In this document: piece by piece, positions 1-64,000 of the stretch | Layout: every line of letters begins with the position of its first letter | Position numbering within the stretch: position 1 is the stretch's first letter | Notes under the pieces: model-generated | What the model was told of the DNA's origin: nothing | Databases searched by the model: none | What the model saw: the letters and a program-made list of their open reading frames with translations, nothing else | Origin: Eledone cirrhosa | Lineage: Eukaryota | Assembly: GCA_964016885.1 (NCBI GenBank) | Contig: OZ024741.1 | Coordinates: forward strand, 36,890,001 to 36,954,000 | Direction: 5' to 3' | DNA length: 64,000 bases | Translations under genes and position numbers: made by a program

Positions 1-27
1 ACTTTTATCTAACTGCTCAATTACAAG

Positions 28-38
28 ACACACACACA

Positions 39-124
<86 letters not shown>
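28..124. repeat. (CA)n followed by (TA)n microsatellite
   Basis: Directly visible dinucleotide runs. Confidence 0.95.
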
Positions 125-125
<1 letters not shown>

Positions 126-149
126 CTCACTTCTGTCCACACCATCCTT

Positions 150-455
150 ACACTGTACAGTTATGTTGGTGTCACAAAAACACCCAGTCCACACTGTAAA
201 GTGGTCGTGTAGGTGTCACGACAAAAAGTACCCAGACCACACTGTAAAGTGGTTGTGCCGGTGACACAACAAAAAGCACCCAGCAGACACTGTAAATGTG
301 GTTGGCATTAGGAAGGGCATCTAGCCTTAGAAATCTAGCCAGAAACAGTCCTATATGAACAATACATGGTCACCTGACCCAACTTGCCTCAAATGGGACA
401 ACCCGTCTAACGTGGAAAATGGACATCAAACAATGAGGATGATGATGATGTTGAT
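150..455 (+). mobile_element. Retroposon (SINE-like) with internal ~48-bp tandem repeats and RTE-type (GAT)n tail
   Basis: ACACTGTAAA recurs at 191, 239 and 287. It is followed by GTTGGCATTAGGAAGGGCATC and ends in GGAAAATGGACATCAAAC..GATGATGATG, a tail like that of the RTE LINE 3' end near 59150-59183 and of the reverse copy at 9884-9996. Confidence 0.6.
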
Positions 456-464
456 ACACAATGG

Positions 465-600
465 ATTTCTGCAGTTTCTGTCTACAAAATTTCCCTCATA
501 AGGCATTGATCAACCTGAGATTACAGTAGAAGACATTTCCCCAAGTTGCCAGACCATAGGAGTGAATCTAAAACCATGTGGTTGTGCAAAGCCGTACATA
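465..600 (-). mobile_element. Decayed tRNA-derived SINE fragment
   Basis: Reverse complement resembles the + strand copy at 59352-59517. A further fragment lies at ~6245-6290. Confidence 0.5.
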
Positions 601-1003
601 GATTAGTTTAACAACTGTCACCATACTGCCAACATCACATTTAATTTGTATTGAATTACTTACATAGTTTTTAAATTCATTTTAAATAGTTAAACTTTTG
701 TAGTCCCTCCTTATTTCTTGGTCATGAACCTATATTTCTAATGAAAAACACGGTATTTCAATTAATTAATGAACATTTTAGAGGGATTTACTAAAACTAT
801 TAATTATTTCATTATTAAAATAGTCATATAAATTATGTTGCACAATTTTAATATAAACTAGCAGAATGGCCCGGCGCTGCTCGGGATTTGCTCTAGGGTT
901 CTTATATATTTGATATATATTTATCCTTATTGAGCCTCGTGAAATAAATATGTTTGTTTATATTTTGTTATTGTGTATGCAAAAATATCTGTACACGAAT
1001 ATA

Positions 1004-1035
<32 letters not shown>

Positions 1036-1306
1036 CGATATTAATAAATGGAAACTATATTTATAAAACCATATTTATTTCATTATACATATTTCAGGGA
1101 TACCACATTAAATTATGGTATGCCTTCATCAGACAAAATACAATATATAACAGTTTTACAAATAGGTTTGACGTACCCTTTAAAATACAACCATTACTTT
1201 TGGAGGCTGTCTGGATAGTGATTTGTTCATATAATAAGTCATAGTGTTAAGCACAATTAGAAAAAGACGGAGAGAAAGAAAGTGAAAAGAACAAAGACAG
1301 AGAGAG

Positions 1307-1524
1307 AGAAAGAAAAGAGAAAGAAAACCTGGAGAAATATCGGAGAGAGAGAGAAAAGTATGGAGAAAAGAAAGAGATATCTCTCCGCTATTTCTCCATA
1401 TGGTTTTATAAATATAGTTTCCATTTATTAATATCGTATATCTACTCCAAAAATTTGTCGAGTGCTTTATATCAGTTATAAAAATATTTACTTGTTGTAT
1501 CCCAACAATTTTAAATAGAACTTT

Positions 1525-1568
<44 letters not shown>

Positions 1569-1786
1569 AAAGTTCTATTTAAAATTGTTGAGATACAACA
1601 AGTAAATATTTTTATAACTGATATAAAGCACTCGACAAATTTTTGGAGTAGATATACGATATTAATAAATGGAAACTATATTTATAAAACCATATGGAGA
1701 AATATCGGAGAGATATCTCTTTCTTTTCTCCATACTTTTCTCTCTCTCTCCGATATTTCTCCAGGTTTTCTTTCTCTTTTCTTTCT
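1307..1786. repeat. 480-bp near-perfect palindrome centred on a (TA)n tract
   Basis: The arms are reverse complements with 2 mismatches found by eye. ORFs 1180..1569(-) and 1524..1802(+) give nearly identical translations. Confidence 0.95.
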
Positions 1787-1919
1787 ATATAAAAATATAT
1801 AAAAATAACAGATTAAAGTTTAAGCAAAGAATCGTGCTTTCATGCTTAACGGGATCTTCTGAAACTAAAAAAATCAATCTGTGAACGTAGAAGTAAATAT
1901 TTCGAAAAACGTTACACAC

Positions 1920-1951
<32 letters not shown>

Positions 1952-2227
1952 GAGCGTCATAATGTCGTAATGCAGACAGCCAAACATACAGACAGATATT
2001 ATAAGGGCGCAACATTATATCTATGTATCTATCTAAAAAGAAAGACTAAGATTATAGAGAGAGATCGCTAAATCGCCTAATGCGGTCCCTAGGGCATTGA
2101 AAATTTGAACTCACAGGACCATAAGCATTATGTGTGTAAAATTTGAAAACAATCGGTTGGGTGGTTCTCGAGTTTTAGGGAGTCAGACAGACAGACAGAC
2201 AGACATTCTCTGTTTTAGATATATAGA
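1952..2227 (-). mobile_element. Helitron 5' module type A (TCTATATATCTAAAACAGAGAATGTCTGTCTG...)
   Basis: TC start on the - strand at 2227, followed by (CTGT)n. An inverted copy lies at 4046-4338. Confidence 0.8.
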
Positions 2228-2265
2228 CTAGCAGAAAACCACCCACCGGGTGGTTTTCTGCTAGT
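2227..2265. repeat. 39-bp perfect hairpin with CTAG at both ends (18-bp stem, 3-nt loop)
   Basis: ACTAGCAGAAAACCACCC-ACC-GGGTGGTTTTCTGCTAGT. Confidence 0.95.
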
Positions 2266-2735
2266 ATATATATATATTACACACACAGAAATGTATATAT
2301 ATTTCTGTGTATATATATATATATATATTACACACACAGAAATGTATATATATTTCTGTGTGTATATATATATATATTACACACACAGAAATGTATATAT
2401 ATTTCTGTGTGTATATATATATATATATTACACACACAGAAATGTATATATATTTCTGTGTGTATATATATATATATTACACACACAGAAATGTATATAC
2501 ATTTCTGTGTGTATATATATATATTACACACACAGAAATGTATATATATTTCTGTGTGTATATATATATATATATACACACACAGAAATGTATATATATT
2601 TCTGTGTGTATATATATATATATATATATATTACACACACAGAAATGTATATATATTTCTATGTGTATATATATATATTTCTGTGTGTGTATATATATAT
2701 ATATTACACACACACAGAAATGTATATATGTTTCT
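2266..2735. repeat. Minisatellite, ~9 units of ~47-57 bp, each unit self-complementary
   Basis: Unit is TTACACACACAGAAATGTATATATATTTCTGTGTG(TA)n. CACACAGAAAT pairs with ATTTCTGTGTG. Confidence 0.9.
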
Positions 2736-3036
2736 GTAGCACTCCTCAATTCCCCCCTCTCTCCCTCCCGCTATCCCCCTCTTGTAGTCTGTCTCTTTCT
2801 TTCACTCTCACTCTCTATCTACGCGTGCACAAAAAACATTCGCACGCACGTGTTTTAGCGTCTATTCACTCTCTCTCTCTCCCTCTCTCCCTCCCGCTAT
2901 CCCCCTCTCGTAGTCTTCTCTTTCTTTCACTCTCACTCTCTCTCTACGCATGTGCAAAAAACATTCGCACGCGCGCACATGTTTCCACCGTCGGACAGAC
3001 AGACAGAGAAATTGCTGGTTATATATTATAAGGAGA
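2728..3036 (-). mobile_element. Helitron 5' module type B, copy 1, with internal ~126-bp tandem duplication
   Basis: Starts A|TCTCCTTATAATATATAACCAGCAATTTCTCTGTCTGTCTG on the - strand. CCCTCTCTCCCTCCCGCTATCCCCCTC occurs at 2755 and 2881. Confidence 0.75.
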
Positions 3037-3790
3037 TTACATATACATATGTAACTATGTATATCATCATCATCATCCCCATTATATATATATATAATAT
3101 GGGCCGAAGCCGAAAAAAATTTTGTTTGGCAGCTCTAATTGTGCCTTAATTTTATTCAAAAAATTGTATGCTAACATATTCGAATACCAGGCACTATTGG
3201 AATCAACAATAGCAGCGTCCTGAGGGTCATTACAAAACACAAATTCGCGAGAATTAGTGTTTAAGGCTTGGAAGGTGGTAAAAAAATCCACAAAATCTTC
3301 CATTCTTTTAAAAAAAAAATTTATTTTTAATAATATTTAAATAACTGGCGGTTAGAAAAAAATATTCCTATGAAATTTTAATCATACCATTAGGTGTGAA
3401 TAAGGAAATATTTTTTTATTGTCAAAACAAATGTTCAAAAGTTGAACACTGAAATTGAACACTGGACATTGGCTGCTGGAAATGGAAATTAAATCGTATT
3501 TAATTGTATTTAAATTTCTAACCTTATTTTATTATTTATATTTTTTCAATAAGAAATAAAAAAAACAACAAAAAAAATTGAAGAAAAAAATTGAACAAAT
3601 CAAACGTAGGTTATGGAACTGCGCAATCTGATTAATAAATTACCACATCAGCAGCAACCTTCTTCAAATGGTCCTTATTATCAGCAGCAACAACCACAAA
3701 TTCAATGGCAACCTTCTTCGCATGGAGTCAAGTCAGAACTGCCTCGAACTGGTTACTGCTGGCTTGTGCAAGGTGTCTCTATAGCAACCA

Positions 3791-4009
3791 GCGATTCCCT
3801 CGGCCTCACTGACCAAAGTCAGTGGAGAGGGGAAGGTAATGTTTCTGTAGCACGTGTTTTAGCGTCTATTCACTCTCTCTCTCTCCCTCTCTCCCTCCCG
3901 CTATCCCCCTCTTGTAGTCTGTCTCTTTCTTTCACTCTCACTCTCTCCGCAAGTGTTTCCACTGTCGGACAGACAGACAGAGAAATTGCTGGTTATATAT
4001 ATAAGTAGA
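3791..4009 (-). mobile_element. Helitron 5' module type B, copy 2
   Basis: Direct repeat of 4342-4554 and of part of 2728-3036. Its TC start abuts the CTAG at 4010. Confidence 0.8.
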
Positions 4010-4049
4010 CTAGCAGAAAACCACCTGCGGGCGGTTTTCTGCTAGTCTA
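4006..4049. repeat. Second double-CTAG hairpin (17-bp outer stem)
   Basis: TAGACTAGCAGAAAACC-ACCTGCGGGC-GGTTTTCTGCTAGTCTA. Confidence 0.95.
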
Positions 4050-4338
4050 TATATCTAAAACAGAGAATGTCTGTCTGTCTGTCAGCTCACTGAAACTTGA
4101 GAACCATCCAACCGATTGTTTTCAAACTTTAGACATGTAATACTTATGGTCCTGTGAGTGTTTTGAGCAAAAATTATTTCAAATTTTCAATGCCCTAGGG
4201 ACCGCATTAGGCGATTTAGCGTTCTCTCTATATAATTCTTAGTCTTTCTTTTTAGATAGATACATAGATATAACGTTGCGCCCTTATAATATCTGTCTGT
4301 ATGTCTGGCTGTCTGCATTACGTCATTATGACGCGCTC
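4046..4338 (+). mobile_element. Helitron 5' module type A, inverted copy
   Basis: Reverse complement of ~1952-2227 with scattered substitutions and a ~19-bp indel. Confidence 0.8.
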
Positions 4339-4341
4339 AGC

Positions 4342-4554
4342 GCGATTCCCTCGGCCTCAGTGACCAAAGTCAGTGGAGAGTGGAAGATAATGTTTCTGTA
4401 GCACGTGTTTTAGCGTCTATTCACTCTCTCTCTCCCTCTCTCCCTCCCCCTCTCGTAGTCTGTCTCTTTCTTTCACTCTCACTCTCTCTCTACGCACGTG
4501 TTTCCACTGTTGGACAGACAGACAGAGAAATTGCTGGTTATATATATAAGTAGA
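4342..4554 (-). mobile_element. Helitron 5' module type B, copy 3 (outer terminus)
   Basis: Direct repeat of 3791-4009, ending at the A|TC boundary. Confidence 0.8.
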
Positions 4555-4754
4555 TAAACACCCTTTAAAGTAGGTGGTTTTAGGTGGGTGGGTATCAAAG
4601 GGGTTAAAGTAATTATCCCTTTCTTCTCACTATGTTTATCATCATCATAATCGTTTTTATGTCCATTCTTCCACACTTGCATGGGTTTCATAAAGACTGG
4701 AATGTAACCAAGTCTCATGTAGTGTTAAGTAACTGAGAATACAAGACTCACACC

Positions 4755-4945
4755 AGGATAGGACACAGTCAATCACAGGATTAAACTCACTTTCCAGCTG
4801 GTGGCACTTACAGCTGAGTGAACTGGTGCAATGTGAAATGATGTACCTTGCTCAAGAACATAATGAACCACATGGTCATGGAATTGAACCATCAATTTTA
4901 TGATCATAAGCCCAACAGCCGAATCACTAATCCATGAACTTGCCC
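4755..4945 (-). mobile_element. tRNA-derived SINE with CORE-like segment
   Basis: AGCTGAGTGAACTGG..CTTGCTCAAGAACA..GGAATTGAAC (reverse-complement B-box). Similar copies lie at 60310-60420 and 63070-63352. Confidence 0.6.
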
Positions 4946-4961
4946 CTCTATAAGAGTAATT

Positions 4962-5426
4962 TTAACCCTTTCATTACCACGTTTCTAATAAAACATACAA
5001 TGTATGATTTAAAAAAAAGGAAATTTTAATAACCAAGAATTTGAAGAGATTTAGTAATATAACTAACTTTCACTTTATTAACCCTTTAGCATTTAAACTG
5101 GTCGATTCTGGCCAGAATCCTCTAACTTCTTTCTGTTCAAACTGGCTGTAACCGGCTGCTCATACTTATGTTAAGATTTTGTTCTCAAAATAAATAATAT
5201 CAAAATCTCATAGATTCAGTATTATGTGAGATAATTATGTGAAGTAAAGCCTTTACTGTAAATATAGAGTAATGTAAATGCTAAAGGGTTAAGGTTGTGT
5301 TTGGAACATAAAGGTTCTTACATAAAATTATAATGGAAGGTTTCTAGATCAAAATAAACAGTCATTATCATCATGGTTTTAAAGAAACAGGAGCAGTTTC
5401 AGGCAAGTTGATATCAAAAGGGTTAA
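4962..5426 (+). mobile_element. piggyBac-type MITE family P2 containing a nested P1 copy
   Basis: TTAA-CCCTTTCATTACC ... ATATCAAAAGGG-TTAA. A TTAA TSD with CCC/GGG termini is typical of the piggyBac superfamily. Confidence 0.8.
5078..5292 (+). mobile_element. piggyBac-type MITE family P1
   Basis: TTAA-CCCTTTAGCATTTA ... TAAATGCTAAAGGG-TTAA, a perfect 14-bp TIR with TTAA TSD. Confidence 0.9.
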
Positions 5427-5664
5427 TAATTTTGACTTACATATGCTAGCACTAACCTTACTATTGATATCAAAAGGGTTAATAATCTTGACTTAAGTAT
5501 GCTAGCACTAACCTTACTATTAAGTTTTCATGAAGAGTGTGTCCCTGAGTACACTCATCCCTCTCTAGTTCTTATATTTCATTAGTAACCAGTAAGGATT
5601 ATGTTTGATTAACATCTGGTTTTGAACTTTGAAAAGTCATTCTATCTGAAAATTCTTTTGATCT

Positions 5665-5908
5665 TTAAACTTTTGATTCCACCTGAAACCACCCCTGGTT
5701 CTATGATACAAACCTGTTTGCTTTGAAGTGTTTGTAATTTATCTCAAAACTTTCCACAATAAAACTATGTAACAACCTTATCTTTATGCTCCAAACACCA
5801 GCAAATTAGTTATTTTATTAAACCTCTCCAAATTCTTGATTATTTTCAAACTTATTTGAAAATTATAAGCAATGTCTTTCATTAGAAATATGGCAATGAA
5901 AGAGTTAA
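5665..5908 (-). mobile_element. MITE family P2, decayed
   Basis: CCTGAAACCACCCCTGGTTCTATGATACAAAC ... GAAATATGGCAATGAAAGAGTTAA matches the other P2 copies in reverse. Confidence 0.7.
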
Positions 5909-6014
5909 ATAGTTCCAATCATTAGACTGCTCCCATGCTGGGCACATCGTACAATGGTTTTGGACAATCATATCAATCTTAGTCCTTATTTCAGTTTACA
6001 ACTTATTTTAACTA

Positions 6015-6212
6015 TACGAGGGTCAGTTAAAAAGTTCATAGGCTGACCAAGATACTTTCATGGAATGACCAAATGACGTTTATTTTTCAACATGGTCCCT
6101 GAAAAGAAACAATGTGGTTATTAATAGTAAGAGTTGTAATACATACAAAATTTCACAGCTCTAGCATCACTCCTTCATAGTCAGCCTATGAACTTTTCAG
6201 CCTACCATCGTA
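6015..6212. mobile_element. Non-autonomous Tc1/mariner-type element (MITE)
   Basis: TA|TACGAGGGTCAGTTAAAAAGTTCATAGGCTGAC ... GTCAGCCTATGAACTTTTCAGCCTACCATCGTA|TA, an imperfect ~33-bp TIR with TA TSD. Confidence 0.85.
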
Positions 6213-6297
6213 TATCTGTTGAATTGTTAAGTAAACTTTACACACACGACAGGCTTCTACACAATTTTCATCTACCAAATTCCATTCTTCCATTCAC

Positions 6298-6534
6298 AAC
6301 CCTTTTGTTACCAACCCAGCCTAAACCAGCTCTGGTCCAATGAAATAAAGTCACCCATTTTAAAGGTTTCTAATTTAAATAAAAATCTTCCAACATAATT
6401 CTATATAAGAACCTTACATTAAGTTACTATTTTAGTAATGAAATAATTAATAATTTTGGTAAATCCCTCAAATTCTTCATTAAGTAATTGAAATGGAGTG
6501 CATTTTATTAGAAGTGCAGTTATGAAAATGTTAA
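6298..6534 (-). mobile_element. MITE family P2, decayed
   Basis: AACCCTTTTGTTACCAACCC ... TATGAAAATGTTAA with colinear P2 interior. Confidence 0.7.
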
Positions 6535-6574
6535 GTTAATCTTACAGTGAGACCAAAATAAAAACAATGCATTT

Positions 6575-7080
6575 TTGATGCACTGGGATAATTGTTGGCT
6601 TTGTGCCAAAAGTAGAAAGAATTGATATTACTATTACTATGGTGGTTGGCAGTATCGATAGAATGTTGGGCAACATGCTTAGTGGCATAGAGTTATGGCC
6701 CTTTTACGTTGACTTCAAATCCAGCAGAGGTTAGCTTTGCCTTTCATCCTTACAGGGGTGATAAAATAAAGTACCAGTAATGCATTGGGGTCGATCTAAT
6801 CAACTTTACCCTCCACTTCAAATTGCTGGCCTTGTGCCTAAATCAGAAACCATTATTATGGTGCTGCTGGATTGGCACAATCATTAACGTGTTGGACAAA
6901 ATACAGCATTTGTTCCAGCTCTTCATGTTGTGAGTTCAAATCCTGCCAAGGTCAACATTGCCTTTTATCAAACCAAGGGTTGATAAAATAAAGTACCAGT
7001 CAAATACTGGGGTAAATATAGTCAACTTCCTCCTTCACCCAAATTGCTGGCCTCGTGCCAATGTTAGTAAGAATTATTAT
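6575..7080 (+). mobile_element. Head-to-tail stack of tRNA-derived SINEs (3' fragment, then copies at ~6641-6859 and ~6860-7080)
   Basis: A-box-like TGGCAG/TGGCAC, B-box GTTCAAATCC, shared body GATAAAATAAAGTACCAGT..TTGCTGGCCTTGTGCC and (ATT) tail. Confidence 0.8.
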
Positions 7081-7445
7081 CAGAACTTTTGGCCTACTGT
7101 GACCACTTGGGATAACATCAATGACCTCATATTCATGCAAAATGGGATCTCTCCTTATTTTGCATGCACTGTCTGTAAGTGGCAAAATATCCAATTTCTA
7201 GGACATAGTCTGGGTTGTCGAGGTCCCCATGGATAGCCAGCAACAAGCCCTGACTTAACACTATGCAATTTTCTCCTGTAGAGGTGGGCAAAGGAAGAAG
7301 TTTATAGCTCAAAACCAAAAACTTTGACTCAGTTGGAGGAACACATTCGTTACGTACTGACTGACATAACACCTGAGTACCTGATTAAGTCAGTTGAGGA
7401 TATATCTGGACAATTGTAAACACTAGTGGACAACGTTGGAGCTTA
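7075..7445 (+). pseudogene. Tc1/mariner-superfamily transposase C-terminal remnant
   Basis: Reads IFMQNGISPYF..CRGPHG*PATSPDLTLCNFLL*RWAKEEVY..KPKTL, matching the FQQDGAPPH / WPARSPDLTPCDFFLWG catalytic motifs. In-frame stops are present. Confidence 0.85.
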
Positions 7446-8212
7446 CTCTTGACTCCCAAATAATAAGAGGGGGGGGGGGGTAGAATAAACATGAAAACCG
7501 GTAATTTTTCTAGGTTGTCTCCCTTAATTTAAAAAAAACAAAACAGAATTAGTCATATAGTTTACAGACTGATCCTATTTTATAACATGGGATTTCTTGT
7601 GGTGTACTTTTTTGTCACCTATAATGTTTTTTAATGTATAAAGAAAATTAATTGTTGCAGGAATGCTACCACTTAAAATAAAATGTTGCTGGAGATAGAT
7701 TAGCAAAATTTAATAAGCTGAGGGGCTGAAAAAATTTGATAAACAGTAGGGGTGTTTGAAAAAATCTGAAAAATTAATAAGCAGGGGTGGGAGTGATTAT
7801 TCGTAGAATTTTAACACTGTACTGTACTTCTAACATTTTACTGTTCAAAATAAAACACGTTTTATGAAAACTGACCAATAATTAATAAAGTTATTAATTC
7901 TAAATAAGGGCTTTCTTTCCACCCATCCAGTATATCTTTAGTGAAGTGAGAAGTTGTGATGTTCATATCTTTTCCAAAAGCATTGACAGGATAATTCTGG
8001 AGAGGTGGCTTCAGCTAGGGATTGAAACTATTATCATATCATGTTTCACCATATTAAATAATAACAATATCTTACATTGACAGTAAGATAGACATTTATA
8101 AGCTATGTTACCAATATATTACTGGTACTAATTTAATTGAACTTAGAAGGTGAAAAGAAAAAGTCAACCATGATAAGATTTGAACTTAAGATACCTATAT
8201 AATATATATATA

Positions 8213-8960
8213 GTCAAGCAAGTAATACAGGATGAAATCAAACCCAATAACTGGCACAGCAATAAAATCATAAATTGCTACAAGGGAAAAGGTCATGCTT
8301 TAGAAAGGAGCAGCTATAGGGGAATAAAACTAATGGATCAAGTTATGAAAGTGATGGAAAGAGTTACAGTGCAGCTAATTAGAGAAAGAGTCAAATTAGA
8401 TGAGATGCAGTTTGGTTTCCTGCCTGGAAAAAATGCTACAAATGCCCTCTTTTTAGTGAGGCAACTACAGGAGAAATTCCTAGCCAAAACATAAGCTACT
8501 ATATTTAGCTTTCATTGATCTAAAAAAGGTCTTTGACAGAGTACCTCAATCTATTATCTGGTGGTCTTTAAGAAAATTAGGTGTGGAAGAACAGCTTGTG
8601 AAAACAGTGCAAGTGAGAGTAGGAAGTGAGTTTGGTGAGGAATTCAAGCTACAAGTAGGAGTTCATCAGGGTTTGGTTCTTAGCCCACTGCAGTTAATCA
8701 TAGTTCTCCAGGTCATAACAGAGGAGTTTAAAACTGGCTGTCCATGGGAACTTCTTTATGCAAATGATCTAGTCCTTATAGATGACTCCATAAAAGAACT
8801 AGGGAATAAGTTCAGACTATAGAAACAGAATTTGGAATCAAAAGGTCTGAGAGTAAACTTAGCCAAAACTAAAGTGCTAGTAAGTAGGAAAGAAGATAGG
8901 ACCATGATTCCCTCAATATGTAGAAGTGGTGTAGGCATAAACTCTATATGATGTACAAAG
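8213..8960 (+). pseudogene. RTE-clade LINE reverse transcriptase fragment
   Basis: YKGKG..YRGIKL..KVMERV..QFGFLPG, AFIDLKKVFDRVP, GVHQGLVLSP, LLYANDLVL and GLRVNLAKTKVL. A frameshift near 8490, an internal deletion and a stop at ~8820 are present. Confidence 0.92.
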
Positions 8961-9029
8961 TAGATTTCTTTCAGAGAAGGAATGAGAGTGAAAGAAAGGA
9001 AGTGAGAAAGAGAAATAGAGGAATAAGCT

Positions 9030-9460
9030 ACCCCAGTACTGAACTGATACTTTTTTATCAGGAAAGGATGAAAGACAAAGTTGACTTCGGTGGGACTTGA
9101 ACTCAGAACAAGTACCACAAAGCATTCTATCCAACATTCTAACAAATCTGCCAATTTACCACCAATATAACAGATACTGATGCTAACAATTCTGCTAATA
9201 CAACATCTTAGATTAGTACTTTATTTTATCAACACTGAATAGATAGAAGACAGAGTTGACTTCAGTGGGATTTGAACTCACAGTGCAGAGATGGCATTTT
9301 GTTTGATACTGAACCTTCCAATATACCATTTATGAACGATAAGGACTGGTACCTTATGTCATCAGTCTTGGAAAGTTGCTGGGAAAGTTGACTTCGGTGG
9401 GTTTTGAACTCAGAGTGCAGAAAGCCAGAACAAATACTGCAGGGCATTTTTTCATTTACT
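9030..9460 (-). mobile_element. Three partial tRNA-derived SINE copies (same family as 6641-7080)
   Basis: AAAGTTGACTTCGGTGGGA.TTGAACTCA recurs at ~9077, ~9253 and ~9384. It is the reverse complement of the B-box region. Confidence 0.75.
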
Positions 9461-9883
9461 TTAATGATTCAATTCGTTAACCAATGAATGTTAAGGAATG
9501 GAACTAAATACTGGTAATTTCTTTGGCACTCTACTTATTCTATTTGCCATGGTCATTCACCAGATCTGGAGATAAGGTTTAAAGGAAATTATTTGGTGTT
9601 AATAGTATATAAAGGAATTTCCCACCATTGTTTCTCAAGAAATATTATCCTTCCCTCATTATTTAATTTCTCTGTTCCTGTAAGAGTTCCACGCCATTAT
9701 TGTTCTACTATGCTTATCTCTGGTTAAAATTGTACCACAAAGTCTTTTACCAAAATACTCTGAGAGTTTTCACATGATTATTTCTTAAATGTGCTGATCT
9801 CATAATCAGGCAATTATTGTTATCTTCATGATCAAAACTTTTGAAAGGTTCCCACACATTTCTTTCACCATTATCACCACCGT

Positions 9884-9996
9884 TATCATCATCATCATCA
9901 TCATCAACATGCCTGCTTTTCCCATGCTTGCATGAGCTAGATGAGACTTTTTGAGGCAGGTTTTCTATGGCCAGATACACTTCCCAATGCCAACCC
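9884..9996 (-). mobile_element. Retroposon 3' end with (ATC)n tail, related to 300-455
   Basis: (ATC)n-AACATGCCTGCTTTTCCCATGCTTGCATG..TTTCTATGGCCAGATACACTTCCCAATGCCAACC. Confidence 0.65.
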
Positions 9997-10099
9997 ATTC
10001 CTTATTTTAGGTATGGTACATATGGCTGTTGGAACATAAACAATTGTTATTGGAGGCTCTTTTTTTTTTAAATGGTGGCAGAGTTCAGATTTCAAAGTA

Positions 10100-10325
10100 T
10101 TAACCCTTTTGATACCAAACCACATGATACCACCCCTGGTTCTATGACACAAAACTATTTGTTTTAAAATATTTATATTTATCTGGAGCCTTCCTTCATA
10201 ATTTTATGTAAGAACCTTTTGTTAAATTACATTCCATACACCTGATTAATGATGAGGAAGTTAGTTACATTACTAAATCTCTTCAAATTCTTATATGAAA
10301 ATCATGAAATATGGTAATGAAAGCA
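10100..10325 (-). mobile_element. MITE family P2
   Basis: TTAACCCTTTTGATACCAA ... ATGGTAATGAAAG. Confidence 0.75.
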
Positions 10326-10443
10326 TTATCATCTTCCTCTAGTTTTATGTGTTGATTTTAGCTTTTATTAGTTTGAGACTAAAGTCACAACACCACCTCT
10401 CCTCTCTTTTCCTTATCCCTCAGTCCACAAGAGTTACTGTACT

Positions 10444-11126
10444 TTAACCCTTTCATTACCATATTTCTAATAAATGACAATGCCTATTATTTTCAAATCA
10501 TTTTGAAAATAATCAAGGATTTGGAGAGATTTAGTAATATAACTTTTACATTATTATTATTTGATGGGGTCATCATTTGGGGGAAAGAACTTAATAAATT
10601 TGATTGATTTATATTAGAATCAAATAAAGCGTTTATTTCATGTTTCATCTGTGTTTATATATTCAAAATATTTTCCTTTCTCATAATATTTCTCAGTATA
10701 TTAGGCCTTATACTTGAGTCTTTGGGGCATAGAATCAAGATTTTCCCTGGGCAACACCAGAGTTCTGCACGCCGCTCTTTGGGTACAACTTAACCCTTTT
10801 GATACCAAATGACACCTAGTTCTATGACAGAAAACTGCTCTATTTATATTAAAATCTTTCATCATGATTTTAGGTAAGACATTTTTGTTATGTTCCATAC
10901 ATCAACTTGATAATCAAACAGATATTTTACTAAATTCCTAAAAATGTTCTATTATTTTCCATATCAATCGAACCACATTAGTAGAAATATGGAAGCAAAA
11001 GGATTAAAGGTCTTTACATAAAAATATGATGGAAGATCTTTAGATACATATAAACATTTAGAAATAAATAACTTAGTATTATAAAATCAAGGTTAGTTTC
11101 AGGTGGTTTGGAATCAAAAGGGTTAA
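10444..11126 (+). mobile_element. MITE family P2 interrupted by an unrelated ~230-bp segment and an inverted P2 copy (10790-11007)
   Basis: Outer ends are TTAACCCTTTCATTACC and GAATCAAAAGGGTTAA. The inner copy runs TTAACCCTTTTGATACC ... AAAAGGATTAA. Confidence 0.7.
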
Positions 11127-11299
11127 TGAAATTTCCTTTGGCCTAACTATTTCTAATACAGACCACAACAAGTTTCTTTGAGTTCCAGATAAGTTTTTAT
11201 TTTTTATTTTCCTGCCCTGAACAGCTGGGCAGGGAACTAATCATAGATTTTGAGATTCTCAACACCTGTCTTGCTAAACCAACTTCCAAGCGTTTGAGC

Positions 11300-11583
11300 T
11301 TAAACCCTTTTCATACCAAACAACCTCTAGTTCTATAATACAAAACTGTTTTAAAATGTTTATATTCATCTAAAAACCTTCCATCATAATTTTATACAAG
11401 AACCTTTGTTAACTTATGTTCCAAAAACCAGTTTAATAATGAGAAAGTTAGTTATGTTACTGAATCCTTCCAAATTCTTGATTATTTGAAAATCGTAAGC
11501 AGTGCATATCATTAGAAATCATCATCATCATCGTTCAACATCCACTTTCCATGCTAGCTTGAAATAGATAAGGAAAGGGTTAA
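11300..11583 (-). mobile_element. MITE family P2 with a small retroposon-tail insertion
   Basis: TTAAACCCTTTTCATACC ... GGAAAGGGTTAA, with an (ATC)n tail fragment at 11518-11560. Confidence 0.75.
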
Positions 11584-11609
11584 GTGTGTCATTGCAGCTT
11601 CTGCTATTT

Positions 11610-11810
11610 TTATTGTTGTTGTGATTGTTTCAGTTGTTATTTAACCCCAGGTCAGCACTGATAGAGCAGATCTGAGATCAAAGGTATTCTTGACATGTCC
11701 ATCCATTCTGTCTTTTGTTTTATTCAATCAGTGTATCTAGTAATACATTATCTATTACAAACTTGCTCTTCTTTTTAAGATAGTAGAGGGATTTATTTGC
11801 TATTTTGTAC
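11610..11810 (+). mobile_element. Unclassified interspersed repeat
   Basis: Decayed reverse-complement relatives, each interrupted by an insert, lie at ~58850-59250 and ~60690-61120. Confidence 0.45.
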
Positions 11811-11917
11811 AGGCTCTGTCATTGGTCAGGGGCCAGTAGTGGTAGGGGTGTTGCTATTGTCATTTTTCACAGTAAGGGCCATGCTTCAGTGATCAATAAA
11901 GAGCTCTTATTTGTTTG

Positions 11918-12170
11918 CCCCTCTCTCTCTCTCTCTTAAACACATGCACACACTCTCTCTTTATCACACACACAACTTTACACACACTCATATACAAATA
12001 CACACAGACATATACACACACATATGCACGCATAAACACACAAAGACACACACACACACAAAGTAAAAACTCACCCCTATCAGCCTTTACTCCTCTATCA
12101 ACAATCCCCCTTCTCCCTTACAACCCCTCACACCACCACCCTCTCATACAACATCCCCCCCCCCCTCCTC
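11918..12170. repeat. (CT)n, (CA)n and C-rich low-complexity tract
   Basis: Directly visible. Confidence 0.8.
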
Positions 12171-12384
12171 TGTATGCATCACAGTCCAGCTGCTGCTTGT
12201 GTGTGTGTAATCAGACCATGGTCATCTCTGACAACTGGACAGCCGAACTGGAGTGTTCGGTTCATTGGGCTGAGAAACGTTTTGATAAACGATCCTCCTC
12301 GACTTAGCTTGAAATAATGGATTAATGATGTATTTTGGGGGGATTCACAGATTTTCTCTCTTTCTCAGCATCCTTGTCACTATG

Positions 12385-13130
12385 ACAACAGTTACCACCA
12401 CCTCCACAACCACCACCACTACAGTAACCACCGATATCATCAACACCACAACATACGCTATCCTGTTACTACCACCAACTCCATACCGCCACCTCTTACG
12501 ACCATCTCCCACCACAACCACCACCTCCCACCACAACCATCACCACCACCACCATCATCACTACCTTCACCAACTCCACCACCATCACCTCCTCCAACGA
12601 CCATCTCCCACCACCACCACCATCACTACCTTCACCAACTCCAGTACCGCCACCTCCCATGACCATCTCCCACCACCATCACCACCATCACTACCTTCAC
12701 CCCCCATCACCAGCTTCACCCCCCCATGACAATCTCATACCACCACCACCTTCACCAACTCCATCACCACCCACGACCATCTCCCACCACCGCCACCACC
12801 ACCATCATCACAACCTTCACCAACTCCACCACCACCTCCCATCACCATCACTACCTTCACCACTGCCATTACCTTTAGTATTACCACCATATCTTACATC
12901 ATCATCACCATCAACATTACTAGATGTGTCATGCCACCATGGCAGATATCTTTCCCACTTCACCATCTTCCACCATCTTAACTATCTTTGCCACACCCTG
13001 ATTTCACCACCGCCGCCATCATCATCAATACTTCTACCACTGCCATCCTCACCACCACCACCACCACCACCACCACTATTATAAAAACCACCAACACTAC
13101 CACCATATCTGTCTTTACCACTCTACTCTG
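12385..13130. repeat. Degenerate (ACC/ATC)n low-complexity region leading into satellite 1
   Basis: GACCATCTCCCACCAC recurs at ~12500, 12599, 12661 and 12774. CATCACTACCTTCACC also recurs. Confidence 0.8.
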
Positions 13131-16100
13131 AATGCCACCACAACTATCACTACAACCACCACTCCACCACCACCACCACCACAACTATCACTACCACCAC
13201 CACTCCACCACCACCACCACCACAAATATCACTACAACCACCACTCCACCACCACCACCAAAACTATCACTACCACCACCACCCCACCACCACCACCACC
13301 ACCACAACTATCACTACCACCACCACTCCACCACCACCACCACAACTATCACTACCCCCCCCCCCCCCACCACAACTATCACTACAACCACCACTCCACC
13401 ACCACCACCACAACTATCACTACCACCACCACTCCACCACCACCACCACCACAAATATCACTACAACCACCACTCCACCACCACCAACACAACTATCACT
13501 ACCACCACCAATCCACCACCACCACCACAACTATCACTACCACCACCACTACACCACCACCACCACAACTATCACTACCACCACCACTCCACCACCACCA
13601 CCACCACAACTATCACTACTACCACTACTCCACAACAACCACAACAACTATCACTACCACCAACACTCCACTACCACCACCACAACTATCACTACCACCA
13701 CCACTCCACCACCACCACCACAACTATCACTACCACCACCACTCCACCACCACCACCACCACAACTATCACTACCACCACCACTCCACCACCACCAGCAC
13801 AACTATCACTACCACCACCACTCCACCACCACAACTATCACTACCAACACCTCTCCACCACCACCACCACAACTATCACTACCACCACCACTCCACCACC
13901 ACCACCACCACCACAACTATCACTACCACCACCACTACACCACCACCACCACAACTATCACTACCACCACCACTCCACCACCACCACCACCACAACTATC
14001 ACTACTACCACTACTCCACAACAACCACCACAACTATCACTACCACCAACACTCCACTACCACCACCACAACTATCACTACCACCACCACTCCACCACCA
14101 CCACCACAACTATCACTACCACCACCACTCCACCACCACCACCACCACAACTATCACTACCACCACCACTCCACCACCACCAGCACAACTATCACTACCA
14201 CCACCACTCCACCACCACCACCACAACTATCACTACCACCACCACTCCACCACCACAACTATCACTACCACCACAACTATCACTACCACCACCACTCCAC
14301 CACCACCACCACAACTATCACTACCACCACCACTCCACCACCACCACCACCACCACAACTATCACTACCACCACCACTCCACCACCACCTCAACTATCAC
14401 TACCACCACCACTCCACCACCACCACCATAACTATCACTACCACCACCACTCCACCACCACCACCACAACTATCACGACCACCACCACTCCACCACCACC
14501 ACCACAACTATCACTACCACCACCACTCCACCACCACCACCACAACTATCACTACCACCACCACTCCACCACCACCACCACAACTATCACTACCACCACC
14601 ACTCCACCACCACCACCACAACTATCACTACCACCACCACTCCACCACCACCACCACCACCACCACAACTATCACTACCACCACCACTCCACCACCACCT
14701 CAACTATCACTACCACCACCACTCCACCACCACCACCATAACTATCACTACCACCACCACTCCACCACCACCACCACAACTATCACTACAACCACCACTC
14801 CACCACCACCACCACCACAACTATCACTACCACCACCACTCCACCACCACCACCACCACAAATATCACTACAACCACCACTACACCACCACCAACACAAC
14901 TATCACTACCACCACCAATCCACCACCACCACCACAACTATCACTACCACCACCACTCCACCACCACCACCACAACTATCACTACCACCACCACTCCACC
15001 ACCACCACCACCACCACAACTATCACTACCACCACCACTCCACCACCACCAGCACAACTATCACTACCACCACCACTCCACCACCACCACCACCACCACA
15101 ACTATCACTACCACCACCACTCCACCACCACCACCACAACTATCACTACCACCACCACTCCACCACCACCACCACCACAACTATCACTACTACCACTACT
15201 CCACAACAACCACCACAGCTATCACTACCACCAACACTCCACTACCACCACCACAACTATCACTACCACCACCACTCCACCACCACCACCACAACTATCA
15301 CTACCACCACCACTACACCACCACCACCACAACTACCACTACCCCCCCCCCCCCCCACCACCACCACAACTATCACTACAACCACCACTCCACCACCACC
15401 ACCACCACAACTATCACTACCACCACCACTCCACCACCACCACCACCACAAATATCACTACAACCACCACTCCACCACCACCACCACCACAACTATCACT
15501 ACCACCACCACTCCACCACCACCAGCACAACTATCACTACCACCACCACTCCACCACCACCACCACCACCACAACTATCACTACCACCACCACTCCACCA
15601 CCACCACCACAACTATCACTACCACCACCACTCCACCACCACCAACACAACTATCACTACCACCACCAATCCACCACCACCACCACAACTATCACTACCA
15701 CCACCACTCCACCACCACCACCACAACTATCACTACCACCACCACTCCACCACCACCACCACAACTATCACTACCACCACCACTCCACCACCACCACCAC
15801 CACAACTATCACTACCATCACCACTCCACCACCACCACCACAACTATCACTACCACCACCACTCCACCACCACCACCACCACAACTATCACTACTACCAC
15901 TACTCCACAACAACCACCACAACTATCACTACCACCAACACTCCACTACCACCACCACAACTATCACTACCACCACCACTCCACCACCACCACCACAACT
16001 ATCACTACCACCACCACTACACCACCACCACCACAACTATCACTACCACCACCACTCCACCACCACCACCACCACAACTATCACTACCACCACCACTCCA

Positions 16101-19100
16101 CCACCACCACCACCACAACTATCACTACCACCACCACTCCACCACCACCACCACCACAACTATTACTACCACCACCACTCCACCACCACCACCACCACAA
16201 CTATCACTACCACCACCACTCCACCACCACCACCACAACTATCACTACCACCACCACTCCACCACCACCATCACAACTATCACTACCACCACCACTCCAC
16301 CACCACCACCACAACTATCACTACCACCACCACTCCACCACCACCACCACAACTATCACTACCACCACCACTCCACCACCACCACCACCACAACTATCAC
16401 TACCATCACCACTCCACGAGCACCACCACAACTATCACTACCACCACCACTCCACAACCACCACAACTATCACTACCACCACCACTCCACCACCACCACC
16501 ACAACTATCACTACCACCACCACTCCACAACCACCACCACCACAACTATCACTACCACCACCACTCCACCACCACCAGCACAACTATCACTACCAACACC
16601 ACTCCACCACCACCACCACCACAACTATCACTACCACCACCACTCCACCACCACCACCACAACTATCACTACCACCACCACTCCACCACCACCACCACAA
16701 CTATCACTACCACCACCACTCCACCACCACCACCACAACTATCACTACTACCACCACTCCACCACCACCACCACAACTATCACTACCACCACCACTCCAC
16801 CACCACCACCACAACTATCACTACCACCACCACTCCACCACCACCACCACAACTATCACTACCACCACCACTCCACCACCACCACCACAACTATCACTAC
16901 CACCACCACTCCACCACCACCACCACAACTATCACTACCTCCACCACTCCACGACCACCACCACAACTATCACTACCACCACCACTCCACCACCACCACA
17001 ACTATCACTACCACCACCACTCCACCACCACCACCACAACTATCACTACCACAACCACTCCACCACCACCACCACAACTATCACTACCACGACCATTCCA
17101 CCACCACCTCCACAACTATCACAACCACCACCACTCCACCACCACCACCACAACTATCACTATCACCACCACTCCACCACCACCACCACAACTATCACTA
17201 CCACCACCACCCCACCACCACCACCACAACTATCACGACCACCACCACAACTATCACTACCACCACCACTCCACCACCACCACAACTATCACCACCACCA
17301 CCACAACTATCACTACCACCACCACTCCACCACTACCACCACAACTATCACTACCACCACCACTCCACAACCACCACCACAACTATCACTACCACCACTA
17401 CTCCACCACCACCACCACAACTATAAAAACCACCACCACTCCACCACCACCAGCACAACTATCACTACCACCACCACTCCACCACCACCACCACAACTAT
17501 CACTACCACCACCACTCCACCACCACCACCACAACTATCACTACCACCACCACTCCACCACCACCAACACAACTATCACTACCACCACCACTCCACCACC
17601 ACCAACACAACTATCACTACCACCACCACTCCACCACCACCACCACAACTATCACTACCACCACCACTCCACGACCAGCACCACAACTATCACTACCACC
17701 ACCACTCCACCACCACCACCACAACTATCACCACCACCACTCCACCACCACCACCACAACTATCACTACCACAACCACTCCACCACCACCACCACAACTA
17801 TCACTACCACCACCACTCCACCACCACCACCACCACAACTATCACTACCACCACCACTCCACCACCACCACCACAACTATCACTACCACCACCACTCCAC
17901 CACCACCACCACAACTATCACTACCACCACAACTCCACCACCACCACCACCACCACCACCACAACTATCACTACCTCCACCACTCCACCACCACCACCAC
18001 AACTATCACTACCACCACCACTCCACCACCACCACCACAACTATCACTACCACCACCACTCCACCACCACCACCACCACCACCACCACCACAACTATCAC
18101 TACCTCCACCACAACTATCACTACCACCACCACTCCACCACCACCACAACTATCACTACCACCACCACTCCACCACCACCACCACAACTATCACTACCAC
18201 CACCACTCCACCACCACCACCACAACTATCACTACCACCACCACTCCACCACCACCACCACAACTATCACTACCACCACCACTCCACCACCACCACCACA
18301 ACTATCACTACCACCACCACTCCACCACCACCACCACAACTATCACTACCTCCACCACTCCACGACCACCACCACAACTATCACTACCACCACCACTCCA
18401 CCACCACCACAACTATCACTACCACCACCACTCCACCACCACCACAACTATCACCACCACCACCACAACTATCACTACCACCACCACTCCACCACTACCA
18501 CCACAACTATCACTACCACCACCACTCCACAACCACCACCACAACTATCACTACCACCACTACTCCACCACCACCACCACAACTATAAAAACCACCACCA
18601 CTCCACCACCACCAGCACAACTATCACTACCACCACCACTCCACCACCACCACCACAACTATCACTACCACCACCACTCCACCACCACCACCACAACTAT
18701 CACTACCACCACCACTCCACCACCACCAACACAACTATCACTACCACCACCACTCCACCACCACCAACACAACTATCACTACCACCACCACTCCACCACC
18801 ACCACCACAACTATCACTACCACCACCACTCCACGACCAGCACCACAACTATCACTACCACCACCACTCCACCACCACCACCACAACTATCACCACCACC
18901 ACCACCACTCCACCACCACCACCACAACTATCACTACCACAACCACTCCACCACCACCACCACAACTATCACTACCACCACCACTCCACCACCACCACCA
19001 CAACTATCACTACCACCACCACTCCACCACCACCACCACAACTATCACTACCACCACCACTCCACCACCACCACCACAACTATCACTACCACCACCACTC

Positions 19101-22100
19101 CACCACCACCACCACAACTATCACTACTACCACCACTCCACCACCACCACCACAACTATCACTACCACCACCACTCCACCACCACCACCACAACTATCAC
19201 TACCACCACCACTCCACCACCACCACCACAACTATCACTACCACCACCACTCCACCACCACCACCACAACTATCACTACCACCACCACTCCACCACCACC
19301 ACCACAACTATCACTACCTCCACCACTCCACGACCACCACCACAACTATCACTACCACCACCACTCCACCACCACCACAACTATCACTACCACCACCACT
19401 CCACCACCACCACCACAACTATCACTACCACAACCACTCCACCACCACCACCACAACTATCACTACCACGACCATTCCACCACCACCTCCACAACTATCA
19501 CAACCACCACCACTCCACCACCACCACCACAACTATCACTATCACCACCACTCCACCACCACCACCACAACTATCACTACCACCACCACCCCACCACCAC
19601 CACCACAACTATCACGACCACCACCACAACTATCACTACCACCACCACTCCACCACCACCACAACTATCACCACCACCACCACAACTATCACTACCACCA
19701 CTACTCCACCACCACCACCACAACTATAAAAACCACCACCACTCCACCACCACCAGCACAACTATCACTACCACCACCACTCCACCACCACCACCACAAC
19801 TATCACTACCACCACCACTCCACCACCACCACCACTACTATCACTACCACCACCACTCCACCACCACCAACACAACTATCACTACCACCACCACTCCACC
19901 ACCACCAACACAACTATCACTACCACCACCACTCCACCACCACCACCACAACTATCACTACCACCACCACTCCACGACCAGCACCACAACTATCACTACC
20001 ACCACCACTCCACCACCACCACCACAACTATCACCACCACCACTCCACCACCACCACCACAACTATCACTACCACAACCACTCCACCACCACCACCACAA
20101 CTATCACTACCACCACCACTCCACCACCACCACCACCACAACTATCACTACCACCACCACTCCACCACCACCACCACAACTATCACTACCACCACCACTC
20201 CACCACCACCACCACAACTATCACTACCACCACAACTCCACCACCACCACCACCACCACCACCACAACTATCACTACCTCCACCACTCCACCACCACCAC
20301 CACAACTATCACTACCACCACCACTCCACCACCACCACCACAACTATCACTACCACCACCACTCCACCACCACCACCACCACCACCACCACCACAACTAT
20401 CACTACCTCCACCACAACTATCACTACCACCACCACTCCACCACCACCACAACTATCACTACCACCACCACTCCACCACCACCACCACAACTATCACTAC
20501 CACCACCACTCCACCACCACCACCACAACTATCACTACCACCACCACTCCACCACCACCACCACAACTATCACTACCACCACCACTCCACCACCACCACC
20601 ACAACTATCACTACCACCACCACTCCACCACCACCACCACAACTATCACTACCTCCACCACTCCACGACCACCACCACAACTATCACTACCACCACCACT
20701 CCACCACCACCACAACTATCACTACCACCACCACTCCACCACCACCACAACTATCACCACCACCACCACAACTATCACTACCACCACCACTCCACCACTA
20801 CCACCACAACTATCACTACCACCACCACTCCACAACCACCACCACAACTATCACTACCACCACTACTCCACCACCACCACCACAACTATAAAAACCACCA
20901 CCACTCCACCACCACCAGCACAACTATCACTACCACCACCACTCCACCACCACCACCACAACTATCACTACCACCACCACTCCACCACCACCACCACAAC
21001 TATCACTACCACCACCACTCCACCACCACCAACACAACTATCACTACCACCACCACTCCACCACCACCAACACAACTATCACTACCACCACCACTCCACC
21101 ACCACCACCACAACTATCACTACCACCACCACTCCACGACCAGCACCACAACTATCACTACCACCACCACTCCACCACCACCACCACAACTATCACCACC
21201 ACCACCACCACTCCACCACCACCACCACAACTATCACTACCACAACCACTCCACCACCACCACCACAACTATCACTACCACCACCACTCCACCACCACCA
21301 CCACCACAACTATCACTACCACCACCACTCCACCACCACCACCACAACTATCACTACCACCACCACTCCACCACCACCACCACAACTATCACTACCACCA
21401 CAACTCCACCACCACCACCACCACCACCACCACAACTATCACTACCTCCACCACTCCACCACCACCACCACAACTATCACTACCACCACCACTCCACCAC
21501 CACCACCACAACTATCACTACCACCACCACTCCACCACCACCACCACCACCACCACCACCACAACTATCACTACCTCCACCACAACTATCACTACCACCA
21601 CCACTCTACCACCACCACAACTATCACTACCACCACCACTCCACCACCACCACCACAACTATCACTACCACCACCACTCCACCACCACCACCACAACTAT
21701 CACTACCACCACCACTCCACCACCACCACCACAACTATCACTACCACCACCACTCCACCACCAACACCACAAGTATCAGTATCACCACCACTCCACCACC
21801 ACCACCACAACTATCACTACCACCACCACCCCACCACCACCACCACAACTATCACGACCACCACCACAACTATCACTACCACCACCACTCCACCACCACC
21901 ACCACCACAACTATCACTACCACCACCACTCCATCACCACCACCACAACTATCACTACCACCACCACCACTCCACCACCACCACCACAACTATCACTACC
22001 ACCACTACTCCACCACCACCACCACAACTATAAAAACCACCACCACTCCACCACCACCAGCACAACTATCACTACCACCACCACTCCACCACCACCAGCA

Positions 22101-22692
22101 CAACTATCATTACCACCACCACTCTACCACCACCACAACTATCACTACCACCACCACCCCACCACCACCACCACAACTATCACTACCACCACCACTACAC
22201 CACTCCACCACAACTATCACTACCACCACCACTCCACCACCACCACCACAACTATCACTACCACCACCACTCCACCACCACCACCACAACTATCAATACC
22301 ACCACCACTCCACCACCACCACCACAACTATCACTATCACCACCACTCCACCACCACCACCACAACTATCACTACCACCCTCACCCCCACCACCACCACA
22401 AATATCACTACCACCACCACTCCACCACCACCACCACAACTATCACTATCACCACCACTCCACCACCACCACCACAACTATCACTACCACCACCACCCCA
22501 CCACCACCACCAGCACCACAACTATCACTACCACCACCACTACACCACCACCAACACAACTATCACTACCACCACCACTCCACCACCACCACCACAACTA
22601 TCACTACCACCACCACTCCACCACCACCACCACAACTATCACTACCACCACCACTCCACCACCACCACCACAACTATCACTACCACCACCAA
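13131..22692 (+). repeat. Satellite 1: ~9.6-kb tandem array, consensus 38-bp unit ACAACTATCACTACCACCACCACTCCACCACCACCACC
   Basis: Roughly 250 units by length/unit estimate. Length variants differ mostly by 3 nt and the + strand has almost no G. Confidence 0.97.
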
Positions 22693-22784
22693 CATAAATA
22701 AGATAAAAACATTGCTTAACTAAAAAAAGAAAACAAACCAAAATAAAAAAAAGCTGTTATTTGTAGTGTTGTTTACCAACACAA

Positions 22785-25700
22785 TAGTGTAGTTGTGGTG
22801 GTGGTTGTGGTGGTCATTGTTGTTGTGGTGGTGTTGGTCATTGTTTGTTGTTGTGGTGGTGGTCATTGTTGTTGTGGTGGTGGTGGGTGTGATCATTGTT
22901 GTTGTGGTGGTGGGGGTCATTGTTGTTGTGGTGGTGGTGGGTGTGATCATTGTTGTTGTGGTGGTGGTGGTCATTGTTGTTGTGGTGGTGGTCATTGTTG
23001 TTGTGGTGGTGGTGGTCATTGTTGTTGTGGTGTTGGTGGTCATTGTTGTTGTGGTGGTTGTGGTGGTGGTCATTGTTGTTGTTGTGGTGGTGGTGGTGGT
23101 CATTGTTGTTGTGGTGGTGGTGTTCATTGTTGTTGTGGTGGTTGTGGTGGTGGTCATTGTTGTTGTGGTGGTGGTGGTCATTGTTGTTGTTGTGGTGGTG
23201 GTGGTGGTCATTGTTGTGGTGGTGGTGGTGTTCATTGTTGTTGTGGTGGTTGTGGTGGTGGTCATTGTTGTGGTGGTGGTGGTGGTCATTGTTGTTGTGG
23301 TGGTGGTGGTCATTGTTGTTGTGGTGGTTGTGGTGGTGGTCATTGTTGTTGAGTTAGTTGTTGTTGTGGTCATTGTTGTTGTGGTGGTGGTGGTGGTGGT
23401 AATTGTTGTTGTGGTGGTTGTGGTGGTGGTCATTGTTGTTGTGGTGGTGGTGGTCATTGTTGTTGTTGTGGTGGTGGTGGTGGTCATTGTTGTTGTGGTG
23501 GTGGTGTTCATTCTTGTTGTGGTGGTTGGGGTGGTGGTCATTGTTGTGGTGGTGGTGGTGGTCATTGTTGTTGTTGTGGTGGTGGTGGTGGTCATTGTTG
23601 TTGTGGTGGTTGTGGTGATGGTCATTGTTGTTGTGGTAGTTGTTGTTGTGGTCATTGTTGTTGTGGTGGTGGTGGTGGTGGTCATTGTTGTTGTTGTGGT
23701 GGTGGTGGTGGTCATTGTTGTTGTGGTGGTGGTGGTTGTGGTCATTGTTGTGGTGGTGGTTGTGGTCATTGCTGTTGTGGTGGTGGTGGTCATTGTTGTT
23801 GTGGTGGTGGTGGTGGTGGTGGTGGTGGTCATTGTTGTGCTGGTTGTGGTGGTGGTCATTGTTGTTGTGGTAGTGGTCATTGTTGTGGTGTTTGTGGTGG
23901 TGGTCATTGTTGTTGTGGTGGTTGTGGTCATTGTTGTTGTGGTGGTGGTGTTTGTGGTCATTGTTGTTGTGGTGGTTGTGGTCAGTGTTGTTGTGGAGGT
24001 TGTGGTGGTGGTCATTGTTGTTGTGGTGGTGGTCATTGTTGTGGTGGTGTTGGTCACTGTTGTTGTTGTGGTGGTGGTGGTGGTGGTGGTCATTGTTGTT
24101 GTTGTGGTGGTGGTGGTGGTCATTGTTGTTGTGGTGGTTGTGGTGGTGGTCATTGTTGTTGTGATGGTGGTGGTGGTCATTGTTGTTGTGGTGGTGGTGG
24201 TGGTCATTGTTGTTGTGGTGGTGGTGGTCATTGTTGTTGTGGTGGTTGTGGTGGTCATTGTTGTTTTGGTGGTGGTGGTGGTGGTCATTGTTGTTGTGGT
24301 GGTGGTGGTCATTGTGGTTGTGGTGGTGGTGGTCAATATTGTTGTGGTTGTTGTGGTGGTGGTCATTGTGGTTGTGGTGGTGGTGGTGGTGGTGGTGGTC
24401 ATTGTTCTTGTGGTGGTTGTGGCGGTGGTCATTGTTGTTGTTGTGGTGGTGGTGGTGGTCATTGTTGTTGTAGTGGTTGTGTCGGTGGTTATTGTTGTTG
24501 TGGCGGTGGTGGTCATTGTTGTTGTGGTGTTGGTGGTGGTGGTCATTGTTGTTGTGGTGGTGGTGGTAGTGGTCATTGTTGTTGTGGTGGTTGCGGTGGT
24601 GGTCATTGTTGTTGTGGTGGTTGTGGTGGTGGTGGTGGTGGTCATTGTTGTTGTGGTGGTGGTGGTGGTCATTGTTGTTGTGGTGGTGGTGGTCATTGTT
24701 GTTGTGGTGGCGGTGGTCATTGTTGATGTGGTGGTGGTGGTCATTGTTGTTGTGGTGGTGGTGGTCATTGTTGTTGTGGTGGTTGTGGTCATTGTTGTTG
24801 TGGTGGTGGTGGTCATTGTTGTGGTGGTGGTTGTGGTCATTGTTGTTGTGGTGGTGGTGGTCATTGTTGTTGTTGTTGTTGTGGTGGTGGTGGTGGTCAT
24901 TGTTGTGGTGGTTGTGGTGGTGGTCATTGTTGTTGTGGTGGTGGCCATTGTTGTGGTGTTTGTGGTGGTGGTCATTGTTGTTGTGGTGGTGGTGGTCATT
25001 GTTGTTGTTGTGGTGGTGGTGGTGGTGGTGGTGGTCATTGTTGTTGTGGTGGTGGTGGTCATTGTTGTTGTGGTGGTTGTGGTGGTGGTCATTGTTGTTG
25101 TGGTGGTGGTGGTCATTGTTGTTGTGGTGGTAGTGGTGGTGGTGGTGGTGGTCATTGTTGTTGTGGTGGTCATTGTAGTTGTGGTGGTGGTTGTGGGGGT
25201 CATAGTTGTTGTTGTGGTGTGGTGGTGGTGGTCATTGTTGTTGTTGTGGTGGTGGTGGTGGTCATTGTTGTTGTGGTGGTAGTGGTGGTGGTCGTTGTTG
25301 TTGTGGTGGTGGTGTTCATTGTTGATGTGGTGGTGGTGGTGGTGGTCATTTTTGTTGTGGTGGTAGTGGTGGTGGTCATTGCTGTTGTGGTGGTGGTGGT
25401 CATTGGTGTTGTGGTGGTTGTGGTGGTGGTCATTGTTGTTGTGGTGGTTGTGGTGGTGGTCATTGTTGTTGTTGTGGTGGTGGTGGTGGTCATTGTGGTT
25501 TTGGTGGTTGTGGTGGTGGTCATTGTTGTTTTGGTGGTGGTGGTCATTGTTGTTGTTGTGGTGGTGGTGGTGGTCATTGTGGTTTTGGTAGTTGTGGTGG
25601 TGGTGGTGGTGGTCATTGTTGTTGTGGTTGTTGTTGTGGTGGTCATTGTTGTAGTGGTGGTGGAGGTCATTGTTGTTGTTGTGGTGGTGGTGGTGGTCAT

Positions 25701-28700
25701 TGTTGTTATGGTGGTGGTGGTCATTGTTGTGGTTGTGGTGGTGGTGGTGGTCATTGTTGTTGTGGTGGTGGTGGTGGTGATCATTGTTGTTGTGGTGGTG
25801 GTGGTCATTGTTGTTGTGGTGGTGGTGGTCATTGTTGTTGTGGTGGTGGTGGTCATTGTTGTTGTTGTGGTGGTGGTGGTGGTGGTCTCTGTTGTTGTTG
25901 AGGTGGTGGTGGTCATTGTTGTTGTGGTGTTGGTGGTCATTCTTGTTGTGGTGTTTGTGGTGGTGGTCATTGTTGGTGTGGTGGTGGTGATGGTGGTCAT
26001 TGTTGTTGTGGTGATTGTGGTGGTCATTGTTGTGTTGGTGGTGGTGGTCATTGTTGTTGTGGTGGTGGTGGTCATTGTTGTTGTGGTGGTTGTGGTGGTG
26101 GTCATTGTTGTTGTGGTGGTTGTGGTCATTGTTGTTGTGGTGGCGGTGGTCATTGTTGTTGTTGTGGTGGTGGTGGTGGTGGTGGTGTCGGTGGTGGTCA
26201 TTGTTGTTGTGGTGGTGGTGGTCATTGTTGTTGTGGTGGTTGTGGTGGTGGTCATTGTTGTTGTGGTAGATGTGGTTGTGGTCATTGTTGTTGTGGAAGT
26301 GGTGGTGGTGGTCATTGTTGTTGTGGTGGCGGTGGTGGTGGTCATTGTTGTTGTGGTGGTGGTGTTTGTGGTCATTGTTGTTGTGGTGGTTGTGGTGGTG
26401 GTCAGTGATGTTGTGGTGGTGGTGGTGGTCATTGTCGTGGTGGTGGTTGTGGTCATTGTTGTTGTTGTGGTGGTGGTTATTGTTGTTGTGGTGGTTGTGG
26501 TGGTGGTTATTATTGTTGTTGTGGTGGTGGTGGTGGTCATTGTTGTTGTGGTGGTAGTGGTCATTGTTGTTGTGGTGGTGGTGGTCATTGTCGTTGTGGT
26601 GGTTGTGGCGGTGGTCATTGTTGTTGTGGTGGTGGTGGTCATTGTTGTTGTGGTGGTGGTGGTGGTCAGTGTTGTTGTGGTGGTGGTGGTCACTGTTGTT
26701 GTTGTGGTGGTGGTGGTGGTGGTCATTGTTGTTGTGGTGGTGGTGGTGGTGGTCATTGTTGTTGTGGTTGTGGTGGTGGTCATTGTCGTTGTGGTGGTGG
26801 TCATTGTTGTTGTGGTGGTGGTGGTGGTGGTCATTGTTGTTGTGGTGGTTGTGGTGATGGTCATTGTTGTTGTGGTAGTTGTTGTTGTGGTCATTGTTGT
26901 TGTGGTGGTGGTGGTGGTGGTCATTGTTGTTGTTGTGGTGGTGGTGGTGGTCATTGTTGTTGTGGTGGTGGTGGTTGTGGTCATTGTTGTGGTGGTGGTT
27001 GTGGTCATTGTTGTTGTGGTGGTGGTGGTCATTGTTGTTGTTGTGGTGGTGGTGGTGGTGGTGGTGGTCATTGTTGTGCTGGTTGTGGTGGTGGTCATTG
27101 TTGTTGTGGTGGTGGTCATTGTTGTGGTGTTTGTGGTGGTGGTCATTGTTGTTGTGGTGGTTGTGGTCATTGTTGTTGTGGTGGTGGTGTTTGTGGTCAT
27201 TGTTGTTGTGGTGGTTGTGGTCAGTGTTGTTGTGGAGGTTGTGGTGGTGGTCATTGTTGTTGTGGTGGTGGTCATTGTTGTGGTGGTGTTGGTCACTGTT
27301 GTTGTTGTGGTGGTGGTGGTGGTGGTGGTCATTGTTGTTGTTGTGGTGGTGGTGGTGGTCATTGTTGTTGTGGTGGTTGTGGTGGTGGTCATTGTTGTTG
27401 TGATGGTGGTGGTGGTCATTGTTGTTGTGGTGGTGGTGGTGGTCATTGTTGTTGTGGTGGTGGTGGTCATTGTTGTTGTGGTGGTTGTGGTGGTCATTGT
27501 TGTTTTGGTGGTGGTGGTGGTGGTCATTGTTGTTGTGGTGGTGGTGGTCATTGTGGTTGTGGTGGTGGTGGTCAATATTGTTGTGGTTGTTGTGGTGGTG
27601 GTCATTGTGGTTGTGGTGGTGGTGGTGGTGGTGGTGGTCATTGTTCTTGTGGTGGTTGTGGCGGTAGTCATTGTTGTTGTTGTGGTGGTGGTGGTGGTCA
27701 TTGTTGTTGTAGTGGTTGTGTCGGTGGTTATTGTTGTTGTGGCGGTGGTGGTCATTGTTGTTGTGGTGTTGGTGGTGGTGGTCATTGTTGTTGTGGTGGT
27801 GGTGGTAGTGGTCATTGTTGTTGTGGTGGTTGCGGTGGTGGTCATTGTTGTTGTGGTGGTTGTGGTGGTGGTGGTGGTGGTCATTGTTGTTGTGGTGGTG
27901 GTGGTGGTCATTGTTGTTGTGGTGGTGGTGGTCATTGTTGTTGTGGTGGCGGTGGTCATTGTTGTTGTGGTGGTGGTGGTCATTGTTGTTGTGGTGGTGG
28001 TGGTCATTGTTGTTGTGGTGGTTGTGGTCATTGTTGTTGTGGTGGTGGTGGTCATTGTTGTGGTGGTGGTTGTGGTCATTGTTGTTGTGGTGGTGGTGGT
28101 CATTGTTGTTGTTGTTGTTGTGGTGGTGGTGGTGGTCATTGTTGTGGTGGTTGTGGTGGTGGTCATTGTTGTTGTGGTGGTGGTCATTGTTGTGGTGTTT
28201 TTGGTGGTGGTCATTGTTGTTGTGGTGGTGGTGGTCATTGTTGTTGTTGTGGTGGTGGTGGTGGTGGTGGTGGTCATTGTTGTTGTGGTGGTGGTGGTCA
28301 TTGTTGTTGTGGTGGTTGTGGTGGTGGTCATTGTTGTTGTGGTGGTGGTGGTCATTGTTGTTGTGGTGGTGGTGGTCATTGTTGTTGCGGTGGTGGTGGT
28401 GGTGGTCATTATTGTTGTGGTGGTAGTGGTGGTGGTGGTGGTGGTCATTGTTGTTGTGGTGGTCATTGTAGTTGTGGTGGTGGTTGTGGGGGTCATAGTT
28501 GTTGTTGTGGTGTGGTGGTGGTGGTCATTGTTGTTGTTGTGGTGGTGGTGGTGGTCATTGTTGTTGTGGTGGTAGTGGTGGTGGTCGTTGTTGTTGTGGT
28601 GGTGGTGGTCATTATTGTTGTGGTGGTTGTGGAGGTGGTCATTGTTGTTGTGGTGGTGGTGGTCATTGTTGTTGTGGTGTTGGTGGTCATTGTTGTTGTG

Positions 28701-31700
28701 GTGTTTGTGGTGGTGGTCATTGTTGTTGTGGTGGTGGTGGTCATTGTTGTTTTGGTGTTGGTGGTCATTGTTGTTGTGGTGTTTGTGGTGGTGGTCATTG
28801 TTGTTGTGGTGGTGGTGGTCATTGGTGTTGTGGTGGTTGTGGTGGTGGTCATTGTTGTTGTGGTGGTTGTGGTGGTGGTCATTGTTGTTGTTGTGGTGGT
28901 GGTGGTGGTCATTGTGGTTTTGGTGGTTGTGGTGGTGGTCATTGTTGTTTTGGTGGTGGTGGTCATTGTTGTTGTTGTGGTGGTGGTGGTGGTCATTGTG
29001 GTTTTGGTAGTTGTGGTGGTGGTGGTGGTGGTCATTGTTGTTGTGGTTGTTGTTGTGGTGGTCATTGTTGTAGTGGTGGTGGAGGTCATTGTTGTTGATG
29101 TGGTGGTGGTGGTGGTGGTCATTTTTGTTGTGGTGGTAGTGGTGGTGGTCATTGTTGTTGTGGTGGTGGTGGTCATTGGTGTTGTGGTGGTTGTGGTGGT
29201 GGTCATTGTTGTTGTGGTGGTTGTGGTGGTGGTCATTGTTGTTGTTGTGGTGGTGGTGGTGGTCATTGTGGTTTTGGTGGTTGTGGTGGTGGTCATTGTT
29301 GTTTTGGTGGTGGTGGTCATTGTTGTTGTTGTGGTGGTGGTGGTGGTCATTGTGGTTTTGGTAGTTGTGGTGGTGGTGGTGGTGGTCATTGTTGTCATTG
29401 TTGTTGTTGTGGTGGTCATTGTTGTAGTGGTGGTGGAGGTCATTGTTGTTGTTGTGGTGGTGGTGGTGGTCATTGTTGTTATGGTGGTGGTGGTCATTGT
29501 TGTGGTTGTGGTGGTGGATGGTGGTCATTGTTGTTGTGGTGGTGGTGGTGGTGATCATTGTTGTTGTGGTGGTGGTGGTCATTGTTGTAGTGGTGGTGGT
29601 GGTCATTGTTGTTGTGGTGGTGGTGGTCATTGTTGTTGTTGTGGTGGTGGTGGTGGTGGTCTCTGTTGTTGTTGAGGTGGTGGTGGTCATTGTTGTTGTG
29701 GTGTTGGTGGTCATTCTTGTTGTGGTGTTTGTGGTGGTGGTCATTGTTGGTGTGGTGGTGGTGATGGTGGTCATTGTTGTTGTGGTGATTGTGGTGGTCA
29801 TTGTTGTGTTGGTGGTGGTGGTCATTGTTGTTGTGGTGGTGGTGGTCATTGTTGTTGTGGTGGTTGTGGTGGTGGTCATTGTTGTTGTGGTGGTTGTGGT
29901 CATTGTTGTTGTGGTGGCGGTGGTCATTGTTGTTGTTGTGGTGGTGGTGGTGGTGGTGGTGTCGGTGGTGGTCATTGTTGTTGTGGTGGTGGTGGTCATT
30001 GTTGTTGTGGTGGTTGTGGTGGTGGTCATTGTTGTTGTGGTAGATGTGGTTGTGGTCATTGTTGTTGTGGAAGTGGTGGTGGTGGTCATTGTTGTTGTGG
30101 TGGCGGTGGTGGTGGTCATTGTTGTTGTGGTGGTGGTGTTTGTGGTCATTGTTGTTGTGGTGGTTGTGGTGGTGGTCAGTGATGTTGTGGTGGTGGTGGT
30201 GGTCATTGTCGTGGTGGTGGTTGTGGTCATTGTTGTTGTTGTGGTGGTGGTTATTGTTGTTGTGGTGGTTGTGGTGGTGGTTATTATTGTTGTTGTGGTG
30301 GTGGTGGTGGTCATTGTTGTTGTGGTGGTAGTGGTCATTGTTGTTGTGGTGGTGGTGGTCATTGTCGTTGTGGTGGTTGTGGCGGTGGTCATTGTTGTTG
30401 TGGTGGTGGTGGTCATTGTTGTTGTGGTGGTGGTGGTGGTCAGTGTTGTTGTGGTGGTGGTGGTCACTGTTGTTGTTGTGGTGGTGGTGGTGGTGGTCAT
30501 TGTTGTTGTTGTGGTGGTGGTGGTGGTCATTGTTGTTGTGGTTGTGGTGGTGGTCATTGTCGTTGTGGTGGTGGTGTTCATTGTTGTTGTGGTGGTGGTG
30601 GTAATTGTTGTTGTGGTGGTGGTGGTGGTGGTCACTGTTGTTGTGGTGGTGGTGGGGGTCATTGTTGTTGTGGTGGTGGTGGTGGTCATTGTTGTTGTGG
30701 TGGTGGTGGTCATTGTTGTTGTGGTGGTTGTGGTGGTCATTGTTGTTTTGGTGGTGGTGGTGGTGGTCGTTGTTGTTTTGGTGGTGGTGGTCATTGTTGT
30801 TGTGGTGGTGGTGGTCATTGTTGTTGTGGTGGTTGTGGTGGTGGTCATTGTTGTTGTGGTGGTGGTAGTGGTGGTCATTGTTGTTGTGGTGGTGGTCATT
30901 GTTGTTGTGGTGGTGGTAGTGGTGGTCATTGTTGTTGTTGTGGTGGTGGTGGTGGTCATTGTTGTTGTTGTGGTGGTGGTCATTGTTGTTGTGGTGATGG
31001 TGGTGGTCATTGTTGTTGTGGTGGTGGTGGTGGTCATTGTTGTTGTGGTGGTGGTGGTCATTGCTGTTGTGGTGGTTGTGGTGGTGGTCATTGTTGTTGA
31101 GGTAGTTGTGGCAGTGGTCATTGTTGTTGTGGTGGTGGTGTTCATTGTTGTTGTGGTGGTGGTGGTCATTGTTGTTGTGGTTGTGGTGGTCATTGTTGTT
31201 GTGGTGCTTGTGGTGGTGGTCATTGTTGTTGTGGTAGTTGTGGTGGTGGTGATTGTTGTTGTTGTGGTGGTGGTGGTGGTCATTGTTGTTGTGGTGGTGG
31301 TGGTGATTGTTGTTGTGGTGGTTGTGGTCATTGTTGTTGTTGTGGTGGTGGTGGTGGTCATTGTTGTTGTGGTGGTTGTGGTCATTGTTGTTGTGGTGGT
31401 TGTGGTGGTGGTCATTGTTGTTGTGGTAGTTGTGGTGCTGGTCATTGTTGTTGTGGTGGTGGTGCTGGTGGTGGTGATTGTTGTTGTTGTGGTGGTGGTG
31501 GTCATTGTTGTTGTGGTGGTTGTGGTGGTGGTCATCGTTGTTGTGGTGGTGGTGGTCATTGTTGTTGCTGTGGTGGTGGTGGTGGTCATTATTGTTGTGG
31601 TGGTAGTGGTGGTGGTGGTGGTGGTCATTGCTGTTGTGGTGGTCATTGTAGTTGTGGTGGTGGTTGTGGGGGTCATTGTTGTTGTTGTGGTGTGGTGGTG

Positions 31701-34700
31701 GTGGTCATTGTTGTTGTTGTGGTGGTGGTGGTGGTCATTGTTGTTGTGGTGGTAGTGGTGGTGGTCATTGTTGTTGTGGTGGTGGTGGTCATTGTTGTTG
31801 AGGTGGTGGTGGTGGTGGTCATTGTTGTTGTGGTGGTAGTGGTGGTGGTCATTGTTGTGGTGGTGGTGGTCATTGTTGTTGTGGTGGTTGTGGTGGTGGT
31901 CATTGTTGTTGTGGTGGTTGTGGTGGTGGTCATTGTTGTTGTTGTGGTGGTGGTGGTGGTCATTGTGGTTTTGGTGGTTGTGGTGGTGGTCATTGTTGTT
32001 GTGGTGGTGGTGGTCATTGTTGTTGTTGTGGTGGTGGTCATTGTTGTTGTGGTGATGGTGGTGGTCATTGTTGTTGTGGTGGTGGTGTTCATTGTTGTAG
32101 TGGTGGTTTTGGTGGTGGTCATTGTTGTTGTGGTGGTGGTGGTCATTGTTGTTGTGGTGGTTGTGGTTGTTGTCATTGTTGTTGTGGTGGTGGTGGTCAT
32201 TGTTGTTGTTGTGGTGGTGGTGGTGGTCATTGTTGTTGTGGTGGTGGTGGTGGTGGTGGTGGTGGTCATTGTTGTTGTGGTAGTTGTGGTGGTGGTCATT
32301 GTTGTAGTGGTGGTGGTGGTCATTGTTGTTGTTGTGGTGGTGGTGGTGGTCATTGTTGTTATGGTGGTGGTGGTCATTGTTGTTGTTGTGGTGGTGGTGG
32401 TGGTCATTGTTGTTGTGGTGGTGGTCATTGTTGTTGTGGTGGTGGTGGTCATTGTTGTTGTGGTGGTGGTGGTCATTGTTGTTGTTGTTGTGGTGGTGGT
32501 GGTGGTCATTGTTGTTGTTGTGGTGGTGGTGGTTATTGTTGTTGTGGTGTTGGTGGTCATTCTTGTTGTGGTGTTTGTGGTGGTGGTCATTGTTGGTGTG
32601 GTGGTGGTGATGGTGGTCATTGTTGTTGTGGTGATTGTGGTGGTCATTGTTGTGTTGGTGGTGGTGGTCATTGTTGTTGTGGTGGTGGTGGTCATTGTTG
32701 TTGTGGTGGTTGTGGTGGTGGTCATTGTTATTGTGGTGGTTGTGGTCATTGTTGTTGTGGTGGCGGTGGTCATTGTTGTTGTGGTGGTGGTGGTGTGGTG
32801 GTGGTGGTGGTCATTGTTGTTGTGGTGGTGGTGGTCATTGTTGTTGTGGTGGTTGTGGTGGTGGTCATTGTTGTTGTGGTAGTTGTGGTTGTGGTCATTG
32901 TTGTTGTGGAAGCGGTGGTGGTGGTCATTGTTGTTGTGGTGGCGGTGGTGGTGGTCATTGTTGTTGTGGTGGTGGTGTTTGTGGTCATTGTTGTTGTGGT
33001 GGTTGTGGTCAGTGTTGTTGTGGTGGTTGTGGTGGTGGTCATGGTTGTTGTGGTGGTGGTGGTCATTGTTGTTGTGGTGGTGGTCATTGATGTTGTGGTG
33101 GTGGTGGTGGTGGTCATTGTTGTTGTGGTGGTGGTGTTTGTGCTCATTGTTGTTGTGGTGGTTGTGGTGGTGGTCAGTGATGTTGTGGTGGTGGTGGTGG
33201 TCATTGTCGTGGTGGTGGTTGTGGTCATTGTTGTTGTTGTGGTGGTGGTTATTGTTGTTGTGGTGGTTGTGGTGGTGGTTATTATTGTTGTTGTGGTGGT
33301 GGTGGTGGTCATTGTTGTTGTGGTGGTAGTGGTCATTGTTGTTGTGGTGGTGGTGGTCATTGTCGTTGTGGTGGTTGTGGCGGTGGTCATTGTTGTTGTG
33401 GTGGTGGTGGTGGTGGTCATTGTTGTTGTGGTGGTGGTGGTCATTGTTGTTGTGGTGGTTGTGGCGGTGGTCATTGTTGTTGTGGTGGTGGTGGTCATTG
33501 TTGTTGTGGTGGTGGTGGTGGTCATTGTTGTTGTTGTGGTGGTGGTCATTGTTGTTGTGGTGGTGGTGGTAATTGTTGTTGTGGTGGTGGTGGTGGTGGT
33601 CATTGTTGTTGTGGTGGTGGTGGGGGGTCATTGTTGTTGTGGTGGTGGTGGTCATTGCTGTGGTGGTGGTGGTGGTGGTCATTGTTGTTGTGGTGGTGGT
33701 GGTCATTGTTGTTGTGGTGGTTGTGGTGGTCATTGTTGTTTTGGTGGTGGTGGTGGTGGTCGTTGTTGTTTTGGTGGTGGTGGTGGTGGTGGTGGTCATT
33801 GTTGTTGTGGTGGTTGTGGCGGTGGTCATTGTTGTTGTGGTGGTGGTGGTGGTGGTCATTGTTGTTGTGGTGGTTGTGGTGGTGGTCATTGTTGTTGTGG
33901 TGGTGGTAGTGGTGGTCATTGTTGTTGTGGTGGTCATTGTTGTTGTGGTGGTGGTAGTGGTGGTCATTGTTGTTGTTGTGGTGGTGGTGGTGGTCATTGT
34001 TGTTGTTGTGGTGGTGGTCATTGTTGTTGTGGTGATGGTGGTGGTCATTGTTGTTGTGGTGGTGGTGTTCATTTTTGTAGTGGTGGTTGTGGTGGTGGTC
34101 ATTGTTGTTGTGGTGGTGGTGGTCATTGTTGTTGTGGTGGTTGTGGTGGTGGTCATTGTTGTTGAGGTAGTTGTGGCGGTGGTCATTGTTGTTGTGGTGG
34201 TGGTGTTCATTGTTGTTGTGGTGGTGGTGGTCATTGTTGTTGTGGTTCTGGTGGTCATTGTTGTTGTGGTGGTTGTGGTGGTGGTCATTGTTGTTGTGGT
34301 AGTTGTGGTGGTGGTGATTGTTGTTGTTGTGGTGGTGGTGGTGGTCATTGTTGTTGTGGTGGTGGTGGTGATTGTTGTTGTTGTGGTGGTGGTCATTATT
34401 GTTGTGGTGGTGGTGGTCATTGTTGTGTTGGTGGTGGTGGTGGTCATTGTTGTTGTGGTGGTTGTGGTGTTGGTCATTTTTTTGGTGGTGGTGGTGGTGG
34501 TGGTCATTGTTGTTGTGGTGTTGGTGGTCATTGTTGTTGTGGTGGTGGTCATTGTTGTTGTGGTGTTGGTCATTGTTGTTGTGGTGGTGGTGGTCATTGT
34601 TGTTGTGGTGGTTGTGGTGGTGGTCATTGTTGTTGTGGTGGTTGTGGTGGTGGTCATTGTTGTTGTGGTGGTGGTGTTCATTGTTGTTGTGGTGGTTGTG

Positions 34701-37700
34701 GTGGTGGTCATTGTTGTTGTGGCGTTGGTGGTCATTGTTGTTGTGGTGGTTGTGGTGGTGGTCATTGTTGTTGTGGTGGTGGTGTTCATTGTTGTTGTGG
34801 TGGTTGTGGTGGTGGTCATTGTTGTTGTGGTGTTGGTGGTCATTATTGTTGTGGTGGTTGTGGTGGTGCTCATTGTTGTTGTGGTGGTGGTCATTGTTGT
34901 TGTGGTGTTGGTGGTCAATGTTGTTGTGGTGTTTGTGGTGGTGGTCATTGTTGTTGTGGTGGTGGTGTTCACTGTTGTTTTGGTGTTGGTGGTCATTGTT
35001 GTTGTGGTGTTTGTGGTGGTGGTCATTGTTGTTGTGGTGGTTGTGGTCATTGTTGTTGTGGTGGTTGTGGTGGTGGTCATTGTTGTCGTGGTGGTTGTGG
35101 TGGTGGTCATTGTTGTTGTGGTGGTGGTGGTCATTGTTGTTTTGGTGTTGGTGGTCATTGTTGTTGTGGTGGTTGTGGTCATTGTTGTTGTGGTGGTTGT
35201 GGTGGTGGTCATTGTTGTTGTGGTGTTGGTGGTCATTGTTGTTGTGGTGGTTGTGGTGGTGGTCATTGTTGTTGTGGTGGTGGTGGTCATTGTTGTTTTG
35301 GTGTTGGTGGTCATTGTTGTTGTGGTGGTTGTGGTGGTGGTCATTTTTGTTGTGGTGGTCATTGTTGTTGTGGTGTTGGTGGTCATTGTTGTTGTGGTGG
35401 ATGTGGTGGTGGTCATTGTTGTTGTGGTGGTAGTGGTGGTGGTCATTGTTGTAGTGGTGGTTGTGGTCGTGGTCATTGTTGTTGTGGTGGTCGTGGTGGT
35501 GGTCATTGTTGTTGTGGTGGTGGTGGTCATTGTTGTTTTGGTGGTTGTGGTGGTGGTCATTGTTGTAGTGGTGGTTGTGGTGGTGGTCATTGTTGTTTTG
35601 GTGGTGGTGGTCATTGTTGTTGTGGTGGTTGTGGTGGTGGTCATTGTTGTTGTGGTGGTGGTGGTCATTGTTATTTTGGTGTTGGTGGTCATTGTTGTTG
35701 TAGTGTTTGTGGTGGTGGTCATTGTTGTTGTGGTGGTAGTGGTGGTGGTCTTTGTTGCAGTGGTGGTTGTGGTGGTGGTCATTGTTGTTTTGGTGGTGGT
35801 GGTCATTGTTGTTGTGGTGGTTGTGGTGGTGGACATTTTTGTTGTGGTGGTGGTGGTCATTGTTGTTTTGGTGTTGGTGGTCATTGTTGTTGTGGTGGTG
35901 GTAGTCATTGTTGTTGTGGTGGTCGTGGTCATTGTTGTTGTGGTGGTGGTGGTGGTGGTCATTGTTGTTGTGGTGGTGGTGGTCATTGTTGTTGTGGTGG
36001 TTGTGGTGTTGGTCATTGTTGTTGTGGTGGTAGTGCTGGTGGTCATTGTTGTAGTGGTGGTTGTGGTGGTGGTCATTGTTGTTGTGGTGGTGGTGGTTGT
36101 GGTCATTGTTGTTGTGGTGGTTGTGGTGGTGGTCATTGTTTTTGTGGTGGTGGTGGTCATTGTTGTTGTGGTGGTGGTGGTCATTGTTGTTGTGGTGGTT
36201 GTGGTCATTGTTGTTGTGGTGTTTGTGGTCATTGTTGTTGTGGTGGTTGTGGTCGTGGTCATTGTTGTTGTGGTGGTGGTGGTCATTGTTGTTGTGGTGG
36301 TTGTGGTCGTGGTCATTGTTGTTGTGGTGGTGGTGTTCATTGTTGTTGTGGTGGTTGTGGTGGTGGTCATTGTTGTTGTGGTGGTGGTGGTCATTGTTGT
36401 TGTGGTGGTGGTGGTCATTGTTGTTGTGGTGGTGGTGGTCATTGTTGTTGTGGTGGTGGTGGTCATTGTTGTTGTGGTGGTGGTGGTCATTGTTGTTGTG
36501 GGGGTTGTGGTCATTGTTGTTGTGGTGGTGGTGGTGGTCATTGTTGTTGTGGTGTTGGTGGTCATTGTTGTTGTGGTGTTGGTGGTCATTGTTGTTTTTG
36601 TGTTGGTGGTCATTGTTGTTGTGGTGGTTGTGGTGGTGGTCATTGTTGTTGTTGTGGTGGTGGTGGTGGTCATTGTTGTTGTAGTGGTTGTGGTGGTGGT
36701 CATTGTTGTTGTAGTGGTTGTGGTGGTGGTCATTTTTGTTGTGGTGGTGGTGGTCATTGTTGTGGTGGTGGTGGTGGTCATTGTTGTTGTGGTGGTGGTG
36801 GTCATTGTTGTTGTGGTGTTGGTGGTCATTGTTGTTGTGGTGTTGGTGGTCATTGTTGTTTTTGTGTTGGTGGTCATTGTTGTTGTGGTGGTTGTGGTGG
36901 TGGTCATTGTTGTTGTTGTGGTGGTGGTGGTGGTCATTGTTTTTGTAGTGGTTGTGGTGGTGGTCATTGTTGTTGTAGTGGTTGTGGTGGTGGTCATTGT
37001 TGTTGTGGTGTTGGCGTTGGTGATCATTGTTGTTGTGGTGGTGGTCATTATTGTTGTGTGGTGGTTGTGGTGGTGGTCATTGTTGTTGTGGTGTTGGTGT
37101 TGGTGGTCATTGTTGTTGTGGTGGTGGTGGTGGTCATTGTTGTTGTGTGGTGGTGGTGGTTATTGTTGTTGTAGTGGTTGTGGTGGTGGTCATTGTTGTT
37201 GTGATGGTGGTGGTCATTGTTGTGTTGGTGGTGGTGGTGGTCATTGTTGTTGTGGGGGTTGTGGTGGTGGTCATTTTTTTGGTGGTGGTTGTGGTGGTGG
37301 TCATTGTTGTTGTGGTGTTGGTGGTCATTGTTGTTGTGGTGGTGGTCATTGTTGTTGTGGTGGTGGTGGTCATTGTTGTGTTGGTGGTGGTGGTCATTGT
37401 TGTTGTGGTGGTTGTGGTGGTGGTCATTGTTGTTGTGGTGGTGGTATTCATTGTTTTTGTGGTGGTTGTGGTGGTGGTCATTGTTGTTGTGGCGTTGGTG
37501 GTCATTGTTGTTGTGGTGGTGGTCATTGTTGTTGTGCTGGTGGTGTTCATTGTTGTTGTGGTGGTTGTGGTGGTGGTCATTGTTGTTGTGGTGTTGGTGG
37601 TCATTATTGTTGTGGTGGTTGTGGAGGTGGTCATTGTTGTTGTGGTGGTGGTGGTCATTGTTGTTGTGGTGTTGGTGGTCATTGTTGTTGTGGTGTTTGT

Positions 37701-40700
37701 GGTGGTGGTCATTGTTGTTGTGGTGGTGGTGGTCATTGTTGTTTTGGTGTTGGTGGTCATTGTTGTTGTGGTGTTTGTGGTGGTGGTCATTGATGTTGTG
37801 GTGGTTGTGGTCATTTTTGTTGTGGTGGTTGTGGTGGTGGTCATTGTTGTTGTGGTGTTGGTGGTCATTGTTGTTGTGGTGTTTGTGGTGGTGGTCATTG
37901 ATGTTGTGGTGGTTGTGGTCATTGTTGTTGTGGTGGTTGTGGTGGTGGTCATTGTTGTTGTGGTGGTTGTGGTGGTGGTCATTGTTGTTGTGGTGGTGGT
38001 GGTCATTGTTGTTTTGGTGTTGGTGGTCATTGTTGTTGTGGTGGTTGTGGTCATTGTTGTTGTGGTGGTTGTGGTGGTGGTCATTGTTGTTGTGGTGGTG
38101 GTAGTCATTGTTGTTGTGGTGGTTGTGGTGGTGGTCATTGTTGTTGTGGTGGTGGTGGTCATTGTTGTTGTGGTGTTGGTGGTCATTGTTGTTGTGGTGG
38201 ATGTGGTGGTGGTCATTGTTGTTGTGGTGGTAGTGGTGGTGGTCATTGTTGTAGTGGTGGTTGTGGTGGTGGTGTTCATTGTTGTTGTGGTGGTTGTGGT
38301 GGTGGTCATTGTTGCTGTGGTGGTGGTGGTCATTGTTGTTGTGGTGGTGGTGGTCATTGTTGTTGTGGGGGTTGTGGTCATTGTTGTTGTGGTGGTGGTG
38401 GTGGTCATTGTTGTTGTGGTGTTGGTGGTCATTGTTGTTGTGGTGTTGGTGGTCATTGTTGTTTTTGTCTTGGTGGTCATTGTTGTATTGGTGGTTGTGG
38501 TGGTGGTCATTGTTGTTGTGGTGGTGGTTGTGGTGGTCATTGTTGTTGTAGTGGTTGTGGGGGTGGTCATTGTTGTTGTGGTGGTGGTCATTGTTGTTGT
38601 GGTGTTGGTGTTGGTGGTCATTGTTGTTGTGGTGGTGGTCATTGTTGTTGTGTGGTGGTTGTGGTGGTGGTCATTGTTGTTGTGGTGTTGGTGTTGGTGG
38701 TCATTGTTGTTGTGGTGGTGGTGGTCATTGTTGTTGTGTGGTGGTTGTGGTGGTGGTCATTGTTGTTGTGTTGGTGGTGGTGGTGGTCATTGTTGTTGTG
38801 GTGGTGGTGGTGGTGGTCATTGTTGTTGTGGTGGTTGTGGTGGTGGTCATTGTTGTTGAGGTGGTGGTGCTGGTGGTGGTGATTGTTGTTGTTGTGGTGG
38901 TGGTGGTGGTCATTGTTGTTGTGGTGGTGGTGGTGATTGTTGTTGTGGTGGTTGTGGTCATTGTTGTTGTTGTGGTGGTGGTGGTGGTCATTGTTGTTGT
39001 GGTGGTTGTGGTGGTCATTGTTGTTGTGGTGGTCGTGGTGGTGGTCATTGTTTTTGTGGTGGTGGTGGTCATTGTTGTTGTGGTGGTTGTGGTCATTGTT
39101 GTTGTTGTGGTGGTGGTGTTGGTCATTGTTGTTGTGCTTGTCGTGGTGGTCATTGTTGTTGTGTTGGTTGTGTTGGTGGTCATTGTTTTTGTGGTGGTGG
39201 TCATTGTTGTTGTGGTGGTGGTGGTCATTGTTGTTGTGGTGGTGGTGGTGATTGTTGTTGTGGTGGTTGTGGTCATTGTTGTTGTTGTGGTGGTGGTGGT
39301 CATTGTTGTTGTGGTGGTGGTGGTGGTCATTGTTGTTGTGGTGTTGGTGGTGATTGTTGTTGTGGTGGTTGTGGTCATTGTTGTTGTTGTGGTGGTGGTG
39401 GTGGTCATTGTTGTTGTGGTGGTGGTCATTGTTGTTGTGGTGGTGGTGGTCATTGTTGTTGTGGTGGTGGTGGTAATTGTTGTTGTGGTGGTTGTGGTGG
39501 TGGTCATTGTTGTTGTGGTGGTGGTCATTGTTGTTGTGGTGGTGGTGGTCATTGTTGTTGTGGTGTTGGTGGTCATTGTTGTTGTGGTGGTGGTCATTGT
39601 TGTTGTGGTAGTTGTGGTGGTGGTCATTGTTGTTGTGGTGGTTGTGGTGGTGGTCATTGTTGTTGTGGTGGTGGTGCTGGTGGTGGTGATTGTTGTTGTT
39701 GTGGTGGTGGTGGTGGTCATTGTTGTTGTGGTGGTGGTGGTCATTGTTGTTGTGGTGGTTGTGGTCATAGTTGTTGTAGTGGTTGTTGTGGTGGTCATTG
39801 TTGTTGTGGTCGTTGTTGTTGTGGTGGTTGTGGTGGTGGTCATTGTTGTTGTGGTGGTTGTGGTGGTGGTCATTGTTGTTGTTGTGGTGGTGGTGGTGGT
39901 CATTGTTGTGGTGGTGGTGGTCATTGTTGTTGTGGTGGTGGTGTTCATTGTTGTTGTGGTGGAGGTCATTGTTGTTGTGGTGGTGGTGGTCATTGTTGTT
40001 GTGGTAGTTGTGGTGGTGGTCATTGTTGTTGTTGTTGTTGTGGTGGTGGTCATTGTTGTTGTTGTGATGGTGGTGGTGGTCATTGTTGTTGTTGTTGTGG
40101 TGGTTGTGGTGGTGGTCATTGTTGTTGTGGTGTTGGTGGCCATTGTTGTTGTTGTGGTGGTGGTGGTGGTGGTCATTGTTGTTGTGGTGGTTGTGGTGGT
40201 GGTCATTGTTATTGTGGTGGTTGTGGTGGTGGTCATTGTTGTAGTGGTGGTGGTGGTCATTGTTGTTGTGGTGGTGGTGGTCAATGTTGTTGTGGTGGTG
40301 GTGGTCATTGTTGTTGTTGTTGTGGTGTTGGTGGTCATTGTTGTTGTGGTGGTGGTGGTCATTGTTGTTGTGGTGGTTGTGGTGGTGGTCATTGTTGTTG
40401 TGGTGGTGGTGGTGGTGGTCATTGTTGTTGTGGTGGTTGTGGTGGTGGTCATTTTTTTGGTGGTGGTGGTGGTGGTGGTCATTGTTGTTGTGGTGTTGGT
40501 GGTCATTGTTGTTGTGGTGGTGGTCATTGTTGTTGTGGTGGTGGTCATTGTTGTTGTGGTGGTGGTGGTCATTGTTGTTGTGGTGGTTGTGGTGGTGGTC
40601 ATTGTTGTTGTGGTGGTGGTCTTCATTGTTGTTGTGGTGGTTGTGGTGGTGGTCATTGTTGTTGTGGCGTTGGTGGTCATTGTTGTTGTGGTGGTTGTGG

Positions 40701-43700
40701 TGGTGGTCATTGTTGTTGTGGTGGTGGTGTTCATTGTTGTTGTGGTGGTTGTGGTGGTATTCATTGTTGTTGTGGTGTTGGTGGTCATTATTGTTGTGGT
40801 GGTTGTGGTGGTGGTCATTGTCGTTGTGGTGGTGGTGGTCATTGTTGTTGTGGTGTTTGTGGTCATTGTTGTTGTGGTGTTTGTGGTGGTGGTCATTGTT
40901 GTTGTGGTGGTGGTGGTCATTGTTGTTTTGGTGTTGGTGGTCATTGTTGTTGTGGTGGTTGTGGTCATTGTTGTTTTGGTGGTTGTGGTGGTAGTCATTG
41001 TTGTTGTGGTGTTGGTGGTCATTGTTGTTGTGGTGGTTGTGGTGGTGGTCATTGTTGTTGCGGTGGTGGTGGTCATTGTTGTTTTGGTGTTGGTGGTCAT
41101 TGTTGTTGTGGTGGTTGTGGTGGTGGTCATTGTTGTTGTGGTGGTGGTGGTCATTGTTGTTGTGGTGTTGGTGGTCATTGTTGTTGTGGTGGATGTGGTG
41201 GTGGTCATTGTTGTTGTGGTGGTAGTGGTGGTGGTCATTGTTGTAGTGGTGGTTGTGGTCGTGGTCATTGTTGTTGTGGTGGTCGTGGTGGTGGTCATTG
41301 TTTTTGTGGTGGTGGTGGTCATTGTTGTTTTGGTGGTTGTGGTGGTGGTCATTGTTGTAGTGGTGTTTGTGGTGGTGGTCATTGTTGTTGTGGTGGTGGT
41401 GGTCATTGTTGTTGTGGTGGTTGTGGTGGTGGTCATTGTTGTTGTGGTGGTGGTGGTCATTGTTTTTTTGGTGTTGGTGGTCATTGTTGTTGTGGTGGTG
41501 GTAGTCATTGTTGTTGTGGTGTTTGTGGTGGTGGTCATTGTTGTAGTGGTGGTAGTGGTGGTGGTCATTGTTGTAGTGGTGGTTGTGGTGGTGGTCATTG
41601 TTGTTGTGGTGGTGGTGGTCATTGTTGTTGTGGTGGTTGTGGTGGTGGTCATTGTTGTTGTGGTGGTGGTGGTCATTGTTTTTTTGGTGTTGGTGGTCAT
41701 TGTTGTTGTGGTGGTGGTAGTCATTGTTGTTGTGGTGGTGGTGGTCATTGTTATTGTGGTGGTGGTGGTGGTGGTGGTCATTGTTGTTGTGGTGGTGGTG
41801 GTCATTGTTGTTGTGGTGGTGGTAGTCATTGTTGTTGTGGTGGTTGTGGTGTTGGTGATTGTTGTTGTGGTGGTAGTGGTGGTGGTCAATTTTGTAGTGG
41901 TGGTTGTGGTGGTGGTCATTGTTGTTGTGGTGGTGGTGGTTGTGGTCATTGTTGTTGTGGTGGTTGTGGTGGTGGTCATTGTTGTTGTGGTGGTGGTGTT
42001 CATTGTTGTTGTGGTGGTTGTGGTGGTGGTCATTGTGGTTGTGGTGGTGGTGGTCATTGTTGTTGTGGTGGTGGTGGTCATTGTTGTTGTGGTGGTGGTG
42101 GTCATTGTTGTTGTTGTGGTGGTGGGGGTCATTGTTGTTGTGGTGGTGGTGGTCATTGTTGTTGTGGTGGTTGTGGTGGTGGTCATTGTTGTTGTGGTGG
42201 TTGTGGTGGTGCTCATTGTTGATGTGGTGGTAGTGGTGGTGGTCATTGTTGTAGTGGTGGTTGTGGTGGTGGTCATTGTTGTTGTGGTGGTGGTGGTTGT
42301 GGTCATTGTTGTTGTGGTGGTTGTGGTGGTGGTCATTGTTTTTGTGGTGGTGGTGGTCATTGTTGTGGTGGTGGTGGTCATTGTTGTTGTGGTGGTTGTG
42401 GTCATTGTTGTTGTGGTGTTTGTGGTCATTGTTCTTGTGGTGGTTGTGGTGGTGGTCATTGTTGTTGTGGTGGTGGTGGTCATCGTTGTTGTGGTGGTTG
42501 TGGTGGTGGTCATTGTTGTTGTGGTGGTGGCGGTCATTGTTGTTGTGGTGGTGGTGTTCATTGTTGTTGTGGTGGTTGTGGTCATTGTTGTTGTGGTGGT
42601 GGTGGTCATTGTTGTTGTGGTGGTGGTGGTCATTGTTGTTGTGGTGGTGGTGGTCATTGTTGTTGTGGGGGTTGTGGTCATTGTTGTTGTGGTGGTGGTG
42701 GTCATTGTTGTTGTGGTGGTGGTGGTCATTGTTGTTGTGGGGGTTGTGGTGGTGGTCATTGTTGTTGTGGTGGTGGTGGTCATTGTTGTTGTGGTGGTTG
42801 TGGTGGTGGTCATTGTTGTTGTGGTGGTGGTGGTCATTGTTGTTGTGGTGGTGGTGGTCATTGTTGTTGTGGTGGTGGTGGTCATTGTTGTTGTGGGGGT
42901 TGTGGTCATTGTTGTTGTTGTGGTGGTGGTGGTCATTGTTGTTGTGGTGTTGGTGGTCATTGTTGTTGTGGTGTTGGTGGTCATTGTTGTTTTGGTGTTG
43001 GTGGTCATTGTTGTTGTGGTGGTTGTGGTGGTGGTCATTGTTGTTGTAGTGGTTGTGGTGGTGGTCATTGTTGTTGTAGTGGTTGTGGTGGTGATCATTG
43101 TTGTTGTGGTGTTGGTGTTGGTGGTCATTGTTGTTGTGGTGGTGGTCATTGTTGTTGTGTGGTGGTTGTGGTGGTGGTCATTGTTGTTGTGGTGTTGGTG
43201 TTGGTGGTCATTGTTGTTGTGGTGGTGGTGGTGGTCATTGTTGTTGTGTGGTGGTTGTGGTGATGGTCATTGTTGTTGTGTTGGTGGTGGTGGTGGTCAT
43301 TATTGTTGTTGTGGTGGTGGTGGTGGTCATTGTTGTTGTTGTGGTGGTGGTGGTGGTGGTCATTCTTGTTGTAGTGGTTGTGGTGGTGGTCATTGTTGTT
43401 GTAGTGGTTGTGGTGGTGGTCATTGTTGTTGTGGTGGTGGTGGTTATTGTTGTTGTAGTGGTGGTGGTCATTGTTGTGGTGGTGGTGGTGGTGGTCATTG
43501 TTGTTGTAGTGGTTGTGGTGGTGGTCATTGTTGTTGTAGTGGTTGTGGTGGTGGTCATTGTTGTTGTGGTGGTTGTGGTCATTTTTGTTGTAGTGGTTGT
43601 TGTTGTGGTGGTTGTGGTGGTGGTCATTGTTGTTGTGGTGGTGGTGGTCATTGTTGTTGTGGTGTTGGTGGTCATTGTTGTTGTGGTGTTTGTGGTGGTG

Positions 43701-46700
43701 GTCATTGTTGTTGTGGTGGTGGTGTTCATTGTTGTTGTGGTGGTTGTGGTGGTGGTCATTGTTGTTGTGGTGGTGGTGGTCATTGTTGTTTTGGTGTTGG
43801 TGGTCATTGTTGTTGTGGTGGTTGTGGTGGTAGTCATTGTTGTTGTGGTGGTGGTGGTCATTGTTGTTGTGGTGTTGGTGGTCATTGTTGTTGTGGTGGA
43901 TGTGGTGGTGGTCGTTGTTGTTGTGGTGGTAGTGGTGGTGGTCATTGTTGTAGTGGTGGTTGTGGTCGTGGTCATTGTTTTTGTGGTGGTCGTGGTGGTG
44001 GTCATTGTTGTTGTGGTGGTGGTGGTCATTGTTGTTGTGGTGGTGGTGGTGGTGGTCATTGTTGTTGTGTGGTGGTTGTGGTAGTGGTCATTCTTGTTGT
44101 GTGGTGGTTGTGGTGGTGGTCATTGTTGTTGTGTTGGTGGTGGTGGTGGTCATTGTTGTTGTGGTGGTGGTGGTGGAGGTCATTGTTGTTGTTGTGGTGG
44201 TGGTGGTGGTGGTCATTGTTGTTGTAGTGGTTGTGGTGGTGGTCATTGTTGTTGTAGTGGTTGTGGTGGTGGTTATTGTTGTTGTAGTGGTGGTGGTCAT
44301 TGTTGTGGTGGTGGTGGTGGTCATTGTTGTTGTAGTGGTTGTGGTGGTGGTCATTGTTGTTGTAGTGGTTGTGGTGGTGGTCATTGTTATTGTGGTGGTT
44401 GTGGTCATTGTTGTTGTAGTGGTTGTTGTTGTGGTGGTTGTGGTGGTGGTCATTGTTGTTGTGGTGGTTGTGGTCATTGTTGTTGTGGTGGTTGTTGTTG
44501 TGGTGGTGGTGGTGGTCATTGTTGTTGCGGTGCTGGTGGTCATTGTTGTTGTTGTGGTGGTGGTGGTGGTCATTGTTGTTGTGGTGGTGGTGGTCATTGT
44601 TTTTGTGGTGGTTGTGGTGGTGGTCATTGTTGTTGTGGTGGTGGTGGTCATTGTTGTTGTGGTGGTTGTGGTGGTGGTCATTGTTGTTGTGGTGGTGGTG
44701 GTCATTATTGTTGTGGTGGTTGTGGTGGTGGTCATTGTTGTTGTGGTGGTTGTGGTGGTGGTCATTGTTGTTGTGGTGTTGGTGGTCATTGTTGTTGAGG
44801 TGGTGGTGGTGGTCATTGTTGTTGTGGTGTTGGTGGTCATTGTTGTTGTGGTGGTGGTGGTCATCGTTGTTGTGGTGGTGCTGGTCATCGTTGTTGTGGT
44901 GGTGGTGGTGGCGGTCATTTTTGTTGTGGTGGTTGTGGTGGTGGTCATTCTTGTTGTGGTGTTGGTGGTCATTGTTGTTGTGGTGGTGGTGGTGGTGGTC
45001 ATTGTTGTTGTGGTGGTGGTGGTGGTCATTGTTGTTGTGGTGTTGGTGGTCATTGTTGTTGTGGTGGTGGTGGTGGTGGTCACTGTTGTTGTGGTGGTGG
45101 TGTTGGTGGTCATTGTTGTTGTGGTGGTGGTGGTGGTGGTCATTGTTGTTGTGGTGTTGGTGGTCATTGTTGTTGTGGTGGTGGTGGTGGTGGTGGTCAT
45201 TGTTGTTGTGGTGGTGGTGGTGGTGGTCATTGTTGTTGTGGTGGTTGTGGTGGTGGTCATTGTTGTTGTGGTGTTTGTGGTCATTGTTGTTGTGGTGTTT
45301 GTGGTGGTGGTCATTGTTGTTGTGGTGGTGGTGGTCATTGTTGTTTTGGTGTTGGTGGTCATTGTTGTTGTGGTGGTTGTGGTCATTGTTGTTTTGGTGG
45401 TTGTGGTGGTAGTCATTGTTGTTGTGGTGTTGGTGGTCATTGTTGTTGTGGTGGTTGTGGTGGTGGTCATTGTTGTTGCGGTGCTGGTGGTCATTGTTGT
45501 TTTGGTGTTGGTGGTCATTGTTGTTGTGGTGGTTGTGGTGGTGGTCATTGTTGTTGTGGTGGTGGTGGTCATTGTTGTTGTGGTGTTGGTGGTCATTGTT
45601 GTTGTGGTGGATGTGGTGGTGGTCATTGTTGTTGTGGTGGTAGTGGTGGTGGTCATTGTTGTAGTGGTGGTTGTGGTCGTGGTCATTGTTGTTGTGGTGG
45701 TCGTGGTGGTGGTCATTGTTTTTGTGGTGGTGGTGGTCATTGTTGTTTTGGTGGTTGTGGTGGTGGTCATTGTTGTAGTGGTGTTTGTGGTGGTGGTCAT
45801 TTTGTTGTGGTGGTGGTGGTCATTGTTGTTTTGGTGTTGGTGGTCATTGTTGTTGTGGTGTTTGTGGTGGTGGTCATTGTTGTAGTGGTGGTAGTGGTGG
45901 TGGTCATTGTTGTAGTGGTGGTTGTGGTGGTGGTCATTGTTGTTGTGGTGGTGGTGGTCATTGTTGTTGTGGTGGTTGTGGTGGTGGTCATTGTTGTTGT
46001 GGTGGTGGTGGTCATTGTTTTTTTGGTGTTGGTGGTCATTGTTGTTGTGGTGGTGGTAGTCATTGTTGTTGTGGTGGTGGTGGTCATTGTTATTGTGGTG
46101 GTGGTGGTGGTGGTGGTCATTGTTGTTGTGGTGGTGGTGGTCATTGTTGTTTTGGTGGTGGTGGTGGTGGTCATTGTTCTTTTGGTGTTGGTGGTCATTG
46201 CTGTTGTGGTGTTGGTGGTCATTGTTGTTGTGGTGGTTGTGGTGTTGGTCATTGTTGTTGTGGTGGTAGTGGTGGTGGTCATTGTTGTAGTGGTGGTTGT
46301 GGTGGTGGTCATTGTTGTTGTGGTGGTGGTGGTTGTGGTCATTGTTGTTGTGGTGGTTGTGGTGGTGGTCATTGTTGTTGTGGTGGTGGTGTTCATTGTT
46401 GTTGTGGTGGTTGTGGTGGTGGTCATTGTGGTTGTGGTGGTGGTGGTCATTGTTGTTGTGGTGGTGGTGGTCATTGTTGTTGTGGTGGTGGTGGTCATTG
46501 TTGTTGTTGTGGTGGTGGGGGTCATTGTTGTTGTGGTGGTGGTGGTCATTGTTGTTGTGGTGGTTGTGGTGGTGGTCATTGTTGTTGTGGTGGTTGTGGT
46601 GGTGCTCATTGTTGATGTGGTGGTAGTGGTGGTGGTCATTGTTGTAGTGGTGGTTGTGGTGGTGGTCATTGTTGTTGTGGTGGTGGTGGTTGTGGTCATT

Positions 46701-49700
46701 GTTGTTGTGGTGGTTGTGGTGGTGGTCATTGTTTTTGTGGTGGTGGTGGTCATTGTTGTGGTGGTGGTGGTCATTGTTGTTGTGGTGGTGGTGGTCATTG
46801 TTGTTGTGGGGGTTGTGGTCATTGTTGTTGTTGTGGTGGTGGTGGTCATTGTTGTTGTGGTGTTGGTGGTCATTGTTGTTGTGGTGTTGGTGGTCATTGT
46901 TGTTTTGGTGTTGGTGGTCATTGTTGTTGTGGTGGTTGTGGTGGTGGTCATTGTTGTTGTAGTGGTTGTGGTGGTGGTCATTGTTGTTGTAGTGGTTGTG
47001 GTGGTGATCATTGTTGTTGTGGTGTTGGTGTTGGTGGTCATTGTTGTTGTGGTGGTGGTCATTGTTGTTGTGTGGTGGTTGTGGTGGTGGTCATTGTTGT
47101 TGTGGTGTTGGTGTTGGTGGTCATTGTTGTTGTGGTGGTGGTGGTGGTCATTGTTGTTGTGTGGTGGTTGTGGTGATGGTCATTGTTGTTGTGTTGGTGG
47201 TGGTGGTGGTCATTATTGTTGTTGTGGTGGTGGTGGTGGTCATTGTTGTTGTTGTGGTGGTGGTGGTGGTGGTCATTCTTGTTGTAGTGGTTGTGGTGGT
47301 GGTCATTGTTGTTGTAGTGGTTGTGGTGGTGGTCATTGTTGTTGTGGTGGTGGTGGTTATTGTTGTTGTAGTGGTGGTGGTCATTGTTGTGGTGGTGGTG
47401 GTGGTGGTCATTGTTGTTGTAGTGGTTGTGGTGGTGGTCATTGTTGTTGTAGTGGTTGTGGTGGTGGTCATTGTTGTTGTGGTGGTTGTGGTCATTTTTG
47501 TTGTAGTGGTTGTTGTTGTGGTGGTTGTGGTGGTGGTCATTGTTGTTGTGGTGGTGGTGGTCATTGTTGTTGTGGTGTTGGTGGTCATTGTTGTTGTGGT
47601 GTTTGTGGTGGTGGTCATTGTTGTTGTGGTGGTGGTGTTCATTGTTGTTGTGGTGGTTGTGGTGGTGGTCATTGTTGTTGTGGTGGTGGTGGTCATTGTT
47701 GTTTTGGTGTTGGTGGTCATTGTTGTTGTGGTGGTTGTGGTGGTAGTCATTGTTGTTGTGGTGGTGGTGGTCATTGTTGTTGTGGTGTTGGTGGTCATTG
47801 TTGTTGTGGTGGATGTGGTGGTGGTCGTTGTTGTTGTGGTGGTAGTGGTGGTGGTCATTGTTGTAGTGGTGGTTGTGGTCGTGGTCATTGTTGTTGTGGT
47901 GGTCGTGGTGGTGGTCATTGTTGTTGTGGTGGTGGTGGTCATTGTTGTTGTGGTGGTGGTGGTGGTGGTCATTGTTGTTGTGTGGTGGTTGTGGTAGTGG
48001 TCATTCTTGTTGTGTGGTGGTTGTGGTGGTGGTCATTGTTGTTGTGTTGGTGGTGGTGGTGGTCATTGTTGTTGTGGTGGTGGTGGTGGAGGTCATTGTT
48101 GTTGTTGTGGTGGTGGTGGTGGTGGTCATTGTTGTTGTAGTGGTTGTGGTGGTGGTCATTGTTGTTGTAGTGGTTGTGGTGGTGGTTATTGTTGTTGTAG
48201 TGGTGGTGGTCATTGTTGTGGTGGTGGTGGTGGTCATTGTTGTTGTAGTGGTTGTGGTGGTGGTCATTGTTGTTGTAGTGGTTGTGGTGGTGGTCATTGT
48301 TATTGTGGTGGTTGTGGTCATTGTTGTTGTAGTGGTTGTTGTTGTGGTGGTTGTGGTGGTGGTCATTGTTGTTGTGGTGGTGGTGGTCATTGTTGTTGTG
48401 GTGGTTGTTGTTGTGGTGGTGGTGGTGGTCATTGTTGTTGCGGTGCTGGTGGTCATTGTTGTTGTTGTGGTGGTGGTGGTGGTCATTGTTGTTGTGGTGG
48501 TGGTGGTCATTGTTTTTGTGGTGGTTGTGGTGGTGGTCATTGTTGTTGTGGTGGTGGTGGTCATTGTTGTTGTGGTGGTTGTGGTGGTGGTCATTGTTGT
48601 TGTGGTGGTGGTGGTCATTATTGTTGTGGTGGTTGTGGTGGTGGTCATTGTTGTTGTGGTGGTTGTGGTGGTGGTCATTGTTGTTGTGGTGTTGGTGGTC
48701 ATTGTTGTTGAGGTGGTGGTGGTGGTCATTGTTGTTGTGGTGTTGGTGGTCATTGTTGTTGTGGTGGTGGTGGTCATCGTTGTTGTGGTGGTGCTGGTCA
48801 TCGTTGTTGTGGTGGTGGTGGTGGCGGTCATTTTTGTTGTGGTGGTTGTGGTGGTGGTCATTCTTGTTGTGGTGTTGGTGGTCATTGTTGTTGTGGTGGT
48901 GGTGGTGGTGGTCATTGTTGTTGTGGTGGTGGTGGTGGTCATTGTTGTTGTGGTGTTGGTGGTCATTGTTGTTGTGGTGGTGGTGGTGGTGGTCACTGTT
49001 GTTGTGGTGGTGGTGTTGGTGGTCATTGTTGTTGTGGTGGTGGTGGTGGTGGTCATTGTTGTTGTGGTGTTGGTGGTCATTGTTGTTGTGGTGGTGGTGG
49101 TGGTGGTGGTCATTGTTGTTGTGGTGGTGGTGGTGGTGGTCATTGTTGTTGTGGTGGTTGTGGTGGTGGTCATTGTTGTTGTGGTGGTGGTGGTCATTGT
49201 TGTTGTGGTGGTGGTGTTCATTGTTGTTGTGGTGGTTGTGGTGGTGGTCATTGTTGTTGTGGTGGTGGTGGTCATTGTTGTTGTGGTGGTGGTGGTCATT
49301 GTTGTTGTGGTGGTGGTGGTCATTGTTGTTGTGGTGGTGGTGGTCATTGTTGTTGTGGGGGTTGTGGTCATTGTTGTTGTGGTGGTGGTGGTGGTCATTG
49401 TTGTTGTGGTGTTGGTGGTCATTGTTGTTGTGGTGTTGGTGGTCATTGTTGTTGTGGTGGTGGTTGTGGTGGTCATTGTTGTTGTAGTGGTTGTGGGGGT
49501 GGTCATTGTTGTTGTAGTGGTTGTGGTGGTGGTCATTGTTGTTGTGGTGTTGGTGTTGGTGGTCATTGTTGTTGTGGTGGTGGTCATTGTTGTTTTGTGG
49601 TGGTTGTGGTGGTGGTCATTGTTGTTGTGGTGTTGGTGTTGGTGGTCATTGTTGTTGTGGTGGTGTTGGTCATTGTTGTTGTGTGGTGGTGGTCATTGTT

Positions 49701-52700
49701 GTAGTGGTGGTGGTGGTCATTGTTGTTGTGGTGGTGGTGGTCAATGTTGTTGTGGTGGTGGTGGTCATTGTTGTTGTTGTTGTGGTGTTGGTGGTCATTG
49801 TTGTTGTGGTGGTGGTGGTCATTGTTGTTGTGGTGGTTGTGGTGGTGGTCATTGTTGTTGTGGTGGTGGTGGTGGTGGTCATTGTTGTGGTGGTGGTGGT
49901 GGTGGTCATTGTTGTGGTGGTGGTGTTGGTTATTGTTGTTGTAGTGGTTGTGGTGGTGGTCATTGTTGTTGTGATGGTGGTGGTCATTGTTGTTGTGGTG
50001 GTGATGGTGGTGGTCATTGTTGTGTTGGTGGTGGTGGTGGTCATTGTTGTTGTGGTGGTTGTGGTGGTGGTCATTGTTGTTGTGGCGTTGGTGGTCATTG
50101 TTGTTGTGGTGGTTGTGGTGGTGGTCATTGTTGTTGTGGTGGTGGTGTTCATTGTTGTTGTGGTGGTTGTGGTGGTATTCATTGTTGTTGTGGTGTTGGA
50201 GGTCATTATTGTTCTGGTGGTTGTGGTGGTGGTCATTGTTGTTGTGGTGGTGGTGGTCATTGTTGTTGTGGTGTTTGTGGTCATTGTTGTTGTGGTGTTT
50301 GTGGTGGTGGTCATTGTTGTTGTGGTGGTGGTGGTCATTGTTGTTGTGGTGGTTGTGGTCATTGTTGTTTTGGTGGTTGTGGTGGTAGTCATTGTTGTTG
50401 TGGTGTTGGTGGTCATTGTTGTTGTGGTGGTTGTTGTGGTGGTCATTGTTGTTGTGGTGGTGGTGGTCATTGTTGTTGTGGTGTTGGTGGTCATTGTTGT
50501 TGTGGTGGATGTGGTGGTGGTCATTGTTGTTATGGTGGTAGTGGTGGTGGTCATTGTTGTAGTGGTGGTTGTGGTCGTGGTCATTGTTGTTGTGGTGGTC
50601 GTGGTGGTGGTCATTGTTTTTGTGGTGGTGGTGGTCATTGTTGTTTTGGTGGTTGTGGTGGTGGTCATTGTTGTAGTGGTGTTTGTGGTGGTGGTCATTG
50701 TTGTTGTGGTGGTGGTGGTCATTGTTGTTTTGGTGTTGGTGGTCATTGTTGTTGTGGTGTTTGTGGTGGTGGTCATTGTTGTTGTGGTGGTAGTGGTGGT
50801 GGTCATTGTTGTAGTGGTGGTTGTGGTGGTGGTCATTGTTGTTGTGGTGGTGGTGGTCATTGTTGTTGTGGTGGTTGTGGTGGTGGTCATTGTTGTTGTG
50901 GTGGTGGTGGTCATTGTTTTTTTGGTGTTGGTGGTCATTGTTGTTGTGGTGGTGGTAGTCATTGTTGTTGTGGTGGTGGTGGTCATTGTTATTGTGGTGG
51001 TGGTGGTGGTGGTGGTCATTGTTGTTGTGGTGGTGGTGGTCATTGTTGTTTTGGTGGTGGTGGTGGTGGTCATTGTTGTTTTGGTGTTGGTGGTCATTGC
51101 TGTTGTGGTGTTGGTGGTCATTGTTGTTGTGGTGGTTGTGGTGTTGGTCATTGTTGTTGTGGTGGTAGTGGTGGTGGTCATTGTTGTAGTGGTGGTTGTG
51201 GTGGTGGTCATTGTTGTTGTGGTGGTGGTGGTTGTGGTCATTGTTGTTGTGGTGGTTGTGGTGGTGGTCATTGTTGTTGTGGTGGTGGTGGTCATTGTTG
51301 TTGTGGTGGTGGTGTTCATTGTTGTTGTGGTGGTTGTGGTGGTGGTCATTGTTGTTGTGGTGGTGGTGGTCATTGTTGTTGTGGTGGTGGTGGTCATTGT
51401 TGTTGTGGTGGTGGTGGTCATTGTTGTTGTTGTGGTGGTGGGGGTCATTGTTGTTGTGGTGGTGGTGGTCATTGTTGTTGTGGTGGTTGTGGTGGTGGTC
51501 ATTGTTGTTGTGGTGGTTGTGGTGGTGCTCATTGTTGTTGTGGTGGTAGTGGTGGTAGTCATTGTTGTAGTGGTGGTTGTGGTGGTGGTCATTGTTGTTG
51601 TGGTGGTGTTGGTTGTGGTCATTGTTGTTGTGGTGGTTGTGGTGGTGGTCATTGTTTTTGTGGTGTTGGTGGTCATTGTTGTGGTGGTGGTGGTCATTGT
51701 TGTTGTGGTGGTTGTGGTCATTGTTGTTGTGGTGTTTGTGGTCATTGTTCTTGTGGTGGTTGTGGTGGTGGTCATTGTTGTTGTGGTGGTGGTGGTCATC
51801 GTTGTTGTGGTGGTTGTGGTGGTGGTCATTGTTGTAGTGGTGGTGGCGGTTATTGTTGTTGTGGTGGTGGTGTTCATTGTTGTTGTGGTGGTGGTGGTCA
51901 TTGTTGTTGTGGTGGTGGTGGTCATTGTTGTTGTGGTGGTGGTGGTCATTGTTGTTGTGGGGGTTGTGGTCATTGTTGTTGTGGTGGTGGTGGTCATTGT
52001 TGTTTTGGTGGTGGTGGTCATTGTTGTTGTGGGGGTTGTGGTGGTGGTCATTGTTGTTGTGGTGGTTGTGGTGGTGGTCATTGTTGTTGTGGTGGTGGTG
52101 GTCATTGTTGTTGTGGTGGTTGTGGTGGTGGTCATTGTTGTTGTGGTGGTGGTGGTCATTGTTGTTGTGGTGGTGGTGGTCATTGTTGTTGTGGTGGTGG
52201 TGGTCATTGTTGTTGTGGGGGTTGTGGTCATTGTTGTTGTTGTGGTGGTGGTGGTCATTGTTGTTGTGGTGTTGGTGGTCATTGTTGTTGTGGTGTTGGT
52301 GGTCATTGTTGTTTTGGTGTTGGTGGTCATTGTTGTTGTGGTGGTTGTGGTGGTGGTCATTGTTGTTGTAGTGGTTGTGGTGGTGGTCATTGTTGTTGTA
52401 GTGGTTGTGGTGGTGAATATTGTTGTTGTGGTGTTGGTGTTGGTGGTCATTGTTGTTGTGGTGGTGGTCATTGTTGTTGTGTGGTGGTTGTGGTGGTGGT
52501 CATTGTTGTTGTGGTGTTGGTGTTGGTGGTCATTGTTGTTGTGGTGGTGGTGGTGGTCATTGTTGTTGTGTGGTGGTTGTGGTGATGGTCATTCTTGTTG
52601 TGTTGGTGGTGGTGGTGGTCATTATTGTTGTGGTGGTGGTGGTGGTGGTCATTGTTGTTGTTGTGGTGGTGGTGGTGGTGGTCATTGTTGTTGTAGTGGT

Positions 52701-55700
52701 TGTGGTGGTGGTCCTTGTTGTTGTAGTGGTTGTGGTGGTGGTCATTGTTGTTGTGGTGGTGGTGGTTATTGTTGTTGTAGTGGTGGTGGTCATTGTTGTG
52801 GTGGTGGTGGTGGTGGTCATTGTTGTTGTTATGGTTGTGGTGGTGGTCATTGTTGTTGTAGTGGTTGTGGTGGTGGTCATTGTTGTTGTGGTGTTTGTGG
52901 TCATTTTTGTTGTAGTGGTTGTTGTTGTGGTGGTTGTGGTGGTGGTCATTGTTGTTGTGGTGGTGGTGGTCATTGTTGTTGTGGTGGTTGTTGTTGTGGT
53001 GGTGGTGGTGGTCATTGTTGTTGTGGTGGTGGTGGTCATTGTTGTTGTGGTGTTGGTGGTCATTGTTGTTGTGGTGTTTGTGGTGGTGGTCATTGTTGTT
53101 GTGGTGGTGGTGGTCATTGTTGTTGTGGTGGTTGTGGTGGTGGTCATTGTTGTTGTGGTGGTGGTGGTCATTGTTGTTTTGGTGTTGGTGGTCATTGTTG
53201 TTGTGGTGGTTGTGGTGGTTGTCATTGTTGTTGTGGTGGTGGTGGTCATTGTTGTTGTGGTGTTGGTGGTCATTGTTGTTGTGGTGGATGTGGTGGTGGT
53301 CGTTGTTGTTGTGGTGGTAGTGGTGGTGGTCATTGTTGTAGTGGTGGTTGTGGTCGTGGTCATTGTTGTTGTGGTGGTCGTGGTGGTGGTCATTGTTGTT
53401 GTGGTGGTGGTGGTCATTGTTTTTGTGTTGGTGGTGGTGGTGGTCATTGTTGTTGTGGTGGTGGTGGTGGTGGTCATTGTTGTTGTGTGGTGGTTGTGGT
53501 AGTGGTCATTCTTGTTGTGTGGTGGTTGTGGTGGTGGTCATTGTTGTTGTGTTGGTGGTGGTGGTGGTCATTGTTGTTGTGGTGGTGGTGGTGGAGGTCA
53601 TTGTTGTTGTGGTGGTGGTTGTGGTGGTGGTCATTGTTGTTGTAGTGGTTGTGGTGGTGGTCATTGTTGTTGTAGTGGTTGTGGTGGTGGTTACTGTTGT
53701 TGTAGTGGTGGTGGTCATTGTTGTGGTGGTGGTCATTGTTGTTGTAGTGGTTGTGGTGGTGGTCATTGTTGTTGTAGTGGTTGTGGTGGTGGTCATTGTT
53801 GTTGTGGTGGTTGTGGTCATTGTTGTTGTAGTGGATGTTGTTGTGGTGGTTGTGGTGGTGGTCATTGTTGTTGTGGTGGTGGTGGTCATTGTTGTTGTGG
53901 TGGTTGTTGTTGTGGTGGTGGTGGTGGTCATTGTTGTTGCGGTGCTGGTGGTCATTGTTGTTGTGGTGGTGGTGGTGGTGGTCATTGTTGTTGTGGTGGT
54001 GGTGGTCATTGTTTTTGTGGTGGTTGTGGTGGTGGTCATTGTTGTTGTGGTGGTGGTGGTCATTGTTGTTGTGGTGGTTGTGGTGGTGGTCATTGTTGTT
54101 GTGGTGGTGGTGGTCATTGTTGTTGTGGTGGTTGTGGTGGTGGTCATTGTTGTTGTGGTGGTTGTGGTGGTGGTCATTGTTGTTGTGGTGTTGGTGGTCA
54201 TTGTTGTTGAGGTGGTGGTGGTGGTCATTGTTGTTGTGGTGTTGGTGGTCATTGTTGTTGTGGTGGTGGTGGTCATCGTTATTGTGGTGGTGGTGGTCAT
54301 CGTTGTTGTGGTGGTGGTGGTGGCGGTCATTTTTGTTGTGGTTGTTGTGGTGGTGGTCATTCTTGTTCTGGTGTTGGTGGTCATTGTTGTTGTGGTGGTG
54401 GTGGTGGTGGTTATTGTTGTTGTGGTGGTGGTGGTGGTCATTGTTGTTGTGGTGTTGGTGGTCATTGTTGTTGTGGTGGTGGTGGTGGTGGTCATTGTTG
54501 TTGTGGTGGTGGTGTTGGTGGTCATTGTTGTTGTGGTGGTGGTGGTGGTCATTGTTGTTGTGGTGTTGGTGGTCATTGTTGTTGTGGTGGTGGTGGTGGT
54601 GGTGGTCATTGTTGTTGTGGTGTGCTGGTGGTGGTCATTGTTGTTGTGGTGGTGGTGGTGGTGATCATTGTTGTTGTGGTGGTGGTGGTCATTGTTGTTG
54701 TGGTGGTGGTGGTCATTGTTGTTGTTGTGGTGGTGGTGGTGGTCATTGTTGTTGTTGTGGTGGTGGTGGTGGTAATTGTTGTTGTGGTGGTGGTCATTGT
54801 TGTTGTGGTGGTGGTGGTGGTCATTGTTGTTGTGGTGGTTGTGGTGGTGGTTGTGGTGGTGGTTGTGGTGGTGGTCGTTGTTGTTGTGGTGTTGGCTGTC
54901 ATTGTTGATGTGGTGGTTGTAGTGGTGATCATTGTTGTGGTGGTGGTGGTCATTGTTGTTGTGGTGGTGGTGGTCATTGTTGTTGTGGTGGCTGTGGTGG
55001 TGGTCATTGTTGTTGTGGTGGTGGTGGTCATTGTTGTTGTGGTGGTGGTGGTGGTCATTGTTGTTGTGGTGGTGGTGGTCATTGTTGTTGTGGTGGCTGT
55101 GGTGGTGGTCATTGTTGTTGTGGTGGTGGTGGTAGTGGTCATTGTTGTTGTGGTGGTGGTGGTGGTCATTGTTGTTGTGGTGGTGGTAGTCATTGTTGTT
55201 GTGGTGGTTGTGGTGGTGGTCATTGTTGTTGTGGTGGTTTTGGTGGTGGTCATTGTTGTTGTGGTGGTGGTGGTCATTGTTGTTGTGGTGGTTGTGGTGG
55301 TGGTCATTGTTGTTGTGGTGGTGGTGGTGGTGGTCATTGTTGTGGTGGTTGTGGTGGTGGTCATTGTTGTTGTGGTGGTGGTGGTCATTGTTGTTGTTGT
55401 TGTGGTGGTGGTGGTCATTGTTGTTGTGGTGGCGGTGGTCATTGTTGTTGTGGTGGTGGTGGTCATTGTTGTTGTGGTGTTGGTGGTGGTGGTAATTGTT
55501 GTTGTGGTGGTTGTGGTGGTGGTTGTGGTGGTGGTCATTGTTGTGGTGGTCATTGTCGTGGTGGTGGTTGTGGTGTGCTGGTGGTCATTGTTGTTTGGTG
55601 GTGGTCATTGTTGTTGTGGTGGTGGTGGTGTGTGGTGGTGGTTGTGGTGGTGGTGGTCATTGTAGTGGTGGTGGTCATTGTTGTTGTGGTGGTGTGGTGG
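22785..55700 (+). repeat. Satellite 2: ~32.9-kb tandem array, units GGTCATTGTTGTTGT(GGT)n, commonly 24 or 30 bp
   Basis: A GGTCATT anchor is followed by (GTT)n and (GTG)n throughout, and unit lengths vary in steps of 3. Confidence 0.97.
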
Positions 55701-55734
55701 TGAGAATCTGAACTGTCACAAGATAAAGTGCCTT

Positions 55735-55964
55735 TTAACCCTTTACCATGTACATTATTCTATATTTACTATTGTATTTTCATGGCAAAGGCTTTACCTC
55801 ACATAATTATCTCACATAATATTGAATCTATTAGATTTTGATATCATTTATTTTAAGAACAATACCTTAACATCAGCATGAGTGGCCAGCTGCAGCCAGT
55901 TTGAACAGAAAGACGCGAGAGAATTGTGGCCTAGATATGGCTGGTTTAAATGCTAAAGGGTTAA
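55735..55964 (-). mobile_element. MITE family P1
   Basis: TTAACCCTTTACCATGTAC ... TTTAAATGCTAAAGGGTTAA. Confidence 0.85.
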
Positions 55965-56176
55965 ATCCATCTCTGGTTATATTTAATAAAACCATTCCAA
56001 CATAAAACTTTCCAACATAATTTCATATAAAAAATCTTTTAAGAAGTTATGTATGTTACGAAATACTGGGTAGAGGAATAACTCTGATGTCTGACACCTG
56101 CACTCCTTGGGAGGGAACAGGTTCACTGCTAATGCTCCATTGTATACATCGTCTGCCCCAGTTCATTTTAATTTCT

Positions 56177-56812
56177 AATTCTTTCATTAACATATTTGTA
56201 ATGAAAAATATTGCCTATAATTATTAAATAATTTTGAAAATAATAAAAATTTTAGAGGGATTTCATTATTAATCAAGCCAGAATTCTCACTTCTTTTTGT
56301 TCAAACCGACTGTAACCGGCCACTCATACAAATGTTAAAGTATTGTTCTCAAAATATATAACATCAAAATCTCATAGATTCGATATTATGGAAGATAAAT
56401 ATGTGAGGTAAAACCTTTACCACGAAAATACAATAGTATATATAGAGCAATGTAAATGGTAAAGGGTTAAACTGGTGTTTGGAGCATAACTGAACAAAAG
56501 TCCTTACATAATAAACCTTTTAACCCTTTAGCATTTACATTACTCTATATATACTATTGTATTTTCACAGTAAACAGTTTATATAACATAATTATCTCAC
56601 ATAATATCGAATCTACGAGATTTTGATACTGTTTATTTTGAGAACAATACCTTAACATTAATATGAGTGACTGTTTACAGCCAGTTTGAACAGAAATAGG
56701 TAAGGAATTTCTGGCCAGATATGGCTGGTTTAAATGCTAAAGGGTTAAAATAAACAGTTTTGTATCAAAGAACTAGGTTCCGTTTCAGGTGGTTTAGTAT
56801 CAAAAGAGTTTA
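56177..56812 (+). mobile_element. MITE family P2 with two nested P1 copies (~56269-56470, + strand, left end lost; 56520-56748, - strand)
   Basis: P2 interior resumes after each P1 end (CTGGTGTTTGGAGCATAA; TTTCAGGTGGTTTAGTATCAAAAGAG). The second P1 has intact TIRs and TTAA on both sides. Confidence 0.8.
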
Positions 56813-56907
56813 TTCAAAATTTTATTCCTCCATAACCAGAATACTTACTAATCTACCAGTGAGGTCCACATTTTAAATATGTGATTTATCTCAGTTCCCA
56901 TCTCAAT

Positions 56908-57606
56908 TTAACCCTTTTGATACCAACTTATCCAAAACTCTCCTAGATATATGATAAAAAACTGGCCATTTAAAAAAGTTTGTACTTACTAGTAAAACCT
57001 TCCTTCATAATCTATATATAAATTTCAGCGACTTCCATTCATCACACAATGTGTGTGTGTTTGAATGTATGTGTGTGTACAAGGAAGGAAGGGGATGGTG
57101 AAAAAACTAAAGCAAAACAGTTGCTAGCGTTTCATTTGCTATGCTGTGTGTATGTGTGTGTTTGTGTGAATGTACGTGTGTGTTTGTGTGAATGTATGTG
57201 TGTGTATTTGTGTGAATGTATGTGTGTGTTTGTGTGAATGTATGTGTGTGTATTTGTGTGAATGTATGTGTGTGTATTTGTGTGAATGTATTTGTGTGAC
57301 TATGTGTGTGTTTGTGTGAATGTATGTATATTTGTGTGAACGTATATTTGTATGAATGTATGTCTGTGAGTGTGTATTTTTGTCAGTGTGTCTGTATTTG
57401 CGCATTTATATTTATATACTCATACATATAAATGTATACATATGCACATACACACACGCATCAGTGTGTTGAAAACATTCTAGTTTTATTAAAAGACGTT
57501 TTAAGTAATGTTCCAAACATTACCTTACAAATTTTAAAATTATTTTCAAAATAAATTAAAACACAAGCATTGTATTTCCTCAGAAATACGGTAATGAAAA
57601 GATTAA
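56908..57606 (-). mobile_element. MITE family P2 interrupted by a TG-rich minisatellite segment
   Basis: TTAACCCTTTTGATACCAAC ... GAAATACGGTAATGAAAAGATTAA. Confidence 0.65.
57145..57400. repeat. TG-rich minisatellite, ~22-24-bp unit TTTGTGTGAATGTATGTGTGTG(TA)
   Basis: Directly visible tandem units. Confidence 0.9.
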
Positions 57607-57917
57607 CATTATTCTGTTACTATATATCAATAGAATTGTTCATTGTGTGTAGGTAGAGGGAGGTGGGGTAGAAGATTGTGAAATTAAATTGTTTTTCATG
57701 AACCACTATTAAATTATCTCTCATGTCACTTCCTTCCACAGTGTAATGCCCCACTCCCCTCTCACACCTCTTAATTTGAGAAAGATAATGGAACATTGCC
57801 AAACTATTTGTTTATTATTATGATATCATAGAGTCATGGAAAGCTGGCATCAAGTCCAATACAAATTCCACCTCCCTTCTCAAGTATCTATCCCCCTCTT
57901 CCAGTAAATTCCAAAAC

Positions 57918-58004
57918 TTCAGAGCTGCAACCATTAACGTAGGCACAATGAGAGGAAGGTCAGGCGAGAGTGTAGAGATGTTAGAGGAAAAGGGAGTGGA
58001 CGTT
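57918..58004 (+). pseudogene. RTE-type apurinic endonuclease N-terminal fragment
   Basis: Manual translation FRAATINVGTMRGRSGESVEMLEEKGVDV resembles the LINE APE start motif (TxNVxT/M). Confidence 0.7.
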
Positions 58005-58747
58005 ATATAATCTGGCATGATCTTATAGTGAAAAGAGTCCATTGGGAGTTGTGTAAAACATACAACATTGAAATGCAATGTCAGTGGTATGAACATCCTT
58101 CTCTTGGATCCTGCCTAACATATGTGAGGGAGCAGAGATATTTTGGGACCTTAAGACCACAAACAAAGTCCAATGCAACCCCCTTGATATTGTAAAAACA
58201 ACCCCTCTAATTGATATTGTGATCCCTCAAGACTACAATGTGGCTGAAAAGGGAAAGGAAAAGATCAATAAGTATGCAGACTTGTAGGCATTATTAGAAC
58301 TGAGCACTAGGCGGTGGATTGGCAGAATCGGTAAAGCATTGGACACCATGCTTTGTATCATAGAGTTATAGCCCTTTACGTTCTGAGTTCAAATCCCGCT
58401 GGGGTTAACTTTGCTTTTCATCCTTGCGGGATAGATGAAATAAAGTACCAGAATGCACTGGGGTAATTGTTGGCCTTGTCCCAAAAGTAGGCACAATTAT
58501 TAGAACTGAGCACTATGTAATGACAGAAGTCATGCCATTCGTTATTTGAATGCTATGCATGGTCCCTAAACACCTTATATCCTTCATTTTGGGATCCCTG
58601 ACTTCATAGGCAGTGCTTAAATTTCTACCATCACTAGTATTGCCAGAATTCTGCAGGATATATTGAGCCTCTAAAATCAGGGACTGATCTGAGTCCAATT
58701 AACGCTTCACCTAGAAACCAATTGCTAGAGTTTAAAAAAAAAAAAAA
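58005..58747 (+). pseudogene. R4/Dong-like non-LTR retrotransposon 3' end (restriction-like endonuclease domain) with poly(A), split by a SINE
   Basis: Manual translation gives WHDLIVKRVHWELCKTY..WYEHP and IFWDL..NPLDIV..LIDIVIPQDYNVAEKGKEKINKYADL. After the SINE it reads EVMPFVI..MVPKHL and IARILQDILSL*. An A-tract lies at 58734-58747. Confidence 0.8.
58310..58495 (+). mobile_element. tRNA-derived SINE with perfect 20-bp TSD
   Basis: A-box TGGCAGAATCGGT and B-box GAGTTCAAATCCC. ATTATTAGAACTGAGCACTA occurs at 58290-58309 and 58496-58515. Confidence 0.9.
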
Positions 58748-58954
58748 TTATTTAGGAAGACTGATCTGGATCTGTAGTATAATGCAATATTAATAAAGCT
58801 GCTGAATCTACCTGATTGTATGACTCAATGATGAGACTTCTACAGGGTCATTTGACAGCTAAAAATAACAGCTAAATTACTTGAAATCATACCATATCAT
58901 TTTAAAAAATAAGAAGGACACATTAGACAATGTAGTTACAGGTATATAAAAAAT

Positions 58955-59183
58955 GAACTGCAGGGTGAAGATGTGCCAAATGATACCTGTGGAAGGAAGC
59001 TGCTCTAGAGGAAGACCAAGAAAAACCTGGGCACTGGGAAGAGGTGATTAGAGCTGCTTACAAAATGTTAAACTTTACAGAGATGATGAAGGAATGTTGT
59101 GAGTGGAAGGAGGCTATGCTGGAAAGGACCCATCCAACCCATGAAAACATGGGAAAGTAGATATAAAATGATGGTGATGATGG
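58955..59183 (+). pseudogene. RTE LINE 3' end with (GAT)n tail
   Basis: VKMCQMIPVEGSCSRGRPRKTW carries the RTE C-terminal RGRP motif. It is followed by CCAACCCATG..CATGGGAAAGTAGA..ATGATGGTGATGATG. Confidence 0.8.
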
Positions 59184-59351
59184 AATAGTTACACCTGGAA
59201 TGTCTCTTTTATCATAGGTTTGTTTGATTAGTTATTGATATGGAGTTAAATTACAAGAAATCAATTTAGTAAATCTTCTATATAAGTAATTTAATGTCTG
59301 TGTGGTTAGGAAGTTCACTCCAGCATGGCCTGTTACCTGACTAACATATTT

Positions 59352-59517
59352 AGTGGAGTGTGGTTGCAGGTTAAGAGGTTCTTTGCTTTGCAATCATGAG
59401 GTTCCAGCTTCAATGTCACTGCATGACATCTTAGGCAAATATCTGTACCATAGCCTCAGGTGAACCCAATGTTTGTGAGGGAAATTATGTAGATGGAAAT
59501 TATATTAAAGCCCATCA
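59352..59517 (+). mobile_element. Decayed tRNA-derived SINE
   Basis: tRNA-like head (GGTTAAGAGG..GGTTCCAGCTTCAAT). The body is related to 465-600. Confidence 0.55.
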
Positions 59518-59599
59518 GATGGTTTATATATGTTCAGTGACAAAATTGTTGAATTTGTCATGATTTGGTTAAGTAAGTCAATTTGGATGTGTAGTTAAG

Positions 59600-59822
59600 C
59601 ACGGTGGATTGGCAGAATCAGTAAAACATCAGACAACATGTGTTGTGGCATATAGTTATGGCCCTTTACGTTCTGGTTTCAAATTCAGCAGAGGTTAGAT
59701 TTACCTTTCATCTTTATGGAGGTCAATAAAATAAAGTGTCATTAATGGACTGGGGTCGATTTTATCAACTTCCCCCCTAACTGCAAAATTGTTGGCCTTG
59801 TGTCTAAATCAGAAACCATTAA
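59600..59822 (+). mobile_element. tRNA-derived SINE (family of 6641-6859)
   Basis: GGTGGATTGGCAGAATC..AGTTATGGCCCTTTACGTT..TTGGCCTTGTGTCTAAATCAGAAACCATT. Confidence 0.8.
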
Positions 59823-59845
59823 TACAATCTGCGGGGGTAATTCAG

Positions 59846-60200
59846 TTAACTCTTTTGATACCAAAGTGCCCCTGTTTGTTACCAACGAGCATGAAACCAT
59901 CTCTGGTTCTGTGATAAAACTGTCTAATTTAAATCTTCCATCATAATTTTATATAAAATCTTATTTTTATGTTCTAAACATCAACAGAGCTATTTTACTA
60001 AAGACTCCAATTTCTTGGTTATTTTCAACATCACCTGAAATATATTTAATGTATTTCATGAGAAATATGGTAATGAAAGGGATTTTATAATTTTACACAA
60101 GAACCTTCCAAATACCAGCTTAATAGTGACAAAGTAAGTTCTATTACTAGTAATTCCAAATTCCCAATTATTTTCAAAATGACTTGAAAATCAGAGATAG
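59846..60200 (-). mobile_element. MITE family P2 copy (59846-60083) plus an adjacent partial copy
   Basis: TTAACTCTTTTGATACCAA ... GAAATATGGTAATGAAAGGG, followed by further P2 interior. Confidence 0.7.
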
Positions 60201-60309
60201 TGTCTTTTTAACATGGTCTATGAAAAATAAAATGGAGAGTTGCTGATCATGAGATCAAACCAAGGAAACAATGTTTCTATTGGTCTTTCATTGCTGATAG
60301 TCACAACTC

Positions 60310-60420
60310 CTGTGAAATAAAGATTTTGCTCAAGAACACAATCCACTCCTGGACCAGGAATTGAACCTATGACCTTATGATTGTGAATCTACCATCCTAA
60401 CCACTAAGCCACATGCTTCA
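60310..60420 (-). mobile_element. CORE-like tRNA SINE fragment
   Basis: TTGCTCAAGAACACAA..GGAATTGAACC..CCTAACCACTAAGCCAC. Confidence 0.65.
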
Positions 60421-61171
60421 AGGACCTGGCTAACATATATCTAGTGGGTTAAGTCAATTAATCTGGCAGTGTGGTCAAGGAATTCACTTTAACATGATCT
60501 AGAACCTCTCTAATATATATTACATCTAGTGGAATGGAAGAGAAGCTTACTCTCAATTGTTCATTTGAATATTTCTCAGCCAGCGAACTGAATGACAATC
60601 CCAACCACAACAATAACCACAGCAACAACCACAATTACTTTAATTAGCAGCCAATGGAAGACATTCATCTGGTTGGTCAAATTGATAGAATTAACGATTA
60701 AATCTCCCTCAAATTGCAACACACTGTCTTAACAATGGAAGAATATTTTGGATAATGTGGTCTTAGCAACACTATGCCTCAAAAAATGTTGTGAGGAAGT
60801 ATAGGGACCTACCTTTGTGTCTCCACTTGAGTTTGGACTGAATCTCCCTGTGTGGATGTTCACTTGTTTTTCATCTGGCCACAAAATACAGAGCGTCTCA
60901 GATACACAATCATAGTATGTCCACACAGTACGATGTCTTAACCAAAGAGAGTGCGAAAAGCCCACAAATTCTGATGTCATGTCACTGGCCCCTTGCTTCT
61001 GGTAAGACCTCTCTTGCATTTCCGGCACACCAGCCCTACAAAAAAAAAAAAAAAAGACATGATGTTCACAGCTGGAATATCTTTAATCATCAGTCTGTTT
61101 AAGTAAGGCTAATTTATGATATTTGTTTTGACTGAATTAAATATGCCAATCACTCCCTTTAGCATCTATTA

Positions 61172-61389
61172 TTAACCCTTTAGCATTTACATTACTCTAT
61201 ATATACAATTATATTTTCACGGTAAAGTCTTTACCTCACATATAATATCAAATCTATGAGATTTTGATATTATTTATTTTGAGAACAATACTTTAACATC
61301 AATATGAGCAGCTAGTTATAGCCAGTTTGATGAGAAAAAGGTGAGAGAATTCTGGCCAGATACAGCCGGTTTAAATGCTAAAGGGTTAA
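61172..61389 (-). mobile_element. MITE family P1
   Basis: TTAA-CCCTTTAGCATTTA ... TAAATGCTAAAGGG-TTAA, a perfect TIR. Confidence 0.9.
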
Positions 61390-62130
61390 AGCAGTGCCAG
61401 TCAAATCATCAGTTTTTCACATTCATTTTCCCTGCTGACATATCTTCATATGTCTAACCACTGAAGAACAGGATCTCTATTTATGGAAACCCTTCAACTT
61501 TGTGTCATAGGACTAGAACCTGTTCTGGGTGGGTTGTTATCGAAAGAGTTGAATTGAAGTTTAGAGCCTAAAAAAAGCCCATAGATATGTATTGGTATGA
61601 GCTGGTATATATAACATAAGATTATACAAATTCTACTTGCTCCTTAATGGAGGAACATGAGAATGGAGGAGATTGATGATGGGGGATGAAGATGTAGGAC
61701 GAGGAGGAAGTGGAGGATGATGATGAGGAGGGGGAGGAGGTGGTTGGTGGTGACACTAACAGTAAAGAAACTTTGAAATGCTGAGCTGAAAATTGAACCA
61801 GAGATGTCTTTATTATTTGTTAGAAAACTACAGGAATATAGCTACAAAAGACAGTATCAGTAATAGGATCTGTGAAAAGAAATAACAAATGAGGTAGAGA
61901 AATAAAAAAATATTTGAATGATGGAATAAAATTTATATATTTGTAAATTCTCAACAAATGTAATCTAATTTGTATGAAAACCTCTTTAAATAGATGTTAT
62001 ATAATCCTGCCACATTGTATGGTTCCAATTTGGTGGGTTGACCTAGCTCACTTACAGTTATTTTACTCGTGTGAATAATCAGTAAATTGATGAAAATAAC
62101 TTAAGTGTTGTTGCTGTAATGATACTAACA

Positions 62131-62166
62131 ATGATGATGATGATGCTATTATTATTATTATTATTA

Positions 62167-62215
<49 letters not shown>

Positions 62216-62222
62216 CATCATC
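62131..62222. repeat. (ATG)n/(ATT)n microsatellite
   Basis: Directly visible. Confidence 0.95.
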
Positions 62223-62484
62223 GTTTTATGATCATTCTTAACATTATTGTTGTTGCTATTCTAGCAATAATAATAGTTATTATTATTTAAAATTTATTTT
62301 TCTCTATAAAAAATACAAAAGAACATTTTTATTTTTCGGTTGAAAATTTGAATTTGGAAATATAAAACCTTATTTCCAATTGATTGGAAACTAATTCTGA
62401 TGAATCAAAGTGTTGGGTTCATGACAGCTCCGGAACAAAAGATTCTATTGTTTAATTTTTCTAAGAATTTCATTGGTTCAAATC

Positions 62485-62640
62485 AAATAAGCCAATAGAA
62501 ATTCTCCACCCCCCACCTCCACCTCATTGCCTTATGTGTGTCTAGTTTCTTATTTATGGCAATTTAGATGGGGAGAGAACAGTGAAAGAAAAGAAAAGTG
62601 GTTAGGGAATTCAATGGTGAATGAAGCTTTATTAGAGTAT
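62485..62640 (+). repeat. Dispersed direct repeat, second copy at ~63865-64000
   Basis: Shared CCAATAGAAATTC..TGTGTCTA.TTTCTTA.TTA..GCAATTTAGA..GGGAGAGAAC..GGTGAATGAA..TATTAGAGTA. Confidence 0.75.
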
Positions 62641-63069
62641 GGAGAAAAGAATGAGAATTGTATGAAGAAAGAGAATATAAAAAGAAGCTTGGAATATTTT
62701 GGGGATCTAGAGATATTTGTCTCTTGTAAAATGTAAATTAGTGAGACTGAAATGGATAAATATCATAAAATGGGTTTGAGGAATATAAAGAAAAGCATTG
62801 TTAAATAGAGTTCATTTATAACATTTCTAGTCATGAAATTGTGAAGAGTTTTTAAATTAAAAGAAAAAAGGTAAACCTTCCTTGTAGGCGGCTCTGTCCA
62901 CCATTTTACATCTCCAAGGGTAATTTATCAAATTTTCTTGACTATTATCTATATTAATGGACTGTTATTACAGTTATTTTCTACATTTGGGACTCTCACA
63001 TTCTCACATTTAAAATACATAATTGTGTGTGTATGTTGGACTTCCATCGGTTCAAATGATAAATGTTTC

Positions 63070-63352
63070 AATTGTTTGAACAATGTAACAGCCTGCCCAT
63101 GAAATTAATGTGCAAGTGGCTGAGCATTCCACGAGCATATATACCCTTAATGTAGGTCTCAAAGAGATTCAGCGTGACACAGGGAAAGCCCTTTTGAATT
63201 ACAGGTAGAACTCCTTTTTTCTAGCTGAGTGGACTGGAGCAAGGTGAAATAAAGTGTTTTGCTCAAGGACACAATCCACCAACTGGGAATCGAACTCATG
63301 ACTTATTGATTGTGAGCCAAACACCCTAACCACTAAGACATGTGCCTTCACA
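63070..63352 (-). mobile_element. CORE-like tRNA-derived SINE
   Basis: AGCTGAGTGGACTGGAGC..TTGCTCAAGGACACAA..GGGAATCGAACTC..CCCTAACCACTAAG. Confidence 0.75.
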
Positions 63353-63379
63353 GATTACCGTTTACCAAAAGTAATGACT

Positions 63380-63770
63380 TTTTCTGTAGGTCTGGAGGCA
63401 GAAGCAGTGCCCATGGCTTTCAAAGACCTTCCATGACCTAAAGATTGATATTGTTGATGTTCTGTTTAAATTATTGCAGGTTCACTTCTTTTGAGAAAAA
63501 CATGAGCAGAGAGGGACTTCCAGATATCTGATGTTCTAGGTAGGAAGGGCTGGGCATAGCGGCTACTGTGAGACATGAAGGAGTGTGTAGACATAACATG
63601 GATGATGAGAGGAGGAGTGACAAGCGAGTGAGGAGTGCCTGAATGGAATTAGTAATACTTCAGCAAGTTTCAAGGAGCAGGGACCATTATCGTAACAGTT
63701 GAAGACATAGAGGGAGATGGCAACACATCTTTGAGCCAGAGGCTTAAGTGTGTCAGATAGTGATTTATGT
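63380..63770 (-). pseudogene. CR1/Zenon-like LINE C-terminal remnant
   Basis: Manual - strand translation gives LKPLAQRCVAISLYVFNCYDNGPCSLKLA..HP, FLPRTSDIWKSLSAHVF and NLQ*FKQNIN, resembling the LxPLxxRR / FFPRTxxxWNSLP / FKxxVN pattern. It is frameshifted. Confidence 0.7.
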
Positions 63771-64000
63771 CAACCAACCAGTTATATGGTTAAAAAACAA
63801 CAACCCACAATACACCAACCCTTTCACAACAATATGCGTTTCTACAAAGTCAATTTAAATCTTAAATAAACCAATAGAAATTCGCTTCTGCCTCACTTGT
63901 GTCTAATTTCTTACTTACAGCAATTTAGACAGGGAGAGAACTCGGTAAGAAAAGAAAGGTGGGTTTGGGAAATTGGTGGTGAATGAAACTATTAGAGTAG

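What the first reader, a model, noticed from the sequence alone, without database searches (positions are those of the whole stretch)
858..4554. 3.7-kb multi-terminus Helitron concatemer that appears to have inserted as one unit
Seen, reading the - strand: A|TC B-head (4554), inverted A-head, hairpin-CTAG|TC B-head (4010/4009), cargo, A|TC B-head (3036), minisatellite, hairpin-CTAG|TC A-head (2228/2227), 480-bp palindrome, hairpin-CTAG|T (858). Deleting 858-4554 joins A857 to T4555 with no TSD. The restored sequence aligns without gaps to an uninterrupted MITE copy at 6352-6400 (38/49 by hand). Established: Helitrons have TC and hairpin-CTRR ends, insert between A and T, and form CTAG|TC junctions in circles and tandem arrays. 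Inference: a mosaic of two head types, inverted modules and cargo was assembled by rolling-circle read-through and strand switching, then moved as a block. Serial nested insertion is the alternative.
Basis: partly seen in the sequence, partly recalled or inferred. Interest (0 to 1): 0.75.

Follow-up and report, generated by a model that had tools for sequence, protein, structure and literature searches.

The report
Helitrons stacked on an older Helitron
This 3.7-kb stretch is a stack of gene-less rolling-circle transposons (Helitrons) whose young front modules, here and at over a thousand other places in the genome, sit exactly before the first two letters of another Helitron, likely because they insert one after another at those start sites rather than arriving as one block.

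Summary
All junctions, the A|T empty site and the palindrome are real, but 'inserted as one unit' is not supported. The 3' part (858-2227) is an ordinary ~650-bp non-autonomous Helitron found alone at many loci. It is interrupted by an unrelated TA-tract element whose local inverted duplication makes the 480-bp palindrome. In front sit B-headed modules ending in a palindromic terminus H (CTAG at both feet). H has 1,657 exact sites, and 1,373 abut a TC; the ordinary tail is followed by TCT at 162 of 2,512. In 128 sampled sites the commonest B-headed module always abuts a Helitron head (48 of 48), while another family with the same hairpin ends freely (8 of 8). Modules stack in many orders before different families. 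The leader is less diverged than the element behind it at 24 of 27 loci (here 0.4% vs 3.0%). One paralog set shows a leader placed exactly at an internal A|TC. Best reading: serial, head-targeted insertion, with H usable on either strand. No autonomous partner with a B head or H tail was found. The scan noted this family before on other DNA of this genome.

The parts
4342..4554 (-). B head (5' TC) and body of the outermost leader module B-a-H (545 bp, 4554-4010); last or joint-last arrival
   Evidence: A|TC at 4555|4554; module recurs singly and in tandem; 72 of 76 B heads not at a junction are preceded by A
4046..4337 (+). inverted A1-type Helitron head ('a') carried inside the B-a-H module; on the + strand it follows H as CTAG|TC
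   Evidence: 58 copies, mean 1.3% from their consensus, this copy 0.4%
4010..4045 (.). palindromic terminus H (13-bp stem, CTAG at both feet); 3' end of B-a-H on the - strand
   Evidence: 1,657 exact sites, 332 with TC on both sides
3040..4009 (-). second B head (4009-3791) plus cargo c1 (3790-3040); c1 1-453 is shared with B-c1'-H modules, the rest likely captured by read-through
   Evidence: c1 0.7-1.0% from consensus
2265..3036 (-). internal B2 head (3036-2738) and 49-51-bp minisatellite; B2-mini-H also occurs as a module of its own
   Evidence: loci L155, L156, L160, L162, L171
2228..2264 (.). H in the reverse loop orientation; 3' end of the B-c1-B2-mini-H leader, joined CTAG|TC to the resident A1 element
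1787..2227 (-). 5' part of the resident A1 non-autonomous Helitron (head 2227-1951, body c2 1950-1787); oldest Helitron at the locus
   Evidence: A1-c2-T alone at many loci, e.g. L049-L051, L059, L061, L064, L070, L076; 3.0% from consensus
1566..1786 (.). local inverted duplication of the first ~220-240 bp of the TA-tract element; with the central (TA)n it makes the 480-bp palindrome
   Evidence: 2 mismatches between arms; the c2|palindrome joint was seen only here among 40 scored hits
1035..1527 (-). unrelated foldback/MITE-like element sitting in the (TA)n tract between c2 and the tail
   Evidence: relatives between (TA)n tracts with no Helitron termini, e.g. L160, L163; other A1 copies have only (TA)n here
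858..998 (-). tail T of the A1 element: short hairpin about 8 nt before CTAG, then host T
   Evidence: 56 of 56 distinct T ends followed by T; 2,512 exact sites
736..857 (.). host dispersed repeat, right part; continues at 4555; uninterrupted paralog at 6346-6513

Best explanation
The stretch is a stack of non-autonomous Helitrons likely built in steps: an ordinary A1 element likely inserted first at a host A|T, and younger B-headed modules ending in the palindromic terminus H were likely added later exactly between that A and the TC of the element already there. Proposed mechanism (inferred): a RepHel enzyme supplied in trans nicks resident 5' ends at A|TC, as it does to start transposition, and the B/H modules integrate at that nick. 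The host A joins the new B head and the new CTAG joins the old TC, which renews the A|TC target for the next module. Because H is a palindrome with CTAG at both feet, it can likely end an element on either strand. This accounts for modules with H in opposite orientations (B-c1'-H, B2-mini-H reversed, B-a-H) without a strand switch during replication. B-c1-B2-mini-H likely arose once by read-through and moves as one module. The 480-bp palindrome is a later local foldback of an unrelated TA-tract element. Shown: structure, counts, relative divergence, one empty/filled paralog set. Inferred: order at this locus, the enzyme, and why these modules are head-specific.
For: (1) 1,373 of 1,657 exact H sites have TC on at least one side. 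The ordinary tail T is followed by TCT at 162 of 2,512; per end 51% vs 6.4%. (2) In 128 sampled H sites, B-c1'-type (Hc) ends abut a Helitron head in 48 of 48, of four head types; another ~490-bp family with the same hairpin (Hd) ends in host DNA at 8 of 8 independent sites (p=7e-10). In the sample taken by the H pattern alone, 29 of 34 distinct contexts abut a head and the other 5 are Hd. (3) 598 of 1,933 exact A2 heads are preceded by CTAG. (4) On homologous sequence, the A head inside the leader is less diverged than the terminal A head at the same locus in 24 of 27 loci; with subfamily-specific consensuses 24 of 25, 1.1% vs 4.3%, and 0.4% vs 3.0% here. Nearest-neighbour distances are 1.2% for leader copies and 4-5% for terminal copies. 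Led and free A1 copies are equally old (4.9% vs 4.4%, p=0.51). At this locus leaders differ at 13 of 1,274 sites and the terminal element at 13 of 491 (p=0.015). (5) Led A1 copies do not cluster on a tree: 8 changes for 8 mini-H-led and 8 for 8 Hc-led rows; the two nearest relatives of this copy are free elements. (6) A family with an internal inverted A1 head is empty there in L054, L082, L084, L085 and carries B2-mini-H exactly between the A and the TC in L080. (7) Modules occur in many orders (L018, L047, L144, L158, L172). (8) In another organism's run (X1) a single-copy-depth 998-nt contig follows the flank to 4554 and then departs, with no B-head cover, as an empty site would.
Against: Age test: 3 of 27 loci do not fit (L135 tie; L144 and L167 have a terminal A of a small young subfamily and fell out of the 25-locus recount); among loci found by H patterns it is 7 of 10. 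The A1 tree is star-like (6 of 32 branches well supported), so lack of clustering is weak evidence, and mini-H-led A1 copies are slightly closer to each other than random sets (0.082 vs 0.105 between, p=0.016). No allele with the A1 element alone was seen at this locus. No RepHel element with a B head or H tail among 40 examined. Whether B-a-H and B-c1-B2-mini-H arrived here separately or together is unresolved (no clustering, p=0.30, 6 of 31 copies). Free targets of the T tail resemble the A head no more than AT-richness predicts, so a simple head-like target preference does not explain the specificity. The letters of the X1 contig beyond 4554 were not shown. The genome-wide T control used TCT while the H count used TC.
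Confidence: 0.72

Rival explanations
1. One reading: the composite was assembled once by read-through and strand switching, H acts as a silent internal junction, and stacks move as blocks from the outer B head to the final tail.
For: Clean A...T boundaries. The 2.3-kb leader recurs at L013, L014, L027, L046, L047. B-c1-B2-mini-H-A1-c2-T recurs at L154, L157, L158. Hairpin bypass is shown for Helraiser (PMC4778049, passages). L144 and L167 have young terminal elements.
Against: Leader younger than the terminal element at 24 of 27 loci and here. Terminal elements are 4-5% from their nearest neighbour. The same leader precedes different families. L080 is filled at an internal head. The palindrome insert was not seen in other copies.
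Confidence: 0.12
2. Joining in trans: B/H modules are ligated to the 5' end of another Helitron strand or circle while both are being mobilised, and the hetero-concatemer then integrates, so each locus is a new combination made in one event.
For: Explains precise G|T joints and free permutation of modules. The transposase makes precise RTS-LTS joints in vitro (PMC5876387, passages). Old A copies could be re-mobilised.
Against: Predicts re-mobilised terminal copies with near-identical source copies; nearest neighbours are 4-5% away in a sample of about 65 (the sample is small against thousands of copies). Does not explain the filled internal head in L080.
Confidence: 0.09
3. Leaders spread by ectopic recombination or gene conversion between homologous heads, not by transposition.
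For: Heads share AT-rich starts and (GTCT)n tracts; tandem B-a-H repeats could expand by unequal exchange (L011, L018).
Against: Downstream heads differ from base 4-10 onward and the break is exactly at G|T; outer B heads start at A|TC in unrelated flanks with no carried flank (72 of 76).
Confidence: 0.05
4. Assembly artefact for the stack or the palindrome.
For: Perfect palindromes and minisatellites are error-prone; no read was laid across the whole element.
Against: The junction types recur at hundreds of loci. A short-read contig crosses 4555|4554 with no difference (24 nt inside; possibly the source individual). The palindrome arms differ at 2 sites.
Confidence: 0.02

Closest known systems
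Canonical non-autonomous Helitrons (HLE1/Helitron1; Helraiser/Helibat, wheat Xuan) - PMC4778049, PMC11417382, PMC13286980 (passages read)
   Same: 5' TC, 3' hairpin and CTAG, insertion between A and T, no TSD, no coding capacity; RepHel partners with similar ends are in the genome.
   Different: In H the terminal CTAG is inside a 13-bp or longer stem instead of 10-15 nt after a short hairpin, and the end reads alike on both strands. Helraiser inserts at dispersed AT sites in AT-rich DNA, whereas B/H modules are found almost only at other Helitrons' 5' ends.
Adjacent head-to-tail dissimilar Helitrons in the maize r1 region (Du et al. 2008, PMC2267711, passages read)
   Same: [quoted passage not shown]
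   Different: One pair, order unclear; here over a thousand sites, a family-level rule, stacks of up to six or more modules, and age polarity.
Multi-terminus and compound Helitrons made by nesting and end bypass (Dong et al. 2011, PMC3288121; Thomas et al. 2014, PMC4224331; passages read)
   Same: Internal heads and tails; B-c1-B2-mini-H looks like an end-bypass compound.
   Different: In the sampled maize elements 99 of 100 internal 3' ends had lost the CTAG; here internal ends are intact and abut a TC directly.
Tandem Helitron arrays from rolling-circle amplification (as cited in PMC5876387, PMC11934779, PMC12001565; passages read; original plant and bat papers not read)
   Same: CTAG|TC joints; tandem B-a-H copies occur (L011, L016-L018, L040).
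   Different: Those arrays repeat one unit; these stacks mix families of different ages.
Target-specific transposons that live on other repeats (Dada, PMC8869645, search listing only; IS26 translocatable units, PMC4196232, search listing only)
   Same: Safe-harbour strategy of inserting at or beside a multicopy element.
   Different: Different enzymes; here the target would be the origin of a related rolling-circle element.

Membership tests
HLE1 (Helitron1), non-autonomous | 5' TC preceded by host A | tested here: met
   A|TC at 4555|4554; 72 of 76 B heads not at a junction
HLE1 (Helitron1), non-autonomous | 3' CTRR followed by host T | tested here: met
   858|857; 56 of 56 T ends; H ends followed by the T of a head or of host DNA
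HLE1 (Helitron1), non-autonomous | short hairpin 10-15 nt before the 3' end | tested here: inconclusive
   Roughly met for tail T (hairpin about 8 nt before CTAG); H differs: the stem includes the CTAG
HLE1 (Helitron1), non-autonomous | no target-site duplication | tested here: met
   Restored site aligns ungapped to the paralog, 38 of 49; L080 vs four empty paralogs
HLE1 (Helitron1), non-autonomous | autonomous RepHel partner sharing the termini | tested here: inconclusive
   For A elements: L185 has an A2-type head (81% over 164 nt), a T-like tail and Rep plus PIF1 domains in separate frames; L114 has a 1,718-aa frame with STPR, Rep and PIF1 and similar ends. For B/H modules: none among 40 loci
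HLE2 (Helitron2/Helentron, HINE) | short (sub)terminal inverted repeats, insertion between T and T | tested here: not met
   Insertion is A|T with TC starts; no endonuclease domain among the Pfam hits of the 4 frames scanned
Rolling-circle tandem array (single-unit concatemer) | identical units head to tail, same age | tested here: not met
   Three unlike units of different divergence at this locus
Compound Helitron moved as one block | same composite at several loci with shared private variants | tested here: not met
   Full architecture not found at the other 10 exact mini-H|A1 junctions; no clade of led A1 copies (low power). Met only for the sub-module B-c1-B2-mini-H
Head-targeting Helitron (proposed) | de novo integration at resident A|TC ends | not testable with these tools
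   Needs a transposition assay or polymorphic A-only alleles

The most novel reading that the evidence does not exclude
A site-specific Helitron lineage that lives on its relatives: it integrates almost only at the nick site of other Helitrons' origins, renews that target with each insertion, and uses a two-fold symmetric terminus that ends transposition on either strand, so that new modules are born by strand flips and up to a third of some host-family heads are capped.
Probability: 0.55. Interest if true: 0.8.

Novelty: new variant of a known kind. Interest (0 to 1): 0.64.

Why it matters
How Helitrons choose and open a target is the least understood step of their cycle. A family that goes almost only to A|TC origins of other Helitrons, beside a family with the same hairpin that inserts freely, is a natural pair of substrates for testing whether integration uses the same nick as initiation and whether the head or the tail sets the specificity. 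It also shows that CTAG|TC joints and a clean empty site do not prove rolling-circle concatemers or one-step insertion, which bears on how such stacks are annotated and dated.

Tried and rejected
Block insertion as judged by the restored empty site: rejected as a test, since 5' stacking gives the same result. Palindrome as a Helitron strand switch: rejected. Coding or RNA function: three ORFs of 131-246 aa on the + strand, all across microsatellite DNA; no Rfam match in 600-4800. Head-like target preference of ordinary T ends: 5.94 matches of 14 vs 5.93 shuffled, 49 free sites, rejected. Clustering of B-a-H copies by downstream module: none (31 copies). The automatic architecture strings mis-oriented several loci (e.g. 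L155, L157, L102), so its count of 35 architectures is not used. One search measured A1 copies against a consensus dominated by the inverted copies; it was redone, which left out L144 and L167. The first read overlay was swamped by flank repeats and is used only for the B-head depth contrast (X1 about 100-350 vs X2 about 150,000, not a copy number). RAD runs X5 and X6 did not show this locus. Loci L104-L113 were not analysed. Seven paper searches listed no report of a Helitron family specific for other Helitrons' 5' ends; the library lacks most subscription journals, one maize survey asked for by a recalled id was not held, and no supplements were read. The guess that the genome is a cephalopod's is from recall of such repeat landscapes and was not tested; PMC13282606 (passages) says nothing on Helitron termini.
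Full report
Observation. The in-silico empty site matches the paralog at 6352-6400 at 38 of 49 without gaps. The palindrome 1307-1786 has 240-nt arms with 2 mismatches. The window lies in a 3.0-Gb genome, G000, at C2:36890001. The element has no coding or Rfam content of note.

Anatomy. Reading the - strand there are three Helitron units and one foreign insert. Unit 1 is B-a-H (4554-4010): a B head, an inverted A1 head, and the terminus H. Unit 2 is B-c1-B2-mini-H (4009-2228). Unit 3 is A1-c2-T (2227-858). Unit 3 is an ordinary element of about 650 bp that stands alone at many loci with A|TC and CTAG|T ends. Between c2 and T other copies have only a (TA)n tract. Here that tract holds a member of an unrelated foldback family (1527-1035), seen elsewhere between TA tracts without Helitron ends (L160, L163), and an inverted copy of its first 220-240 bp makes the palindrome. 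That joint was found only here among 40 scored hits.

The terminus H. Both internal hairpins are palindromes with CTAG at each foot. The exact pattern occurs 1,657 times, the reversed control 0 times. 1,705 of the 3,314 ends are followed by TC and 332 sites have TC on both sides, so 1,373 of 1,657 sites (83%) abut a TC. The ordinary tail T is followed by TCT at 162 of 2,512 sites; the two patterns differ by one base, which slightly lowers the control. Among 128 distinct H sites in fetched loci, those ending B-c1'-type modules (Hc) were followed by a Helitron head in 48 of 48 (30 A2, 10 B, 7 A1, 1 other). A separate ~490-bp family with the same hairpin (Hd) ended in host DNA at 8 of 8 independent sites, plus 2 tandem copies. 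Many of the 128 were found through a head junction; in the subset taken by the H pattern alone, 29 of 34 distinct contexts abut a head and the other 5 are Hd. From the other side, 598 of 1,933 exact A2 heads are preceded by CTAG. So the hairpin can end a free element, yet B-headed modules that use it were not found free.

Block or serial. The restored A|T cannot decide, because an element inserted between the host A and the TC of a resident leaves the same outer boundaries; Du et al. name this route for one maize pair (PMC2267711, passages). Four lines favour serial addition. First, combinatorics: the 2.3-kb leader of this locus also stands at L013, L014, L027, L046 and L047 before different elements; unit 2 plus unit 3 without unit 1 stands at L154 and L157, and behind an Hc module at L158; orders are permuted at L018, L047, L144 and L172. 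Of 11 exact mini-H|A1 junctions, none of the other 10 has the full architecture of this locus. Second, age on homologous DNA: the inverted A head in the leader is less diverged than the terminal A head at 24 of 27 loci (L135 tie, L144 and L167 against; 7 of 10 among loci found by H patterns). With subfamily consensuses it is 24 of 25, 1.1% vs 4.3%, with L144 and L167 left out. Nearest-neighbour distances are 1.2% for leader copies and 4-5% for terminal ones, and led A1 copies are as old as free ones (14 vs 18 copies, p=0.51). Here the figures are 0.4% vs 3.0%, and 13 of 1,274 vs 13 of 491 sites over all measured segments (p=0.015). Third, led A1 copies are scattered among free ones on a tree of 35, though the tree is star-like and mini-H-led copies are a little closer to each other than chance (p=0.016). 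Fourth, a family with an internal inverted A1 head is empty at that head in L054, L082, L084 and L085 and carries B2-mini-H exactly between the A and the TC in L080; three further copies (L067, L068, L081) have other inserts at or near that place.

Other genomes. In run X1 (another organism label, 11 differences in 97 nt) one 998-nt contig at single-copy depth follows the flank from 4650 to 4554 and then departs, and nothing covers the B head at 4520-4549. Stopping at 4554 fits an empty site better than an A head, which would match to 4551, but the letters were not shown. In X2 a contig crosses 4555|4554 with no difference; it may be the source individual. No intermediate allele was seen.

Enzyme. 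PF14214 gave 150 scored matches of 3,704 candidates, all over the cut-off. Of 40 loci fetched at 9.9 kb, L185 has an A2-type head, a T-like tail and Rep and PIF1 domains in separate frames; L114 has a 1,718-aa frame with STPR, Rep and PIF1 domains and similar ends. STPR is almost confined to HLE1 (PMC11417382, passage). None of the 40 had a B head or an H tail, so the partner of the B/H modules is unknown.

Mechanism (inferred). RepHel nicks A|TC to start transposition and joins CTAG to TC precisely (PMC4778049, PMC5876387; passages). If a B/H module integrates at such a nick, the host A joins its head, its CTAG joins the old TC, and a fresh A|TC is made for the next module. The loop orientation of H flips from Hc to mini-H to a-H. 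This is what one expects if a B head landing on the opposite strand of an earlier stack reads through to the same palindrome and ends there; no strand switch in replication is needed. Why B/H modules are head-specific while Hd and T elements are not is unexplained; free T targets are no more head-like than AT-rich DNA. Likely order here: host repeat, A1 element, then the TA-tract element with its foldback and the leaders, unit 2 before or together with unit 1 (unresolved).

Standing. The parts are HLE1-type non-autonomous Helitrons. Head-to-tail pairs, compound elements and tandem arrays are known. A family-wide, near-obligate position at other Helitrons' starts with a two-way terminus was not found in seven paper searches of a library that lacks most subscription journals; supplements were not read. 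Three unreviewed notes of this scan reach the same reading on other DNA of this genome; I recorded my reading before seeing them and do not count them as support. Verdict: observation confirmed, block insertion not supported, new variant of a known kind, interest 0.64.

Noticed in passing
window 13135-22691 and 22793-55700: Two large CCA/TGG-rich satellite arrays (38-bp and 24/54-bp periods) in opposite orientation, about 42 kb in all, meeting at a ~100-bp AT-rich spacer at 22692-22792 with no CTAG or Helitron head visible.
   Followed up: partly
L115 and L123: An autonomous RepHel family with a long terminal hairpin; the L123 copy ends directly before an A2-like head and the L115 copy is preceded by the same family's tail. 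Possibly another head-seeking or tandem-forming family; two copies only.
   Followed up: partly
L120, L127, L177, L180, L183, L189: The largest RepHel family in the sample often has its tail joined to its own head (short tandem units before or after the coding copy).
   Followed up: no
L104-L113 and the list (contigs C16, C19, C20, C27): Many high-scoring RepHel copies with the same 362-aa frame spaced about 100-150 kb apart in clusters, suggesting a very large tandem or segmental repeat that carries a Helitron.
   Followed up: no
L011:3305-3354 (reverse strand): A minimal module of about 12 bp plus H: a B head fused through TATA microhomology to the end of the inverted A head, still preceded by A.
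   Followed up: no
L031, L033, L038, L042: Stacks whose last recognised module is B-headed with no H or A element found downstream in the fetched DNA; truncated or interrupted, not resolved.
   Followed up: no
window 4495-4549: The B head is almost absent from run X1 (another organism label) although flank repeats are covered at similar depth, suggesting the B family is lineage-specific and young.
   Followed up: partly
window 1035-1527; L160:1880-2615; L163: Unclassified foldback element with ~180-bp inverted arms and a ~90-bp one-sided extension, found inside (TA)n tracts.
   Followed up: partly
L147: The same leader plus A2 composite occurs twice about 5 kb apart with matching context; local duplication or block move, not tested.
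   Followed up: no

Follow-up and report, generated by a model that had tools for sequence, protein, structure and literature searches.

Can a single short palindrome be the end of a Helitron on both strands at once? At 4006-4049 of the window (the whole stretch of 64 000 nucleotides analysed here), an earlier note made from the letters alone had seen two inverted arms, each with a CTAG leading straight into the start, or head, of a Helitron, and had suggested that such a site might both terminate and restart copying on either strand. The structure itself is as described: 17-bp arms enclose a 10-nt spacer, the plus-strand CTAG (4042-4045) runs directly into a head of family A starting at 4046, and the minus-strand CTAG (4013-4010) directly into a B head starting at 4009. 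The canonical Helitron end recognized at 858-885 is genuine too, with a weak fold (z -1.1). At 4006-4049 the predicted folding energies of the two strands are -18.4 and -20.6 kcal/mol (z about -9 and about -10), equalled by none of 200 shuffles, and the terminal CTAG is base-paired within the predicted stem. The outermost 4 bp of that stem arise because both heads start with the same four letters, and do not belong to the tail, whose core is 4010-4045.

Within the window the arm has four exact matches (0.65 expected), forming two palindromes, at 2228-2264 and 4010-4045. A search of the 3.0-Gb genome that contains the window (G000) for the pattern of the earlier note, a 36-37-bp palindrome, gave 1669 exact sites, and the reversed control gave none. 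The motif is thus a family and not a one-off, and with over 1600 sites chance and assembly artefact were rejected as explanations.

The palindromes in their stack

Read on the minus strand, the window contains three stacked elements, in the order M2a (4554-4010) on M5 (4009-2228) on an A-family element (2227-858), with these parts:

4010..4554, minus strand: module M2a, 545 bp, with a TC B head at 4554 preceded by A, then B body, an inverted A fragment and the palindrome
4342..4554, minus strand: B head and the first 221 bp of the B body
4046..4334, plus strand: inner inverted 5' fragment of family A (passenger head), from the interior of the composite element A*; the A fragment within M2a is 286 bp
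4010..4045, no strand assigned: palindromic Helitron 3' end with 13-bp outer arms, a GC inner stem and a short loop; the exit CTAG on the minus strand is 4013-4010
2228..4009, minus strand: module M5, with a B head at 4009, B body to about 3338, a 300-bp spacer, a second (B') head at 3036, an E minisatellite at 2265-2737 and a palindrome
2228..2264, no strand assigned: second palindrome, an E tail whose loop, read along the stack, has the opposite polarity; it exits onto an A head at 2227
858..2227, minus strand: resident A-family Helitron at the bottom of the stack, with TC at 2227, a canonical hairpin and CTAG|T at 885-858, and an interruption at about 1021-1785

The layout of M5 recurs in L057-L059, L070, L078, L115, L116 and L118. 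The resident A element is interrupted at 1307-1786 by a separate, near-perfect palindrome of 480 bp (arms of 240 nt, 99% alike, with nothing but a TA run as spacer), and related foldback sequence lies upstream in L032.

The two-headed module moves one way

The earlier note inferred two directions of copying from the two heads; do the copies of M2a bear this out? The two-headed junction is frequent: of 634 candidates 40 were scored, and at least 36 of these match over nearly the full length. It makes up 8 of the first 50 exact sites listed. We took the 29 closest copies, ranked by the internal junction. All 29 have the same two ends as the window's module (4010..4554), and all start with a TC head and end with CTAG. 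The palindrome is, as first proposed, a Helitron terminus, and forms the 3' end of non-autonomous Helitrons that are small and lack genes. The outer B head is preceded by A and unrelated flank in 23 copies and by another tail in 6, and after the palindrome there is a TC in 29/29, belonging to heads of many families. A wider set of 81 M2 exits fell into 20 clusters, 14 of them singletons (some clusters split one family).

None of 90 inner A heads of M2 was found free of the palindrome or starting an element of its own; each is placed behind a palindrome, whether intact or damaged. Sites with B on both sides of the palindrome, or C on both sides, or body on both sides, were absent from 179 sites. 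The movement of M2a is therefore one-way. Re-initiation on both strands is not borne out, the inner A head (initiating in 0/90) being a fixed internal fragment of one lineage; nor is bidirectional or rolling-hairpin copying, given the one-way ends, the absence of a B-B site among the 179, and loops that are not in a 50:50 ratio (see below). There are heads on both sides of 4010-4045 because M2a carries, just before its tail, the inverted 5' fragment of another Helitron. For the CTAG|TC where the module exits, an insertion site is a better account than a circle junction.

What precedes and follows the palindrome across the genome

Flanks were counted in the first 50 listed sites on contig C1 and in the best-scoring 30 loci for each query, a sample that is not random and in which some loci are duplicated (L029/L030, L189/L192). 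In the first 50 sites, one side of the palindrome is always a fixed body: C in 23, D in 10, the inverted A head in 8, the E minisatellite in 5 and F in 4. The C, E, F and inverted-A bodies belong to modules that start with a B head and have a TC head after the palindrome. D is an ordinary Helitron of 486 bp, with a TC head, the palindrome followed by T, and unrelated flanks; its head is preceded by A in 26/30 copies and by G in 4/30. One of the four D heads that follow G (among L281-L310) stands behind another tail.

A tabulation of all loci analysed, from which edge rows were dropped, gave 228 distinct sites. As predicted, a TC head nearly always follows the palindrome, in 186 of 191 non-D sites, and the remaining five are heads with changes of 1-2 nt; at D sites the figure is 5/31, all 31 beginning with T (Fisher p = 5e-24). 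Every row has a fixed module body on one side, three apparent exceptions with other sequence on both sides being mutated D bodies. A MITE, or a palindrome moving alone between unrelated flanks with target duplication, was considered and rejected (0/228 sites). When palindromes were sought downstream of B heads (29 loci), TC came next in 24/24. As controls, a head follows canonical G ends in 1/28, and the 29 A' heads divide into 6 capped by the palindrome, 1 capped by another tail and 22 without any tail before them. Not every head is a target, because none of 30 copies of D has its head capped by a palindrome module and none of the autonomous RepHel heads in view (L231-L250) is capped.

Probable insertion exactly at the starts of other Helitrons

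Another resident, A* (L201-L230), is a non-autonomous composite Helitron about 1.3 kb long, in which a complete inverted A head is nested close to the 3' end. This inner head is a hot target and offers a fixed A|TC site that is empty at 30 loci and filled, at the same nucleotide, at 30 others (among the filled loci L171 was the query, and L189/L192 look duplicated); these are paralogous A* sites rather than the window's own site. At least six module types (M1, M1b, M2b, M3, M5 and F) occupy it, singly or stacked. In all 15 filled loci where the end of the stack is visible, the sequence of the resident head continues beyond the last palindrome (14 with TC, 1 with CC), one of the 15 continuing as a plain A element; in the remaining filled loci another B head comes next (4) or the end is out of view (11). 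The surrounding 30 bases contain 11 other AT steps, yet the same A|TC was used.

Which came first, the cap or the element beneath it? Median pairwise distances for caps and for their A' targets are 0.012 against 0.075 for C (n=8), 0.027 against 0.065 for M2 (n=17) and 0.022 against 0.085 for F (n=9), the targets being 2.4-6 times more diverged than their own caps. On the target tree cap type is unclustered (15 changes, compared with 14.6 when shuffled). An earlier and noisier run, which included a duplicate pair and truncated caps, had medians in the same direction but a Mantel rho of 0.51 (p 0.03) for C. Judged by these distances, the caps are younger than their targets. From the empty and filled A* sites and the younger caps it therefore seems likely that the modules target the starts of other Helitrons; at the CTAG|TC junction, the end of a module meets the T of the resident head. 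For the window's own stack there is a weak hint of a state without the cap, in one contig of sequencing run X1 (which carries another organism label) that follows 4554-4950 and is then unlike the B head. Runs X2-X4 agree with the window at 100% in places and may be its source, X5-X7 stop short of the junction, and no empty allele of this site was seen in these data.

What might direct a module to a head? The symmetry of the tail is not the cause of targeting, because D, with the same tail, disperses. The B head is the likelier determinant, since D-headed elements disperse while L139, a B'-headed module with a piece of D tail, sits on a head.

We also draw attention to L027 and L029/L030 (on C1, at 60.5 and 61.2 Mb), which share 2.2 kb of 3' flank and A' element at 94-98% identity but diverge outward from the palindrome, with different caps and different 5' flanks.

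Origin of the second head

M2b, a relative of M2a, consists of a B' head joined, within a shared GA tract, to the interior of A* (linker and inverted A), after which the palindrome is placed exactly at the position of the A* target site. M2a and M2b have in common a derived base that is present in 88/90 copies and in 0/29 A*, which points to one founder. Thus the second head is likely to be an inverted passenger fragment captured once, and the two-headed lineage M2 likely arose at a copy of A* whose internal inverted head was capped. Two routes can be envisaged. An A* copy with an E-tail module as its cap may have been read through backwards; such capped copies are present in L181, L186 and L198, and their reversed palindrome has the polarity of M2. 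Alternatively, hairpin-primed fold-back at a C-capped copy may have been followed by a switch back into the GA tract of the cap.

Fold-back is on record at one of the 228 sites, L279 (G000:C1:23672902-23676090), where it is local and centred on the palindrome, the capped A' head being duplicated in reverse over about 190-196 bp. The arms are 99.5% identical over 190 nt, compared with 95% or less at other two-headed sites. A free head corresponding to the F tail was not found: all 30 F segments lie behind a palindrome.

Strand symmetry of the terminator

Read in the direction of the module, the loop has one form in 50/50 C tails and the opposite form in 17/20 E tails; 75/78 M2 tails and 6/6 F tails are like C, and D loops are mostly of GAA type. 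The proposal that either strand of the palindrome can terminate an element therefore stands, because the E and C tails, of opposite polarity, both join varied heads. Loop polarity would be without effect because the last 26 nt, read from either strand, are a canonical GC hairpin followed by 11 nt ending in CTAG. A flip/flop replicon would have its loops about equally in both forms; those off the majority form number 0/50 in C, 2/78 in M2 and 3/20 in E.

Compensatory stem changes, which had been put forward as a check on the fold, were looked for in 178 sites without success: 45 changes were one-sided and none two-sided. The only two-sided arm change is that of L279, where a mutation was copied onto both arms by fold-back. 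M2 loops have undergone long C-run expansions and whole-arm deletions (L155, L158, L160 and L026:4780; L159, L163 and L065), which likely reflect instability of the longer two-headed palindrome; C-tail loops are stable.

For the Helraiser transposon, a change to the loop is reported to have cut activity to the level seen with no hairpin and abolished terminator function (PMC4778049), and this sits uneasily with the polarity-blind loops described here.

A possible mechanism

Our main reading, to which we give a probability of about 0.78, is that a B-headed, non-autonomous clan of Helitrons has the palindrome as its 3' terminus and is sited at the A|TC of other Helitrons, likely through integration at a Rep nick, and that the second head is a passenger, likely captured once. 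From the module ends, their exact position, the empty and filled paralogous sites, the younger caps and the one-way movement we infer the following route. A RepHel enzyme acting in trans would copy from the B head and stop at the palindrome. Rep would also nick a resident head at A|TC; the tyrosine-linked TC of the donor would then be joined to the freed A-3'OH of the resident, and the donor CTAG-3'OH to the resident TC. Repeated rounds of this exchange with nicked resident heads would stack modules, as in the window's M2a on M5 on A. Helraiser provides some precedent: its left end is essential and its hairpin is the terminator (PMC4778049), and its enzyme makes, and precisely cleaves, top-strand end junctions (PMC5876387).

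Is a suitable enzyme available? At least 150 RepHel matches were scored, among 3704 candidates in the genome, and there are several young autonomous families with TC...CTAG ends. None of the 20 examined among the 150 scored matches was an autonomous element with a B head or a palindrome tail. Four or more autonomous RepHel families bounded by TC...CTAG are represented by the loci L231-L250; some are 96-99% alike, and L231 has an open frame of 1718 aa.

A bolder version, for and against which we find the balance about even, would make these modules a site-specific hyperparasitic clan. It would insert by strand exchange at nicked Helitron left ends, with specificity residing in its own 5' end and not in its tail, and its symmetric terminator would spawn new modules by fold-back or back-reading through capped heads, the E, F and M2 tails representing three births.

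Alternative explanations

How well would other histories account for the same junctions? In one, which we think unlikely, the amplified units are composites, copied whole from a B head to a far canonical end, so that the palindrome is a bypassed internal remnant and circle permutation or recombination generates the different heads. [quoted passage not shown] Against this history, divergence is 2.4-6 times greater in the targets than in their caps, and cap types do not cluster; many module types share one paralogous site at which other copies have no insertion, and some target families are singletons. The order of events could also be reversed, with residents as the incomers: B modules would already be in place and A-type Helitrons would enter at their CTAG|T ends, which predicts an identical CTAG|TC junction and was raised for one maize pair (Du et al., PMC2267711). 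That would oblige older elements to have struck every B module (186/191), although the caps are the apparently younger part, and A* sequence on both sides of the stack forms one continuous pre-existing empty site, so that we consider this history highly improbable.

The bidirectional hub of the earlier note, a site nicked and re-initiating on either strand with two-way rolling-circle or rolling-hairpin copying, draws on the hairpin-CTAG|TC present on both strands and on the service of both loop polarities as tails. The E, F and inner A tails meet the body-side CTAG exactly at a T, L279 is a local fold-back on the palindrome (99.5% over 190 nt), and internal inverted heads are recognized, as the A* inner head is a target. 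It nevertheless seems very unlikely that such a hub operates, in view of the inner A heads of M2 (0/90 free or initiating), ends of one direction in 29/29 copies, the lack of B-B, C-C and body-body sites (0/179), the absence of flipped C tails (0/50) and the rarity of fold-back (1/228 sites). The one-way insertion of B-headed modules at resident heads remains the reading that we prefer.

Relation to known systems

By their termini and their insertion at A|T, these elements are non-autonomous Helitron1 (HLE1) elements, from which the paired CTAG and the choice of heads as targets depart. The 5' TC is present in all 29 M2a and all 30 D copies, and the 3' CTRR takes the form of CTAG in all 29 M2a and at the 31 D sites, where T follows. 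Insertion at A|T without target duplication is seen in the A* sites (30 empty compared with 30 filled) and in the A or tail before 29/29 M2a copies. An HLE1 element has a short hairpin 10-15 nt before its 3' end, with CTAG outside it; here the distance from the GC hairpin core to the end is 11 nt, which matches Helraiser and Xuan1, and the extension of the predicted stem through CTAG is a variant. Helitron2/Helentron (HLE2) membership was rejected, as insertion here is at A|T and the ends are TC and CTAG; HLE2 elements are described as inserting at TT or TC and having asymmetric terminal inverted repeats (10.1101/2025.11.06.686955).

Helraiser-Helibat1 (PMC4778049, PMC5876387) and wheat Xuan1 (PMC13286980) share with our elements the TC and CTAG ends, A/T insertion without duplication, a hairpin 11 nt from the end and a non-coding character. 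Unlike them, the stem described here pairs the terminal CTAG, giving a strand-symmetric end, and for the B-headed modules the site is the A|TC of another Helitron instead of scattered AT sites. The dissimilar head-to-tail Helitrons at maize r1 (Du et al., 2008; PMC2267711) likewise have CTAG|TC between unrelated elements, read as consecutive insertion, and insertion at a host A plus the T of a head is one of the two models given there; but that was one case, whereas here it is the rule for a clan (186/191), with the order fixed by empty and filled sites. Tandem arrays in bats and plants (as cited in PMC5876387) have head-to-tail CTAG|TC junctions too, there regarded as rolling-circle concatemers of the same element, whereas the stacks here are mixed, in any order, with the younger parts outside. 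Telomere-targeting Helitrons of Paramecium resemble the clan in their inferred sequence-specific integration and fixed orientation, although their target is a telomeric repeat, not a Helitron start, and they form a clade apart from HLE1/HLE2 (10.1101/2025.11.06.686955). In the openly searchable literature no description came to light of a Helitron family that targets heads, nor of a terminator that pairs its own CTAG.

There may be further analogies beyond Helitrons. Parvovirus rolling-hairpin termini involve HUH nicking beside a palindrome, and relaxase-mediated recombination at oriT is a strand exchange between two nicked origins. Strand exchange of two nicked origins is the chemistry proposed here; unlike a rolling-hairpin replicon, the palindromes described here have neither a 50:50 flip/flop nor two-way copying.

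Why might this matter? To our knowledge, the Helitrons tested for target choice show only AT preference. If the left end of a resident is a landing pad, it would offer a programmable and precise route of integration for an HUH transposase, and would provide a second explanation, besides rolling-circle concatemers, for the head-to-tail Helitron junctions encountered in genome studies. Families that share a tail but are B-headed or D, with about 97% and 16%, respectively, before TC, amount to a natural swap experiment, and the symmetric end is a probe of what Rep reads in a terminator: the stem, the loop or only the last 26 nt.

Other features of the window

Finally, the sequence at about 8230-9000 of the window resembles what we take to be a decayed LINE reverse-transcriptase fragment. 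A C-rich satellite with a 38-bp unit occupies 13135-22691 in about 250 copies and, over a spacer of 100 bp, faces a G/T-rich satellite of about 33 kb (22788 to about 55700) with units of 24-54 bp.
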